Part shown: positions 1-64,000 of the stretch, piece after piece
Layout: every line of letters starts with the position of its first letter
Numbering within the stretch: the first letter of the stretch is position 1
Assembly (NCBI GenBank): GCA_964486045.1
Contig: CAZALK010000020.1
Location: 1-64,000, forward strand
Direction of reading: 5' to 3'
From: an uncultured archaeon
Lineage (GTDB): Archaea > Asgardarchaeota > Lokiarchaeia > Sigyniarchaeales > SOKP01
Length of the DNA: 64,000 bases
Notes under the pieces: generated by a model
What the model saw: only the letters and a program-made list of their open reading frames with translations
Databases searched by the model: none
What the model was told of the DNA's origin: nothing
Position numbers and translations under genes: made by a program

Positions 1-9536: not shown

Positions 9537-9730
9537 CTATTCAGCTCCATCCCAGCAATATGTACACAGTCTTTCTTTTGGCAACCCTATAGCCTTAACC
9601 AAATCTTCTAGTTTCTGGTATTGTAAGGTTGTCAACTGCAACCTTTTACGTATTACTTCAACCATAGCTTTATAATTGTCAGACTCTAGATTAATATCTC
9701 CTGAAGGATCATCAATATCACTGTTTAAAT
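9537..9730 (-). pseudogene. 3' remnant of a PurF-like paralog
   Basis: Translates to ...ESDNYKAMVEVIRKRLQLTTLQYQKLEDLVKAIGLPKERLCTYCWDGAE*; no upstream domains. Confidence 0.8.
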
Positions 9731-9770
9731 TGAAGAAAGTAGGTAATGATAAAATAAGTTTAAAATTTAT

Positions 9771-10290
9771 TTAATCTTGCATAGTTGTTAATTCCTCGAA
9801 AGCTAATAATAATCCAATACCATCCCAACAATAAGTGCATAATTTCTCCTTAGGTAATCCAATCGCATTTACCAAATTCTCAAGCTTCTGGTATTTTAGG
9901 GTAGTTAGATTTAGTTTCTCTCTAATCACTTCAACCAAATCCTTATAATTTTCAGAATCAGGGTTAGTATATTCAATAGGGTTTTCTAAATCCTCCCCTA
10001 TCAAATCTTTAATCGCCCAACGTCCCGCTAAATCTAATTCTGAACGAGATCAGGAAAAATTAAGAAATTTGCACCCAAAAACAAGTGGAGGACAGGCGGG
10101 TCTCATGTGAACTTCTTTTGCTCCAAAGTCAAATAATCTCTCTATCCGTTTCCTAAGTTGGGTACCTCTAACAATAGAATCTTCACAAAATAGAAGGCGA
10201 TTATTATTAATGAGACCCTCAATTGGGATCAGTTTCATTTTAGCAACTTGGTCTCTTACAGATTGGATTTGAGGCATAAAACTCCTTACA
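9771..10290 (-). pseudogene. 5'-truncated PurF-like paralog remnant with an in-frame TGA
   Basis: RSFMPQ...EDSIVRGTQL...MRPACPP...CKFLNFS*SRSELDLAGR...LCTYCWDG. TGA at 10052-10050 where Arg (CGA) is expected. Confidence 0.82.
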
Positions 10291-10371
10291 CTAAGTATAA
10301 ATCTAAACGAGTTACAAATCCGTGTCAAAAAACAGATTATATTTTAGCTACAAAAATGTCAAAGGTTTTTT

Positions 10372-11001
10372 CTACCTCCTACAATAATCAATGAAATTTT
10401 TATAGATTTGAATACCATTTTTACTTGATTTTTCTGGGTGAAATTGTGTTGCAAAGATATTATCTTTACAAATTATTGAGCTATATTCAGTATTCCCGTA
10501 TCTTGTTTTTCCAATGATATTTTTGTTCTTCTTTGGAATCGTATAAAGGCTATGAATAAAATAGAAATAAGAATCATTAGGTATACCTTGAATTAAGAAG
10601 TTTTCTTTATCAACAAAACTAACATTATTCCAACCTATCTGTGGTATCTTATTTACTTTTGTTTTTTTAAAAGGGATCACGTTTCCCTCAATTAAATTCA
10701 ATCCTTTATTATCTCCCATCTCAGAGCTGGTAGAAAATAATAACTGTTGTCCCAGACATATTCCAAATAATGGAATTTTCTCATTTACAACCTGATTTAT
10801 AGTTGAAATTAGATTTTTCTCTTTTAAATGCCTCATAGCATCTCCAAAAGCTCCTACCCCCGGTAGAATAACACCATCCGCGGCTAATATCTCTTTTGGG
10901 TCTTCTGTAATAGTTGATTCAACATTTAAATGCTTAACACACTTATAAATGCTCTTTAAATTTCCCATCTCGTAATCAATGATTGCAATATTAAACGGCA
11001 T
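10372..11001 (-). CDS. hisH: Imidazole glycerol phosphate synthase, glutaminase subunit
   Basis: ILPGVGAF, GICLGQQ, YFIHS, QFHPEKS. Confidence 0.96.
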   Translation of the reverse strand: MPFNIAIIDYEMGNLKSIYKCVKHLNVESTITEDPKEILAADGVILPGVGAFGDAMRHLKEKNLISTINQVVNEKIPLFGICLGQQLLFSTSSEMGDNKGLNLIEGNVIPFKKTKVNKIPQIGWNNVSFVDKENFLIQGIPNDSYFYFIHSLYTIPKKNKNIIGKTRYGNTEYSSIICKDNIFATQFHPEKSSKNGIQIYKNFIDYCRR

Positions 11002-11004
11002 AAT

Positions 11005-11820
11005 TTATATCCTCATTGGTACGCCAGCTTTTTTACATTCAAGTTTCACTTTTTTTATTGGATATTCATTAAAGTGAAATATGGAAGCAGCTAAGGCAGC
11101 ATCTGCTTTACCAATCTTAAAGGAATCAATAATATGTTGTGGATTACCTGCTCCACCTGAAGCAATGATCGGAACGTCTAATCTCTCACTAAAAACTTGA
11201 GTCAATTCTAAATCATAACCTTCCTTGGTCCCATCACAGTCCATTGATGTTAACATGATTTCACCACTACCTAAGCTAGTAGTTTCTTCACCCCAAAGAA
11301 TAGCATCCTTTCCAGTAGGTGTTCGACCACCGTGTATGTAAACTTCCCACCAACAATATTCATCTTTAACCTTTATGACAACATTTTCTTTTGCATAATC
11401 AGGAGATTTGACATAAACTCTTTTTGCATCAATTGCTGTCATAATACATTGAGAACCAAAGATTTTTGTAGAATCTTTTACCAAGTTTGGATTCTCAACA
11501 GCGGCTGTATTTATTGAGACTTTATCTGCTCCTGCTCTTAGTATTTCCTTAATATCCCCTACGGTTCTTAATCCGCCCCCCACAGTAAATGGTATAAAAA
11601 CTTGATCTCCTGTTCTTTCTACTAATTCAATTAAAATTTTCCTCTTGTCTGAGGAGGCTGTTATATCTAAAAAAATCAATTCGTCTGCTCCCTCTTCATC
11701 ATAAAATTTACTTAATTCTACAGCGTCTCCTGCGTCTTTTAAGTCAATAAATTTTGTACCTTTAACGACCCTCCCTTTTGTCACATCTAAGCAGGGAATA
11801 ATTCGTTTAGTTAAAACCAT
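11005..11820 (-). CDS. hisF: Imidazole glycerol phosphate synthase, cyclase subunit
   Basis: [41 protein letters not shown]. Confidence 0.96.
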
Positions 11821-11983
11821 GATATTGATTTTATATTTTTTTAAGTGTCCTTTCTTAAATTTTTATCTGAGTTGTAGCTTTTTTGAAGTCTTCCCTATAT
11901 TCTTTAGATTCAATCATTTTTATTTCTATATTCTAAATCATAGGAGTGAAATCTTCATTAACTTCTTAATTTTATGTAAAGTG

Positions 11984-14389
11984 TTATGTCAAATTTAGAT
12001 AATTAAATAATCCTCCGACTAATTGTCCTGTGCTTATCCCAGCATCCCCCGGTGATATACTATTATGTTCTAGAAACACAAAACCAGAATTTAAAACTGC
12101 ATCTTTTATAGCTTTTGAAAAAGAATAATTATAAGCTACCCCACCTGATAACCCAATTTTACCTACATTATTTTCTTTAGCAATTCGTATAGCTGTTTTA
12201 GCAAATGTTTTACCAAGTTCAATTTGGAATTTAGCAGCAATATCTTCCTTTCTGAGGTTTGGCTCTTCTAATAAGGAGATTATATGTATAATTAATTCTG
12301 AAGTTTTAATAATATATATTCCGTTTTTTTTTGTAAATCCAATTTCGAACTCGACATTATGTGAATTTCCTTTCACAGCCATACCTTCAAGTCTCATAGC
12401 GGGTTCTCCCCTATAAGTTTTTATCTTTGAAGCTCCTAATAGATATGAAATTGAATCGAATAACCTTCCAGTAGAACTAGTTAAAGGTATATTCTGAGAG
12501 GAAAATTCGCTATTTGCATGTTTGAATTGAGAAATTATTGTTTGTAATTCAGTAGCTTTATATTCAAGATCATCTTCAATTCTTAATTTTTTGAAGAGCT
12601 TATTAGCTTCATCTGAACCGAGTGCATTTAAAATTATAGAAGCACTCATTCGAGCAGGATATTTTGTACAACGATCTCCTCCTATCATGGGTTGGTATTC
12701 TAGATGCCCTAATCGTTTATAATCCTTATATGAAGATAATAGAATTTCTCCACCCCATATATTACCATCTTCACCATAACCAACACCATCAGCAGCTATT
12801 CCAATAATTTTTTCATCGTTCTGTACATTATTCTCAACCATCAATGATAATATATGAGCATGATGGTGCGGTATTTTAAATAAACTACAATTAAATTGAT
12901 TTTTTAACTCACCCGCTAGTTTAGTTGTAATAAATTCCGGATGAGCGTCACATGCTATGAATTTAATTTCAGAATCCTCAATTTGCAAAAGTCTTTTCAT
13001 ATGATCTAGAGCTACTTTTAAGAATTCATAAGTCTCTAGATGAGAAACATTACCAATGTGTTGCGTCGGAAAGACTCTATTTCTCCTTAAAATCGCCCCT
13101 GTCGTTGCTAACAAGGGTCCAGTTGCAATTGCTCCTGGAATATCTACTTCAAATGGCAATGGGAAGTATTCTGGTACATAACCTCGTGATCTTCTAATAG
13201 ATTTTACTTTTTCATCATGAATTCTTAAAACACTATCATCTACTCTTTGGTGTATTGGTCTATTGTGAAGGAGAAAAGCATCTGCCAGATCTTGAAGCTG
13301 ATCAAATATTTTTACATTATCAGTAGCCATAGGGATGTAAGATTTATTTCCGCTGGTAAAAACTAATGGCTTTTCTCCAATATAATCAAATAATAGATGA
13401 TGAATACCGGAATATGGGAGCATTATTCCGACATTACTTAATCCTGGAGCGATTAATTTACTAATTACAGAATATTCGTTTGAATTTATTCTTTCTAAAA
13501 GAACAATAGGTCTGCGAAATGATTTCAAAAGGTCACGCTCTCTTTTGGAGATCTTTAATATATTTTTAATGATTTCTAAATCTGGAACCATTAGAGCAAA
13601 GGGTTTATACTTTCTATCACCTTTTCTTTTCCGTAATTTAAGAATAACATCGTCATTATCACAATTTGCCACTAAATGCACACCTCCTATACCTTTAACT
13701 GCAATAATATTTCCTTCCTCTATTCTTTTAGTTGTTTCATGCAAAATTTCTTTTATCGAACCATCTTTGATGATATCTCTCTGTTTGTTATAAAGTTTGT
13801 AATGGGGTCCACAAACAGAACAAGAAAATGTTTGAGCATGAAATCTCCGATTTTTGAAGTCTGAGTATTCCTGAACACACGATAATGGATCTGCCTGTTT
13901 ACAAAGAGGAAAGTTAATCATAGTGCTTCGCTCTCTATCATAAGGTAATTCAGTAACCGTTGTAAATCGTGGACCACAAACAGCACATGCAATAAAGGGA
14001 TACTGATAATACTTTTTTTTTTGAGAATTGTACATATCCTTTAAACAATCATTACAGATTGCAATATCTGGCGGGAGTGTTAAACTAATACCTCGTCCTT
14101 GCTCACTTCTTTCAATTTTTAATTCTTTAAAAATTACTTCAGAGGTAAATTCCTTAACTTGAATGTTTTCTATAAAACTAATTTTTGGTTTCTTTTTTCT
14201 TATATTTGTAATAAAAGTATTGACATTAACTCGTTTTCCTTGTAGAACTAATCTTACTCCTGCATTTCCTCGATTTAATATACTTCCCCTTAAAGCTTGA
14301 TCACGAGCTAAGTTAAATAAAAAAGGTCTAAAACCTATTCCTTGAACAATTCCCGTAATTTCAATTTCTACATTAATTATTTCAATCAA
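11984..14389 (-). CDS. hypF: [NiFe]-hydrogenase maturation carbamoyltransferase
   Basis: GIVQGIGFRPF acylphosphatase domain, CxxC zinc fingers, KGIGGVHL, HHHAH, GDAGISTGQ. Confidence 0.95.
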   Translation of the reverse strand: MIEIINVEIEITGIVQGIGFRPFLFNLARDQALRGSILNRGNAGVRLVLQGKRVNVNTFITNIRKKKPKISFIENIQVKEFTSEVIFKELKIERSEQGRGISLTLPPDIAICNDCLKDMYNSQKKKYYQYPFIACAVCGPRFTTVTELPYDRERSTMINFPLCKQADPLSCVQEYSDFKNRRFHAQTFSCSVCGPHYKLYNKQRDIIKDGSIKEILHETTKRIEEGNIIAVKGIGGVHLVANCDNDDVILKLRKRKGDRKYKPFALMVPDLEIIKNILKISKRERDLLKSFRRPIVLLERINSNEYSVISKLIAPGLSNVGIMLPYSGIHHLLFDYIGEKPLVFTSGNKSYIPMATDNVKIFDQLQDLADAFLLHNRPIHQRVDDSVLRIHDEKVKSIRRSRGYVPEYFPLPFEVDIPGAIATGPLLATTGAILRRNRVFPTQHIGNVSHLETYEFLKVALDHMKRLLQIEDSEIKFIACDAHPEFITTKLAGELKNQFNCSLFKIPHHHAHILSLMVENNVQNDEKIIGIAADGVGYGEDGNIWGGEILLSSYKDYKRLGHLEYQPMIGGDRCTKYPARMSASIILNALGSDEANKLFKKLRIEDDLEYKATELQTIISQFKHANSEFSSQNIPLTSSTGRLFDSISYLLGASKIKTYRGEPAMRLEGMAVKGNSHNVEFEIGFTKKNGIYIIKTSELIIHIISLLEEPNLRKEDIAAKFQIELGKTFAKTAIRIAKENNVGKIGLSGGVAYNYSFSKAIKDAVLNSGFVFLEHNSISPGDAGISTGQLVGGLFNYLNLT

Positions 14390-14808
14390 ATACCAGTCTT
14401 TTTAACTAAACTAAGTAACTATCATAAAAAAAATTAATTTGAGATTTTATTTAAAAAAAGAAATCGGTTAATTAGAAGTTTTTTTATTGGGGTACTTAAG
14501 AATAAATCAAGAAGTATTTTTATTAATTTTTAAAGAAAAATATAGAGTATGAATCCTTGAAGGATTCTACCAACCTATTGAAATCAAAAAAATACAAATC
14601 TTATATTAATTTGTATTTTCTGGAACAGATTCTCCAGTGTATGGCATTTTATAAAGCCTCCTACCCATTAATTTATGGTTGGGCGCTTTATTTCTTAAAA
14701 AATGTATATAATGTACGAGAAAAAGAGTTCAATTTAAATCTTAGAATAAATAGATTCTTAAAATACAGAGAAATATAATAAATCATTTCCTTGGTCCTTA
14801 TAGTAATT

Positions 14809-15912
14809 TTATTCACTATGATATCTATAGTAAATAGAACATGTACCTTCCATTGATACCATACAAGGTCCAATTGGATTAATTGGTGTACACTCCTTTC
14901 TAAACAAACTACACTCGTAAGGATAGAGTTTTCCAACCATAATTAAGTGGCATGAACAACCAGGTGGAATATCTTGAGACATTTCAATTTTGATATCAAA
15001 CTTTTTCTCTGCATCGAATTCTTGATATTTTTCCCTTATAACCAAACCTCCATCAAGAACTCTCCCAATTCCTCTCCATGGAGATGAAACAGGCTGAAAA
15101 ACATCCGTAATAATTTTTTGGGCGATTAAATTTCCTTCAGGTTTAACTACTCTAGAATATTCATTTAAAGAGTCGTATTTTTTATCTCTCACTTGCTTTA
15201 GAAGCATTAAAATTGAGAGTAAAACATCATTAGGTTCAAATCCCGATACAACATTAGGAATTCTATACCCCAGTGAAAAAATCTCATACGGTTTCAAACC
15301 AATAATTGTTGAAACGTGACCAGGCGATATAAATCCATCTATTCTTAACTGGGATTGGCTTATTAAAAGTTCCAAGGCGGCTGGAATTAGTTTGTGAGCG
15401 CAAATTACGGAAAAGTTCGAGGGTGGATTAGACTGTAATTCATAACCAATTAAAGGAACAGTAGTTTCAAATCCTATGGCAAAAAATATAACCTCTTTAT
15501 CTGGGTTTTCTTTCGCGATTTTTACAGCATTATTAGGTCCATACACTATTCGAACATCAGCTCCTTTAGCTTTGAGTTCAGCTAAAGATATAGACGTCGC
15601 AGGTACTCGTATCATATCCCCAAAAGTTGTTATAATAGTATCATCTCGGCTCCCGAGTTTAATTGCTTTATCAATATCCGCTGAAGGACAAATGCATACT
15701 GGACACCCCGGACCCGATAGTATTTCGATTTCTTTTGGTAAAAGAGTTCTTAAACCGTATTTTGACATTGTATGTTCATGAGTTCCACACACATGCATAA
15801 ATTTAACTGGTTTAGATATTTCTTTACTCGTGTCATTAATTGCTTTTATAATTTGAGATGTGAAATCTTTACTCCTTAAAACTTTAATTCCGGGGATATT
15901 CATATTTTTCAC
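14809..15912 (-). CDS. hypD: Hydrogenase maturation protein HypD
   Basis: MHVCGTH, GPGCPVC, GFETT, PGHVS, GPCMVSMEGTC. Confidence 0.96.
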   Translation of the reverse strand: MKNMNIPGIKVLRSKDFTSQIIKAINDTSKEISKPVKFMHVCGTHEHTMSKYGLRTLLPKEIEILSGPGCPVCICPSADIDKAIKLGSRDDTIITTFGDMIRVPATSISLAELKAKGADVRIVYGPNNAVKIAKENPDKEVIFFAIGFETTVPLIGYELQSNPPSNFSVICAHKLIPAALELLISQSQLRIDGFISPGHVSTIIGLKPYEIFSLGYRIPNVVSGFEPNDVLLSILMLLKQVRDKKYDSLNEYSRVVKPEGNLIAQKIITDVFQPVSSPWRGIGRVLDGGLVIREKYQEFDAEKKFDIKIEMSQDIPPGCSCHLIMVGKLYPYECSLFRKECTPINPIGPCMVSMEGTCSIYYRYHSE

Positions 15913-15915
15913 ATT

Positions 15916-16968
15916 TTAGCAAATTCGAGGAATTGGTTCACCTAACGGCATATCTACAAATCTAGTGCCCCCTACAATCGTGTTTAAGAACACCTTCTTA
16001 GGATGATCTACCTTTACCTCGCCAATAAGTTTTGAATTCTTTCCTATTTCAGTTAATTTTAATTTATCTAAAACATCCTTAGAATGAGCAGGATCAACGG
16101 CTATAAGTGCTCTTCCTTCACAAGCTATATTATATGGATCTAACCCTAACATATCACATATAGCGGTAACTTGTTTTTTAATTGGAATTTTTTCTTCGTC
16201 AACCAAGATACTTACGTTAGATTTTATTGCCCAATCATTTAAAACGGCTGCTAATCCTCCCCTTGTAGGGTCTTTCATGGCATGAATAAAATTGTTATTT
16301 ATTTCAAACTTAAGTGAGCTATAAATCTCATGCAATAATGAGATGTCTGATTTTAAATCAGTAGAAATATTTAAACCTTCTCGAGATGCCATTAAAGCTG
16401 TCCCATGATCTCCAATACTTCCAGTAACGATAATTTTATCTCCAATTTTAAGATTTTTATCCAATATCCTAATTTTTTTATCCTTTATTCCTATTCCTGT
16501 TGTGGCAATTATCATTTCATTCAGTGTACCTTTTGGCATAACTTTAGTATCTCCAGCAATTATAGCTATATTGGCTTCCAGTGCTTTTGCATTCATAGAC
16601 TTAACTATTTTTTCTAATTTTTCAAATTCTATTCCTTCTTCAATGATGATTATCGATGTTAAAGCTATTGGTCTTGCACCCATCATTATGAGATCATTCA
16701 CAGTACTACAAACACTTAACGTGCCTAAATCTCCGCCAGGAAAAAACAGGGGATAAATCGTATGACCATCTGCTGTTACAACAATTTCTTTATCATAACG
16801 TTCTAATGGTATTGTAGCACCATCATCTAATTCCTCAACACCAATACCATTATTAACATTTTTATATGGAATATCTTTAGTAATGAAATCTATTAATTCT
16901 TCTTGTAAAAGTCCCCCAGCTCCATGTGCCAAACGGATGACATTTAGATTCCGTTTTTTTTCACTCAT
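15916..16968 (-). CDS. hypE: Hydrogenase maturation carbamoyl dehydratase
   Basis: AHGAGG, FFPGGDLG, DPTRGG, C-terminal PRIC. Confidence 0.96.
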   Translation of the reverse strand: MSEKKRNLNVIRLAHGAGGLLQEELIDFITKDIPYKNVNNGIGVEELDDGATIPLERYDKEIVVTADGHTIYPLFFPGGDLGTLSVCSTVNDLIMMGARPIALTSIIIIEEGIEFEKLEKIVKSMNAKALEANIAIIAGDTKVMPKGTLNEMIIATTGIGIKDKKIRILDKNLKIGDKIIVTGSIGDHGTALMASREGLNISTDLKSDISLLHEIYSSLKFEINNNFIHAMKDPTRGGLAAVLNDWAIKSNVSILVDEEKIPIKKQVTAICDMLGLDPYNIACEGRALIAVDPAHSKDVLDKLKLTEIGKNSKLIGEVKVDHPKKVFLNTIVGGTRFVDMPLGEPIPRIC

Positions 16969-17071
16969 GACAAAAGAAAAGAAAGAAAAATTAAAAGAAT
17001 TTAGATTATCTACTCTTATCTAGTGAAATTCTTATTCAAAGATATGAAAATCACTTAGTAATTTTATAGTT

Positions 17072-18289
17072 TCAACTACTTTCATACTTTTTCTTTTTTC
17101 TAAATATCAAAAATAAAACTATCGCAATGGATAAAGGAACAGCAATTCCCATAACTAGCATAGCTTGATTTCCCAAAAAGTATAACACTAATCCTGATAT
17201 AGGTGCTCCCAGTGCAATTCCCGCAACAACTAACGCATAAAAAGTACCAGTGGCAACACCTCTGTTATGTTTTTCAGTATTATTTCTCATAATTCCAGCT
17301 GAAGTAGGGAAAATCATTCCATGCCCAATTCCAAAAATAATCATCCCAAATATTGGAAGTGGTGAGATCACTGAAATTGTTAATACGAGAAAACTAAGGG
17401 AGACAAATAATAATCCATAAATCATTATTTTTGATTTTCCTTTCTTATCACTCAATATGCCTGATGGGTAATGAACCAATATTGATAATAACACTAAAAC
17501 ACTAAAAATCATTCCAATTTGACCATCGGTATAACTAGAATCCTTAAGAAGAATTGAGTATGTCGCTGTAATAATACCTAGATTAAAATTCAACGCTAAA
17601 ATGCCTAAATATGGAGAAATCATCTTCTTAGAGGCAATTACTTCCCTAAAAATAGCAAGTTCCTTCTTTAAACTTAATTTCTCTTTAATTGGTTGATAGA
17701 TTGTTGGTAGAACAAATGATAATGCCGCCATAACAAACAATAATATTGAGATAATAAGAAATAAATTCTTATAACCAATTTGTGTAGCACCCACACCCCC
17801 AATCATAAAGCCAAATAGGAGTGCTATCCCAAATGAAATTCCATATAATGCCATTCCTCTCCCACTTTTCTCTTTTGGTGTTGCATCAGATAGATATGCC
17901 ATTGTTCCTGGGCCTCCAAAACCACCACCTAATCCATGAAAAATCCTAGCAAAAAGTAAAAAATAAGGATCTTGAGCAAGCGAATATAATAAAATTGATA
18001 TTCCGTCTAAAACAATACCAATCGTAATTAAAACTTTTCTCCCAAATTTGTCAACTAATCTTCCTGAAATGATATTCGCTGGTATGTGAACCATTGAATA
18101 AGCACCAACAATAAAAGAAGCAAGTATAACTGACGCCCCCAAACTAATAGCGTAATTAGAGATAATTGGAATCGCTACTGTGCTATCAAAATTCACTATA
18201 AAGGTTAATGACAATAATACAATGTAATGCTTTCTTCCAATTTTCGATGTCTTAGATATGCTAATTTCTTTACTTTTTCCCGATCTCAA
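17072..18289 (-). CDS. MFS transporter
   Basis: About 12 TM segments; motif A GRLVDKFGRK and GILSDKKGK. Confidence 0.9.
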   Translation of the reverse strand: MRSGKSKEISISKTSKIGRKHYIVLLSLTFIVNFDSTVAIPIISNYAISLGASVILASFIVGAYSMVHIPANIISGRLVDKFGRKVLITIGIVLDGISILLYSLAQDPYFLLFARIFHGLGGGFGGPGTMAYLSDATPKEKSGRGMALYGISFGIALLFGFMIGGVGATQIGYKNLFLIISILLFVMAALSFVLPTIYQPIKEKLSLKKELAIFREVIASKKMISPYLGILALNFNLGIITATYSILLKDSSYTDGQIGMIFSVLVLLSILVHYPSGILSDKKGKSKIMIYGLLFVSLSFLVLTISVISPLPIFGMIIFGIGHGMIFPTSAGIMRNNTEKHNRGVATGTFYALVVAGIALGAPISGLVLYFLGNQAMLVMGIAVPLSIAIVLFLIFRKKKKYESS

Positions 18290-18563
18290 TGTCGCGTATT
18301 TTATTACTTATGTTTTTTTCTAAAATTATGTTAATTTTTGAGTGATTTCTTAATATTGATAGTACGTTATTGAAATATCAAAATTATTATTACAATTTAA
18401 AATTGATTTTTTAATTCCCTTCAGATAAATCCATATTTTAGTCATTTAGGACAAGCAAATGTATACTAGAAAATAAAACTCATTAATGTTATAGTTCAAA
18501 GAGTTTCGAATAAAATTTCAGTAAGCTTAAATTAAAATTCCAATTAAAATACTTGAGCATATT

Positions 18564-18896
18564 ATGGGATCTTCTAAAAACCGTTTAGAAAGGGAGAGGG
18601 AAACAATGAATACGATGATTTACATGTATTGTAAGAACAATCATGATTCTAAAGATATATTATGTCAAGATTGTTCAGAGCTTTTGGAATATTCTGGAGA
18701 AAGACTCAAATATTGCCGGTTTGGTGAAAATAAACCTACTTGCGAGAAATGCCCGATACATTGTTATAAACCTGCTACTAGAGAAAATATTCGAAAAGTA
18801 ATGCGTTATGCTGGACCTCGAATGATTTATACACACCCTATTATGGGATTTCGGCATCTATTTAGAAAAATTAAAAAATTTGAAAATTCCGATTAA
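18564..18896 (+). CDS. YgbA-family Cys-rich small protein
   Basis: MIYMYC, LCQDC, KPTCEKCPIHCYKP, MRYAGPRM. Confidence 0.85.
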   Translation: MGSSKNRLERERETMNTMIYMYCKNNHDSKDILCQDCSELLEYSGERLKYCRFGENKPTCEKCPIHCYKPATRENIRKVMRYAGPRMIYTHPIMGFRHLFRKIKKFENSD

Positions 18897-18960
18897 CTTG
18901 TTTTTATTTTTCTTCCCATCGTTTATTTGAGAATATGGGTTCCAAAATCTAAAAATCAAA

Positions 18961-19197
18961 ATGGAAAGCATTAAGAAATTTGGTGTTGATGCTATTATCG
19001 TAAATTGTCCTGCATGTTTTCAGCAATTTAATACTCGACAAAGGGATCTTTCTAAAAATTTTGAAGCAGAGGTTAACATTTCTATCTTATATTTGACTGA
19101 ATTATACGCCTTAGCGATTGGAGTTAATCCAGACGAGTTAAGATTAAAATTTCATCGAACAAGATTGATTGCAGTTCTAGAAAAGCTTGGAATATAG
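18961..19197 (+). pseudogene. C-terminal remnant of an HdrB-like CCG-domain protein
   Basis: DAIIVNCPACFQQF...ILYLTELYALAIG...LKFH; only ~78 aa, N-terminal portion missing. Confidence 0.7.
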
Positions 19198-19332
19198 AAA
19201 AAGGACTCAATATCATAATAATTACTTTTTTTTATTTTCTAATTTTTAGCTCTTTAGTACTGTAAAATTTAAATAATAATGAATTCTTTAGTAAATTGGA
19301 GTTTTTAAATGTTTTAAATCAAGAACTCTATC

Positions 19333-20190
19333 TTGGTATGTTTTAAGAATATAAGAATTTATCAACCCATTTTAAGAGAAAATATAAAGATGATTCTCTA
19401 TAATTTAAATCGAGAAGCTCCTTGGTTTTACCACCATATTGAAAATTACTATCATCTATTTTTGAATATTAGATTTAATAATAGAATAATTACTGAAAGA
19501 TTGATAAATTTTTCAATAGAATTGGATATCCAAGGATTTGAAGGTATTATTTTTTATATGTATAAGCCACATCCTAGAAAGATAATATTCGACATATATA
19601 ACCATTCAATTGATCAAACCCATAAGATTGATAACTTAAATTACATATTAAATAAGCAACCACTGAATTCATTTGATTTTGCAATCATACCTTTTGGCTA
19701 TTTTAAAGATGAGCATAAATTTAGATTATCAATAACTAATAAAGAATTAGAATCAAGTTTTGATATCTTTTCTTGGGCGCCATCAAAAATTTACAAAAAT
19801 GTGAAATCTGTTATTAAAATAGATAATCGATATAGAGAGTTAATACCCATTGATGATTATAAAGGATTTTTTTTTCAAGTAGACGGTTCGTTTAAAGGGA
19901 ATGAAACTGGACGTTTATTCGATTTGATTAATCATCTTGTTGAATTAGATAAGAGTACTGATGAAATTAGTAAGAAATCTGCCTTTGAGCCTATGGATTT
20001 AGAAATAAAAACTTTAGTGTCTAAAACTAATGAGTTTTTATTTGAATTATGCAAAAAAACAGTTCCGCTAGGAATCAAAAACATATTACGAGAATTAGAA
20101 AGACTTAAATTCAATATTGACAGTCTGTCGAAAGAAGAAATCTTTAATTGGCTTGATGACCTGATTGATTTTTATGCTAGGAGAGAATAA
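19333..20190 (+). CDS. Hypothetical protein
   Basis: 285-aa ORF, no motif recognised; start uncertain. Confidence 0.65.
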   Translation: MVCFKNIRIYQPILRENIKMILYNLNREAPWFYHHIENYYHLFLNIRFNNRIITERLINFSIELDIQGFEGIIFYMYKPHPRKIIFDIYNHSIDQTHKIDNLNYILNKQPLNSFDFAIIPFGYFKDEHKFRLSITNKELESSFDIFSWAPSKIYKNVKSVIKIDNRYRELIPIDDYKGFFFQVDGSFKGNETGRLFDLINHLVELDKSTDEISKKSAFEPMDLEIKTLVSKTNEFLFELCKKTVPLGIKNILRELERLKFNIDSLSKEEIFNWLDDLIDFYARRE

Positions 20191-20236
20191 AGTATAAGAA
20201 AAATATTAAATTGGATTTCAGATCAGAGATAAGCGT

Positions 20237-20790
20237 CTATTCATCTCTGTGTTTAATTTTATTGAATATTACATGAATTAAAGCTCCAATGAAATAAATT
20301 ATTCCGATAAATAGTAACCCAAATTTTAGTGTCGCGCTTAATGATGCAATGAATGCATTCCATTCGTTATGAAAGATCGAGACATAATTAATAAATTCAC
20401 ATTTTCAATTATATCGAAAATTCCTGTTAAAAATGGTGTAACAACAATATAAGTCCCAATTGTCTGTATTTTGTTTTCGGATTTTTGTAATACTAGAACT
20501 ACAAGGCTAAATGCCAATGAAACATAGCCAATTATAAATAAGAAGTCCCAAAAAATCGCTATTTTCTGACTGGCAATGCCTTCATAATCCCACACTTCAA
20601 AAATTTTCTCAACTTGACTAGAATTCCAGGCAAATTCATAATCTAATATTCCATAAGTCGAAACTGTTGAATCGATGGGGATAAATACGAAGATTTCTAC
20701 TAAAAATACTATTAGAAATCCTACTGCAGTAAGTATAAACAATAGTTTTATTTTCGGAAATTCCTTAAATTTATCTAAAAACAGTTTATA
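20237..20790 (-). pseudogene. Frameshifted membrane protein
   Basis: ORF 20338-20742 continues in another frame after ~20360 as NAFIASLSATLKFGLLFIGIIYFIGALIHVIFNKIKHRDE* (TAG at 20239-20237). The 5' end also looks damaged. Confidence 0.65.
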
Positions 20791-20953
20791 TTTTCACGTT
20801 TTAACTTGATAATTTTCATGAGACTCATTTAAACATAATATTGTTTTCAAAATACTTAAAACTAAATAATTTACTTTTATAGAGAATCATTAATTTTAAT
20901 TGGCTCGGTTTATTTTCAATAGTGTAATAAATAAAACTAATTAAAATGCTATT

Positions 20954-21196
20954 ATGTGTTTAGCTATACCCGGGAAAATCTTGAAGATTGATGGGAATTC
21001 TGCTTTAGTTGATTTTAATGGCCTTACGCAAAATGTGATAGTTGTTTTAATTCAAAATCCCGAAGTGGGTAAATTCGTTATTGTTCACGCGGGTTATGCT
21101 ATTGAAATGATGAATGAGAAAGATGCCCTAGAATCAATTGAACAATGGAAAGAACTTGCTGAAGAACAGAATTTAGATTTGTCCGATATATTATAA
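20954..21196 (+). CDS. hypC: Hydrogenase maturation chaperone HypC
   Basis: MCLAIPGK, VHAGYAI. Confidence 0.96.
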   Translation: MCLAIPGKILKIDGNSALVDFNGLTQNVIVVLIQNPEVGKFVIVHAGYAIEMMNEKDALESIEQWKELAEEQNLDLSDIL

Positions 21197-21212
21197 TAAA
21201 CTTAATCAACTT

Positions 21213-22016
21213 TTATAAATCAAATAACTCTGATTTTAGTTTTTTTAATTTTCTATAGAGATTCTTAATCGCTTTAATACCCTCTGAATTTGAGTTAAAG
21301 TCGATAGGAGATTCTCCTTTCAAGTCCGCTCTGCCTATTTCGGGGTCAATATTGATTGAATGGTAAAGTGGGATATCCCAATTCTTTATCCGTTGATTAA
21401 TTATTTCTAATTGAGTGTCATCGGTTAATTTATTTGCAATAAGATAGATATTAATAACTCCTAATTTTTTGGATAATTCTATAATTTTCTTACACAAATC
21501 TAATGATTTTTGGGAAGGTTCCGTTATTACTAACATTACGTCAATTCCTTTTGCTGTCCCCCTACCTAAATGTTCTAAACCCGCCTCAAAATCAACGATT
21601 ATAACTTCTTCTCTCTTTACAATTAAATTATAAAGTAATGTCCTAATTAATGCATTTTCAGGACAAAGGCATCCGGTCGCAGGTTCTTCAATAGAACCCA
21701 ATACTAGAAGTTGTAACCCATCTGGTCCTGAAATCTTATACTTATCTGGGATATCTGAAACCTTTGGGTTAATGTTATATATACCTGATCCTGCCCCGTT
21801 GACACTTACTCTCTCGTCAATAAGTGTTTTCATTTCTGAGATAGGAACTATTTTTTTTTTTGTCTCATTTTCAATTCCTAATGTATAACTAAGATTCATA
21901 GCAGAATCATTATCAATCGCCAGAACCTCATAGCCATCTTTAGCAAACATTCTTGCCAAAGTACCGGCAACTAACGTTTTTCCGACACCTCCCTTTCCTG
22001 AAACCGCAATTTTTAT
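21213..22016 (-). CDS. cooC: CooC/AcsF-family nickel-insertion ATPase, ATA start
   Basis: (I)KIAVSGKGGVGKT Walker A lies upstream of the called start; GCLCP and DFEAGLEHLGRG motifs. Confidence 0.92.
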   Translation of the reverse strand: MKIAVSGKGGVGKTLVAGTLARMFAKDGYEVLAIDNDSAMNLSYTLGIENETKKKIVPISEMKTLIDERVSVNGAGSGIYNINPKVSDIPDKYKISGPDGLQLLVLGSIEEPATGCLCPENALIRTLLYNLIVKREEVIIVDFEAGLEHLGRGTAKGIDVMLVITEPSQKSLDLCKKIIELSKKLGVINIYLIANKLTDDTQLEIINQRIKNWDIPLYHSINIDPEIGRADLKGESPIDFNSNSEGIKAIKNLYRKLKKLKSELFDL

Positions 22017-22258
22017 AGTTCTAGCACCACATAATTGTTAAATATCAAAATCTTTTTGATATTAAATTTTATTCAATTTATATAAAATTTACTACGATAA
22101 TAATATCATCTATTCTACTGTCTAGTAGTTAGATTAATAAATGATGACATAAGTAATTCCTAAACGATTTGGGTAGAGGAAATTATTAAAAACTAGTAAA
22201 ATAATTAAAAATTAATAATTAATATATCAATTTATGTATTAAAATTTTTTATCAATTA

Positions 22259-23080
22259 TTGATTATGACAGAGTCAAGAAATAGAGGACTTGCTCCGAAG
22301 AATGATGTTGAGCACGCTTATTTTAGTGGCATGATTATTCAACGAGTTCGTAATTTCGTAAAAAATGATAGTGTCAATGAACTCGTCAATTGGGGATATG
22401 GATCAAGTAGTAGAACGATTGATCCTAAAACTGTAAAGATCAAAGGAGATCGGGGTACTAATGGAATTTTTACTGCGTTTAAATCAGAAAACGCTGAACT
22501 TTACCAATCACTGTTACCAAAACAGCTTGCAATACCAGAAAAGCCCATTATCTCTTTAGTTACAGTAGATTACAATACTGGTAATTCTATAACCCGTTAC
22601 AATGAAGGTATGGTTATGATAAAGGGTATATGTCCTGATGGTGAAGAAACTTGGTTTGTATTGAGTATGCCCGTTGAAACATGGTTAATGATGGAAATGG
22701 GAGTGGACTGGGGTTTTCCAAAACAAATTTTTGATATTACAGTCGCAAAAGAGAATACTTTAGTCTTGAATAAAGGTGTTAAACATTTAGCTCTTGACCT
22801 AACTCCAGACTCCTCTTTAAAGAAGGAAGACATTCTTATTCCTAAAGGAGATGCTTGGGGAATTAATAATATGGCAGTAATTCACCCTGTTAGAAAAGAT
22901 ATTTTGTTGAGATTTTCTTATGGGCCCATAAGCGTTCAAGAAAGGGTACAAGGAATAGTGAGAGTCTCAATTGATCGAAAACAATCTTGGGCGGAATTAA
23001 TTCCTGAAGGTTTAAACATTCCTGGTGTGTCACAGAGATATGTACCTGTTGGAGACTCATTGATAAAAAAAGTCTTTTAA
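22259..23080 (+). CDS. Acetoacetate decarboxylase-like family protein
   Basis: YQSLLPKQL, RYNEG, MGVDWGFPK (GxPK) pattern. Confidence 0.6.
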   Translation: MIMTESRNRGLAPKNDVEHAYFSGMIIQRVRNFVKNDSVNELVNWGYGSSSRTIDPKTVKIKGDRGTNGIFTAFKSENAELYQSLLPKQLAIPEKPIISLVTVDYNTGNSITRYNEGMVMIKGICPDGEETWFVLSMPVETWLMMEMGVDWGFPKQIFDITVAKENTLVLNKGVKHLALDLTPDSSLKKEDILIPKGDAWGINNMAVIHPVRKDILLRFSYGPISVQERVQGIVRVSIDRKQSWAELIPEGLNIPGVSQRYVPVGDSLIKKVF

Positions 23081-23096
23081 AATCGGTGAAATTTTT

Positions 23097-24176
23097 ATTT
23101 CAAAACCGTTAAAAGTAGGGTTGGTAGGAACAGGAGCAATGGGATATGCTCATTTACAAGCTTATCTTAAATATCCTGAAAAAATCAAATTAGTAGCAGT
23201 TTGTGATTTACAAGAACAAGCTGCTAAAGCATATGCAAAAGCCGCAAAAATATCGTCTATTTACACTGATTTTGAAAAGATGCTAAAACAAGAGGATATC
23301 GATGCGGTTGATATATGTACCATCCATGATCAACATAAATACGAAACGATTTTAGCTGCTGAAACAGGTAAACACATATTACTTGAAAAACCCATGGCTT
23401 GTTCAATGAAGGATTGTCGAGACATGGTTCAAGCAACTAAAAAAGCCGGAGTTACTTATATGATGGCTCAAGTTCTTCGATATCTACCTTCCTCTCAGGC
23501 TGTATTAAGTCTTATGGAGAATAAGGAAATCGGTTCTATTAATGCGGTACGAGGAGACTCTATTCTAAAACAATCCTTGATTTTACCTCATGATCATTGG
23601 ATGTTTGATGGTAATCGTGCAGGCGGAGGTGTTTTGATTACACTTTCAATCCATATGATAGATCTTTTAAGGTATTTTATTGGAGATGTGAGAAAAGTCA
23701 ATGGTATCTGTAAAAATTTTAACCATTTATTTGTAAATGACGCTGAAGACTTCTCAAGTGCTACTTTAGAATTCAAAACTGGGACAATTGGGAATATCTT
23801 TGGAAGTCTTTCAATTGGGAGAACTCCTTGGAATATAAAATACATGATTTTTGGTGATTCTGGGACAATTTATTCAAATCCTCCTCCCATAAAAAAAGGA
23901 CACTATCAAATCGGTAATGCGATGTTATCATCTAAAAAATTAGATTTGGAGGATAAAACAACTCAGAAAGGAAAGTTTATACCAATAAATCAGGATTCAA
24001 CAAAAGTCGTAAGCGAAAATCCATTTATTAACGAAGTTATTCATTTTGCTGATTGCTGTCAAACTAATGAAGAACCAATAAGTAGCGGGAAAGATAACTT
24101 AAATACTATGAAAATAATCTTTGGTATCTATAAATCATCTAAAACTAGTGAAGTGATTAATTTGAATGATATATAA
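23097..24176 (+). CDS. Gfo/Idh/MocA-family oxidoreductase, probable ATT start
   Basis: KVGLVGTGAMG, LLEKPMA, GGGVL...HMID. The first beta strand begins upstream of the called TTG; SD GGTGA at 23085-23089. Confidence 0.9.
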   Translation: MSKPLKVGLVGTGAMGYAHLQAYLKYPEKIKLVAVCDLQEQAAKAYAKAAKISSIYTDFEKMLKQEDIDAVDICTIHDQHKYETILAAETGKHILLEKPMACSMKDCRDMVQATKKAGVTYMMAQVLRYLPSSQAVLSLMENKEIGSINAVRGDSILKQSLILPHDHWMFDGNRAGGGVLITLSIHMIDLLRYFIGDVRKVNGICKNFNHLFVNDAEDFSSATLEFKTGTIGNIFGSLSIGRTPWNIKYMIFGDSGTIYSNPPPIKKGHYQIGNAMLSSKKLDLEDKTTQKGKFIPINQDSTKVVSENPFINEVIHFADCCQTNEEPISSGKDNLNTMKIIFGIYKSSKTSEVINLNDI

Positions 24177-24918
24177 AAATGATTTGTTAAGAAGAAATTA
24201 CACATTTGAGCAAGCAAAATTAATTCAAATTAAATATCAAAACTTCATTAAGAGCTCAAATATTGATGTAAATTCTAATGATACTACCTCAATAAAGACT
24301 ATTGCCGGAGTAGATATTTCCTATTATAGCAGAAAAAAAGCTGAATATGGCGTCGCTTGTGCAGTAGCTTGGAATATTGAAAACGAATTAATAGAACAAT
24401 CCTCTTTCAAGAGTGGTATTATTAAGTTTCCATATAGACCGGGATTCCTAGGATTTCGAGAGTGTAGACTACTTGCTAAGGTGATCTCTAAACTTCGAAG
24501 AAGACCGGATCTTATATTATGTGATGGTCATGGAAAAATCCACCCCCGAAGATTCGGGGAGGCAGTTCACCTTGGTTTTGCTCTTAATATTCCTACAGTT
24601 GGAGTAGCCAAGAATCACTTCATTGGATATTCCGAATGGAATGAAATAAAAAGGTTCAAAGGAAAGAAAACACCTATTTGGGCAAACAAGCCTTTAAATA
24701 AAGCTGTGGAATTATCAAATGAATTGTTAGGGTGTGCTGTTTGCTTAAAAACTGATACCAAACCAGTATTCATTAGCAAAGGTTATAAAATAAATCTCGA
24801 GGCTGCAGTGGCAATTTGTTTAGCTACAACTAAAAATCATAGACAACCAGAACCGCTTTTTTTGGCAGACCACCTTTCTAGAGCAAAAACAACTGAAATG
24901 CATCCATTAGATATTTAA
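24166..24918 (+). CDS. nfi: Endonuclease V
   Basis: AGVDISY, PYRPGFLGFRE, CDGHGKIHPRRFG, GVAK, PEPL-ADH. Confidence 0.93.
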   Translation: MIYKNDLLRRNYTFEQAKLIQIKYQNFIKSSNIDVNSNDTTSIKTIAGVDISYYSRKKAEYGVACAVAWNIENELIEQSSFKSGIIKFPYRPGFLGFRECRLLAKVISKLRRRPDLILCDGHGKIHPRRFGEAVHLGFALNIPTVGVAKNHFIGYSEWNEIKRFKGKKTPIWANKPLNKAVELSNELLGCAVCLKTDTKPVFISKGYKINLEAAVAICLATTKNHRQPEPLFLADHLSRAKTTEMHPLDI

Positions 24919-24928
24919 TAATAGTAAA

Positions 24929-26167
24929 TTAGGCCATTTCTCCCAAAACCTTTAGCGCAAGCTCTCTTACATCAATATCTATGTCTTTCGTGAGCTCTTT
25001 TAATAAATCTTTAAAAGCTTTATTCTCAAAACCAAATTTTGTTAGAGCTTTGATAACTTTAAATCTAATTACCCAGTCTTCATCATGAAGTAAATCAAGA
25101 AATGCTTCATAAACTTTTTCATTTCTTATTTCCCCAAGAATTTTTAAAACAGCTCTTTTGACATCATTATTTTTGTTGTCCAGGTCTTTAATTAAATTAT
25201 TAATGACAACTTTTTTGTCAATATCATCCAACAGATTAAACATTCTCTTAAAAAGTGAAATCTGAAACTGTCCTGGAAAGTTAAAAACTACAGATTTATA
25301 TTCCCTTTCTATTGGTTGATTAGTATTTCCTTGGTTTAATTCTAATAAAATATTATTCAACCTTCGGTTTTCATTTTGATACTGGGATAATTCTTCTTTT
25401 AGATTGTTAAATTCATCGGTGGTATAAGTCAAGCTTACAGGAGTACCATCATCTGTTTCTAATCTCTGCTTTAAGTATCGAACTTGCGCTTCGTAATCAT
25501 CTAATTCTAATGCTAAAGCTTCAATCTTTTGAAATGCTAGGGATAATTCTTCCGAATTCGATTCCTCTTTTTGTTTTTGTGATTGAATCTTTAACGAATC
25601 AATTTTTGTACGTAATATTCCATTTTCTTCCATTAATTGAAAATTCAAAAGCTTCATATTATCAATTTCCTCACTTTCTTCCATATAATCTTGATTGGTA
25701 ACTTCAAATTCACTTTTTCCAGACTTCATCGAGTTGATTTGACTTTTCAATTCTTCAATTTCACTTCTGAAATTTTCACTTTCTTCCGTAAATGCAAGTA
25801 TCAATTCTTGAGCTTGAATCAAATCCTCATTATCTTGGTTAGTAAAATTTCCATCTTTAGAATCCTCAATTTTTAATATCAGCTCATCGATTTTAGTGTT
25901 TTGTTTCTCATTAATTTCGTCTTTCTTAATTAATTTTTGTCTTTGGGAGATAACTAGATCCTTTAAAATGTCAAGTTCACTTGGAACAGTACCAACATCT
26001 AATGTCGTTGAATCAGATTGTTCGCTGATCAACATTTTCTGTTCAGTTATAACACCTTTCAACCGGTTAATCTCTTCATTGAGTGAGTTAATTTTGGCTT
26101 CTAATTCTGCATGGGATTTTGTTTCTTTTTCGACAGTATCAATTATATCTTTAAAATCTTTACTCAT
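24929..26167 (-). CDS. Long coiled-coil protein with C-terminal HEAT repeats
   Basis: Heptad-rich acidic N-terminus; DVKRAVLKILGEI, DEDWVIRFKVIKAL and DVRELALKVL repeats. Confidence 0.8.
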   Translation of the reverse strand: MSKDFKDIIDTVEKETKSHAELEAKINSLNEEINRLKGVITEQKMLISEQSDSTTLDVGTVPSELDILKDLVISQRQKLIKKDEINEKQNTKIDELILKIEDSKDGNFTNQDNEDLIQAQELILAFTEESENFRSEIEELKSQINSMKSGKSEFEVTNQDYMEESEEIDNMKLLNFQLMEENGILRTKIDSLKIQSQKQKEESNSEELSLAFQKIEALALELDDYEAQVRYLKQRLETDDGTPVSLTYTTDEFNNLKEELSQYQNENRRLNNILLELNQGNTNQPIEREYKSVVFNFPGQFQISLFKRMFNLLDDIDKKVVINNLIKDLDNKNNDVKRAVLKILGEIRNEKVYEAFLDLLHDEDWVIRFKVIKALTKFGFENKAFKDLLKELTKDIDIDVRELALKVLGEMA

Positions 26168-26317
26168 GGCTTATACATCTAAATAATTGTATTTTATATG
26201 AATCAAACTGACTTCAATTATATTAATATCAATATTCATATAATATATTTTAGGTTGCTTCAAACTATAAAAAAGAAAGTGATAATTGAGAAAGTGAAAA
26301 AAATATCTTTCTTGAAA

Positions 26318-26797
26318 TTATTGAATTTTAATTTCTTTTATTACATCTCCCTTGGCAATAGAATCAATAACTTTTTGATCAGCAATAGGATCTACAACAC
26401 CGCCAAAGATAGTATGTTTATTATTAAGGTGTGTGGTTGGAACATGTGTAATAAAGAATTGAGACCCGTTTGTGTTGGCACCAGCATTCGCCATAGCTAG
26501 AATACCTGGTTTATCAAATTTTCTTCCTGACTGAAACTCGTCAGCAAACGGATATGATGTTTGTCCTCCTTGAAATGGAAATGAAGTAATATCTTTATTT
26601 CTAGGACCACCGGTACCCTTACCCAATGGATCTCCACCTTGAATCATAAAATTTGCGATTACTCTATGAAAGACAATTCCATTAAAATAACCTTGTTTTG
26701 CTAAGAATAAAAAACTAGCTATTGTTAGTGGAGCATCATCATCAAATAACTCAAGATTAATATCTCCCTTATTAGTTACCATCACAATTTTAGTCAT
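26318..26797 (-). CDS. Cyclophilin-type peptidyl-prolyl cis-trans isomerase
   Basis: FHRVIANFMIQGGDP, LAMANAG-NTNGSQFFIT, HTIFG. Confidence 0.95.
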   Translation of the reverse strand: MTKIVMVTNKGDINLELFDDDAPLTIASFLFLAKQGYFNGIVFHRVIANFMIQGGDPLGKGTGGPRNKDITSFPFQGGQTSYPFADEFQSGRKFDKPGILAMANAGANTNGSQFFITHVPTTHLNNKHTIFGGVVDPIADQKVIDSIAKGDVIKEIKIQ

Positions 26798-26946
26798 ACA
26801 ATAAGATAAGATTTGGTATTTTTTATTCTTTTTCAGATATAATTATGTTGTACAAGTGTGTTTGATCACAATGAAAAACTTAAAAGGAAGTACGATTATA
26901 AAACTTTATAAAAGGTGGTATTAAGAAATATCATTTAGATCTGAAA

Positions 26947-29097
26947 ATGACTCAAAACGACATCTCCTTTTTCTTTAACCCCGCAAGCATCGCAGTTATT
27001 GGCGCAAGTGCTATAGAGGGTAAACTTGGTAATACAGTTTTAAATAATATTATTAAATCTGGGTATAAAGGAAAAATTTTTCCAATTAATCCCGGAACTG
27101 ATAAAGTTTGTGATATTCCATGCTATAAAAGTGTTCTAGATGTACCAGAGAATATTGACATTGCTATTTTTGTAATCCCTGGTAAATTTGTAAATCCTGT
27201 TGCTGAAGAATGTGGTAAAAAAGGAGTAAAGGGATTAATAGTAATTTCTGATGGATTTAAAGAAATTGGAGGAAAGGGTGTAGAAAGAGAGGAGCACCTA
27301 ATACAAATTGGCAAGAAATACGATATGAGAATTTTAGGTCCTAACTGCTTGGGATTCATTGGACTTAACTATAATGGTTCATTCGCTACCGAAACCCCTA
27401 AAAAAGGGGGAATTGCTATGATTTCACAATCAGGTGCTATGCTTACAGGCATGATGGATTATTCCATGACACAAGCTTTTGGATTCTCCTATAATATTAG
27501 CCTTGGGAATAAAGCTGACTTAGGAGCAGTAGACTTTATAGAATTTTTAGCGGAAGATGAAAATACCAGTGTTATCTTATGCTATCTAGAAAGCATAACT
27601 AATGGTCAGAAATTTTTAGAAATTCTGCCTGAAGCTACACGAAAAAAACCAATTGTTATTTTGAAATCAGGAGTAAGTGAAGCTGGCGCTAGAGCTGCGT
27701 CTAGTCATACTGGAGCACTGGCAGGCGCAGATATTGCGTATGATCTTGCTTTTGAAAAATGTGGTGTTATAAGAGCCAAAACAATAGAAGATCTATTTGA
27801 CTATGGTGAAGTTTTCTTGTATCAGCCTGTTCCTGCGAATAATTCTTTTGCAATAATAACAAATGCTGGAGGTCCTGGAATTGTTGCTACTGATGCATTT
27901 GAACGAGAAAATTTGAAATTTGCTAGTTTTTCAGAGTCAATACTTCATGCACTAAGAACAGGATTGCCTTTACACGCATCAATTTTTAACCCAATTGATA
28001 TTATTGGGGATGCTACTCCTGATAGATATGATTTTACAATTAAAACCATTTTTGGTTTAAACGGTAAAACAGAATCCAATGAAATTTCAACCCAAGGTGT
28101 TTTAATAATTGTTACTCCACAGGCTCCAACAGAACCAACTAAAGTAGCAAAATTAATTCATGAAATTTCTACTCATCATTTAGAAGAAAAGCCAATTGTA
28201 TGTTCCTTCATCGGAGGAAAAAATATGTCGGAGGGTAGAGAATACTTAAAACAAAATCATATCCCTTGTTATCACTTTCCAGACCGAGCAGCCCACTCAT
28301 TAAAAACACTCGTAAAAAGAGGTAAATACTTAAAAAGTACTCCCCTAAGTGATTTAAAAATTCCCAAATTTGAAGTAAATAAAAAAAGAGTAGATGAAAT
28401 ATTCGCAAGTATTAGAGAAGATAAGAGAACGGTCTTATTAAGCTATGAAACAAGCGAGGTTTTTGATTGTTATGGAATTAAATCCCCTACTTCTAGACTA
28501 GCCAGAACTCCTCGACAAGCAAGAAAACTGCTCTCAGAAATCGGTAAATCAGTAATGAAAATTGTTAGCCCACATATAATTCATAAAACCGATGTCGGAG
28601 GAATTCTATTAAATATTGAGACAGAACAAGATGCTTTTGAGGCTTACATCCAAATTGTAAGTAACGCTAAAAAATTTGGTCCACAAAATGCGAAAATTTA
28701 TGGTGTGGAAGTGCAAAAAATGATCGACTTTAAAACTGAGAGAAAAGTTAATGAAATTATCATAGGGATGTCGGGAGATCCTCAATTTGGGCCACTCCTC
28801 ATGTTTGGTAGTGGTGGAATTTATGCAAACTTCATGCAAGATGTATCTTTCGCTTTAGCGTATAAATTTACCAAAGCTGATGCTAGAAAATTGATTGAAA
28901 GCACAAAAATCTTCAACCTCCTTCAAGGAGTGAGAGGGGAATCACCTTCTGATGTAGAAGCTGTACTTGATGTGCTTCTAAGATTATCCCAACTTGTAAA
29001 TGATTTCCCAGAAATTGTAGAATTAGATATCAATCCTCTTTTAGCATTTGTCAAAGGTTATAGCGCTGTAGATATTAAAATCACAATAAAACGATAA
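26947..29097 (+). CDS. ADP-forming acetate/acyl-CoA ligase, alpha-beta fusion
   Basis: IAVIGAS, GPNCLG, SQSGA, ASSHTGALAG, TNAGGPG, HKTDVGG, ELDINPL. Confidence 0.93.
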   Translation: MTQNDISFFFNPASIAVIGASAIEGKLGNTVLNNIIKSGYKGKIFPINPGTDKVCDIPCYKSVLDVPENIDIAIFVIPGKFVNPVAEECGKKGVKGLIVISDGFKEIGGKGVEREEHLIQIGKKYDMRILGPNCLGFIGLNYNGSFATETPKKGGIAMISQSGAMLTGMMDYSMTQAFGFSYNISLGNKADLGAVDFIEFLAEDENTSVILCYLESITNGQKFLEILPEATRKKPIVILKSGVSEAGARAASSHTGALAGADIAYDLAFEKCGVIRAKTIEDLFDYGEVFLYQPVPANNSFAIITNAGGPGIVATDAFERENLKFASFSESILHALRTGLPLHASIFNPIDIIGDATPDRYDFTIKTIFGLNGKTESNEISTQGVLIIVTPQAPTEPTKVAKLIHEISTHHLEEKPIVCSFIGGKNMSEGREYLKQNHIPCYHFPDRAAHSLKTLVKRGKYLKSTPLSDLKIPKFEVNKKRVDEIFASIREDKRTVLLSYETSEVFDCYGIKSPTSRLARTPRQARKLLSEIGKSVMKIVSPHIIHKTDVGGILLNIETEQDAFEAYIQIVSNAKKFGPQNAKIYGVEVQKMIDFKTERKVNEIIIGMSGDPQFGPLLMFGSGGIYANFMQDVSFALAYKFTKADARKLIESTKIFNLLQGVRGESPSDVEAVLDVLLRLSQLVNDFPEIVELDINPLLAFVKGYSAVDIKITIKR

Positions 29098-29143
29098 TAG
29101 GTACATTGTTAAAAAATAAAATAAAAATAAATATATAAAAGAA

Positions 29144-30217
29144 TTGAAGAAGATGGTAAAAGTATTTTATTTATGTTCATTGAGAGAACGTGCTGGGAAA
29201 AGTTTCCTTTCGATTGGATTCATCCAGAAATTAAAGAAAGCTGGTAAAAAGTTTGCCTATTTTAAACCAATTGGGGTCCCAAGAGCGGCCTTTTCCAGCA
29301 AATCTGATTCAGATGTTGATTTTGTCCTCAATACAGTATATGAAACTGACCATCCCTATGATCTAATTTCTCCAGTTTCAATTCCAGCTTCATATTATGT
29401 AGATTTAGTTGATGCTAATAAAAAAGGTGGATACCTTCTAAAGATTAAAAGCGCTTATGATGAACTCACTAAAGATGTTGATTATGTGGTTATTGAAGGG
29501 AATCCAAGTATTAGGAAATTTGTACGAACAGGAATTGATGATGTGACTATAGCACAGAATCTTGGTATTAAAGAATTAATCTATGTTTCTGTAGATTCAA
29601 GTGATCGATGTATTGATAACTTCTTTTTTACGAAAGAATATTTTGATTTCCGTAAAATCGGCATTTTAGGTGTTCTTTTTAATAAAATAGATTTTGAATA
29701 TATTGCAAGAATTAAAGAGATCTCAGAAGACCATATTAATCGATATAATATTCCCGTTTTAGGTATTATCGAAAAAAGCGTAGAAATATTCTCACCACGA
29801 GTGAACGAGATAATAGAGCAAATTGGGGGAGAATTACTAAATGACTCAGCATCAGCAGGATTGAATAACCTCGTAGAGACCTTTCTCATTGGTGCAATGA
29901 ATGCTCAGAGTGCTTTAAAATATTTACAGCAAGTGAAAAAAGCAGCATTTATCACGGGAGGAGATAGAACAGACCTCGCACTGGCAGCACTTGATCAAGA
30001 TGTATCAACATTAATCCTAACAGGTTTCATCCAACCCGATATGGGTGTTATTACTGCGGCAAATAAAAAGGGAATTCCAATTATCTTGAGCCCCTCTGAT
30101 ACTTATACTACCATGAGAAATTTAGAACGTTTGAAACCAGGAATTCAAGAAGATGAAATAGAAAAAGTTTTAAAGATAATTGAAAAAGAGATTGACTGGG
30201 ATTTTTTATTAAAATAA
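29144..30217 (+). CDS. Pta N-terminal-like protein (BioD-like P-loop plus DRTGG domain)
   Basis: AGKS, YFKPIG, VIEG and ITGGDRTD; directly follows the acyl-CoA ligase gene. Confidence 0.88.
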   Translation: MKKMVKVFYLCSLRERAGKSFLSIGFIQKLKKAGKKFAYFKPIGVPRAAFSSKSDSDVDFVLNTVYETDHPYDLISPVSIPASYYVDLVDANKKGGYLLKIKSAYDELTKDVDYVVIEGNPSIRKFVRTGIDDVTIAQNLGIKELIYVSVDSSDRCIDNFFFTKEYFDFRKIGILGVLFNKIDFEYIARIKEISEDHINRYNIPVLGIIEKSVEIFSPRVNEIIEQIGGELLNDSASAGLNNLVETFLIGAMNAQSALKYLQQVKKAAFITGGDRTDLALAALDQDVSTLILTGFIQPDMGVITAANKKGIPIILSPSDTYTTMRNLERLKPGIQEDEIEKVLKIIEKEIDWDFLLK

Positions 30218-30255
30218 AAAAAAAATTAGATATCGATTTAAAACTTCATATCCCT

Positions 30256-30546
30256 TTAGACTAATGCTCCAAGAAAAGCTAGAATCCCAAAAAGTATTAG
30301 CATAGGTAAGATGAAAATAATAAACACTAAACCTATAATACCTAATATAAGACCCGCAATCGCCATCCCCTTTGATTCATCAGCAATTAGCCCAATAATA
30401 CCAAATAGAATAGCCGCTCCAGGAAAATAGAATGCACTATAAGGAAGAACTACTGGAATCAAAGCGAACAATAACCATCCAAAGAAACCCAATATACCAC
30501 AAATTAAAGCAAGAATACCAAATATTTTTCCCAATTTTTGCACCAT
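30256..30546 (-). CDS. Small membrane protein (3 TM)
   Basis: Hydrophobic; KGMAIAGLILGII. Confidence 0.7.
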   Translation of the reverse strand: MVQKLGKIFGILALICGILGFFGWLLFALIPVVLPYSAFYFPGAAILFGIIGLIADESKGMAIAGLILGIIGLVFIIFILPMLILFGILAFLGALV

Positions 30547-30749
30547 TTATTTATTTTTTTAAGGTAACACTCTGAAAGTGTATGATATTAATGGGACCAT
30601 GAAGTATATAAGTTTATATCTTTTCCCTTTATCATCACTTCTCGCTTTTTCTACTTTTCAATTTTGGGGAGTTAATGTATAGAACTAATATATTAAAAAA
30701 GATATTGATTGGAGTTTACTGTTTTAAATTAAGCCAGATTCTTCATCCC

Positions 30750-31307
30750 TTAATTATTTGCGAGTTTTCTTTTTTTAAAATTATGTTCGTATAATTTTTC
30801 CATTATTGGTTTCATAGCAGGACAGTTATCCCAATTGCCATTAAAATCACACTCTAAACAAATTTTTTTAACATGCTTAGCTCTAATGTAGGCAATAACA
30901 CCCACAATAAAATTGATCTCGAATAAGAGCGAAATCTTAAGAAATAGAAAGAGAGGAAGAAAGAGAGTAGAGACTATCAGTAAGCCTGTTCCTATACCAA
31001 TTGATATTTTTGAAAAAATTTTTAAAAATTTATGCTTTGTTAACCCAAATATATTTAAAACTATTGGGATGAAGAAAATATAAGCTAGGAAAAACATTGT
31101 AAAAAGATTTAACAAGCTTAGATTAAGAAATAAAATAATGAATAGAATCGTAAAACCGACTGTTGGATAAAAAGTAAAACACCCAATGCATAATTTTTTT
31201 CTTCCAATATGATAGACATGAGTGGAAAATCTTTCACAGTTTGGGTGATGTGATAAAAGTATCGGTTTAAGATCTGATAAAATAAGTGAAATACGAGATA
31301 ACTTCAT
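30750..31307 (-). CDS. Membrane protein with Cys/His clusters at both ends
   Basis: SHHPNC...H...LCIGC, 4 TM, CLEC...WDNC. Confidence 0.7.
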   Translation of the reverse strand: MKLSRISLILSDLKPILLSHHPNCERFSTHVYHIGRKKLCIGCFTFYPTVGFTILFIILFLNLSLLNLFTMFFLAYIFFIPIVLNIFGLTKHKFLKIFSKISIGIGTGLLIVSTLFLPLFLFLKISLLFEINFIVGVIAYIRAKHVKKICLECDFNGNWDNCPAMKPIMEKLYEHNFKKRKLANN

Positions 31308-31445
31308 TTTAAATCCTTTTAATGATTATTAATTAATAAGAAACATTCTATCGATAATGGTTATATTATCCTTTCATATATACTAATGTTAGGTAAATGA
31401 AATAAAAAAAAATTGAATAATTTGAATTTTAATTTCTTTTTGGAT

Positions 31446-31658
31446 TTAATCCCTGACAACTAGATATATTATACAGCCAATACATCCTGTTACGAGAACG
31501 ATCAATAACCAAACTGCAGCATTCATGTCTCTTTTTTTTGCATCTTTATAAACCCAGACTGCTAAAACTATACCAATCACAAAAAATAAGATAACTACTA
31601 CCATTAAAATTAAGTATATTCCAGCAAATAACCCAAATGGATCAAGTTGAAAAATCAT
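31446..31658 (-). CDS. Small membrane protein (PLDc_N-like)
   Basis: WVYKDAKKR...WLLIVLV...IIYL. Confidence 0.75.
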   Translation of the reverse strand: MIFQLDPFGLFAGIYLILMVVVILFFVIGIVLAVWVYKDAKKRDMNAAVWLLIVLVTGCIGCIIYLVVRD

Positions 31659-31927
31659 TTTATTTTCCTCTTTGAATTTATTTAATTTTTGTTTAGAATT
31701 TTGATTTATACTAATTACTTACGTGATTCAAGTATATAAACTTATTTTCCATAATTACACTTAAATGTTATCTTACTCAATTTTGAATGAATTCTATGTC
31801 TGAAATTGAAAGGTTGTCAAATTATTGGAAATTTTGTTTTAAGAAATAAAAAACTAATTTAAATTTGAAATATGTGCATGATATAATTGCCATTAAAAGA
31901 AATTTTTTTAGTAAAAAGTGAGTAATT

Positions 31928-33112
31928 ATGGTATCTAGAAGAATTAATGAAATTTCTTATGCTATTCGTGAAATAGCTGCTGTTGCTAATGAAGTTGCGA
32001 AAAGTGGGAAGAAAATTTACCATTTAAATATTGGAGATCCTGTTATATATGATTTTACTACACCTCATTATATTTCTCAAGCGTTAGCGGATGCTACCTT
32101 TGGAGGAAAAAACTACTACATTGATTCTTTAGGTGCACCGGAACTCAGAGAGGAATTAAGTAATTCTATAAACCAGAGATATAAGTTAAATGTAAACTCT
32201 AACGACATTTTAGTAACAACAGGGGTTACAGAAGCAATATTCTTTATTATAGCTGGGATTATAGAAGATAAGAAGGAATTATTGATTCCCGGACCTAGCT
32301 ATCCACTTTACATAAATTATTCAAAATTTTTTGATGGTGTTCCAATAGAATATGAACTCGATGAAAATAATAATTGGGAACCAAATATTGATGATTTAAG
32401 AAAAAAAATTACAAACCAAACCCAAGCAATTCTAATTTGTTCTCCTAATAACCCAACTGGTGTAATGTTCAGTAAAAAAAATATTAAAGATATAATAGAT
32501 ATCGCGGGGGAGTATAATTTATTCATATTATCAGATGAAATTTATGATCAGATCATCTATGATAAACAGTTTACATGCCCAGCAACTCTTAGTAATGATG
32601 TCCCAGTTATCGGACTTAATGGGTTTTCTAAAACTCATTTAACTACAGGGTGGAGGTTGGGGTATATGTACTATCATGATCCTATGGATAAATTACATGA
32701 TTTAAGACAAGGCATAGCAAAGATGGCTAGGGCAAGGTTATCAGCTAGCTCTACTGCTCAGTATGCTGCCATTGAGATATTAAAAAATCCCGGGACACAT
32801 ACTCAAGAAATGGTTACTAAATTAAAAGAAAGAAGAGATTACTCTTATGATAGATTGAGAAAAATTGAAGGGGTTACTTGCGTAGAAGCTAATGGTGCTT
32901 TTTACTTATTTCCTAAATTTGATTTTTCCGAATTAAAAAAGTGGAAGAACGATAAGGAATTTGTCGTTGAGTTTCTTAAAACTACTGGAGTTTGTACTGT
33001 ATATGGTTCTGGTTTTGGCGAATACGGAAAGAACCATGTTAGATTAACATTTTTACCAAAAATAGAGATTTTGGAGATTGTCTATAATCTTCTTGAAGAT
33101 TTTATAAGATAA
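31928..33112 (+). CDS. Class I/II PLP aminotransferase (alanine aminotransferase-like)
   Basis: LNIGDP, SPNNPTG, SDEIYD, GFSKTHLTTGWRLGY. Confidence 0.92.
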   Translation: MVSRRINEISYAIREIAAVANEVAKSGKKIYHLNIGDPVIYDFTTPHYISQALADATFGGKNYYIDSLGAPELREELSNSINQRYKLNVNSNDILVTTGVTEAIFFIIAGIIEDKKELLIPGPSYPLYINYSKFFDGVPIEYELDENNNWEPNIDDLRKKITNQTQAILICSPNNPTGVMFSKKNIKDIIDIAGEYNLFILSDEIYDQIIYDKQFTCPATLSNDVPVIGLNGFSKTHLTTGWRLGYMYYHDPMDKLHDLRQGIAKMARARLSASSTAQYAAIEILKNPGTHTQEMVTKLKERRDYSYDRLRKIEGVTCVEANGAFYLFPKFDFSELKKWKNDKEFVVEFLKTTGVCTVYGSGFGEYGKNHVRLTFLPKIEILEIVYNLLEDFIR

Positions 33113-33161
33113 ATCTCTCAAACCTTAAGATATAAGACTAGAAAAAAAGAGAAACTTCTAA

Positions 33162-33440
33162 ATGGTACTTAAAGACAAAGCAAAAAGCGAACGGAAGAGC
33201 CTTTATTTTGATTTAATATGTGGTGTAATAAGTTCAACCTCTGCTTTAATAGGTATAATCTTTATTACCTTTATGCATGAAATTACCAATATGACGGGTT
33301 TGCTAGCTGGTTTGACTTTTTGGACTGCATATTTAGTTTTTTCGTTATTTTTATTATCCGTTGGGTTATATACTAGGTGGAAAGATAAAAAATTTGACAA
33401 TAAACCGCCAAGAAAAGATTTAAAACCACAGATAGTATAG
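33162..33440 (+). CDS. Small 2-TM membrane protein
   Basis: Two hydrophobic helices. Confidence 0.65.
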   Translation: MVLKDKAKSERKSLYFDLICGVISSTSALIGIIFITFMHEITNMTGLLAGLTFWTAYLVFSLFLLSVGLYTRWKDKKFDNKPPRKDLKPQIV

Positions 33441-33556
33441 TAATATTACTTTCTGGTGCCTACTTCCCTGATAATTTTCACCACCAACGTTTTAACATGT
33501 TGTTTTAATCATTACAAGAAGAAATTTTTTATATTAAAACCGCATTTTAGTGAATT

Positions 33557-34666
33557 ATGATCAATAAATTTTATGAGAATCTAGCTGCATTAGTAGTTAA
33601 TTATTCCGTAAAAGTAAAAAAGGGAGATAGAATATATATTACTGGTCCTGCTTTCGCTAAAGAACTCTTTCAAGCTCTCTATGTTGAAATTATAAAATCT
33701 GGGGGAAATACTTTTCTTCTACCACAAATAGAAGGAATTGGAGAACTAAAATATAAATATGCATCTGAAGAACAATTAATATATGTAGATCCCATTTTTA
33801 AATTATTACTCAAAGAAATTGATGGTTACATATTAATACAAGGAGATTATAATACTCGGAAATTAAGTTTGATCGATCCAAGAAAAATTGCAAAATCTCA
33901 AGGATCACCTGATAACCGGGAGCTCTGGGAAATTTTAATGGATAGGATTGGTAGAAAGAATCTTAGTTACCTTGTTGTGCCATTTCCGTGCAATTCATTA
34001 GCCCAAGAAGCAAATATGGATTTATTTTCCTATTTTGAGTTTGTCCAAAATGCTTAGTTACTTCACAAAGATGATCCTGTTAAAGAATGGTCAGAAATCG
34101 ATAAAAAACAACAAAAGATTTGTGAAGTTTTAGATAATGTTGATAAAATTCAAATAATTGGTGAAGATACAGATTTAGCACTTTCAGTGAAAGGGAGAAA
34201 GTGGATTAATTGTTCTGGACAATTAAATTTACCTGATGGAGAGGTTTGCACAGGACCATTAGAAAACTCTGCTAATGGACATATTAGATTTACATATCCT
34301 GGATTATATCAAGGGAGAGAAATTACAAACATATATTTGGAATTTAAAGACGGAATAGTTTTAAAAGCTACAGCAGAAAAAGGGGAAGAGATATTAAAAG
34401 AAATATTAAAAATTGAAAATGCTGATAAGCTAGGGGAATTTGCTATCGGGACGAATTATGGAATCACTCAATATACTAAAAATATATTATTTGACGAGAA
34501 ATTGGGAGGTACAATACATCTTGCTCTTGGGGGAGGACTTGAAGAAGCTGGTTCTAACAATAAAAGTGCTCTACATTGGGACATTATAAAAGATATGAAA
34601 CAGTCTGGATCAAAAATTCTTGCTGATGATAAAATTATATATGAAGAAGGAAAGTGGAAGATATAA
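33557..34666 (+). pseudogene. M29-family aminopeptidase split by one in-frame TAG (34055-34057); 369 aa if read through
   Basis: AQEANM, NLPDGEV, GEFAIGTN, LFDEKLGGTIHLALG, SALHWD. The frame stays open across the TAG: FVQNA*LLHKDDPVKEW. Confidence 0.88.
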
Positions 34667-34804
34667 AATAGGATTAAGAGGATTAGTTAATGCATTCAAT
34701 TTAATAAGCCACATCTTTTTTTCTTTTCTTGAAAAAGAATAGATTTATATACATATTTGTCTTATTTTTTTCTGGAATAATAATTGAATAATCCCATTTT
34801 AAAA

Positions 34805-34948
34805 TGGGGTGAATTATAGTCAACACGTAGAGTCACTGTACTGTTAAGAATAATGATTTCATTAGCCTTAATAGATGTATATGTGATACACGAGACAGGA
34901 AATCAATTAGAATTCCAAAAAATAAAATTTTTACTATAATTCACCCCA
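34805..34948. repeat. 144-bp intergenic element bounded by a perfect 16-bp inverted repeat
   Basis: TGGGGTGAATTATAGT (34805-34820) and ACTATAATTCACCCCA (34933-34948). Confidence 0.8.
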
Positions 34949-35304
34949 CCCTTATTATATTCAGATATTAATTCAAATATCTAATTGAGAATTTTTCTGT
35001 TTTTTCTTTAATATTAATCACATTTTTTATTTAATACCCCTCAATAGAATATCTCTAAAATTTTATTCTCAAACGATTATAATATCTAAGTATTACATTA
35101 GAAAATATAATTCCATAGGATTCCTTTAAGTAAATATTAAGATAATTTTACACACAAATTATTTATCAAAAAGTTATGGCTCTTCTTGGTTAACTTTAAG
35201 GATAAAATTATTTGGACATAAAATTGTGCGGAATGTCATAACAAAAAATAAGAAAAATATAGTTACTTAAAAATATGGTTTATCTTTAAATAATTAGAAC
35301 CAAA

Positions 35305-35637
35305 TTGTCCATAAAAAAAAAGATGAAAATTAGCAACAACGAAGAAGATCATGAGTTAGATTGTTATCTGAATATACTTGAATATTTCCAGAATGTCAAG
35401 ATAGATAAAAAAAATACTGACATTTGGAAGAACCAATCTTTTATCGATCTTATGAAATTGTTAGAAAATAAAAAAAATAGGGCCTTGGTAACCAATGCTA
35501 TAATCTTAATTTTATCCTTATTTGATGATATCCCTCCAGATACTTATAATAGCCGCGGAGAAGATATTAACATGATTTCTATTGAAGATAGAAAATCTCT
35601 ATTTGCCGGTTTAGATGAAGACTTTTTACCTAATTAA
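35305..35637 (+). CDS. Hypothetical protein
   Basis: 110-aa ORF, acidic and helical. Confidence 0.6.
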   Translation: MSIKKKMKISNNEEDHELDCYLNILEYFQNVKIDKKNTDIWKNQSFIDLMKLLENKKNRALVTNAIILILSLFDDIPPDTYNSRGEDINMISIEDRKSLFAGLDEDFLPN

Positions 35638-35771
35638 ACTGAATCAGTTTTATTTCTTTTATAGTTTCAATCATTCAAGTAAAAAATTCCTAAAAACATT
35701 CATTTAAATTTTTATAGTTTCATTTTTATTACAAACAGTTATAGATTTATTTCTATGGATAAGGGGATACC

Positions 35772-38700
35772 ATGCACATAAATCAAAAGATTTCTCTTAA
35801 AAAAAAGAGGATCAATTGCTTATTTGTTATAATTTCGATGTTTTTTTTAATTTTATTCATTAATTTGAATTTAATCAATAATTCGAATCTAACTATCTAT
35901 GATTCAAAAAATCCAAATGAAGACCATAATGATTCCTTTCAAAATATAAAAACTTCCAATTCAGAATCTATTTTATTCCAAGGAACTGAAGCCCATTTAA
36001 ATATAACTGATACTGGTAATTTCTATGAATATAATCAAGAGATATCAGTATCGAATCAAGGGGAAACAAATTTAACATATTATTTAGACGATGTACATGA
36101 CTGGAAAGGTTCAACAATAGAAACTACGATAACAAATATTCAAGATACTAGAAATTGGATTAATAATTCTGGATTTAAATCTCCTATAATTTATAGAGTA
36201 TATCAAGTCTTTCAGACAGATCATAACTATTCAAATAATAATAATCTAAATTGGGCTAGTCCAGAATCTTCTGTTTTTGAGTCAGGAGCAAAATATATTA
36301 GAGTTCATTTTGTTAATTTTTCTTTTGAGCTAAGTTATGATTTTTTATATCTTGCTAATGAAACTAATGATATCTACTATGTGAATGATAGTAAAGCATA
36401 TGATTTATTTTCTCCGTGGATTCCTGGGGAATATATCAAAATAGATTATGATTCTGATAATTCTGTTGATGATTATGGTTATTATATCGATTATTATGAA
36501 TATATTAATGATAGTTCAAATACCGTAATTAATTCAGAATGGAGTTTTAATTATAACCAAATTGGAACAACTGGAAGGAATTATAATGGGGTAAGTGAGA
36601 TTGACAATAGTACAGCTATGTATGTTGCTATGTATGCAGAATATCTGGATTACAATCAATTTAGTTATGAAGATGGAGCATTTTCTGAAGTTTATCAGGA
36701 TTTTAGTATACCTAGAGGTACAGTAAGTGACGCTTACATAAGTTTTGATTATTATGCTCAATATGGATTAGCAACGAATGATAACTATGTATATGTTTCA
36801 ATTAATAATAAAAAAATATATTCCAAAGGAATTGCAGATCTATTAGAGTTAGGTAAGAACCAATGGCATAAAACTGGAAAAATCACTACTAATTTTTGGG
36901 TTAATTCTTCTTCTATTTTTGATTCAAATGTTCAAAATCAGCAATTTAATATTTCAATAGGGATAAAATGTGCTGGTGGGTATACATACACTAATTTTGA
37001 TGATGGCTTTTTAAATATTATTTGGTTTGATAATGTATCCTTAGTTTTATCAACAATAGGAAACTCAAGCCAAGATGATATAAATTTAAAAATTAATTCA
37101 GAGAATTTATTTGAAGGAAATGAATGGGGGTTTTCAAACTTAAACTTCACCGGAATTTGGGAAACAAATCCAGTAACTCTATCAATAAATACAACATCGC
37201 CGGATCTAAATTTCATTTTAAATACTACGATATATGGGAATCACTCTGGGACTTCAAAAATTAATCAACAAAATGATGAAGGAATTAGCTATAAAATTTT
37301 GAATAACGGGTCAATTTATTGGGATTTTTTTCACAATTTTTATATGCCCTCTCAATACTCTGATTTTGAATTCAATATACAAAAGCCAAAAAATTGGAAA
37401 TTTTTAGATAGTTTAGATCCTACTCTACAATCTCGATCATATGAAGGTGGAGATATAGGAGATTCATTTTTGAAGATTAACAAAACAAATGCAATTTTTC
37501 CTGGATGGTGGTCATTTAGAGCTGAATCTCCTAATTACCTTAATATTTTAAATTCTAAAATACTTAAGGAAAGTCAGTGGGTTACAAATGCGTCATTTAA
37601 CACCGGAGAATCAACTCGAATAAAAACTCAATTAAATTACTCAGGTGAAATACCAAATGATGCAGGAGTAATTAATCTTACAATATATCATCCCAATGGA
37701 ACGATTTTTTATGAAGAAAGCGTAGCGCCATTCGGTGGTAATGTATCATTTTCAGAAATTACCTTTGGGGTGTATAATACTAGTGGCGGTCTTTATGAAT
37801 ATACTCTATTTTGGAGTAATAGTACTGCATTAGGAGGTTTAATATCAAGTTTTATTGTCATGCATCAAAGTTCAATAACTTTATTAAAACCGGATAATGC
37901 AATTTCCGATTTAATAACAGATGCTTTTTTTGGAGATATAATTCCATTACGGATCCAATTAAAAGATTTAGAAAATAATAGATCACTTTCAGGAGCCATG
38001 GTTACTTATAATTGGTCAACAGGGTTAGAGAACTTTGCAGAAGCAGCTTTAGGAATATATGAAACAATATTAGATACCTCTGAATTAAATTCAAATGGCT
38101 TTTATGAGATTTTCATCAATTCTTCCAAACTTGGATTTACAAATTATAATATAACAGTAAAAATCAATTTGCTTGAGGAAACTAACTTACTCCGCTTGGA
38201 ATCATCGTATTATATTGAATTACATGATAATAGTACAGTTAAATATAGTTATACTAATTTTTCAGGAGGTGGTATTTCAAGTGCTATTGTAGACATTAAT
38301 TTAAATAATTCCTATTAGAGTATAACAGATTTTCTTGACGGTAATTATACTGTAGAATTCGATACTTCATATATTAATAATTTAGGAGTTCATCAAATAG
38401 AATTAAACTTTTCTAAACCTGCATTTGAAACTAAATATGCATTACTTCAGTTTGAAATAATAGAACAGTCTGTAAATTTGTCTGTATATATAAATTCTCA
38501 AAAAATTCAAGAAAACTCATTAATCGAAGCGATGTTTAAAGGAACTTTAAATATATCCGTAAGAATTTTTGCTACAATTGATGAGACCTATCTTTCAGGA
38601 GGTAATGTGACATGGGATTCTGACAAATATTATAAAGAAATTTTAGAAGGATCAAATTCTTGGTTTAATTATTCAATTCAATTATCAAGTAACAATTTCT

Positions 38701-40574
38701 CAATGGGTTTAAATTTCGTGCTCATACAATTTGAGCAAGCAAATTATAGAATCAGCAGTTTTGGGTTCCAAATATTAATGGAAGCGCAAACTGTAAACAT
38801 ATCAACGTTTATAAATGGAGAAGAAATTCCTGAAAATTATATTGAAGAGTTAACTTTCAAGGAATCAATGAATATTTCAGTAAAAGTATTTGCTAATGGT
38901 GAGAGTGTTTATTTATCTGGGGCAAATGTCACATTAATCGGTGATACCCTTAACACAATAGTACCTGAAACTGTTTTTCCATGGTATAATACTTCCATTA
39001 TAATTTCGAATTCTTATTTTAACCCCGGTGTAAATTATGTTTATTTAAAATTTCAACTTGAAAATTATACAACAGACACTTTTTCATTTCAATTGATAAT
39101 CAAAACCCAAACACTTAATTTGTCTGTATATGTAAATTCAGAGAAAATATCAGAAAATAATCTTTTAGAATTCAGATTTAATGAAGAATTCTCTATTTCT
39201 GCCCAGAGTTTTGCGACTGCAGAGGAAGTTTATTTAACTGGAGGAATATTAACTTTTATTGCTAGTACTTATGAAAAAAACTTAACAAATCTTTCCGATT
39301 GGTATAATTCAACAATATCCTGTTCACCAGACATTTTCTCAATAGGAGTTAATTATATATATTTGAGATTTCAAAAGGAGAATTACTCTACAACTCTTTT
39401 TTCTTTTCAATTACTAATTGATCAAATTGATCTTCAAGTAGATTCGATAGGTTTTGAGGACACTATTAATGTCGAAATAGGTGAGACATTTATTATTCAG
39501 CTAAAACTATTAAATCCTAATAATAATATGACGATTGAGTCCGCTACTATAAGTTTCACGTGGGAATATGGATTTGGAGTGTTTAACGCTACACAAAATG
39601 GAATTTATCAATATACATTAAAATTACCTAAAAATCTAAGAGGAAATTATCAATTTAATCTAATTATTATTCCAGATAATACAACTTATAAAGCAGTCCA
39701 ACATTCTTTTGTTGTTGTAATTAATGAGCCAATTATCCAAAATAATTCTCCAGGATTTTTATTATTGAGCATTATTCTCATTTTAATTGGTATTGTGAGT
39801 GCATTAGGAGTTCTTAGTTTGAGATCTTATGTATTATTGCCAAGAAGAAGGAAAAAGGAATCAGAATTATTATCGAAGACTCAAAGATTCAAGGATCTTA
39901 AAAATATTCAAGCAATTGTTATGATACATAGAATAAGTGGAATACCACTTTACACAAAGACTTATTCGATTTTAGAAAAGCATAAAAAAGAATTGTTTTC
40001 AGGGTTTATTCAAGCTATTACAACAATTGGAGAAGAATTTACTGATTCTGAAGAAATAGAGAGTAGATTGGATGCAAAGAAAGAAAACTTCGGAATTGAA
40101 AAGATAATTGAATTAGATTTTAAATATTTTTATTGCTTAATTTCGGATAAAGAAGATATAAGAATAGTATTTATCCTCAAAGAAAAATCTTCAGAACGAC
40201 TGAAAAGTCAAGTTTCACATCTTTTGCTGGCTTTAAACCTCAAATTATCACAATATATAGAAGATTGGGATGGTTCTTTAGACATATTTGAGGAGATGGT
40301 TCCTACGATAATAGGTGAGTATTTCGAGTTATATTATAAAGGCTCATTTAAACTTCCTAAAAAATTAAATCTTTTTAAATTAAGGAAAGATAAGTCTCTG
40401 TCGAAGATGGAAATTCGAGTTCTAAATGTAGTTGAATCAATGTTAAAAAGGGGTGAGGAGATTCTAACTTTAAACAGTATTCTCGAATTGGTTAGTGAAG
40501 AAAATAAAGATCTGATTATTGAAGCAATTGAGGTATTGATAGAAAGAAAATTAATTATTCCCGTCAATCCTTAA
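35772..40574 (+). CDS. Large surface protein (1600 aa if read through): N-terminal signal/TM, CUB-like and Ig-like beta-rich ectodomain, TM, cytoplasmic longin-like domain and probable wHTH; split by an in-frame TAG at 38316-38318
   Basis: ORFs 35772-38318 and 38478-40574 share a frame with an open spacer (NNSY*SITDFLDGNYTVEF...). CUB-like IRVHFVNFSFELSYDFLY...SDNSVDDYGY; many N-x-S/T sequons; cytoplasmic IQAIVMIHRISGIPLY...LFSGFIQAI. Confidence 0.8.
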
Positions 40575-40622
40575 ATTTATAATAATAAAATTCAAATTTT
40601 AATTTATTTTTCTTTGACTTGA

Positions 40623-41243
40623 ATGGTAAATCCAGAAGAACTAAGATTTATCTGCACAAGATGTGGGAACTGTTGTACAGATCGCGATACTATTGTTAAT
40701 ATTACATACTTAGATATTTTAAGATTAAAAACAAGTTTAAAATTAGATCTGAAAGAAACCATTGAAGTTATTGGATTTTATGTATTTCACAAGAAGTTAA
40801 CTGAAAGAAACTTGAAGAAAATGGTTGTTTCTCCAATAGAAACTGAAAGGGGTTTAGCATTTACTGGTCTTCTTAAAAATAGCTTAGGTGAGTGTTATTT
40901 TTTTGATAATAAAAAATTGGAATGTTTAATTTATGATGTAAGACCTATGCTTTGTAGAACTTTTCCTTTCTCCTTTTATACAACCAAGAATATTGAAAAT
41001 CAAGCTAAAGGAAAGGTTGAGATTTGTTATACTGAGAAAGCTAAGGAATATTGCCCGGGTATAGGTTTAGACTCAGAAATTATTGAACATGATCACTGGT
41101 TAAAAATTGGTAAAGAAACTTTAAAACAACTAAAAAAAAACCATCTTTTTAATGAAAAATGGAATATTAACGTCAAAAATGGAAGTATATTACCAAAAGT
41201 GAAAAATTATCTTAGAACTATATTTAAGATTAACGAAACTTAA
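40623..41243 (+). CDS. YkgJ-family Cys-cluster (CxxCxxCC) protein
   Basis: FICTRCGNCC, CYFF...CLIYDVRPMLCRTFPF, CPG. Confidence 0.9.
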   Translation: MVNPEELRFICTRCGNCCTDRDTIVNITYLDILRLKTSLKLDLKETIEVIGFYVFHKKLTERNLKKMVVSPIETERGLAFTGLLKNSLGECYFFDNKKLECLIYDVRPMLCRTFPFSFYTTKNIENQAKGKVEICYTEKAKEYCPGIGLDSEIIEHDHWLKIGKETLKQLKKNHLFNEKWNINVKNGSILPKVKNYLRTIFKINET

Positions 41244-41268
41244 GCCAACAAGTTAAAATAACGTTAAT

Positions 41269-43042
41269 TTAAAGATTTAAAAAATTTTGAACAGTGTATT
41301 GAGTGCAAGCTAATAAAGACCAAAATAGCATCCTTAACTCAATCTTATATGCTAATTTATCAATTCTCCAATTAAAATCTTTATCAAGATTTTCTAAACT
41401 AAAATATTCTGTTGATTTTATAATGAAATTGAGTAATCGACTGCTTAATATTGATTCTTGATTTTTCATGTCAAGTAAGCTTAGTATTAATAATGTTTTA
41501 GCAGAATTTGTTACTAAATCATCAATAGAACCCTTTTGAGTTAAATCTTTTTTAAGCTCATTAATATAGAGGGTATTAAACTTTGAAGTATTTATTTTCC
41601 TGTCCAATATTTTAAAGAACCCTATATAATTATAAATATCCAATACTGGATTAAATCTTTCTATATTTAATAAATCTAATCCTAAAACATGAGATAATAA
41701 ATATTCTTTATTCAAGGGGATAATCCCACTTTTTTCTAAAATTTTTAAGGATTGTAAGGTATAGTGATTCAATTTTAATTTCTCTGGTATGAAAATTTTG
41801 AATTCTGCTATTAGAAACTCTTTGATCGCTTGAAGATTTATTATATCAATATTATGTATTAAATCCAATTCGGTTGTAATAGCAAGTCCATAAAAGATAT
41901 TAATAGGATCAGGTACGCTATTTTTGGAATAACTAAACACTTTATTAGAAATATAGTTTTTTAAGATTCCTACTATTTCTGTTGATGTAAAAGGAAATTC
42001 AATCCCTAACATCTTTAAGATTGAGATATAATAATAGGAACTTTCCAAATCTAAGAAAGCAGGATTAATTATTCGTGAATTCAGCAGATTGACAGTATTT
42101 ATTTTAAATCTATTTATGATATTTGGATCTACAGATGGTAGATTGCCAATATCATCCAGGAAAATATTCGTTTTTTCCTTTGAATCATTTTCAATTTTTT
42201 CAATGTTTTTAGGTTTAATATTATCCTTTGGAACAATGGAAGGTATTTGCTTAAAATCTTCTGCATATCTTTGATAATCTTTATCTAAATTTGTCTCTTC
42301 TAATTTTTCGACAGAAGATTTGAACACTTCCGTTTTCAGTTTCTTTAAAGTTTCAATAGAATCCTTCCTAGCTTCTTCTAATTGTTTTAAAATATCTAAT
42401 TCATCACTTTTCTTTTCCTTTGTATTTCCAGGTCCTTTTTCCTCATTCATTATCGTATTATCAAACTTGGTAAGATTCTTTTTGGTTTTTTCTATTTTAA
42501 TAGATAAATCTGATATATTTAAATATTCTTCAATACCCGTGAGAGCAATATATTCTTTTATTTTATCAGAAATAATATTCTTTTCTTTGAATTGATGTAT
42601 TTTGTTAACAAAACTAGGAGATATTAATTTAAATAATCTTTAAAGCTTCAATTTTTTTGATATCCAAATCTATTAAGTATTCAATTATGATTTTGAATAA
42701 GATTTTAGTCACATAATCATTAAGATAATGTAGTAAATAAGAACTATAATCAGGTTCCTTTATATTATTTTTGTTAATCTCACTTAAATAATTAGTTTGA
42801 ATTTCTGTCAATTTGCTTATTGGCACTCCAAGAGTATTTAAGCCTGTTTTTATTGCTTTTAACATTTTATAAAGAGTTGCTTTGAATGTTTTTTCTGTCT
42901 CAGTTGAAGTATCTATCTCTAAATTGATATTTTTATAAGAAACAAGGTCTTTTAAATACAAGTAAGATCTCTTGTAATAATCTACAATCTCGTTTTTCAT
43001 ATATGATAAAAATTCAGTGAGGAAATTTAGTGAATCTTCCAT
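41269..43042 (-). pseudogene. Hypothetical alpha-helical protein (~590 aa) split by a single-base frameshift at ~42635-42643
   Basis: ORF 42629-43042 ends EALKII*. The +1 frame runs open as LFKLISPSFVNK...FDNTI into ORF 41269-42450. Confidence 0.7.
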
Positions 43043-43135
43043 TTCCCGATTTCCTATTTTATTAAAAGGTATATATTGAAAATTATAAATCTATGTTAAC
43101 ATATATATGTTATAAAAAATAAAACATTTTCACTT

Positions 43136-43900
43136 ATGGAGGGTAATATTTTCGACCAGATTGCTAAAGATTATCACTCAAAAAGGAGAAAACCGTGGAA
43201 ACCTCTTGAATTCTTTTTTAATTATTTAAAAAGGAAGAAATATTTGTTTAGAGGGATGTCTCTAGATTTGGGTTGTGCAAATGGTAGAAATTTCAAGATT
43301 TTAGGAAATTATCCCAAAAAGCTAATAGGAATTGATAATTCACTTGAATTCCTAAAATTAGCTCAGATTGGTTTAAAGAACTCAGAAAAATATCTAAAAT
43401 CAGAATCAAATTTAATTCAAGTTCTTCTTGCAGATTTAAATTACCTACCAATTAGAAAAAATTCAATCCAAAATATTTTCTCCATCGCGACTATTCACCA
43501 TATTAAGCATAAATCTACACGAAATAAACTCATATCTCAATTTAATCATATTTTAAAAATAGATGGAAACCTTTTAATAACTGTGTGGCGTAAATGGCAA
43601 AAAAAATATCGAAGTTATTTTCTTTTAGATGGAATTAAAAGGAGTTTTAGTTTTAAACATAAGAAGCAACAAAAAATTGATGGTTTGAGTCAGTTTGGGG
43701 ATAAATATATACCATGGACGCTTTCAGAAGAAAATATGATATTTAGTAGATATTATCATTTTTTTTCCAAACGAGAGGTTAAGAATTTATTAAAGAACTT
43801 TACGATAAAAGAATTTAAAATTATGGGTGGTCCAAATAATCATGATAACTTTTTTATTTTAGCCCAAAAAAAAATTATCAGTGGCATTCAATCGAGTTGA
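43136..43900 (+). CDS. Class I SAM methyltransferase (Trm9-like pattern)
   Basis: FDQIAKDY...PW, LDLGCANGRN, SIATIHH, LITVW, RYYHFF. Confidence 0.85.
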   Translation: MEGNIFDQIAKDYHSKRRKPWKPLEFFFNYLKRKKYLFRGMSLDLGCANGRNFKILGNYPKKLIGIDNSLEFLKLAQIGLKNSEKYLKSESNLIQVLLADLNYLPIRKNSIQNIFSIATIHHIKHKSTRNKLISQFNHILKIDGNLLITVWRKWQKKYRSYFLLDGIKRSFSFKHKKQQKIDGLSQFGDKYIPWTLSEENMIFSRYYHFFSKREVKNLLKNFTIKEFKIMGGPNNHDNFFILAQKKIISGIQSS

Positions 43901-44369
43901 GGGTTTTCAACAGACTTGGTTTAAAATTATCATACATGCTTTCTATTACTGCCGTATGAATATTTATTAGTCTCTCAGATATTTCGCAAAAGAAAATACC
44001 ATGTATTACCCTTTCAACAAAATATCTTTTTCTTATCATTTTCCTTCGATGCCCATACCAGAATGTAAATTCATGGGCCATTAGCCAATCTCTTTCTTTT
44101 TTAGTTACTACAATGCCTATTGCATTATAGGTTTCAATGCACCTTTCAACTTCTTTATAATAGAAAAGATTTGCTCTATCTTTTTTTTCCCAATTTAATT
44201 CAATTGTGGAATCTGGACCCCAAATCTCATCATAGTCATTTTGAGAATGAAATATAATTGAACCATTGTTTTCATCACCTTCAAATTCTGTTTCTTTAAA
44301 CCAAATCGCCATCTTATTAATTGATAAATTGCATTCCGATTTTTTGTATACATAAAAACTATATTCCAT
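43878..44369 (-). CDS. Hypothetical protein (PsbP/Mog1-like size, ends in CH)
   Basis: 163-aa ORF; FFCE and terminal ECH; start uncertain. Confidence 0.6.
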   Translation of the reverse strand: MEYSFYVYKKSECNLSINKMAIWFKETEFEGDENNGSIIFHSQNDYDEIWGPDSTIELNWEKKDRANLFYYKEVERCIETYNAIGIVVTKKERDWLMAHEFTFWYGHRRKMIRKRYFVERVIHGIFFCEISERLINIHTAVIESMYDNFKPSLLKTLNSIECH

Positions 44370-44515
44370 GGTTGAACCTACTCAGGTTGATTGTTAATTG
44401 AATAAGGAAACTTATTTCTAAAATATATTTAGTATTTATAAAGCTTCTGGTACAAGAAAATACCTAAAAATAAAATAGGTATAAAGGTTGAAACTACTAA
44501 TTAAAATAATAGATT

Positions 44516-45127
44516 TTACCGCTTGAGCATTTCCTTCCCTTCTTCAATCCATTTTGCTATTCTTTCTAGAGAAACACCACTGATTAAAGATACTAATTCT
44601 TCAGGATTCTCCTTAATTAACTCCTCCACAGATCCAACGCCAAGTTCTGCAAATTTCTTTGCTGTAGCAGCACCTAAACCGGATAGATCAGTTAAACTTG
44701 TTCCTGCTTCTTCAGTTTTAACTTTCTCTCTTTTTACAGGTTTTTTCTTCTCTTTTTTTACAGTATCTGCTTTTTTCTTCACTGCGGGTATTTTAGGGGC
44801 TTTTTCAATAATTTTTTTGGTTTTTACTTCAGGTTTCTCTTTCTTAGGTTTGAAAGGGGTATTCTTCTTCTCTTTTTTTACGAAGGGTTTCCTTTTTTTT
44901 TTCTTCTTCTCAGTTACCTTAAGTGACTTAAGTTTTTCAACGTTTTCTGGATAGGAAGAACGTCTAAAAAAATCAATTTTAATATTTAATTCCTTTAATT
45001 GACTAATATATCTTCCTGAATCCTTTATTTCCCTCAGAGAGTAACCTTCACCCTTTCTCAAAAAAGACTCTCTCGAGGGACTTTTTACTAGGGCAGTGAG
45101 TTCTATTTTATTCCCCATGATTAACAC
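44516..45127 (-). CDS. Ribosomal L13e-like domain + Lys-rich linker + helix-hairpin-helix domain
   Basis: RKGEGYSLREIKDSG...IDFFRRSSYPENVEKL (L13e-like); LTDLSGLGAATAKKFAELGV and ISGVS (HhH). Confidence 0.75.
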   Translation of the reverse strand: MLIMGNKIELTALVKSPSRESFLRKGEGYSLREIKDSGRYISQLKELNIKIDFFRRSSYPENVEKLKSLKVTEKKKKKRKPFVKKEKKNTPFKPKKEKPEVKTKKIIEKAPKIPAVKKKADTVKKEKKKPVKREKVKTEEAGTSLTDLSGLGAATAKKFAELGVGSVEELIKENPEELVSLISGVSLERIAKWIEEGKEMLKR

Positions 45128-45253
45128 ATGATTATTATAATACTAAGGTAATTTTGATAGACTTAGAAACCATTTATTTTTTTCTATTTATATCAAATGC
45201 CTTAAAAACAGTTTAGATAGGTATTTTCAGAATCAAACTTATCACGAAGATCT

Positions 45254-45892
45254 TTATTCCCTTTTAACGATGTCTAATTGTTCTAATTTTTTAAGTGCAT
45301 CAGCAATCTCATTTCTTTTCGAGCTTAACATTCTCGAAATTTTCAGAGCTGAATTTTTTCCAGTGCATAATAAAGCAATTTGAAAATCATAATCGGTTAT
45401 TAAACCCATTGTCAAGACTTTTTCTAATACACTTTTTGCGACCAGCAATTCAGGAAATCCTTCTGCGATTTTTCCTCCCCTTGTTAGATTTTCAACATCA
45501 GCATTTAATGTTTGAAATCGACCCTTTTCCGTTGTAGCTCTAAAGACTTTAAGATCTGACTGATGCTTTTTCCAAAATCTTTTTGCAATTTTATGAATTA
45601 CATCCTTTATTTTTTCTGTATCATCATCTGCGTCAGAAATCGAACAAAATAAGACTCTAGATAAAGGATGATAATAAATTAGAACAGTTGAATCTTCAGA
45701 TTCTATAACTCTATTCATCTCATTCACTCGTCTTCCCTTTACCATTGATTCTTGAATGATATCGATTGTTTTACTAATCACATTAAAAAATCCAGTTAAA
45801 ATATCATCTTGGATTTTTTTTAATTCTTTAAAGGTTGATTCAAAAAGTGAAATTCCATTATCTCCATCGATTAAATAAACTTTATATATCAA
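45254..45892 (-). CDS. Longin/roadblock-like domain fused to a C-terminal winged helix
   Basis: IYKVYLIDGDNGISLFE...ILTGFFNVI; CTGKNSALKISRML...LKKLEQLDIV. Confidence 0.6.
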   Translation of the reverse strand: MIYKVYLIDGDNGISLFESTFKELKKIQDDILTGFFNVISKTIDIIQESMVKGRRVNEMNRVIESEDSTVLIYYHPLSRVLFCSISDADDDTEKIKDVIHKIAKRFWKKHQSDLKVFRATTEKGRFQTLNADVENLTRGGKIAEGFPELLVAKSVLEKVLTMGLITDYDFQIALLCTGKNSALKISRMLSSKRNEIADALKKLEQLDIVKRE

Positions 45893-46043
45893 ATTTTCAA
45901 CAAATTTGCACTATATTCTTCTTATAAAAGTAATAAAATCTCATCCTTTTGAATTTTTATTAAATCAAGTTTCTAAATAATTAAAATTAAAAGCTGAAAA
46001 TTTATACATTTTATAAAAACTATTTAAATTCACGATTTCAAGA

Positions 46044-47291
46044 ATGAAAACAAAGAAAGTATTTCTTTTTATGTTCTTATTTTTTTTTCCGGTATCAATT
46101 TCAGCTTATCCGAACTTACCGACACCATCAACAATGTTGGATAATTTTCCATTCACATCTTCCCCTGATTATGGTGTTTCTAATTATAATATTACCCAAA
46201 GTGTAAAATATAATATAGAAATCAACTTTACTTTAACTCACAAATCAGGTCCTGGTTCCTATTATTTTAAATTTGCACGATTAAATAACAGAATGCCAAA
46301 CTCAACAAAGTCTCAATATACTCCCCCTTATCAAGAGAGTAATCTTTTATATAATAATATAACAGGATACTCAGTGCTTAATATGGACCATAATGACCAA
46401 TTTAATAACACTTATGACTCTTTTAACGCAACATTACTACCCGAAGAAACAGTTACATTAAGTCAACACTATATCACTGAAGTAAATGCTATCAATTTTC
46501 TGGAAGTTGATATGGCAGATATTGAGGTCTATAATACGTCAGATGAAATATTCTCTTTATATTCTAACAATACAGAACTATATTATGAGCGAAACAATTC
46601 CGTTTTAGTTGATTTGTCTAATAACCTTGTAGATCCAGCTGATAATCCGATAGAAAAAGCGCAGAAGATTTTTAACTGGGTTATAAGCAACCTTGAATAT
46701 AATGGAGAGTTACCTGCTCAAGAAAAGGGAGCCCTTTGGGCTTATAATAATCTAAAGGGAGATTGTAGTGAATATTCGAGTTTGATGATTACATTATTAC
46801 GTATTCAAGGTATACCAGCTCGCAAAATAACCGGATTCTTAGTATCTAATAACCTCGCTTTGAGACCTCAAGCAGGTAATTCTTGGAACTTCTATGTCTC
46901 AGATTCAGGCGATAACATGTTAGGACATGCTTGGATTGAATATTATGTTCCTAATATTGGCTGGATTGCAAGTGATCCTACTTGGAAAACAGGTTATTTT
47001 AATAATATTGATTATCTTCGGTTCCATCTCAATGTAGGAGCGAACATCTTTTTTCCTCCTGATAGTACTGTGAGTGAGTTTGCTAATCCCATTTTTGCTT
47101 ATTCTGGAGGAGCAACCTTTACATTTAGTTATGACATTGATATAACCGTTATAGAGTCGAACCTGTTACCGTTGGAGCAATTCCCATTATTGTTTGCTAT
47201 ATTTATTGGGGTAGGGGCTGCCGCTGTGCTATTTACACTGATTATTATAATAAAAAGAAGTCGCAAGAAAGATTTTTTTGAATATGAATAA
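46044..47291 (+). CDS. Secreted, membrane-anchored transglutaminase-like protein
   Basis: Signal peptide, GDCSEYS, GIPAR, HAWIE, DPTW (Cys-His-Asp), C-terminal TM with basic tail. Confidence 0.9.
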   Translation: MKTKKVFLFMFLFFFPVSISAYPNLPTPSTMLDNFPFTSSPDYGVSNYNITQSVKYNIEINFTLTHKSGPGSYYFKFARLNNRMPNSTKSQYTPPYQESNLLYNNITGYSVLNMDHNDQFNNTYDSFNATLLPEETVTLSQHYITEVNAINFLEVDMADIEVYNTSDEIFSLYSNNTELYYERNNSVLVDLSNNLVDPADNPIEKAQKIFNWVISNLEYNGELPAQEKGALWAYNNLKGDCSEYSSLMITLLRIQGIPARKITGFLVSNNLALRPQAGNSWNFYVSDSGDNMLGHAWIEYYVPNIGWIASDPTWKTGYFNNIDYLRFHLNVGANIFFPPDSTVSEFANPIFAYSGGATFTFSYDIDITVIESNLLPLEQFPLLFAIFIGVGAAAVLFTLIIIIKRSRKKDFFEYE

Positions 47292-47323
47292 ATAATTCCA
47301 AGATTTAGTTTTCTTTTTTTTTT

Positions 47324-48790
47324 CTAAATATAAGTATGGATTAACTCCAGCAGATTTTTTGAGAAATCTGGTAAGTTTTTCTCTATTTTTTTAATTTCAA
47401 GAGATTTTTCAATAAACATTAGTAAATATAAGTTATATTTTTCAACTTGGATTTTTTTAAAAACAACTTTCTTAGAGTCGTCAGCAATTCCGGTGGATAC
47501 TAAAAAATCTTGTTTCAATACTTTGAATTCCTTAAAGGTTTTATACAAGGTTTGAAAGTGAGGTGCTGAGATTTCAAAAACCCTGTCAGATATCTCAGAT
47601 TTTGAAAAATTGGATAATATTATTCCATTTTCGTTAAGTAATAAAATTGCGTCTGAATTCGTTTTTCTTGCGAATTGCTTCAATTGATTTCTGAATAATT
47701 CTCGATTAGGACTTAACTGAGAAAGTCCATATGAATAAGCAGTAATAAGACTCCAATGGTCGAAAATACTAGTTTGGAATATTTTAGTTAAAAATCGATC
47801 AGATCTCTTTTCTACCTCATCAGCAATAATTTCTAAATTTTTAAATATTTCTTTTGAACCCTTCAGATCAGGATCGAATTTATTTAAACACACAACTATG
47901 GGCGGAAATTCATCTAATTCGACTAATATTTTCGAAATTCTTTGGAAAAGATTTAATGCTTCTTCAATTCTCTCTACATCTTGTATATCAATAAAGAAGA
48001 AAATTAGATCAACATTATATAAATAGACTTGACTTTGCTCAAGAAATCTTTCTAAATATTTTTTTTGGCCACCTATATCCCATAGAGAGATTAACGAGTT
48101 CTGTTCTTCAAATATATTCTCTTCTGTTCTTTCAACACCTTTAGTAGGTAATGATTTGATAATTTCTGAATATTTCTTTCTGATTCCATAAAGAAAACTT
48201 GATTTACCAGCCTTATCTAATCCTGTCAATAATATTTTAATTTGTCTTTTTGGAGAAAAAGGATCTTTTAATTCTTTTGTAAACTCGAATAGTTCTTCTC
48301 TAATATCATCCATTATTCGTTTCTGGTCATTAAATTCTTTTACATTCTGAATTTGTGTAGCTGTTTTATCGATTATAATCCTTAAATATTTCATATTTTC
48401 ATAAAAAAAAACCTTATCTTCTTCGTCAATTAATACAGTTATTGTCGCAGCTAGTGCTTGACCGCGTGCTTTTTCATCAGGGATAAGAAAAAAATAAGTT
48501 AAGCCATTCAATTTTAAATCAGGAAAAGGAAGAATTCCAAAGTAGTTAACTCCTATGTCTGATCCCTGAGAATTTTGATAAACTGAATCACCCATAAGCA
48601 AACTAATAGTTTTCATAGCTATTAGAAGTCCTGATTTCTCTTCTAGGTTAGAAGGCCATATTATTCTAGGTGTTGGGCCTTTTTCATCAAAAATACTTAA
48701 AACAACCGCTTTTATTAGATTGGATTTTTTGTCACCTGTATCGTTTCCTTTCATCTTCTTCTTATTCGAATTTGAGTCGGTTTTTGCCAA
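47324..48790 (-). CDS. uDENN/longin + Rag/Arf-like small GTPase + roadblock fusion protein
   Basis: LSIFDEKGP; FFLIPDEKARG; G1 GLDKAGKS, G2 PT, G3 WDIGGQ, G4 NKFD, G5 TSIFD; C-terminal AILLLNENGIILS. Confidence 0.85.
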   Translation of the reverse strand: MAKTDSNSNKKKMKGNDTGDKKSNLIKAVVLSIFDEKGPTPRIIWPSNLEEKSGLLIAMKTISLLMGDSVYQNSQGSDIGVNYFGILPFPDLKLNGLTYFFLIPDEKARGQALAATITVLIDEEDKVFFYENMKYLRIIIDKTATQIQNVKEFNDQKRIMDDIREELFEFTKELKDPFSPKRQIKILLTGLDKAGKSSFLYGIRKKYSEIIKSLPTKGVERTEENIFEEQNSLISLWDIGGQKKYLERFLEQSQVYLYNVDLIFFFIDIQDVERIEEALNLFQRISKILVELDEFPPIVVCLNKFDPDLKGSKEIFKNLEIIADEVEKRSDRFLTKIFQTSIFDHWSLITAYSYGLSQLSPNRELFRNQLKQFARKTNSDAILLLNENGIILSNFSKSEISDRVFEISAPHFQTLYKTFKEFKVLKQDFLVSTGIADDSKKVVFKKIQVEKYNLYLLMFIEKSLEIKKIEKNLPDFSKNLLELIHTYI

Positions 48791-48953
48791 TGTATTCCCT
48801 TATCTCTTGCATTAAAATAAGTGATGTTAGATTTTTATTATTATCTCTAACTTATAGTTTAATAAAATCTTGAAATCACATTAATAGATCCAAAATAACA
48901 ATTATTATTAAATCATTACTTTTCTCTCTGAAAAACTGATAATTAAAAAAAAA

Positions 48954-50762
48954 TTATGAAAAAAATCCCAATCTTACTAGTTTAGACGGTAAAAAGATTC
49001 TATTTACAAAATCCTCTAGAGTTAGATTACTTTTTGTAAGTTCAGTTAAAGATATATATTCAATTGCACCATTTTGGATAAACTGGTGGTAAACCTCTTG
49101 ATTTTTAACTTTTTGTATTACATTAATTTCAGAATCTTCCCGAAAATGAGCAGTATTTGTATAATATGACATTTTTCCTTTGAATTGGGGAATCGCTACT
49201 CCTGGAAAATGTTTTAGATCTAATTTTGCAAATCTGGAGGGTGATTTTTCAGAGGTATTTTCACTTAATACATGGCGAATATTACTATTCTTAGATAGCT
49301 CTTTACAGACTTGATTCATCTCAATTAGGATTTTTTTGCCAAAAGTGAATACATCTGAACCTTCGTGCAGCTCGTAATCTGTTAAGAATTTAATAGCTTC
49401 GTTTAAACCAATAAAACTTATTGATAAGTATTGATTTTCTAAATTATAGAGATTCTGATTCTTAATATTAGTATTAAATAACGGCAAGTGATTTGACTGT
49501 AACCTTCTTCTTATGATATCATATTTTTTTAGTAAAATCCTAGAAGATAAATTCATTTTAGCTTTGAGTATCTCTAAGAAATCATCTTCATCCTTACTCA
49601 GATAAGCAAAGCGAGGAAGGTTCAAACAAACCTCTTGAAGCATCCCTTGGTTATCATAACTAGGATAAGAAATTTTTTTACCTTTTTCATCATTGAAAAG
49701 GTGAGCATTTGAATTTAATAAAATTGGAGTTCTCATTGTTAATGTTTCATCCCAGACTTTATGATAAGCATCACCATACTTATTTAACAGTGTTTCATTA
49801 ATATAAATTTCATGTTTGGGAGTATTAAATGGATTTTTATTATCATCACCTCCTTTAAAATTATAGGTAAAGGAGTTAAATATCTTCAGACAATCCTCAT
49901 AATAATCTTCATAACATCCCTCGATTTTTCCAAAGGGTCCAACTGCAGGGTATTTTAATAAATATTTAACAATAGTAGGGTGAGTCATAATAGTGGTTGG
50001 AGGAATTGTCCGACCGGTTATTACTGAAAAATAATTCATTTCATAAATGAAATTCCTTATTATATGATTTAAATCTTGTTCATTAGATTCTTTAACATAT
50101 GGTGCTAAGTAGATATTAATATTATTATATCCTTGACTTCCACAAATTTCATTTTGAGTTAATAATAACCATTTAATTAAATGATCGCAGGCTTCCCTTA
50201 AGTTTTTTGCTGGTTTAAGTTTGCAACAAGGAAGATTTTTATTTAGAGGTGGTAAGCCATTTTCTAAAACGATACTGGGATCCCAAATTTGAGTCAGTGG
50301 TTTTAAATCAAAATATCGCAACTTATGAATATGGATGTCTCCGTATAAATGAGCCTTGGATTCTTCATTGGTGAGAATTCTTAAATGAGCATATTCTTCA
50401 GAGATTCGATTTGAAGCCCAATTATGTATTTTCTCGGGGTTTATCACAATTTTTGGGTAATCAACCAAACCCTTTTCGAGAATTTCTTCATAATCCATTA
50501 ATGGCATTCCAATTCTAGTGTATAATTTACGTTCATTTTCAAAATGTTGTTCAGAAAGTATTGAGCATACAATTTCTCTTATATGCGGTCCAGAAAGAAA
50601 TTTGATGCCAGAACTAATGATCCTTCTTACTACAAGTTCAGTAATCCTCTTAGCTTTGTCTTCACTCAAGTTAGTCTCTTTAACAATGCTTTCAAAAATT
50701 ATCGGGGAGTTAAAATCTGTTAAATCCCCTTCAGTTCTGAAAACTTTTGGTAATAAATCCAT
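48954..50762 (-). CDS. ATP-cone + class III ribonucleotide reductase (NrdD)-like protein lacking catalytic motifs
   Basis: ATP cone (LSGPHIREIV), AHLYGDIHIH, LNLPRFA, IGLNEA, YYTNT-H. No C-terminal CxxC or RxxGY. Confidence 0.8.
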   Translation of the reverse strand: MDLLPKVFRTEGDLTDFNSPIIFESIVKETNLSEDKAKRITELVVRRIISSGIKFLSGPHIREIVCSILSEQHFENERKLYTRIGMPLMDYEEILEKGLVDYPKIVINPEKIHNWASNRISEEYAHLRILTNEESKAHLYGDIHIHKLRYFDLKPLTQIWDPSIVLENGLPPLNKNLPCCKLKPAKNLREACDHLIKWLLLTQNEICGSQGYNNINIYLAPYVKESNEQDLNHIIRNFIYEMNYFSVITGRTIPPTTIMTHPTIVKYLLKYPAVGPFGKIEGCYEDYYEDCLKIFNSFTYNFKGGDDNKNPFNTPKHEIYINETLLNKYGDAYHKVWDETLTMRTPILLNSNAHLFNDEKGKKISYPSYDNQGMLQEVCLNLPRFAYLSKDEDDFLEILKAKMNLSSRILLKKYDIIRRRLQSNHLPLFNTNIKNQNLYNLENQYLSISFIGLNEAIKFLTDYELHEGSDVFTFGKKILIEMNQVCKELSKNSNIRHVLSENTSEKSPSRFAKLDLKHFPGVAIPQFKGKMSYYTNTAHFREDSEINVIQKVKNQEVYHQFIQNGAIEYISLTELTKSNLTLEDFVNRIFLPSKLVRLGFFS

Positions 50763-50954
50763 GATGAGGTTATTATCGATTTTTTTTAGTTTTAATATTT
50801 ACCTTTGAATTATTATATTCAAAAACCTTAAAAAAAAAAATTATTAATGGATTACATTAGATGTTAATTTTACTTTTTACATGATTGTACTCAATCTTTA
50901 AATAGATCCATAAGGAGCATTTAGTTTGAGTACTAAAGCTTTTTATAGAATTTC

Positions 50955-51782
50955 TTGACTCTCTTTATGTTATTTTATAGGGAGAACGTAAATTATTATA
51001 TGTCAAAATTATACTCATATTCCTCTTTACAACGATTTTTTAGCAGTATTTATTATATCTTGCAGGAGATTGATACAAAAATTGTTGAAGTCTGGTGTGA
51101 AATTCCAAGGATTACATTTTTTAAGAATCTTAGTAATTCTAAGCTTAGAGATTTCTTAGGGAAGTTTGAATTTATCTCCATTAAGAAGGGGAACTATATT
51201 TACTATGTTGTAATTAATAAAATATTATTTATCATCGATTGCATCAAATATTTACAATTTGACATTAAAAATCTTTCTGAAATTTTAGACTATAGTGGAT
51301 TTGAGACATTAATAAAAGAGATTTTATCTAAAAACAGTTATCGGTCAATTACAAACTTCCGATTTTCAGATAAAAATAAGGTAGGATCAGAAAATTCACA
51401 GAAAAGGTATGAAATTGATGTTATAGGAATTTATTATAATTTTATTTTAATTATAGATGCAAAACAATGGAAACATAGAGATACGTTTGGTTCATTAAAT
51501 AAAGCAGCAACAAAGCAATATCATAGATTATTAGCCCTAAAAAGAAATCCAGGAGTCTTCGCAAAACTTATCTCTGAAATACTAGGTGAAAAACCCAATA
51601 AAAAAAAACACTTTCCATTAATATTAATTCCCGTTATTGTAACACAAGAAAATAATTATATTAAATTAAATGATGATCAGGTACCACTTGTTTCGATTTA
51701 TGAGTTAAATGCTTTTTTAGATGAATTACCAAACAACTTACACTATTTTAAAACCGTTCAAGTAGATAGAGTTTTTTTATAG
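50955..51782 (+). CDS. PD-(D/E)xK restriction-endonuclease/NERD-like protein
   Basis: FETLIKEIL, YEIDVIG...IIDAKQW. Confidence 0.75.
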   Translation: MTLFMLFYRENVNYYMSKLYSYSSLQRFFSSIYYILQEIDTKIVEVWCEIPRITFFKNLSNSKLRDFLGKFEFISIKKGNYIYYVVINKILFIIDCIKYLQFDIKNLSEILDYSGFETLIKEILSKNSYRSITNFRFSDKNKVGSENSQKRYEIDVIGIYYNFILIIDAKQWKHRDTFGSLNKAATKQYHRLLALKRNPGVFAKLISEILGEKPNKKKHFPLILIPVIVTQENNYIKLNDDQVPLVSIYELNAFLDELPNNLHYFKTVQVDRVFL

Positions 51783-51852
51783 AAAAAATATTAATTTTCA
51801 CCTATTTGTGAAAAATAATTAATCAATTAAAAAGATGCATCAACCCAAGATG

Positions 51853-52938
51853 TTATTTTTTTAATCCTAAATAATGTTTTACTTGTTTTTTTATAAGATT
51901 CATAGCAATAGAAATAATACCACTCTTAACTTGAGGATGTGAAAACAGTATTAAAATCATATCTTTAAGACTCGAAGTTTCTAGATCAAGAAATGCCATA
52001 TCTAAAACTCCCTCAGTACCTCTCACTGATATCGATCTTAAAGCTCCAGCACTTAAACCATCGATGATATCCGCACTTATCATTGAAAGATTTATCCCTA
52101 TTGTACCAAATAAGGATTCCGATATTCTACTTGAAATAGCTGACGCTAACATTGTCCCATCTGTTTTTATGATTGCTGATGCCTCAATTTTTGAATCTAA
52201 AGTTATCAATTCTTTTAATATCTCATTCATCGAAGCTGGTGGTAATTTATTTTTTGGTTCTTTCTGAGAAGTTGATTTAGGTTCTTTTAGTTTTATTTTA
52301 TTTACGATAATTTTCTTTGATAGAAAACCAAGAACCTCCGACATGTCTTTCTCTAGTTTCTTCTGTTTTATAATAGCAAGATCTGAGTCTACAGTTTTAA
52401 GGGGGAGCGGAGTTGTAGATGGTTTAGGTTTCTTAATTTCAACTTCGAGAACAGATTTTTTAAGTTCTTTTAGTGCATCTGAGATAACTCCATTAGATTT
52501 AGGGATGAGAGAAATGAATTCTTTTTTGTCTGAGAGAATAGTACCTTTAAATGGTTTCGGGGTTATTTCTTGTAATATTGGGGGGGTTTTTTCTTCTAAA
52601 TTGTGTTTCGTTTCTAGAGGTATTTCTGTAAGGGAATCCGATTCAATTTCTTCATTATCTTCTATTGGAATATCACCAAGCTTTGAAAAATCACTTAGTT
52701 TCTCTTCTTCTATCGGTATCTCATGTAATTCTAATTCTTCTGGTTCTAGATCTTCCGGTACTTTAGGTTCTTCTATTATTTGAGTAATAGGAACTTTTTT
52801 TGCTTTTTCTTCTTTAACGGTTTTAGGTTTTTTAGGTCTAGAGGTTCTAGTAGAAATTGGTAGTAATGCCCCACATGTTCTACAGATACGAGTTTTTTTC
52901 TCATTATTTGTTGTCCCACAGTTATTACAAATTATTAT
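51853..52938 (-). CDS. Zinc ribbon + Pro/Glu/Lys-rich linker + roadblock/LC7 domain, 361 aa, probable ATA start
   Basis: Frame is open from ATA 52938 (IIICNNCGTTN...ICRTCGALL) to the called ATG at 52344. Roadblock IEASAIIKTDGTMLAS...ISVRGTEG. GGGGGAG upstream. Confidence 0.82.
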   Translation of the reverse strand: MIICNNCGTTNNEKKTRICRTCGALLPISTRTSRPKKPKTVKEEKAKKVPITQIIEEPKVPEDLEPEELELHEIPIEEEKLSDFSKLGDIPIEDNEEIESDSLTEIPLETKHNLEEKTPPILQEITPKPFKGTILSDKKEFISLIPKSNGVISDALKELKKSVLEVEIKKPKPSTTPLPLKTVDSDLAIIKQKKLEKDMSEVLGFLSKKIIVNKIKLKEPKSTSQKEPKNKLPPASMNEILKELITLDSKIEASAIIKTDGTMLASAISSRISESLFGTIGINLSMISADIIDGLSAGALRSISVRGTEGVLDMAFLDLETSSLKDMILILFSHPQVKSGIISIAMNLIKKQVKHYLGLKK

Positions 52939-53174
52939 TGATTATTCTCCCCCAGTATGATTTTAGCACTAATACTACAGTAAATTTTAGAAATTTTTAG
53001 TTATTAGTTTTATAGTGTTTAATTTATAAATAGAAATTTGATATTATTAATATTAGCAACTTGAATTTGCCAATTTAATTTGTACTTTTAATGAATATTT
53101 TTAAAATTCCTAATTCTAATTACAGTCATTAAAGTTGAATAAAAAATAGTCATAAATTATTTTAGAAACTGCTA

Positions 53175-54149
53175 TTATTTATAGAGGATCTCTTTCAATA
53201 TTTTTGCGAAAGCTTCAAAGTCTTCTTTGTTAAAAACAGGATTATCTTTTAATAGAAGTAAGTAATAGGGTGTGGACTCTTTTCGTAACGAAATCTGTTT
53301 AAACATGAAATTTTTCCCATATCTTTGTACAATCATTCTTTCCTCGTACTTTTTCTCCAAAACGCTTGTGGATTGAAAGGAATCATGAAGAGTGAGAAAA
53401 TATGGGGTTGAAGCGGTGAGTAGGTGCCGAGTCTCATCATCCTTATAATAAGATCCAATTATTAGTGAATTGTCGTCAATTACTACTACCCCACCGGAAT
53501 CTACCTTTTTAGCAAATTCTACAATTGTTTTTTCAATTAATTCAGATTTTGGATAGAGACTTAAAAGGATTTCAGACATGGCTGCTATTATTGATGAGAA
53601 TTCATAAATGGAGGTTTCATAGAAATAAATTTCCTTATAATCTGTAGCGTTTCTTATTAGTTCCTTTAAATCTATTATAAGATTTTCCATTTCATTTAAG
53701 GCACCCCTCTTTAAAGCAGGATCATATTTATGAAGGAAAACATAGATTGGTGGTTCAATTTCCAATTTGTTAAACTGCTCAATAACATCTTTAAAATAAC
53801 TTATTGCTTCAGGTATTCGCGGTTTATTCTGGATATCAATAACATAGATGGCAATTTCAGTTCCATCAAAGTATTTATTTGGCTTTTTTAAATAGGAGAT
53901 CCTATAGCTAACCTGCCCGCCTAAATCCCATTCACTTATCTCTTTTCCTAGAAAATCGAATATTCTCCTTTGCGCTCCTCTCGTAGGAGATAATACAGCA
54001 ATTTTTGAGAATTCTCTTTGGAGAGATAAAATTATGCTTGTCTTGCCTGCATCATCTAGCCCCGTAAATAAAATCTTTGAAGATTCGGGTTCAGCTTCTA
54101 GATCATCTTTTTTTAAATACAAGATTGATTGTTTAAGATTTTTCTCCAT
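53175..54149 (-). CDS. Rag (Gtr1/RagA)-like small GTPase with C-terminal roadblock domain
   Basis: GLDDAGKT, PTRG, WDLGGQ, HKYD, TSIYE; C-terminal VVVIDDNSLIIGSY. Confidence 0.88.
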   Translation of the reverse strand: MEKNLKQSILYLKKDDLEAEPESSKILFTGLDDAGKTSIILSLQREFSKIAVLSPTRGAQRRIFDFLGKEISEWDLGGQVSYRISYLKKPNKYFDGTEIAIYVIDIQNKPRIPEAISYFKDVIEQFNKLEIEPPIYVFLHKYDPALKRGALNEMENLIIDLKELIRNATDYKEIYFYETSIYEFSSIIAAMSEILLSLYPKSELIEKTIVEFAKKVDSGGVVVIDDNSLIIGSYYKDDETRHLLTASTPYFLTLHDSFQSTSVLEKKYEERMIVQRYGKNFMFKQISLRKESTPYYLLLLKDNPVFNKEDFEAFAKILKEILYK

Positions 54150-54243
54150 AATTCAATTTCACCTATAATCTTATAATTAGAAATTTACAAATATATTCTT
54201 TATCAAAATACAAAATTATATTATTGTTTATTTAGATTACGGA

Positions 54244-55599
54244 TTAAAATTTGTTTTGGAAAAATAATTTGAAATCCTGATAATTTCTAATTTCTACCGG
54301 ACTTGGGATCTCTTTGTTATTTTGGATAATATTCAACGAATTTGGTATTTTTGGTGTGATTTTAATTAATGAGATAATCTCGTTAGGGAACTTTGCAGGA
54401 TCTGCCGTTTCGAAAATTATACCCTTGCATTTTGCATCTAAAGTATAATTATTTCTGTAAATATCTAAAGATGCCCATCCAACAGCCCCATGAGGTTCGA
54501 TGATCCTGTGATATCTTTTGTAAAAATTTATAATTGTCTGTTTTGTTAACTTATCATTTATTGAATATGACACGATTTCACGTCTAATTTTGCCTAAATT
54601 TGGATATTTTTGCATTACACCAGTCTCATCAATCTGACCGTTATACAAATCTATAATTCGTGCAAAGTTCGAAGGGTGGCCAACGTTCATAGCATTACTA
54701 ATACAATTTTTTGAAGGTTCTACTTTTTCATATATACCTGTTTCTAAAAATCTTGGAAATTCGTTGTTCTCATTTACTGCTGAGATAAATTTTCGTACAG
54801 GTAAACCCATTTTATATGCTATTAATCCACCCATAAGATTTCCAAAGTTCCCAGAAGGCACTGAAAAAATAACTTTCTCATCAGTTTCTTCAATAACACG
54901 GGAATAACTATAGAAATAATAAATAGCTTGAGGGATTAATCTCCCAATATTTATTGAATTCGCTGAAGAGAGCCCAGAGTCTTTTAAATCAGGATCAGCA
55001 AAAGCAGATTTGACTATACTTTGACAATCATCAAATTTCCCATTAATCCCAATTGCTGTTATGTTCTTTCCAAGTGTGCTCATTTGTTTTCTTTGTAAAT
55101 CACTTATTTCATTTCTAGGGAATAAGACGATAACTTTTATTCTTTTAACATCAAAAAATGCTTGAGCTACAGCTCCACCAGTGTCTCCTGATGTTGCAGT
55201 AAGAATCACACTTTTCTTATCTTCAATTTCAAGAAAATATTCCATAATTTTTGCGAGTGTTCGAGCCCCAAAATCTTTAAAACTCGCGGTTGGACCTTGG
55301 TCTAGATAACAGACATAATCATTTTCGCGAATTTTTTCAATGGGCACTAAAAAATTAAGAGCATCTTTTAAAATTTTCTTGAGGTCATTATTAGGTATAC
55401 AGCCACCTATAATTTCAGAAATAACCTCAAATCCAACATCATTTATCTTCAAATTTTTAAAGTTATTGATAATTTCCATAGATAATTTAGGAATTTTATT
55501 CAGCATATATAATCCTTTATCTAACGCTTGCCCTCTTAGTACCGCTGTTTTAAAATCAACATCCGGGGTTCTATAATTTGTGGAATGATATTTTATCAT
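54244..55599 (-). CDS. thrC: Threonine synthase (E. coli/fungal-type)
   Basis: GPTASFKDFGAR, TATSGDTG, SANSINIGR, SVPSGNFGN, TADPAKF. Confidence 0.95.
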   Translation of the reverse strand: MIKYHSTNYRTPDVDFKTAVLRGQALDKGLYMLNKIPKLSMEIINNFKNLKINDVGFEVISEIIGGCIPNNDLKKILKDALNFLVPIEKIRENDYVCYLDQGPTASFKDFGARTLAKIMEYFLEIEDKKSVILTATSGDTGGAVAQAFFDVKRIKVIVLFPRNEISDLQRKQMSTLGKNITAIGINGKFDDCQSIVKSAFADPDLKDSGLSSANSINIGRLIPQAIYYFYSYSRVIEETDEKVIFSVPSGNFGNLMGGLIAYKMGLPVRKFISAVNENNEFPRFLETGIYEKVEPSKNCISNAMNVGHPSNFARIIDLYNGQIDETGVMQKYPNLGKIRREIVSYSINDKLTKQTIINFYKRYHRIIEPHGAVGWASLDIYRNNYTLDAKCKGIIFETADPAKFPNEIISLIKITPKIPNSLNIIQNNKEIPSPVEIRNYQDFKLFFQNKF

Positions 55600-55766
55600 A
55601 GATTTTTCAAAACAATTTCAATCGTTATAATAAAATCAATCAACGCTCAAAAATTAAATACTTATGACTTATCTTTAAAATTTTTTGAAGACAATTTTAA
55701 TTCCTTAAAATAGTTTAATACATAATAATGATTCATATCTCTGAAAACCATTGAGGTGACAATAAT

Positions 55767-56516
55767 ATGAATAATGAAGATAAAGAGAAAACCTATGGGA
55801 TTGAAGAAATATATGAAATGCTTGATAAAAAATTGAATCATGAAGAAATTTACAATTATATTGAAACAGGTATATTAGAGGGACAGATGGTTGATGATAA
55901 ATGGCAGATGACTCAAAAATCTATAAATAGTTTTATGAAAACTTTAGCTGAAGAAAGAGCATATATGGTTGGACCTTTTACACTGGATATTTCAGATATT
56001 AAATTAGAAGGTAGGATTCTAGACATAGGAGGAGGTGGAGAAGGGATTATAGGACAATTTAAGAAAGAACAAGTAATCGCAATTGATAAAAAAAAGAACG
56101 AGTTAGAAGGAGCACCTAAAAGTGGTGACTTAAAAATAATTATGGATGCGAAAGACTTGAAATTCTTAGATAATACATTTGATACTGTTACCGCGTTTTT
56201 TTCGATGATGTACGTTCCTTTTAGTGATCACATTCTAATTTTTCAAGAAATTTGTAGAGTGTTAAAAATAGATGGGGAATTTTTACTCTGGGATGTTAAT
56301 ATCCCTAAGAGGACAAATAAATCAAAAGATATTTATGGGGTGACCCTAAAGGTTAAAATTCCTGAAAAAATGATAGAAACGGGTTATGGTGTATTTTGGG
56401 TTAGAAAAAAAGATGTAGATTATTACAAACAGGTTGCTACAAATACTGGATTTAAGATTTTAGAGCAAAAAGTAGAAAATCAAATATTCTTCTTACGATT
56501 CAAGAAAGAGATATAA
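55767..56516 (+). CDS. Excisionase-like HTH fused to a class I SAM methyltransferase
   Basis: N-terminal YGIEEIYEML...YIETGILEG...KW; ILDIGGGGEG, FDTVTAFF. Confidence 0.75.
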   Translation: MNNEDKEKTYGIEEIYEMLDKKLNHEEIYNYIETGILEGQMVDDKWQMTQKSINSFMKTLAEERAYMVGPFTLDISDIKLEGRILDIGGGGEGIIGQFKKEQVIAIDKKKNELEGAPKSGDLKIIMDAKDLKFLDNTFDTVTAFFSMMYVPFSDHILIFQEICRVLKIDGEFLLWDVNIPKRTNKSKDIYGVTLKVKIPEKMIETGYGVFWVRKKDVDYYKQVATNTGFKILEQKVENQIFFLRFKKEI

Positions 56517-56565
56517 TAATTAAGTTGAAATTATGACAAATTCTACCATTAATCAAACGGGTGTC

Positions 56566-57090
56566 TTATAAAGATTCTGCTAGCTCGTTAATTTTAACTA
56601 GTACTTCTTCTGGAGTGCTTACTCCATAGACAATATCATTTCTCCTATCATCTATTTTTTGATTGGCAATTTTAGAAGACCACCCTTCAACACTTGACAA
56701 AGCAACAATAGGTTTATTGTATATCCATGCGAAACTAATTTCAGATAAGGTTCCTGCCTTACCACTAATAGCTAAACATATATCTCCCGTGAGAACAACT
56801 ACTATATTTCTCGCTTGAGAAAAGGGACATGGAATTACAATATCTACATATTTATTAGCACGATCTTTTTCCTTGTATGGTATAATTCCAATGGTTAATC
56901 CATTATTTTCTTTGACACCTTTACAAATAGCCTTCATTACTCCAGATAACCCACCACAAGCTACAGCGTAGTTATTTTTTGCGAGTAATCTCCCAATTTC
57001 AATTGTTTTATCCTCTATTTCTTTACTGATTTCGCTTGCTCCAATAACAGATATTACTGCTTTATAATTATCTTTAAAATTAAATTTCAG
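56566..57090 (-). CDS. LOG-like nucleotide-binding protein (TIGR00725-type), CTG or ATT start
   Basis: Upstream in-frame ISVIGAS...CGGLSGVM; ARN, GKAGTLSE; SD GGAGG upstream of CTG 57090. Confidence 0.85.
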   Translation of the reverse strand: MKFNFKDNYKAVISVIGASEISKEIEDKTIEIGRLLAKNNYAVACGGLSGVMKAICKGVKENNGLTIGIIPYKEKDRANKYVDIVIPCPFSQARNIVVVLTGDICLAISGKAGTLSEISFAWIYNKPIVALSSVEGWSSKIANQKIDDRRNDIVYGVSTPEEVLVKINELAESL

Positions 57091-57128
57091 CTTAATTATC
57101 CCTCCGTTTATTGTAATTAAAAGAATTT

Positions 57129-58142
57129 TTAAGACATGGTTTGTCTTTTTATCCCAATGTTAACTAAATCATTTATAATTGCTGATGCTGCCTCAAAACC
57201 ACCTGCTCCTCTCCCTATTAAGATTATTGGTCCTGCGTATTTAGTTTGTAATTCGATTACATTTAAAGTTCCATTTATATTTAATGGGGAAGACTTGTCA
57301 ATTAACATTGGTTTAACAATAAGTTTATTTGATTCTGCCATCGCTAAATGTTTTATTACATAACCCTCTGATTTTGCAAGATCTATTGCCTGAGGTGTTA
57401 TTTTTGAAATGCCTTCAATTTTAACATCAGTTATGCTTTTTGAATAATCCAGTAAATCATTAGCTATTATTACCAATTTGCCTGCCGCATCATACCCCTC
57501 AATATCTAACGTCGGATCTGTTTCAGCATATCCCAATTCCTGTGCTTCACTCAATGCAAAAGCAAAATTAACACTTTCTGCAGTCATTCTACTCAAAATA
57601 TAGTTATTCGTCCCATTAAGGATAGCCTTGATGCTTAAGATTTCATTTCCAATTAAATTCTCTCTTATACCTAAAGTTGGAACAGAACTAGCTACCGTAG
57701 CTTCATATTTTAAACTACAATTATTTTCTTTAGCTATGTTCTTAATTTTTTCATATTCTAAGTAGAAAGGACCTTTATTTGAAGAAATCACATCTATATG
57801 GTTCTTTAAAGCTTCAATGATGTGAGTAAGCCCAGGTTCACCCGTTTTGTGATTAGTGGGTGTGGTTTCGATACAAACATCAATTTTTAGTTTTGAAATT
57901 AAATCAATTGGCGTTACACCATTTTTCCAGTTTGGCAAATTTTTGATGTCTTTCTTGTTATTAAGTAACTCCTTTAAGCCAATTCCATCTTCTTTAATTA
58001 AAGCTCCATCAATCTCAAATATTGAGTTCACATTAAATTTTAAATCAAATTTTCGTTCAAAAAATTCTTCTTTTTCATACAATAATTGAAGAAAACTAGT
58101 ACCTACGACACCCATTCCAATTAAACAAATTTTAATGTCCAT
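57129..58142 (-). CDS. hom: Homoserine dehydrogenase
   Basis: GMGVVG, SNKGP, YEATV, ILNGTNNYIL, AQELGYAETDPTLDIEGYDAAGK, GRGAG. Confidence 0.95.
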   Translation of the reverse strand: MDIKICLIGMGVVGTSFLQLLYEKEEFFERKFDLKFNVNSIFEIDGALIKEDGIGLKELLNNKKDIKNLPNWKNGVTPIDLISKLKIDVCIETTPTNHKTGEPGLTHIIEALKNHIDVISSNKGPFYLEYEKIKNIAKENNCSLKYEATVASSVPTLGIRENLIGNEILSIKAILNGTNNYILSRMTAESVNFAFALSEAQELGYAETDPTLDIEGYDAAGKLVIIANDLLDYSKSITDVKIEGISKITPQAIDLAKSEGYVIKHLAMAESNKLIVKPMLIDKSSPLNINGTLNVIELQTKYAGPIILIGRGAGGFEAASAIINDLVNIGIKRQTMS

Positions 58143-58241
58143 TTGCCTCAGGAGATCTTTTTTATTCTAAGATTTAGTTGATAAATTAAATTAGTCGGCT
58201 ACCATACAATTACCACGTTAATTATAAGAAATTAATTCCTT

Positions 58242-58733
58242 CTAATTCGTTATGAGAAATAATTCTTTTTCATCACAAATCATTCTAATTTCATTTACTA
58301 TCTCATTTTTTGTAGTTCCTTCAGAAAATTCAATTTTAAGTTTTACATTACTAACTTCTTCAAATTCCGTAAAAACTGCATGCAATTCTAGCACTCTAAT
58401 ACTTTTAGAAGCCAATCTTTGTAATGTATCTAGAATATCTGTACCAAAAACATGTCCAGTTAAGAGAACAATTATACCCTTTCTTTCTATCCCATAACTA
58501 ACATTCTCAATTTGAATATTCTTTTCTTTTAACTCCAATTTAATATTTTGCATACTTATTTCTTTTATATCTTCAATCAGCTCAAAATTGATATTGACAG
58601 GTATCATATTATTTATCTTCCTATCATGGAAGTGCAATATGCCATAAATGTTCCCCCCATTCTGCGAAATTGGCTTTATTAATTCTATTAAACTTCCTGG
58701 AGTATCAGGGATCTTTACTTCTAAATTTATCAT
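58242..58733 (-). CDS. Tandem ACT-domain protein (archaeal homoserine dehydrogenase regulator type)
   Basis: DTPGSLIELIKPISQNGGNI, LTGHVF; directly upstream of hom. Confidence 0.85.
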   Translation of the reverse strand: MINLEVKIPDTPGSLIELIKPISQNGGNIYGILHFHDRKINNMIPVNINFELIEDIKEISMQNIKLELKEKNIQIENVSYGIERKGIIVLLTGHVFGTDILDTLQRLASKSIRVLELHAVFTEFEEVSNVKLKIEFSEGTTKNEIVNEIRMICDEKELFLITN

Positions 58734-58788
58734 AATTTAATCATTTCAAATTTTATTTTTTTTGCAGTTATATTGAATATGCTACTTC

Positions 58789-59751
58789 TTAAAATCTAAT
58801 AACTTCTACAGATTCAGTTCCATCGTTTATCTTCAAAAGATTTGGATCATTAATAATTTTACCTATTAAATTCGCATCTAACCCATATTCTTGAAAAATC
58901 TGTATCAATTCATTTGTTTTATGTACTGGAGCAGTTAATATGAATGAAGTAGTGAGATACATTTGAATAAATGTTTGTAGATCATAATTTTCATCTAATA
59001 ATACTGGTGGTATTTTGATTTTTGTAATATCCACATTAGCACCTACATTTGAATATTTTACCATTTGTAATATCGTTCCAAAAATTCCGCCATTAGATAC
59101 ATCCTTTGATGAGTTAGCTAAATTCTTTTTTGCAATAGCATTCATAGCTTTTCTTTTCTGTAATACATGTTCAGATAATTTAAAAGTAGTTGTGTCATAA
59201 TAAAGATTACTTGCTGTGCTTACTCTTCCATCAAAATCAACAGCTAAGATTATATCATCTCCTACTTGGGCGTTTCCAGCAGAGATATAATCTTCCTTCT
59301 GAATTTCACCAATCATGGTAGAACTTAATTCATAACATTTCCCATGTATATTTGTATGACCTCTTATAATTGGAACTCTAAATTTATTAGATCCCTCACA
59401 TATCCCCTTTAGAATTTCTTCACATGATTCAGGATCCTTTACAGAAATTATTATACTTGCTGCGAGTGGGGTACCACCACATGCATAAATATCATCAACA
59501 CTGACTAAAATAGAACTATACCCTGCTCCGCGCCCAAAATTCTCGATAAAAGATGTTTTTATCCTATCGGTTGTTACAAGTATATATTTTTCGTTATTTT
59601 TTATCGCTGCCGCGTCTTCTCCGATGTCTAAATAGATATCTGTACTTTTAAAAGAATTTTTATCAATATACTGAATTATCGGGGTAATTTCTTTCTTTTC
59701 AATAATATTTTTATTGGTTTTAATGGTTTCAGCAATCTTTTTAAGTATCAT
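58789..59751 (-). CDS. AIR synthase (PurM/ThiL)-related protein
   Basis: GEDAAAI, VDDIYACGGTP, RGHT, SKDVSNGGIFGT. Confidence 0.85.
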   Translation of the reverse strand: MILKKIAETIKTNKNIIEKKEITPIIQYIDKNSFKSTDIYLDIGEDAAAIKNNEKYILVTTDRIKTSFIENFGRGAGYSSILVSVDDIYACGGTPLAASIIISVKDPESCEEILKGICEGSNKFRVPIIRGHTNIHGKCYELSSTMIGEIQKEDYISAGNAQVGDDIILAVDFDGRVSTASNLYYDTTTFKLSEHVLQKRKAMNAIAKKNLANSSKDVSNGGIFGTILQMVKYSNVGANVDITKIKIPPVLLDENYDLQTFIQMYLTTSFILTAPVHKTNELIQIFQEYGLDANLIGKIINDPNLLKINDGTESVEVIRF

Positions 59752-59846
59752 TTATGAAATTAATATAAAGTTATTAATAATTAATTTTTCTTAATTTACC
59801 TAAGGAAATTTAAAATTTATAATATAAACAAAAATTATTTTATACA

Positions 59847-61346
59847 ATGGAAAGATTATTTGAATCTTCGCTAATTAAAGGATTTATATTTAGTGCCTAC
59901 GGGGAACTAGGACCACAACCCGTTTATACATGGCCTAATTATTATACCGAAAAAGAAATAAAACAAATTAAAACTGAAGAAAAGAAATCTCTAATTTTAT
60001 CATTAAGGGATGTCACTCAAATCTCAATAAAGAATCTCAGCTTATTTATAAGTGACAGAGAATTCTCACAAGAAAAAGACTTCCAAAATCTAAGATATTT
60101 CGCTATTTTACCCTATCCTGATTTTAAAGCAACATCTCTCACTTATTTTCATTATATTGAAAATGGTACTTTTGACCTACCTGTCGCCACCGCATTTTCA
60201 ATATTAGTTGAGGAATATAGAAGAAGTTTCTTATACAATAATATAAACAGAATTAAACCGATAGTATCTGAATTCTTTACTCGGTTTGATCAAAAATTAC
60301 TTGAGAATTATCCTCCTAAAGAAGAAATAGAAGAATTTTTTATTGAGTTGTTTAAACAGCTTAATGAGATTGAAAAAAATCCATCAACCCCGATCACCTC
60401 TCACCGAAAATTAAAACTTATTTTTGCAGGTTTAGATGATTCTGGTAAAACCAGCTTCCTTTTAAGTGTTGATCGTAAATATAGTAAACTTATTGGGTTA
60501 AAACCAACTACAGGAGCGAGTATCAAATCAATTGAAGCTCTAGGTGCTACAATCTTTTTGTGGGACTTAGGTGGCCAGTTGAAATTTCGAAGAAAGTATA
60601 TAGATAAGGCTGAGATTTACTTATATGAAGCTGATTTAATTTTCTATTTTATTGACGTAAGAAATGAAAGTAGATTTGAAGAAAGCATAGAATATCTTCT
60701 TAGCATAAAAAAAGTATTAGGAGATTTTAAACAAAATACTCCAATTGTCTACATATTATCAAAAGGAGATTCTGATATTATAAATACAGGAGAAATCAAA
60801 AATAATATTGAAAATGTGAAGAAAAAACTATTTGAAATTACTCCTAAAGAATCCCCTGAATTATATGTCACCAGTATCTTTCAAATTTTTACAATTCTAA
60901 GGGCATTTTCTTCTGGAATTTCAAAATTAAGCCCTAATAGAAATTTAATAAATCATAACCTTAGAAATTTCTCTCTTAAAACAAAGGCTTTTTTAACATT
61001 ACTCTTAAGTGAAGATGGTTTAGTTTTAGCAGACTTCTATTCCTCAAAAGCAAAGAAACTAACAAAGATTCCCAAATCTGAGGAACTCATAAATGTTTTT
61101 GAGGTAACTGCACCTCAATTTGCCATGCTATTTAAAATCTTCTCAAGATTCAAAGCTTTAAAAGAAGAAGAAGCGATATTTAAAGTGTCTGATTCTGTAA
61201 TCCTTTTTAAAAGGATCAAAGTTGTTGAGGAAAACATGTTCATTCTATTTCTGGTTGATAATGAGAAAAGAAAGGAAAAAATCAACATTAAATTGCCCGT
61301 TTTCTTAGAGCAAACAAAAGAGTTATTGTTAAGATATATTGCATAA
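59847..61346 (+). CDS. uDENN/longin + Rag/Arf-like GTPase + roadblock fusion, paralog of 47324-48790
   Basis: FSAYGELGPQP, YFAILPYPD; GLDDSGKT, PTTG, WDLGGQ, SKGD, TSIF; LSPNR; LLLSEDGLVLA, FEVTAP. Confidence 0.85.
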   Translation: MERLFESSLIKGFIFSAYGELGPQPVYTWPNYYTEKEIKQIKTEEKKSLILSLRDVTQISIKNLSLFISDREFSQEKDFQNLRYFAILPYPDFKATSLTYFHYIENGTFDLPVATAFSILVEEYRRSFLYNNINRIKPIVSEFFTRFDQKLLENYPPKEEIEEFFIELFKQLNEIEKNPSTPITSHRKLKLIFAGLDDSGKTSFLLSVDRKYSKLIGLKPTTGASIKSIEALGATIFLWDLGGQLKFRRKYIDKAEIYLYEADLIFYFIDVRNESRFEESIEYLLSIKKVLGDFKQNTPIVYILSKGDSDIINTGEIKNNIENVKKKLFEITPKESPELYVTSIFQIFTILRAFSSGISKLSPNRNLINHNLRNFSLKTKAFLTLLLSEDGLVLADFYSSKAKKLTKIPKSEELINVFEVTAPQFAMLFKIFSRFKALKEEEAIFKVSDSVILFKRIKVVEENMFILFLVDNEKRKEKINIKLPVFLEQTKELLLRYIA

Positions 61347-61365
61347 GTGCATTAATATACACACT

Positions 61366-62268
61366 TTAAAATAAAACTTTTAAAGGATTACTTTTTGAAA
61401 TCTCTTTTTTTAAAACTCTTTTCCTATAATAGGAATTGACCCCAGAGATCAGAGCAACCGCAGGTACCACACATTTTGCGAACTTAAGTGGACCAAATAA
61501 AATGAAATCGCTTGGTGCACATGCACAATATACCATGATAGAGGCTATACTACCACATCGTGCAACCTCTCCATATTTCTTTATAAAATCCCAACCATAA
61601 ATCACATTAGCAGGAGCACATCCTGTAGGTAATCCAAACTTATTTTTTACTAAATGAGATGTCTCAAAATTTATTGAAATTGATGGTAGATCTAACACTG
61701 CTGAATCGACCAAAATATTTTCAATTTTTGCCTTCAATGCTTTTGGAATTAATATTTCTTCTAATAATTTTAATTTCTGCATAGGAAAAAGATATCTTCT
61801 CCCAAAAGTTAACAAAATTGCGTTTCTGACCCCGATATTTTTTAATCTTTCAAGGTTTTCCTCGGTTGTCGCTTCATCTATACTGTTTAAAATAGCTCGA
61901 TCAAGCAATCCTATTTCTTTTAATCCTTCCATTGCAGGAATACGAGAAAAATCAGTTAACCCATCAACCAAAAAAGGATAATCAACAATATCAGCTACAA
62001 ATTCACACTCTTTTATGAGTGCTTTAGGGTATGCACCAACGACATCAATTATTCCCTGCATTTTTGTGTCTTCAATAATTTCAGTAAATTCATTTAATTC
62101 GTTTTCAACGAGTAGTTTATCTATTTCACCGGTTTTCTCATTTAATAGCGCATCGTGATTCCCGTAAAAAACAGTACCGATCATCGCAATAGGGTTTTGG
62201 CCAGGATTTCCCCCAATTCGATTCTTCCCTATTTGCAATACTTTCTGTTCGGTTTCGAAATTTAGCAT
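61366..62268 (-). CDS. mtrH: MtrH-family tetrahydromethanopterin methyltransferase (stand-alone)
   Basis: FETEQKV..IG..RIGGNPGQNP..IGTVFY, PFLVDG, ILNSI, GLPTGCAPAN, DFILFGP. Confidence 0.85.
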   Translation of the reverse strand: MLNFETEQKVLQIGKNRIGGNPGQNPIAMIGTVFYGNHDALLNEKTGEIDKLLVENELNEFTEIIEDTKMQGIIDVVGAYPKALIKECEFVADIVDYPFLVDGLTDFSRIPAMEGLKEIGLLDRAILNSIDEATTEENLERLKNIGVRNAILLTFGRRYLFPMQKLKLLEEILIPKALKAKIENILVDSAVLDLPSISINFETSHLVKNKFGLPTGCAPANVIYGWDFIKKYGEVARCGSIASIMVYCACAPSDFILFGPLKFAKCVVPAVALISGVNSYYRKRVLKKEISKSNPLKVLF

Positions 62269-62342
62269 AATTCATGAATTTTTCGTTGTTATTTAATATA
62301 AAGAGAAAAATGATTCTATTATTCTGCGTGAACAATTATCAT

Positions 62343-63215
62343 TTATACTTTATTTTCTGCAAATGGTTTATCCAACATTAGTAATTTAATAAAATTCGAC
62401 ACTTTATCATCGGGAATTATCAAGAATTTTCCTTTTATAGAATAACCATGAGCTTTTGCCCATGGATTCATTTTTTCAGAATAAGTCTTTTTATCCATCC
62501 GTAACACCTTTCTGATTAAATTTAACTCAACTTTTTTTAATTTAGTGACAATTTCCTTTATTTTTTTCTTTCTATTATTCTTTACTGGCTCTCCCACCAA
62601 GGTTCCAACATATATAATGCTAATTATAAACTCGGGAATATACCGATGCATTAGAAGGACAATAATCGCAGCAATAAACGAGCTTGCGGCACTGATCGAG
62701 AAGTGAATATCTACCCAAGCATATCCAATATTATATAATTGAATTTGAATCAACATTCGGATAATATTGACAACATAAAAAATAATTGATGAAATAATAA
62801 GAGCTTTAGTTTTTCTCCAAACTACATCCCTTTTTGTTTCCCTATCTTGGCTATGTGGCGTGAAAACAATCACACCTACAAAGATGACAATTGCCTGAAC
62901 GCCTGTACAAAATGTCTCAAAATAAATGGATGATTTCCCAGGAATATTAAATTTCCAATGATACAATGGTCCTGGTTCATGAACAGCTGTAGCATTCATA
63001 TTAAAAAAAAGATTTAGAAAATAAACTGTTTGCTTAACTGTAATTTCGTGTAACCAGTAATTCATCTCTAAATCGAAAAACAGATAAACCAAATAAGCAG
63101 AAATGGGTGCACCTATAGCTAATAAAATCAGAGATCTTATTGAAAAGATATATTTCTTTTCATTAAATTCGATTATTGGCTTTTTAAAATTCATTAATTC
63201 TTTAAACTTCTGCAT
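62343..63215 (-). CDS. Archaeosortase/exosortase-family membrane cysteine transpeptidase
   Basis: FETFCTG (Cys), NIIRM (Arg) and IHFS (His) in a multi-TM protein. Confidence 0.8.
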   Translation of the reverse strand: MQKFKELMNFKKPIIEFNEKKYIFSIRSLILLAIGAPISAYLVYLFFDLEMNYWLHEITVKQTVYFLNLFFNMNATAVHEPGPLYHWKFNIPGKSSIYFETFCTGVQAIVIFVGVIVFTPHSQDRETKRDVVWRKTKALIISSIIFYVVNIIRMLIQIQLYNIGYAWVDIHFSISAASSFIAAIIVLLMHRYIPEFIISIIYVGTLVGEPVKNNRKKKIKEIVTKLKKVELNLIRKVLRMDKKTYSEKMNPWAKAHGYSIKGKFLIIPDDKVSNFIKLLMLDKPFAENKV

Positions 63216-63435
63216 CCAATTTTTCCTCTCTGTCTTTCAAATGTTTAAAATGGTAATGAAATCTGTCTATAATTACATAATTTAAAATTAGTAATAATGG
63301 AATCATTACAAACCCAAGATTATAAGAACTCTCTGAAGTTAATAAAGGAATAGAATACCCAATTATAAATGCAAACAATAAGTTAATAGATAATAATAGC
63401 CAAATTAATACTTTCTTCTTAATTATTTGTTCCAT
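63202..63435 (-). CDS. Small 2-TM protein overlapping the archaeosortase start
   Basis: Two hydrophobic helices; overlap suggests translational coupling. Confidence 0.65.
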   Translation of the reverse strand: MEQIIKKKVLIWLLLSINLLFAFIIGYSIPLLTSESSYNLGFVMIPLLLILNYVIIDRFHYHFKHLKDREEKLDAEV

Positions 63436-63671
63436 GGTTTACAAAACATAAATTTATGATATAAAAACAAATTAATCATGATAAAAAATCTTTATTAAAG
63501 GTTAAATAAACTGATATTTAATTTTATTTCTAATCTCTTTTAGTCAATTTATTTAAAAGCTATTAGAAGCGCTTTTTAGGTTTGTTTTAGCCAAAAAATT
63601 AAAATTAAATAATATGATAACTTAATATCTAATAGAAATTTCAGAATAAAAGGAGTTTGTGGAGTCCAACA

Positions 63672-64000
63672 ATGGTTCTTGAAGTGAAACCACCACCAAA
63701 AGAAAAAAATAGTCTAACATATACTCTCCAAAATTTCGTTGCTAAGTCAATTTTGCCTATAGAAAAAGACTTAGACTTACCCTTATTGGCTACCAAATTA
63801 AACAATTCAAAATATGACAAAAACAGCTTTCCTGGACTTTTTGTAAGGTTTAAACACCCAAAGTGTGTGATTATAATTTTTAGGAATGGAAAACTAATCC
63901 TAACAGGTTTAAAATCAGCTTCTAATATAGATTTAGTCTTAAAAGAGTTAATTCTTAAATTAGAGAAAATTGAAACAATAGAGACATTGAAAGACCAAAT
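63672..64000 (+). CDS. TATA-binding protein-like (divergent), cut by the window end
   Basis: MVLEVKPP...QNFVAK...LDL...YDKNSFPGLFVRFKHPKCVIIIFRNGKLILTGLKS matches the TBP repeat pattern. Confidence 0.85.
   Translation, partial: MVLEVKPPPKEKNSLTYTLQNFVAKSILPIEKDLDLPLLATKLNNSKYDKNSFPGLFVRFKHPKCVIIIFRNGKLILTGLKSASNIDLVLKELILKLEKIETIETLKDQ

Follow-up and report, generated by a model that had tools for sequence, protein, structure and literature searches.

A folliculin-class longin domain with a candidate arginine finger fused to a Rag-like GTPase in an Asgard archaeon

The stretch of DNA analysed here (the window; 64,000 nucleotides of a Sigyniarchaeales contig) encodes a 488-residue protein, P0001, in which a longin domain of the folliculin/SMCR8/NPRL2/C9orf72 class, carrying a conserved candidate arginine finger, is followed in the same polypeptide by a Rag/Gtr-type G domain and a C-terminal roadblock domain. 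Judging from the sequence and from structure models, we suggest that the longin domain may well serve as a built-in GTPase-activating module of this Rag/Gtr GTPase, a reading that we favor with modest confidence. The gene lies at positions 47324..48790 on the minus strand, where the list of open reading frames and their translation give 488 open codons, the possible starts being TTG at codon 1 and, in the same frame, ATG at codon 13. An orthologue is present in 30 of 31 related genomes. In a full-length AF2 model (pLDDT 74.8, pTM 0.73), the protein is folded into three domains, preceded by a lysine-rich N-terminal tail (AKTDSNSNKKKMKGNDTGDKKS, residues 1-22; 48725..48790, minus strand) that is predicted to be disordered (pLDDT ~31 in the same model), and the longin and G domains are connected by a linker of about nine residues (173-181).

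The N-terminal domain (residues 26-172; 48275..48715, minus strand) was modelled by AF2 as a beta-beta-alpha-beta-beta-beta-alpha-alpha longin fold with a pLDDT of 93.6 (elements of the longin model: E6-15, E18-25, H31-46, E63-69, E74-84, E92-102, H103-128 and H133-154), bearing out the fold that the initial annotation had proposed from the letters of the DNA. Upon structural comparison, the domain was nearer to the longins of GAP complexes than to SNARE, adaptor, TRAPP or roadblock domains, with a gap of 3-4 Z units over other longins. DENND1 and Lst4/FNIP, which are finger-less longins, match it as well as FLCN does, and its sequence identity to FLCN is 14-16%. In the ESM Atlas, TM scores between the P0001 longin and clusters annotated as FLCN, SMCR8 or C9orf72 ranged from 0.75 to 0.81; the leads of a feature search of the same resource all stayed below 0.9 and were Asgard clusters, including one in which NPR2 occurs in 19% of the members. 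We therefore regard the assignment of the N-terminal domain to the folliculin/SMCR8/NPRL2/C9orf72 (GAP-longin/uDENN) class of longin folds as supported.

At the level of sequence families, P0001 scores 18.6-19.7 bits against Pfam Folliculin (PF11704), under the gathering threshold of 23.3, and the sole stretch matched comprises residues 97-158 (HMM positions 49-108). Folliculin is nevertheless the only recurrent Pfam family among the longin homologues (25/82, best E 9.5e-7), and homologues from other Asgard classes, which are tied to P0001 through the longin-family profile, pass the threshold with 25.2-28.7 bits. Because P0001 itself is sub-threshold while these profile-linked homologues pass, sequence comparison supports family-level homology of its longin domain to Folliculin transitively only. 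Searches of PDB sequences with two longin-family profile queries, the whole longin domain and its Arg-loop half, did not reach FLCN, SMCR8, NPRL2 or C9orf72 even at an E value of 10, the only match being the Asgard longin 8YQG. Of the folliculin-like label in the initial annotation, the fold class, the GP motif and the conserved Arg-Gly loop (see below) stand, with P0001 itself under the Pfam threshold.

Two short motifs stand out within the domain, both located by conservation and in the AF2 model. The F-D-x-x-G-P motif FDEKGP (residues 34-39; 48674..48691, minus strand) occupies the turn between beta1 and beta2 together with the beginning of beta2, and the candidate arginine-finger loop DEKARG (residues 105-110; 48461..48478, minus strand) connects beta4 and beta5. 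In the translated reading frame, the segments LSIFDEKGPTP and TYFFLIPDEKARGQALAATITVL, to which the annotation had drawn attention, occupy residues 31-41 and 98-120, respectively, and the Arg109 codon is CGC at 48466-48464, all in agreement with its reading. We assessed conservation in a set of 82 cluster representatives with ~26% mean pairwise identity, aligned over 155 columns. G38 is found in 82/82 homologues (100%) and P39 in 78/82 (95%), ranking first and second among the 155 columns; R109 ranks sixth, being kept in 69/82 (84%) and absent in 13/82, and G110 ranks eleventh (64/82). As these positions are top-ranked among homologues that share only ~26% identity, the GP and Arg motifs of P0001 are, by this sequence measure, more than chance. 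Moreover, Arg-Gly at the position of residue 109 is kept in 119/120 close orthologues, so that conservation of the arginine, on which the annotation had staked its proposal, holds at both short and long evolutionary range.

In the AF2 model, the GP motif is placed as in known GAP longins, and the Arg loop is a candidate counterpart of theirs. G38-P39 open strand 2, in agreement with the published position of the GP motif, which reportedly occurs specifically in GAP longins and not in those of DENND, TRAPP and adaptins; together with the arginine finger it constitutes the GAP-longin signature, and both have been reported in Asgard longins (PMC12290439). R109 resides in a surface loop between strands 94-104 and 112-122, inside the stretch of residues 97-158 that is matched by Pfam Folliculin. 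The arginine finger of SMCR8 is Arg147. We take FLCN to read FFIKDSLARGF and the Pfam model to start near FLCN residue 104, which would place Arg109 on Arg164; this presumed register was not used as evidence. Instead, Arg109 is paired as a candidate with FLCN Arg164, the proven finger for RagC (PMC9473554), by loop position and the local Pfam match, not by residue-level superposition.

A likeness of this kind might also be convergent or generic to longins, the GP and Arg motifs having no shared origin with those of eukaryotic GAP longins. The low identity to FLCN, the missing profile match to eukaryotic PDB proteins and the sub-threshold Folliculin score would fit such an origin. Yet it would have to account for two separate motifs, each in the corresponding loop, for the Z-score gap above other longins, for Folliculin as the only recurrent Pfam family with intermediate Asgard homologues over the threshold, and for the TM scores to the FLCN/SMCR8/C9orf72-annotated Atlas clusters, and we consider it very improbable.

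The remainder of P0001 is a Rag-type GTPase. The G domain (residues 182-357; 47720..48247, minus strand) matches Pfam Gtr1_RagA with an E value of 5.4e-25 (88.6 bits versus a cut-off of 22; HMM positions 1-216 of 232), and the PDB sequence match to the protein is LokiRagO (8YL2; E 2.9e-32). As read from the translation, it contains G1 (GLDKAGKS, residues 190-197; 48200-48223), G3 (DIGGQ, residues 238-242; 48065-48079) and G4 (NKFD, residues 303-306; 47873-47884), all on the minus strand, as well as G5 (TSI), confirming that the GTPase is complete. The C-terminal region (residues 363-487; 47330..47704, minus strand) exhibits the alpha-beta-beta-alpha-beta-beta-beta-alpha topology of a roadblock domain in the AF2 model. 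Foldseek aligned the G domain and this tail over ~305-310 columns to LokiRagO (E 2.5e-23), RagA (1.4e-18), Gtr1 and RagC, with target TM scores of 0.72-0.76, so that topology and alignment agree on the roadblock-like tail that had been recognized earlier. With a G domain bearing intact motifs and a contiguous C-terminal roadblock domain, P0001 is a member of the Rag/Gtr family. It shares this organization with RagA/B-RagC/D and Gtr1-Gtr2, but the eukaryotic Rags lack an N-terminal longin domain and are obligate heterodimers, which Ragulator tethers and which signal to TORC1.

Based on these features, we propose a mechanism in which the beta1-beta2 loop with the GP motif and the beta4-beta5 loop with Arg109, which share one edge of the sheet, would together line a pocket for docking onto a Rag-like G domain in its GTP-loaded state; Arg109 would thereby be inserted into the nucleotide site, where it would act alongside the G3 glutamine, Q242. 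Because the linker spans only about nine residues and the roadblock domains are what Rag-type proteins use for pairing, action in trans would be likelier than action on the protein's own G domain; the setting might be a roadblock-mediated homo-oligomer, or a hetero-oligomer with an Arg-less paralogue or a plain Rag encoded nearby (see below). Structure predictions, run with no controls, of the longin domain against residues 176-488 with GTP and Mg yielded ipSAE values of 0.39, 0.21 and 0.29; their median, 0.29, falls below the 0.32 mark, and the result speaks neither in favor of binding nor against it.

Several observations count against a GAP function. The short linker may block reach in cis. 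Eukaryotic GAP longins act in heterodimeric form and with a DENN domain, whereas the P0001 longin is followed by the G domain and the roadblock domain and not by a DENN domain; GEF or platform roles are, moreover, the commoner ones for longin and DENN domains. In addition, the arginine is missing in 8YQG and in the 13 homologues noted above, so the fold has non-catalytic roles as well. The P0001 longin could accordingly be a non-catalytic platform for dimerisation, GEF-like activity or effector binding, as in DENN proteins, Mon1-Ccz1, TRAPP, Ragulator and MglB, with the Arg-Gly pair being structural or binding something other than the gamma-phosphate. The equal structural scores of FLCN and of finger-less DENND1, a Rab GEF, and Lst4/FNIP would be expected of such a platform, as would a dimeric longin lacking the arginine (8YQG), the Arg-less homologues, the 38/82 representatives in which no G domain follows the longin, and the prevalence of GEFs and platforms among longin/roadblock regulators (PMC10933270). 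However, the most conserved feature of the P0001 longin family is the GP motif, described as a particular mark of GAP longins (PMC12290439), and a purely structural role is less expected for a surface-loop residue that ranks sixth of 155 columns. We therefore consider the platform role rather unlikely, and retain the built-in GTPase-activating module as the favored reading.

The wider distribution of this longin type bears on which GTPase such a module might act upon. A P-loop GTPase follows the GP longin in 44/82 representatives. In the source genome, GP/Arg longins are also fused to Ras-family GTPases (Pfam Ras, E values of 3e-45 and 6e-48). Others occur with roadblock domains, with winged-helix domains or with no partner domains. 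Where a GTPase follows, the arginine is placed ~80-105 residues ahead of the P-loop, a spacing that is near-constant across architectures. The longin might thus be a GAP for a separate Ras-like or Arf-related GTPase, the fused Rag portion then being a regulated scaffold by which the GAP is positioned or gated. The Ras-family fusions, the disfavoring of cis action by the short linker and the precedent of C9orf72-SMCR8, whose substrates are Arf and Rab proteins (PMC12290439), are in line with this idea. Yet the longin directly precedes the G domain at near-constant spacing in many independent-looking architectures, and this arrangement is most simply read as the two domains acting on each other; we consider a separate substrate distinctly unlikely compared with the fused or paired Rag-like G domain of the proposed mechanism.

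Among the genomes sampled, longin-GTPase fusions were found only in the Asgard class of the source genome, and the GP/Arg longins of five sampled genomes from other Asgard classes lacked a G domain. The fusion thus looks lineage-specific on these sequence data, and it accordingly informs on function, in the Rosetta-stone sense, and not on the ancestral state. The initial annotation had viewed P0001 as a Rosetta-stone fusion of a FLCN-type GAP module with a Rag-type substrate: the covalent fusion is real, but it is not a Rag-specific pairing, given the Ras-type fusions and the longins that lack a GTPase. Its suggestion that the GAP-Rag pairing predates eukaryotes likewise survives as a link between this longin type and small GTPases, but neither as a Rag-only relationship nor, with the fusion class-restricted in the sample, as a statement about the ancestral state. 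The accompanying phrase 'upstream of TORC1' had to be abandoned. A search of the 99%-complete genome for a PI3K/PIKK kinase domain gave no match (PI3_PI4_kinase, PF00454, at E <=0.01), and as no TOR-type kinase was detected, the phrase cannot carry over. This negative result concerns what P0001 does in the cell and leaves its Rag/Gtr assignment by fold untouched.

Two candidate partners of P0001 are encoded in the window. A separate gene (59847..61346, plus strand) encodes a 499-residue paralogue with the same three domains (longin-profile E 2e-27; Gtr1_RagA E 2.5e-18, Pfam), separated from P0001 by 11 kb. This paralogue keeps the GP motif, its Arg loop reads IENGTF-D without a basic residue, and its G4 is atypical (SKGD). 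A plain Rag-like GTPase with a roadblock domain, 324 residues long and of the LokiRagO type (53175..54149, minus strand; Gtr1_RagA E 2.1e-24), is a candidate partner or substrate; it sits between the two longin-bearing paralogues, and this placement is conserved. A roadblock protein is also encoded between them. The proximity of P0001, the Arg-less paralogue and the plain Rag to one another is maintained throughout the genus and in one further family. We rejected an operon as the reading of this neighbourhood: the Rag-like genes lie on both strands, with unrelated housekeeping genes between them. We entertain, as an unlikely scenario, heterodimerisation of the Arg-bearing with the Arg-less paralogue, in an assembly that might also include the plain Rag and the roadblock protein. 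Such an assembly would be the archaeal counterpart both of RagA/RagC and of an asymmetric FLCN/FNIP (or NPRL2/NPRL3, SMCR8/C9orf72) pair, in which one longin subunit has the arginine and the other lacks it; its single finger would hydrolyse GTP on just one of its two G domains, and eukaryotic Rag and longin-GAP systems might have arisen from the splitting of such switches.

Comparison with known systems delimits what is particular to P0001. In the FLCN-FNIP2 complex (8DHB, 6NZD, 6ULG), a GAP for RagC/D, FLCN is a polypeptide of its own that ends in a DENN domain and forms a heterodimer with FNIP, whereas the P0001 longin is fused to a GTPase, lacks a DENN domain and falls under the Pfam Folliculin threshold; FLCN acts at the lysosome upstream of TORC1/TFEB, whereas no TOR-type kinase was detected in the genome that encodes P0001. 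C9orf72-SMCR8 and GATOR1 (NPRL2-NPRL3) are heterodimers of separate proteins that act on free Arf/Rab or RagA/B, and a similar pairing of the archaeal 488- and 499-residue paralogues is hypothetical. The Asgard longins described as 'Folliculin/SMCR8-type' (Traffic 2025, PMC12290439; a set of 15 proteins) bear both motifs in the same structural places as P0001, but the text of that study mentions no GTPase fusion (no occurrence of 'GTPase domain'), whereas in P0001 the partner is part of the same polypeptide. Conversely, the longin/Rag-like GTPase architecture has already been published (Tran 2024, PMC10933270), but its longin was not classed as folliculin-type and no arginine finger was noted, folliculin being mentioned once, in the introduction. 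Joining this known architecture with the known GP/Arg Asgard longins appears to be new. Crystal structures are available for LokiRagO (8YL2) and LokiRagM (8ZLA/9M28); unlike P0001, LokiRagO lacks a longin domain and the Lokiarchaeal Roadblock-Longin protein (8YQG) lacks the arginine. Our literature search found no paper describing the LokiRagO, LokiRagM or Roadblock-Longin structures.

Folliculin, GATOR1 and C9orf72-SMCR8 act at the lysosome as regulators of Rag and Arf GTPases, and Birt-Hogg-Dube syndrome, epilepsy and ALS/FTD have been connected with these longin GAP complexes. On which archaeal GTPases the Asgard GP/Arg longins act has been asked before, with Arf-related and Rag GTPases both left open as partners (PMC12290439). 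For the class of the source genome, P0001 and its sister proteins provide a genomic answer, in that GP/Arg longins are physically fused to Rag/Gtr-type and, in the sister proteins, to Ras-type GTPases. With structures of relatives already solved (8YL2, 8YQG), P0001 is in addition a compact single-chain system for testing the arginine-finger and GP-motif mechanism. These findings support a pre-eukaryotic functional link of the GP/Arg longin class with small GTPases in general, rather than with Rag GTPases only or with TORC1.

The Arg-bearing gene is an open reading frame of 488 residues on the minus strand (window 47324-48790), which starts with TTG and has an in-frame ATG at codon 13. Its translation contains LSIFDEKGPTP at residues 31-41, TYFFLIPDEKARGQALAATITVL at residues 98-120 and Arg109, encoded by CGC (48466-48464), exactly as quoted in the initial annotation, as well as the G motifs GLDKAGKS (190-197), DIGGQ (238-242), NKFD (303-306) and TSI (G5). 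The window has a G+C content of ~30%, and its closest protein relatives come from Asgard MAGs labelled Promethearchaeota/Lokiarchaeota. In a full-length AlphaFold2 model (pLDDT 74.8, pTM 0.73), a disordered Lys-rich tail (residues 1-22; window 48725-48790, minus strand) is followed by a longin domain (residues 26-172), a linker of ~9 residues, a G domain (residues 182-357) and a roadblock domain (residues 363-487; order α-β-β-α-β-β-β-α). The tail could be a polybasic element binding membrane or nucleic acid, or it could be untranslated, should translation begin at the codon-13 ATG.

The C-terminal two domains were confirmed as a Rag-like GTPase with a roadblock tail. Pfam Gtr1_RagA matched residues 185-399 above threshold (E 5.4e-25), and the Lokiarchaeal RagA-like GTPase LokiRagO (8YL2) was matched by sequence with an E of 2.9e-32. 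In Foldseek, Rag-type chains aligned over both domains (~305-310 columns, target TM 0.72-0.76), including LokiRagO 8YL2 (E 2.5e-23), human RagA (E 1.4e-18), Gtr1 and RagC, while Arf/Arl matches were limited to the G domain.

An AlphaFold2 model of the N-terminal domain, built on 82 aligned homologues, has high confidence (pLDDT 93.6) and the longin order β-β-α-β-β-β-α-α, which upholds the proposed longin fold. Strand 2 begins with G38-P39, and Arg109 lies in the loop joining strands 4 and 5. As strands 1 and 5 of a longin sheet are antiparallel neighbours, the topology implies that the β1-β2 and β4-β5 turns share one edge. Such an arrangement is in line with a published account in which the GP motif "spatially neighbors the arginine finger" (PMC12290439).

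Structure comparison of this longin domain (scores in Z units) ranked the Asgard longin 8YQG first (18.5), followed by the FNIP orthologue Lst4 (13.2), FLCN (12.7), C9orf72 (12.6), NPRL2 (11.5), DENND1A and FNIP2 (10.8 each), SMCR8 (10.4) and the SEA-complex chain 8adl_S (10.3), which we take to be Npr2 or Npr3; TRAPP, AP, VAMP7, Ykt6, Sec22 and roadblock domains scored 9.5 or less. In the ESM Atlas, with TM-scores normalised by query, the domain matched a Heimdallarchaeota cluster with Pfam Folliculin in 23% of its members (0.81), fungal "UDENN FLCN/SMCR8-type" proteins (0.77), C9orf72 (0.76) and SMCR8 (0.75). The modelled structure is thus folliculin-like, as had been proposed, and sequence evidence points, more weakly, in the same direction. 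Pfam Folliculin matched residues 97-158 below threshold (E 0.0017; 18.6 bits, cut-off 23.3), yet it was the sole Pfam family to recur among the 82 longin homologues (25/82, best E 9.5e-7), and in other Asgard classes, homologues that the family profile connects with the target longin (E 1e-13 to 1e-25) exceeded the threshold with 25.2-28.7 bits. Longin-family profiles searched against PDB sequences reached no FLCN, SMCR8 or NPRL2. Assignment of the domain to the GAP-longin class has good support from structure and motifs.

HMMER, run exhaustively with the N-terminal domain as query, yielded 121 cluster representatives, 82 of which cover the domain (mean pairwise identity ~26%) and served to measure conservation. 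Among 155 columns, G38 ranked first (82/82), P39 second (78/82), R109 sixth (69/82) and G110 eleventh (64/82). In addition, 119 of 120 close orthologues (74-99% identity) retain the Arg-Gly pair, the single exception having a 20-residue deletion that spans the loop. Conservation of Arg109, on which the initial annotation depended, therefore holds among diverged and close relatives, and the identity of the protein's domains is established, as is the conservation of its motifs. Three further longin residues are near-invariant: P46 (74/82; window 48653-48655), K60 in helix 1 (AMKTISLL; 77/82; 48611-48613) and P88 (76/82; 48527-48529).

Rag-type proteins pair via their roadblock domains. We suggest that a GAP module would be built into the protein, with the GP and Arg109 loops as its catalytic edge, and that it would dock on a GTP-bound Rag-like G domain and supply Arg109 beside Q242 of the G3 motif. 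Given the ~9-residue linker and the Rag-type pairing, the module would more probably act in trans within an oligomer. The model for this predicted role is FLCN, whose Arg164 supplies the finger to RagC (PMC9473554).

The fusion was initially read as a Rosetta stone for a FLCN-Rag pairing. A P-loop follows the longin in 44 of the 82 representatives; 13 of these have a long Rag-type tail and 31 a G domain only, some being fragments. A class of ~345 residues carries DxAGQ/NKxD motifs, and its two members on contig C20, which holds the window, are Ras-family GTPases (70424-71476 and 72792-73841; Pfam Ras E 3e-45 and 6e-48). Both lie just beyond the window (L005:6424-7476 and 8792-9841), have 350 residues and a GP/Arg longin, and begin with F/L-D-E-x-L-G-P, spaced as in the W-D-x-x-x-G-P of C9orf72. 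Between them lies a TatD-type DNase in two pieces, neighbouring ORFs of 138 and 126 residues (L005:7656-8072 and 8109-8489; C20 ~71656-72489) that match Pfam positions 1-111 and 131-253; either the gene is broken or the assembly is in error. Other longin-family architectures include roadblock-longin, longin with winged helix, tandem and very large proteins. With Ras-type and other partners present, the signal is one of a GAP-type longin with a small GTPase, Rag-type or Ras-type, rather than a private FLCN-Rag pairing. In eukaryotes, one longin class likewise serves Rag (FLCN, GATOR1) and Arf/Rab (C9orf72-SMCR8), which fits the two archaeal kinds of fusion.

Of 301 genomes sampled from the phylum, 163, belonging to many families, had GP/Arg longins by the longin-family profile. 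Close relatives in a single-protein search were almost confined to the target's order and class. In five genomes of other classes, GP and ...ARGG are retained in the longins (160-420 residues, plus some giant proteins), and no profile match had a P-loop after the longin. A genome of another Asgard class (G067) has three tandem genes (C1:639114-642263; ~372-375 residues) encoding GP/ARG longins above the Folliculin threshold, whose C-terminal halves matched no Pfam family, and a short copy of 154-166 residues. Judged from these searches, the fusion belongs, within the genomes sampled, to the Lokiarchaeia-type lineage. As evidence, it speaks for a functional link in Asgard archaea, not for a fused form in the ancestor of eukaryotes. 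Placement upstream of TORC1 was not borne out: a search of the 99%-complete source genome detected no PI3K/PIKK kinase domain, so any output of the protein would not be TORC1.

The source genome encodes seven proteins with a longin of the target's type, four of them within 26 kb on contig C20. One is a paralogue of 499 residues with the same architecture, 11 kb from the target (59847-61346, plus strand), which retains the GP motif (YGELGP) and has SKGD instead of NKxD as its G4 box. Its Arg loop, shorter by two residues, lacks basic residues (IENGTF-D). At the Arg position, paralogue-class representatives have Q, K, A or P, and the paralogue's loop reads VRKRF in a relative from another family, so the label "arginine-less" refers to loss of the canonical ARG motif and does not extend to all basic residues. 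The interval between the two genes encodes a LokiRagO-type plain Rag with roadblock (53175-54149) as well as a roadblock protein (51853-52344). The plain Rag and the two longin-bearing genes fall within ~10-15 kb of each other in virtually all genomes of the genus and occur in the same order within 7 kb in a genome of another family (orthologue 42% identical); the trio was rejected as an operon. Finger-bearing and finger-less paralogues recall FLCN/FNIP, NPRL2/NPRL3 and SMCR8/C9orf72, and their two Rag-like chains recall RagA/RagC. From these likenesses, one may speculate that the paralogues form a heterodimer, although we consider this improbable.

Tail-to-tail with the target lies a transglutaminase-like gene (46044-47291, plus strand; signal peptide and C-terminal anchor), an arrangement repeated in the genome from the other family (locus L023:561-1850 / 1853-3268). 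The conserved 10-kb neighbourhood also holds a 275-285-residue protein, the plain Rag, LOG-like and AIR-synthase-like proteins and a downstream membrane protein. An NrdD-like neighbour of 602 residues (48954-50762, minus strand), matching the anaerobic ribonucleotide reductase model to position 494/562 (E 4.8e-72), is absent at L023. On contig C14 of the source genome, a 240-residue ORF (132221-132943, minus strand; L006:2222-2944) is 82% identical to the target longin over its first 177 residues, with the loop LILGEEARG and a unique 60-residue tail with CxxC; no G-domain remnant was found downstream. In a comparison of 31 relatives, the ORF was confined to the source genome; it may have arisen by recent partial duplication or, given 7.8% contamination, be foreign.

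The feature is real and was correctly observed, and the protein belongs to an architecture already published (Tran 2024). Lokiarchaeum longin-GTPase fusions were noted in 2016 by Klinger et al., according to the summary in PMC4917890. In 2025, GP and the arginine finger were reported in Asgard "Folliculin/SMCR8-type" longins (PMC12290439), in a paper that does not mention longin-GTPase fusions and asks explicitly which GTPases partner Asgard longins. Our literature search found no paper linking the two. The evolutionary claim is to be narrowed to a functional link of GAP-type longins to Rag-type and Ras-type GTPases in Asgard archaea, which is supported, and the partner-GTPase question becomes a one-protein, one-mutation experiment.
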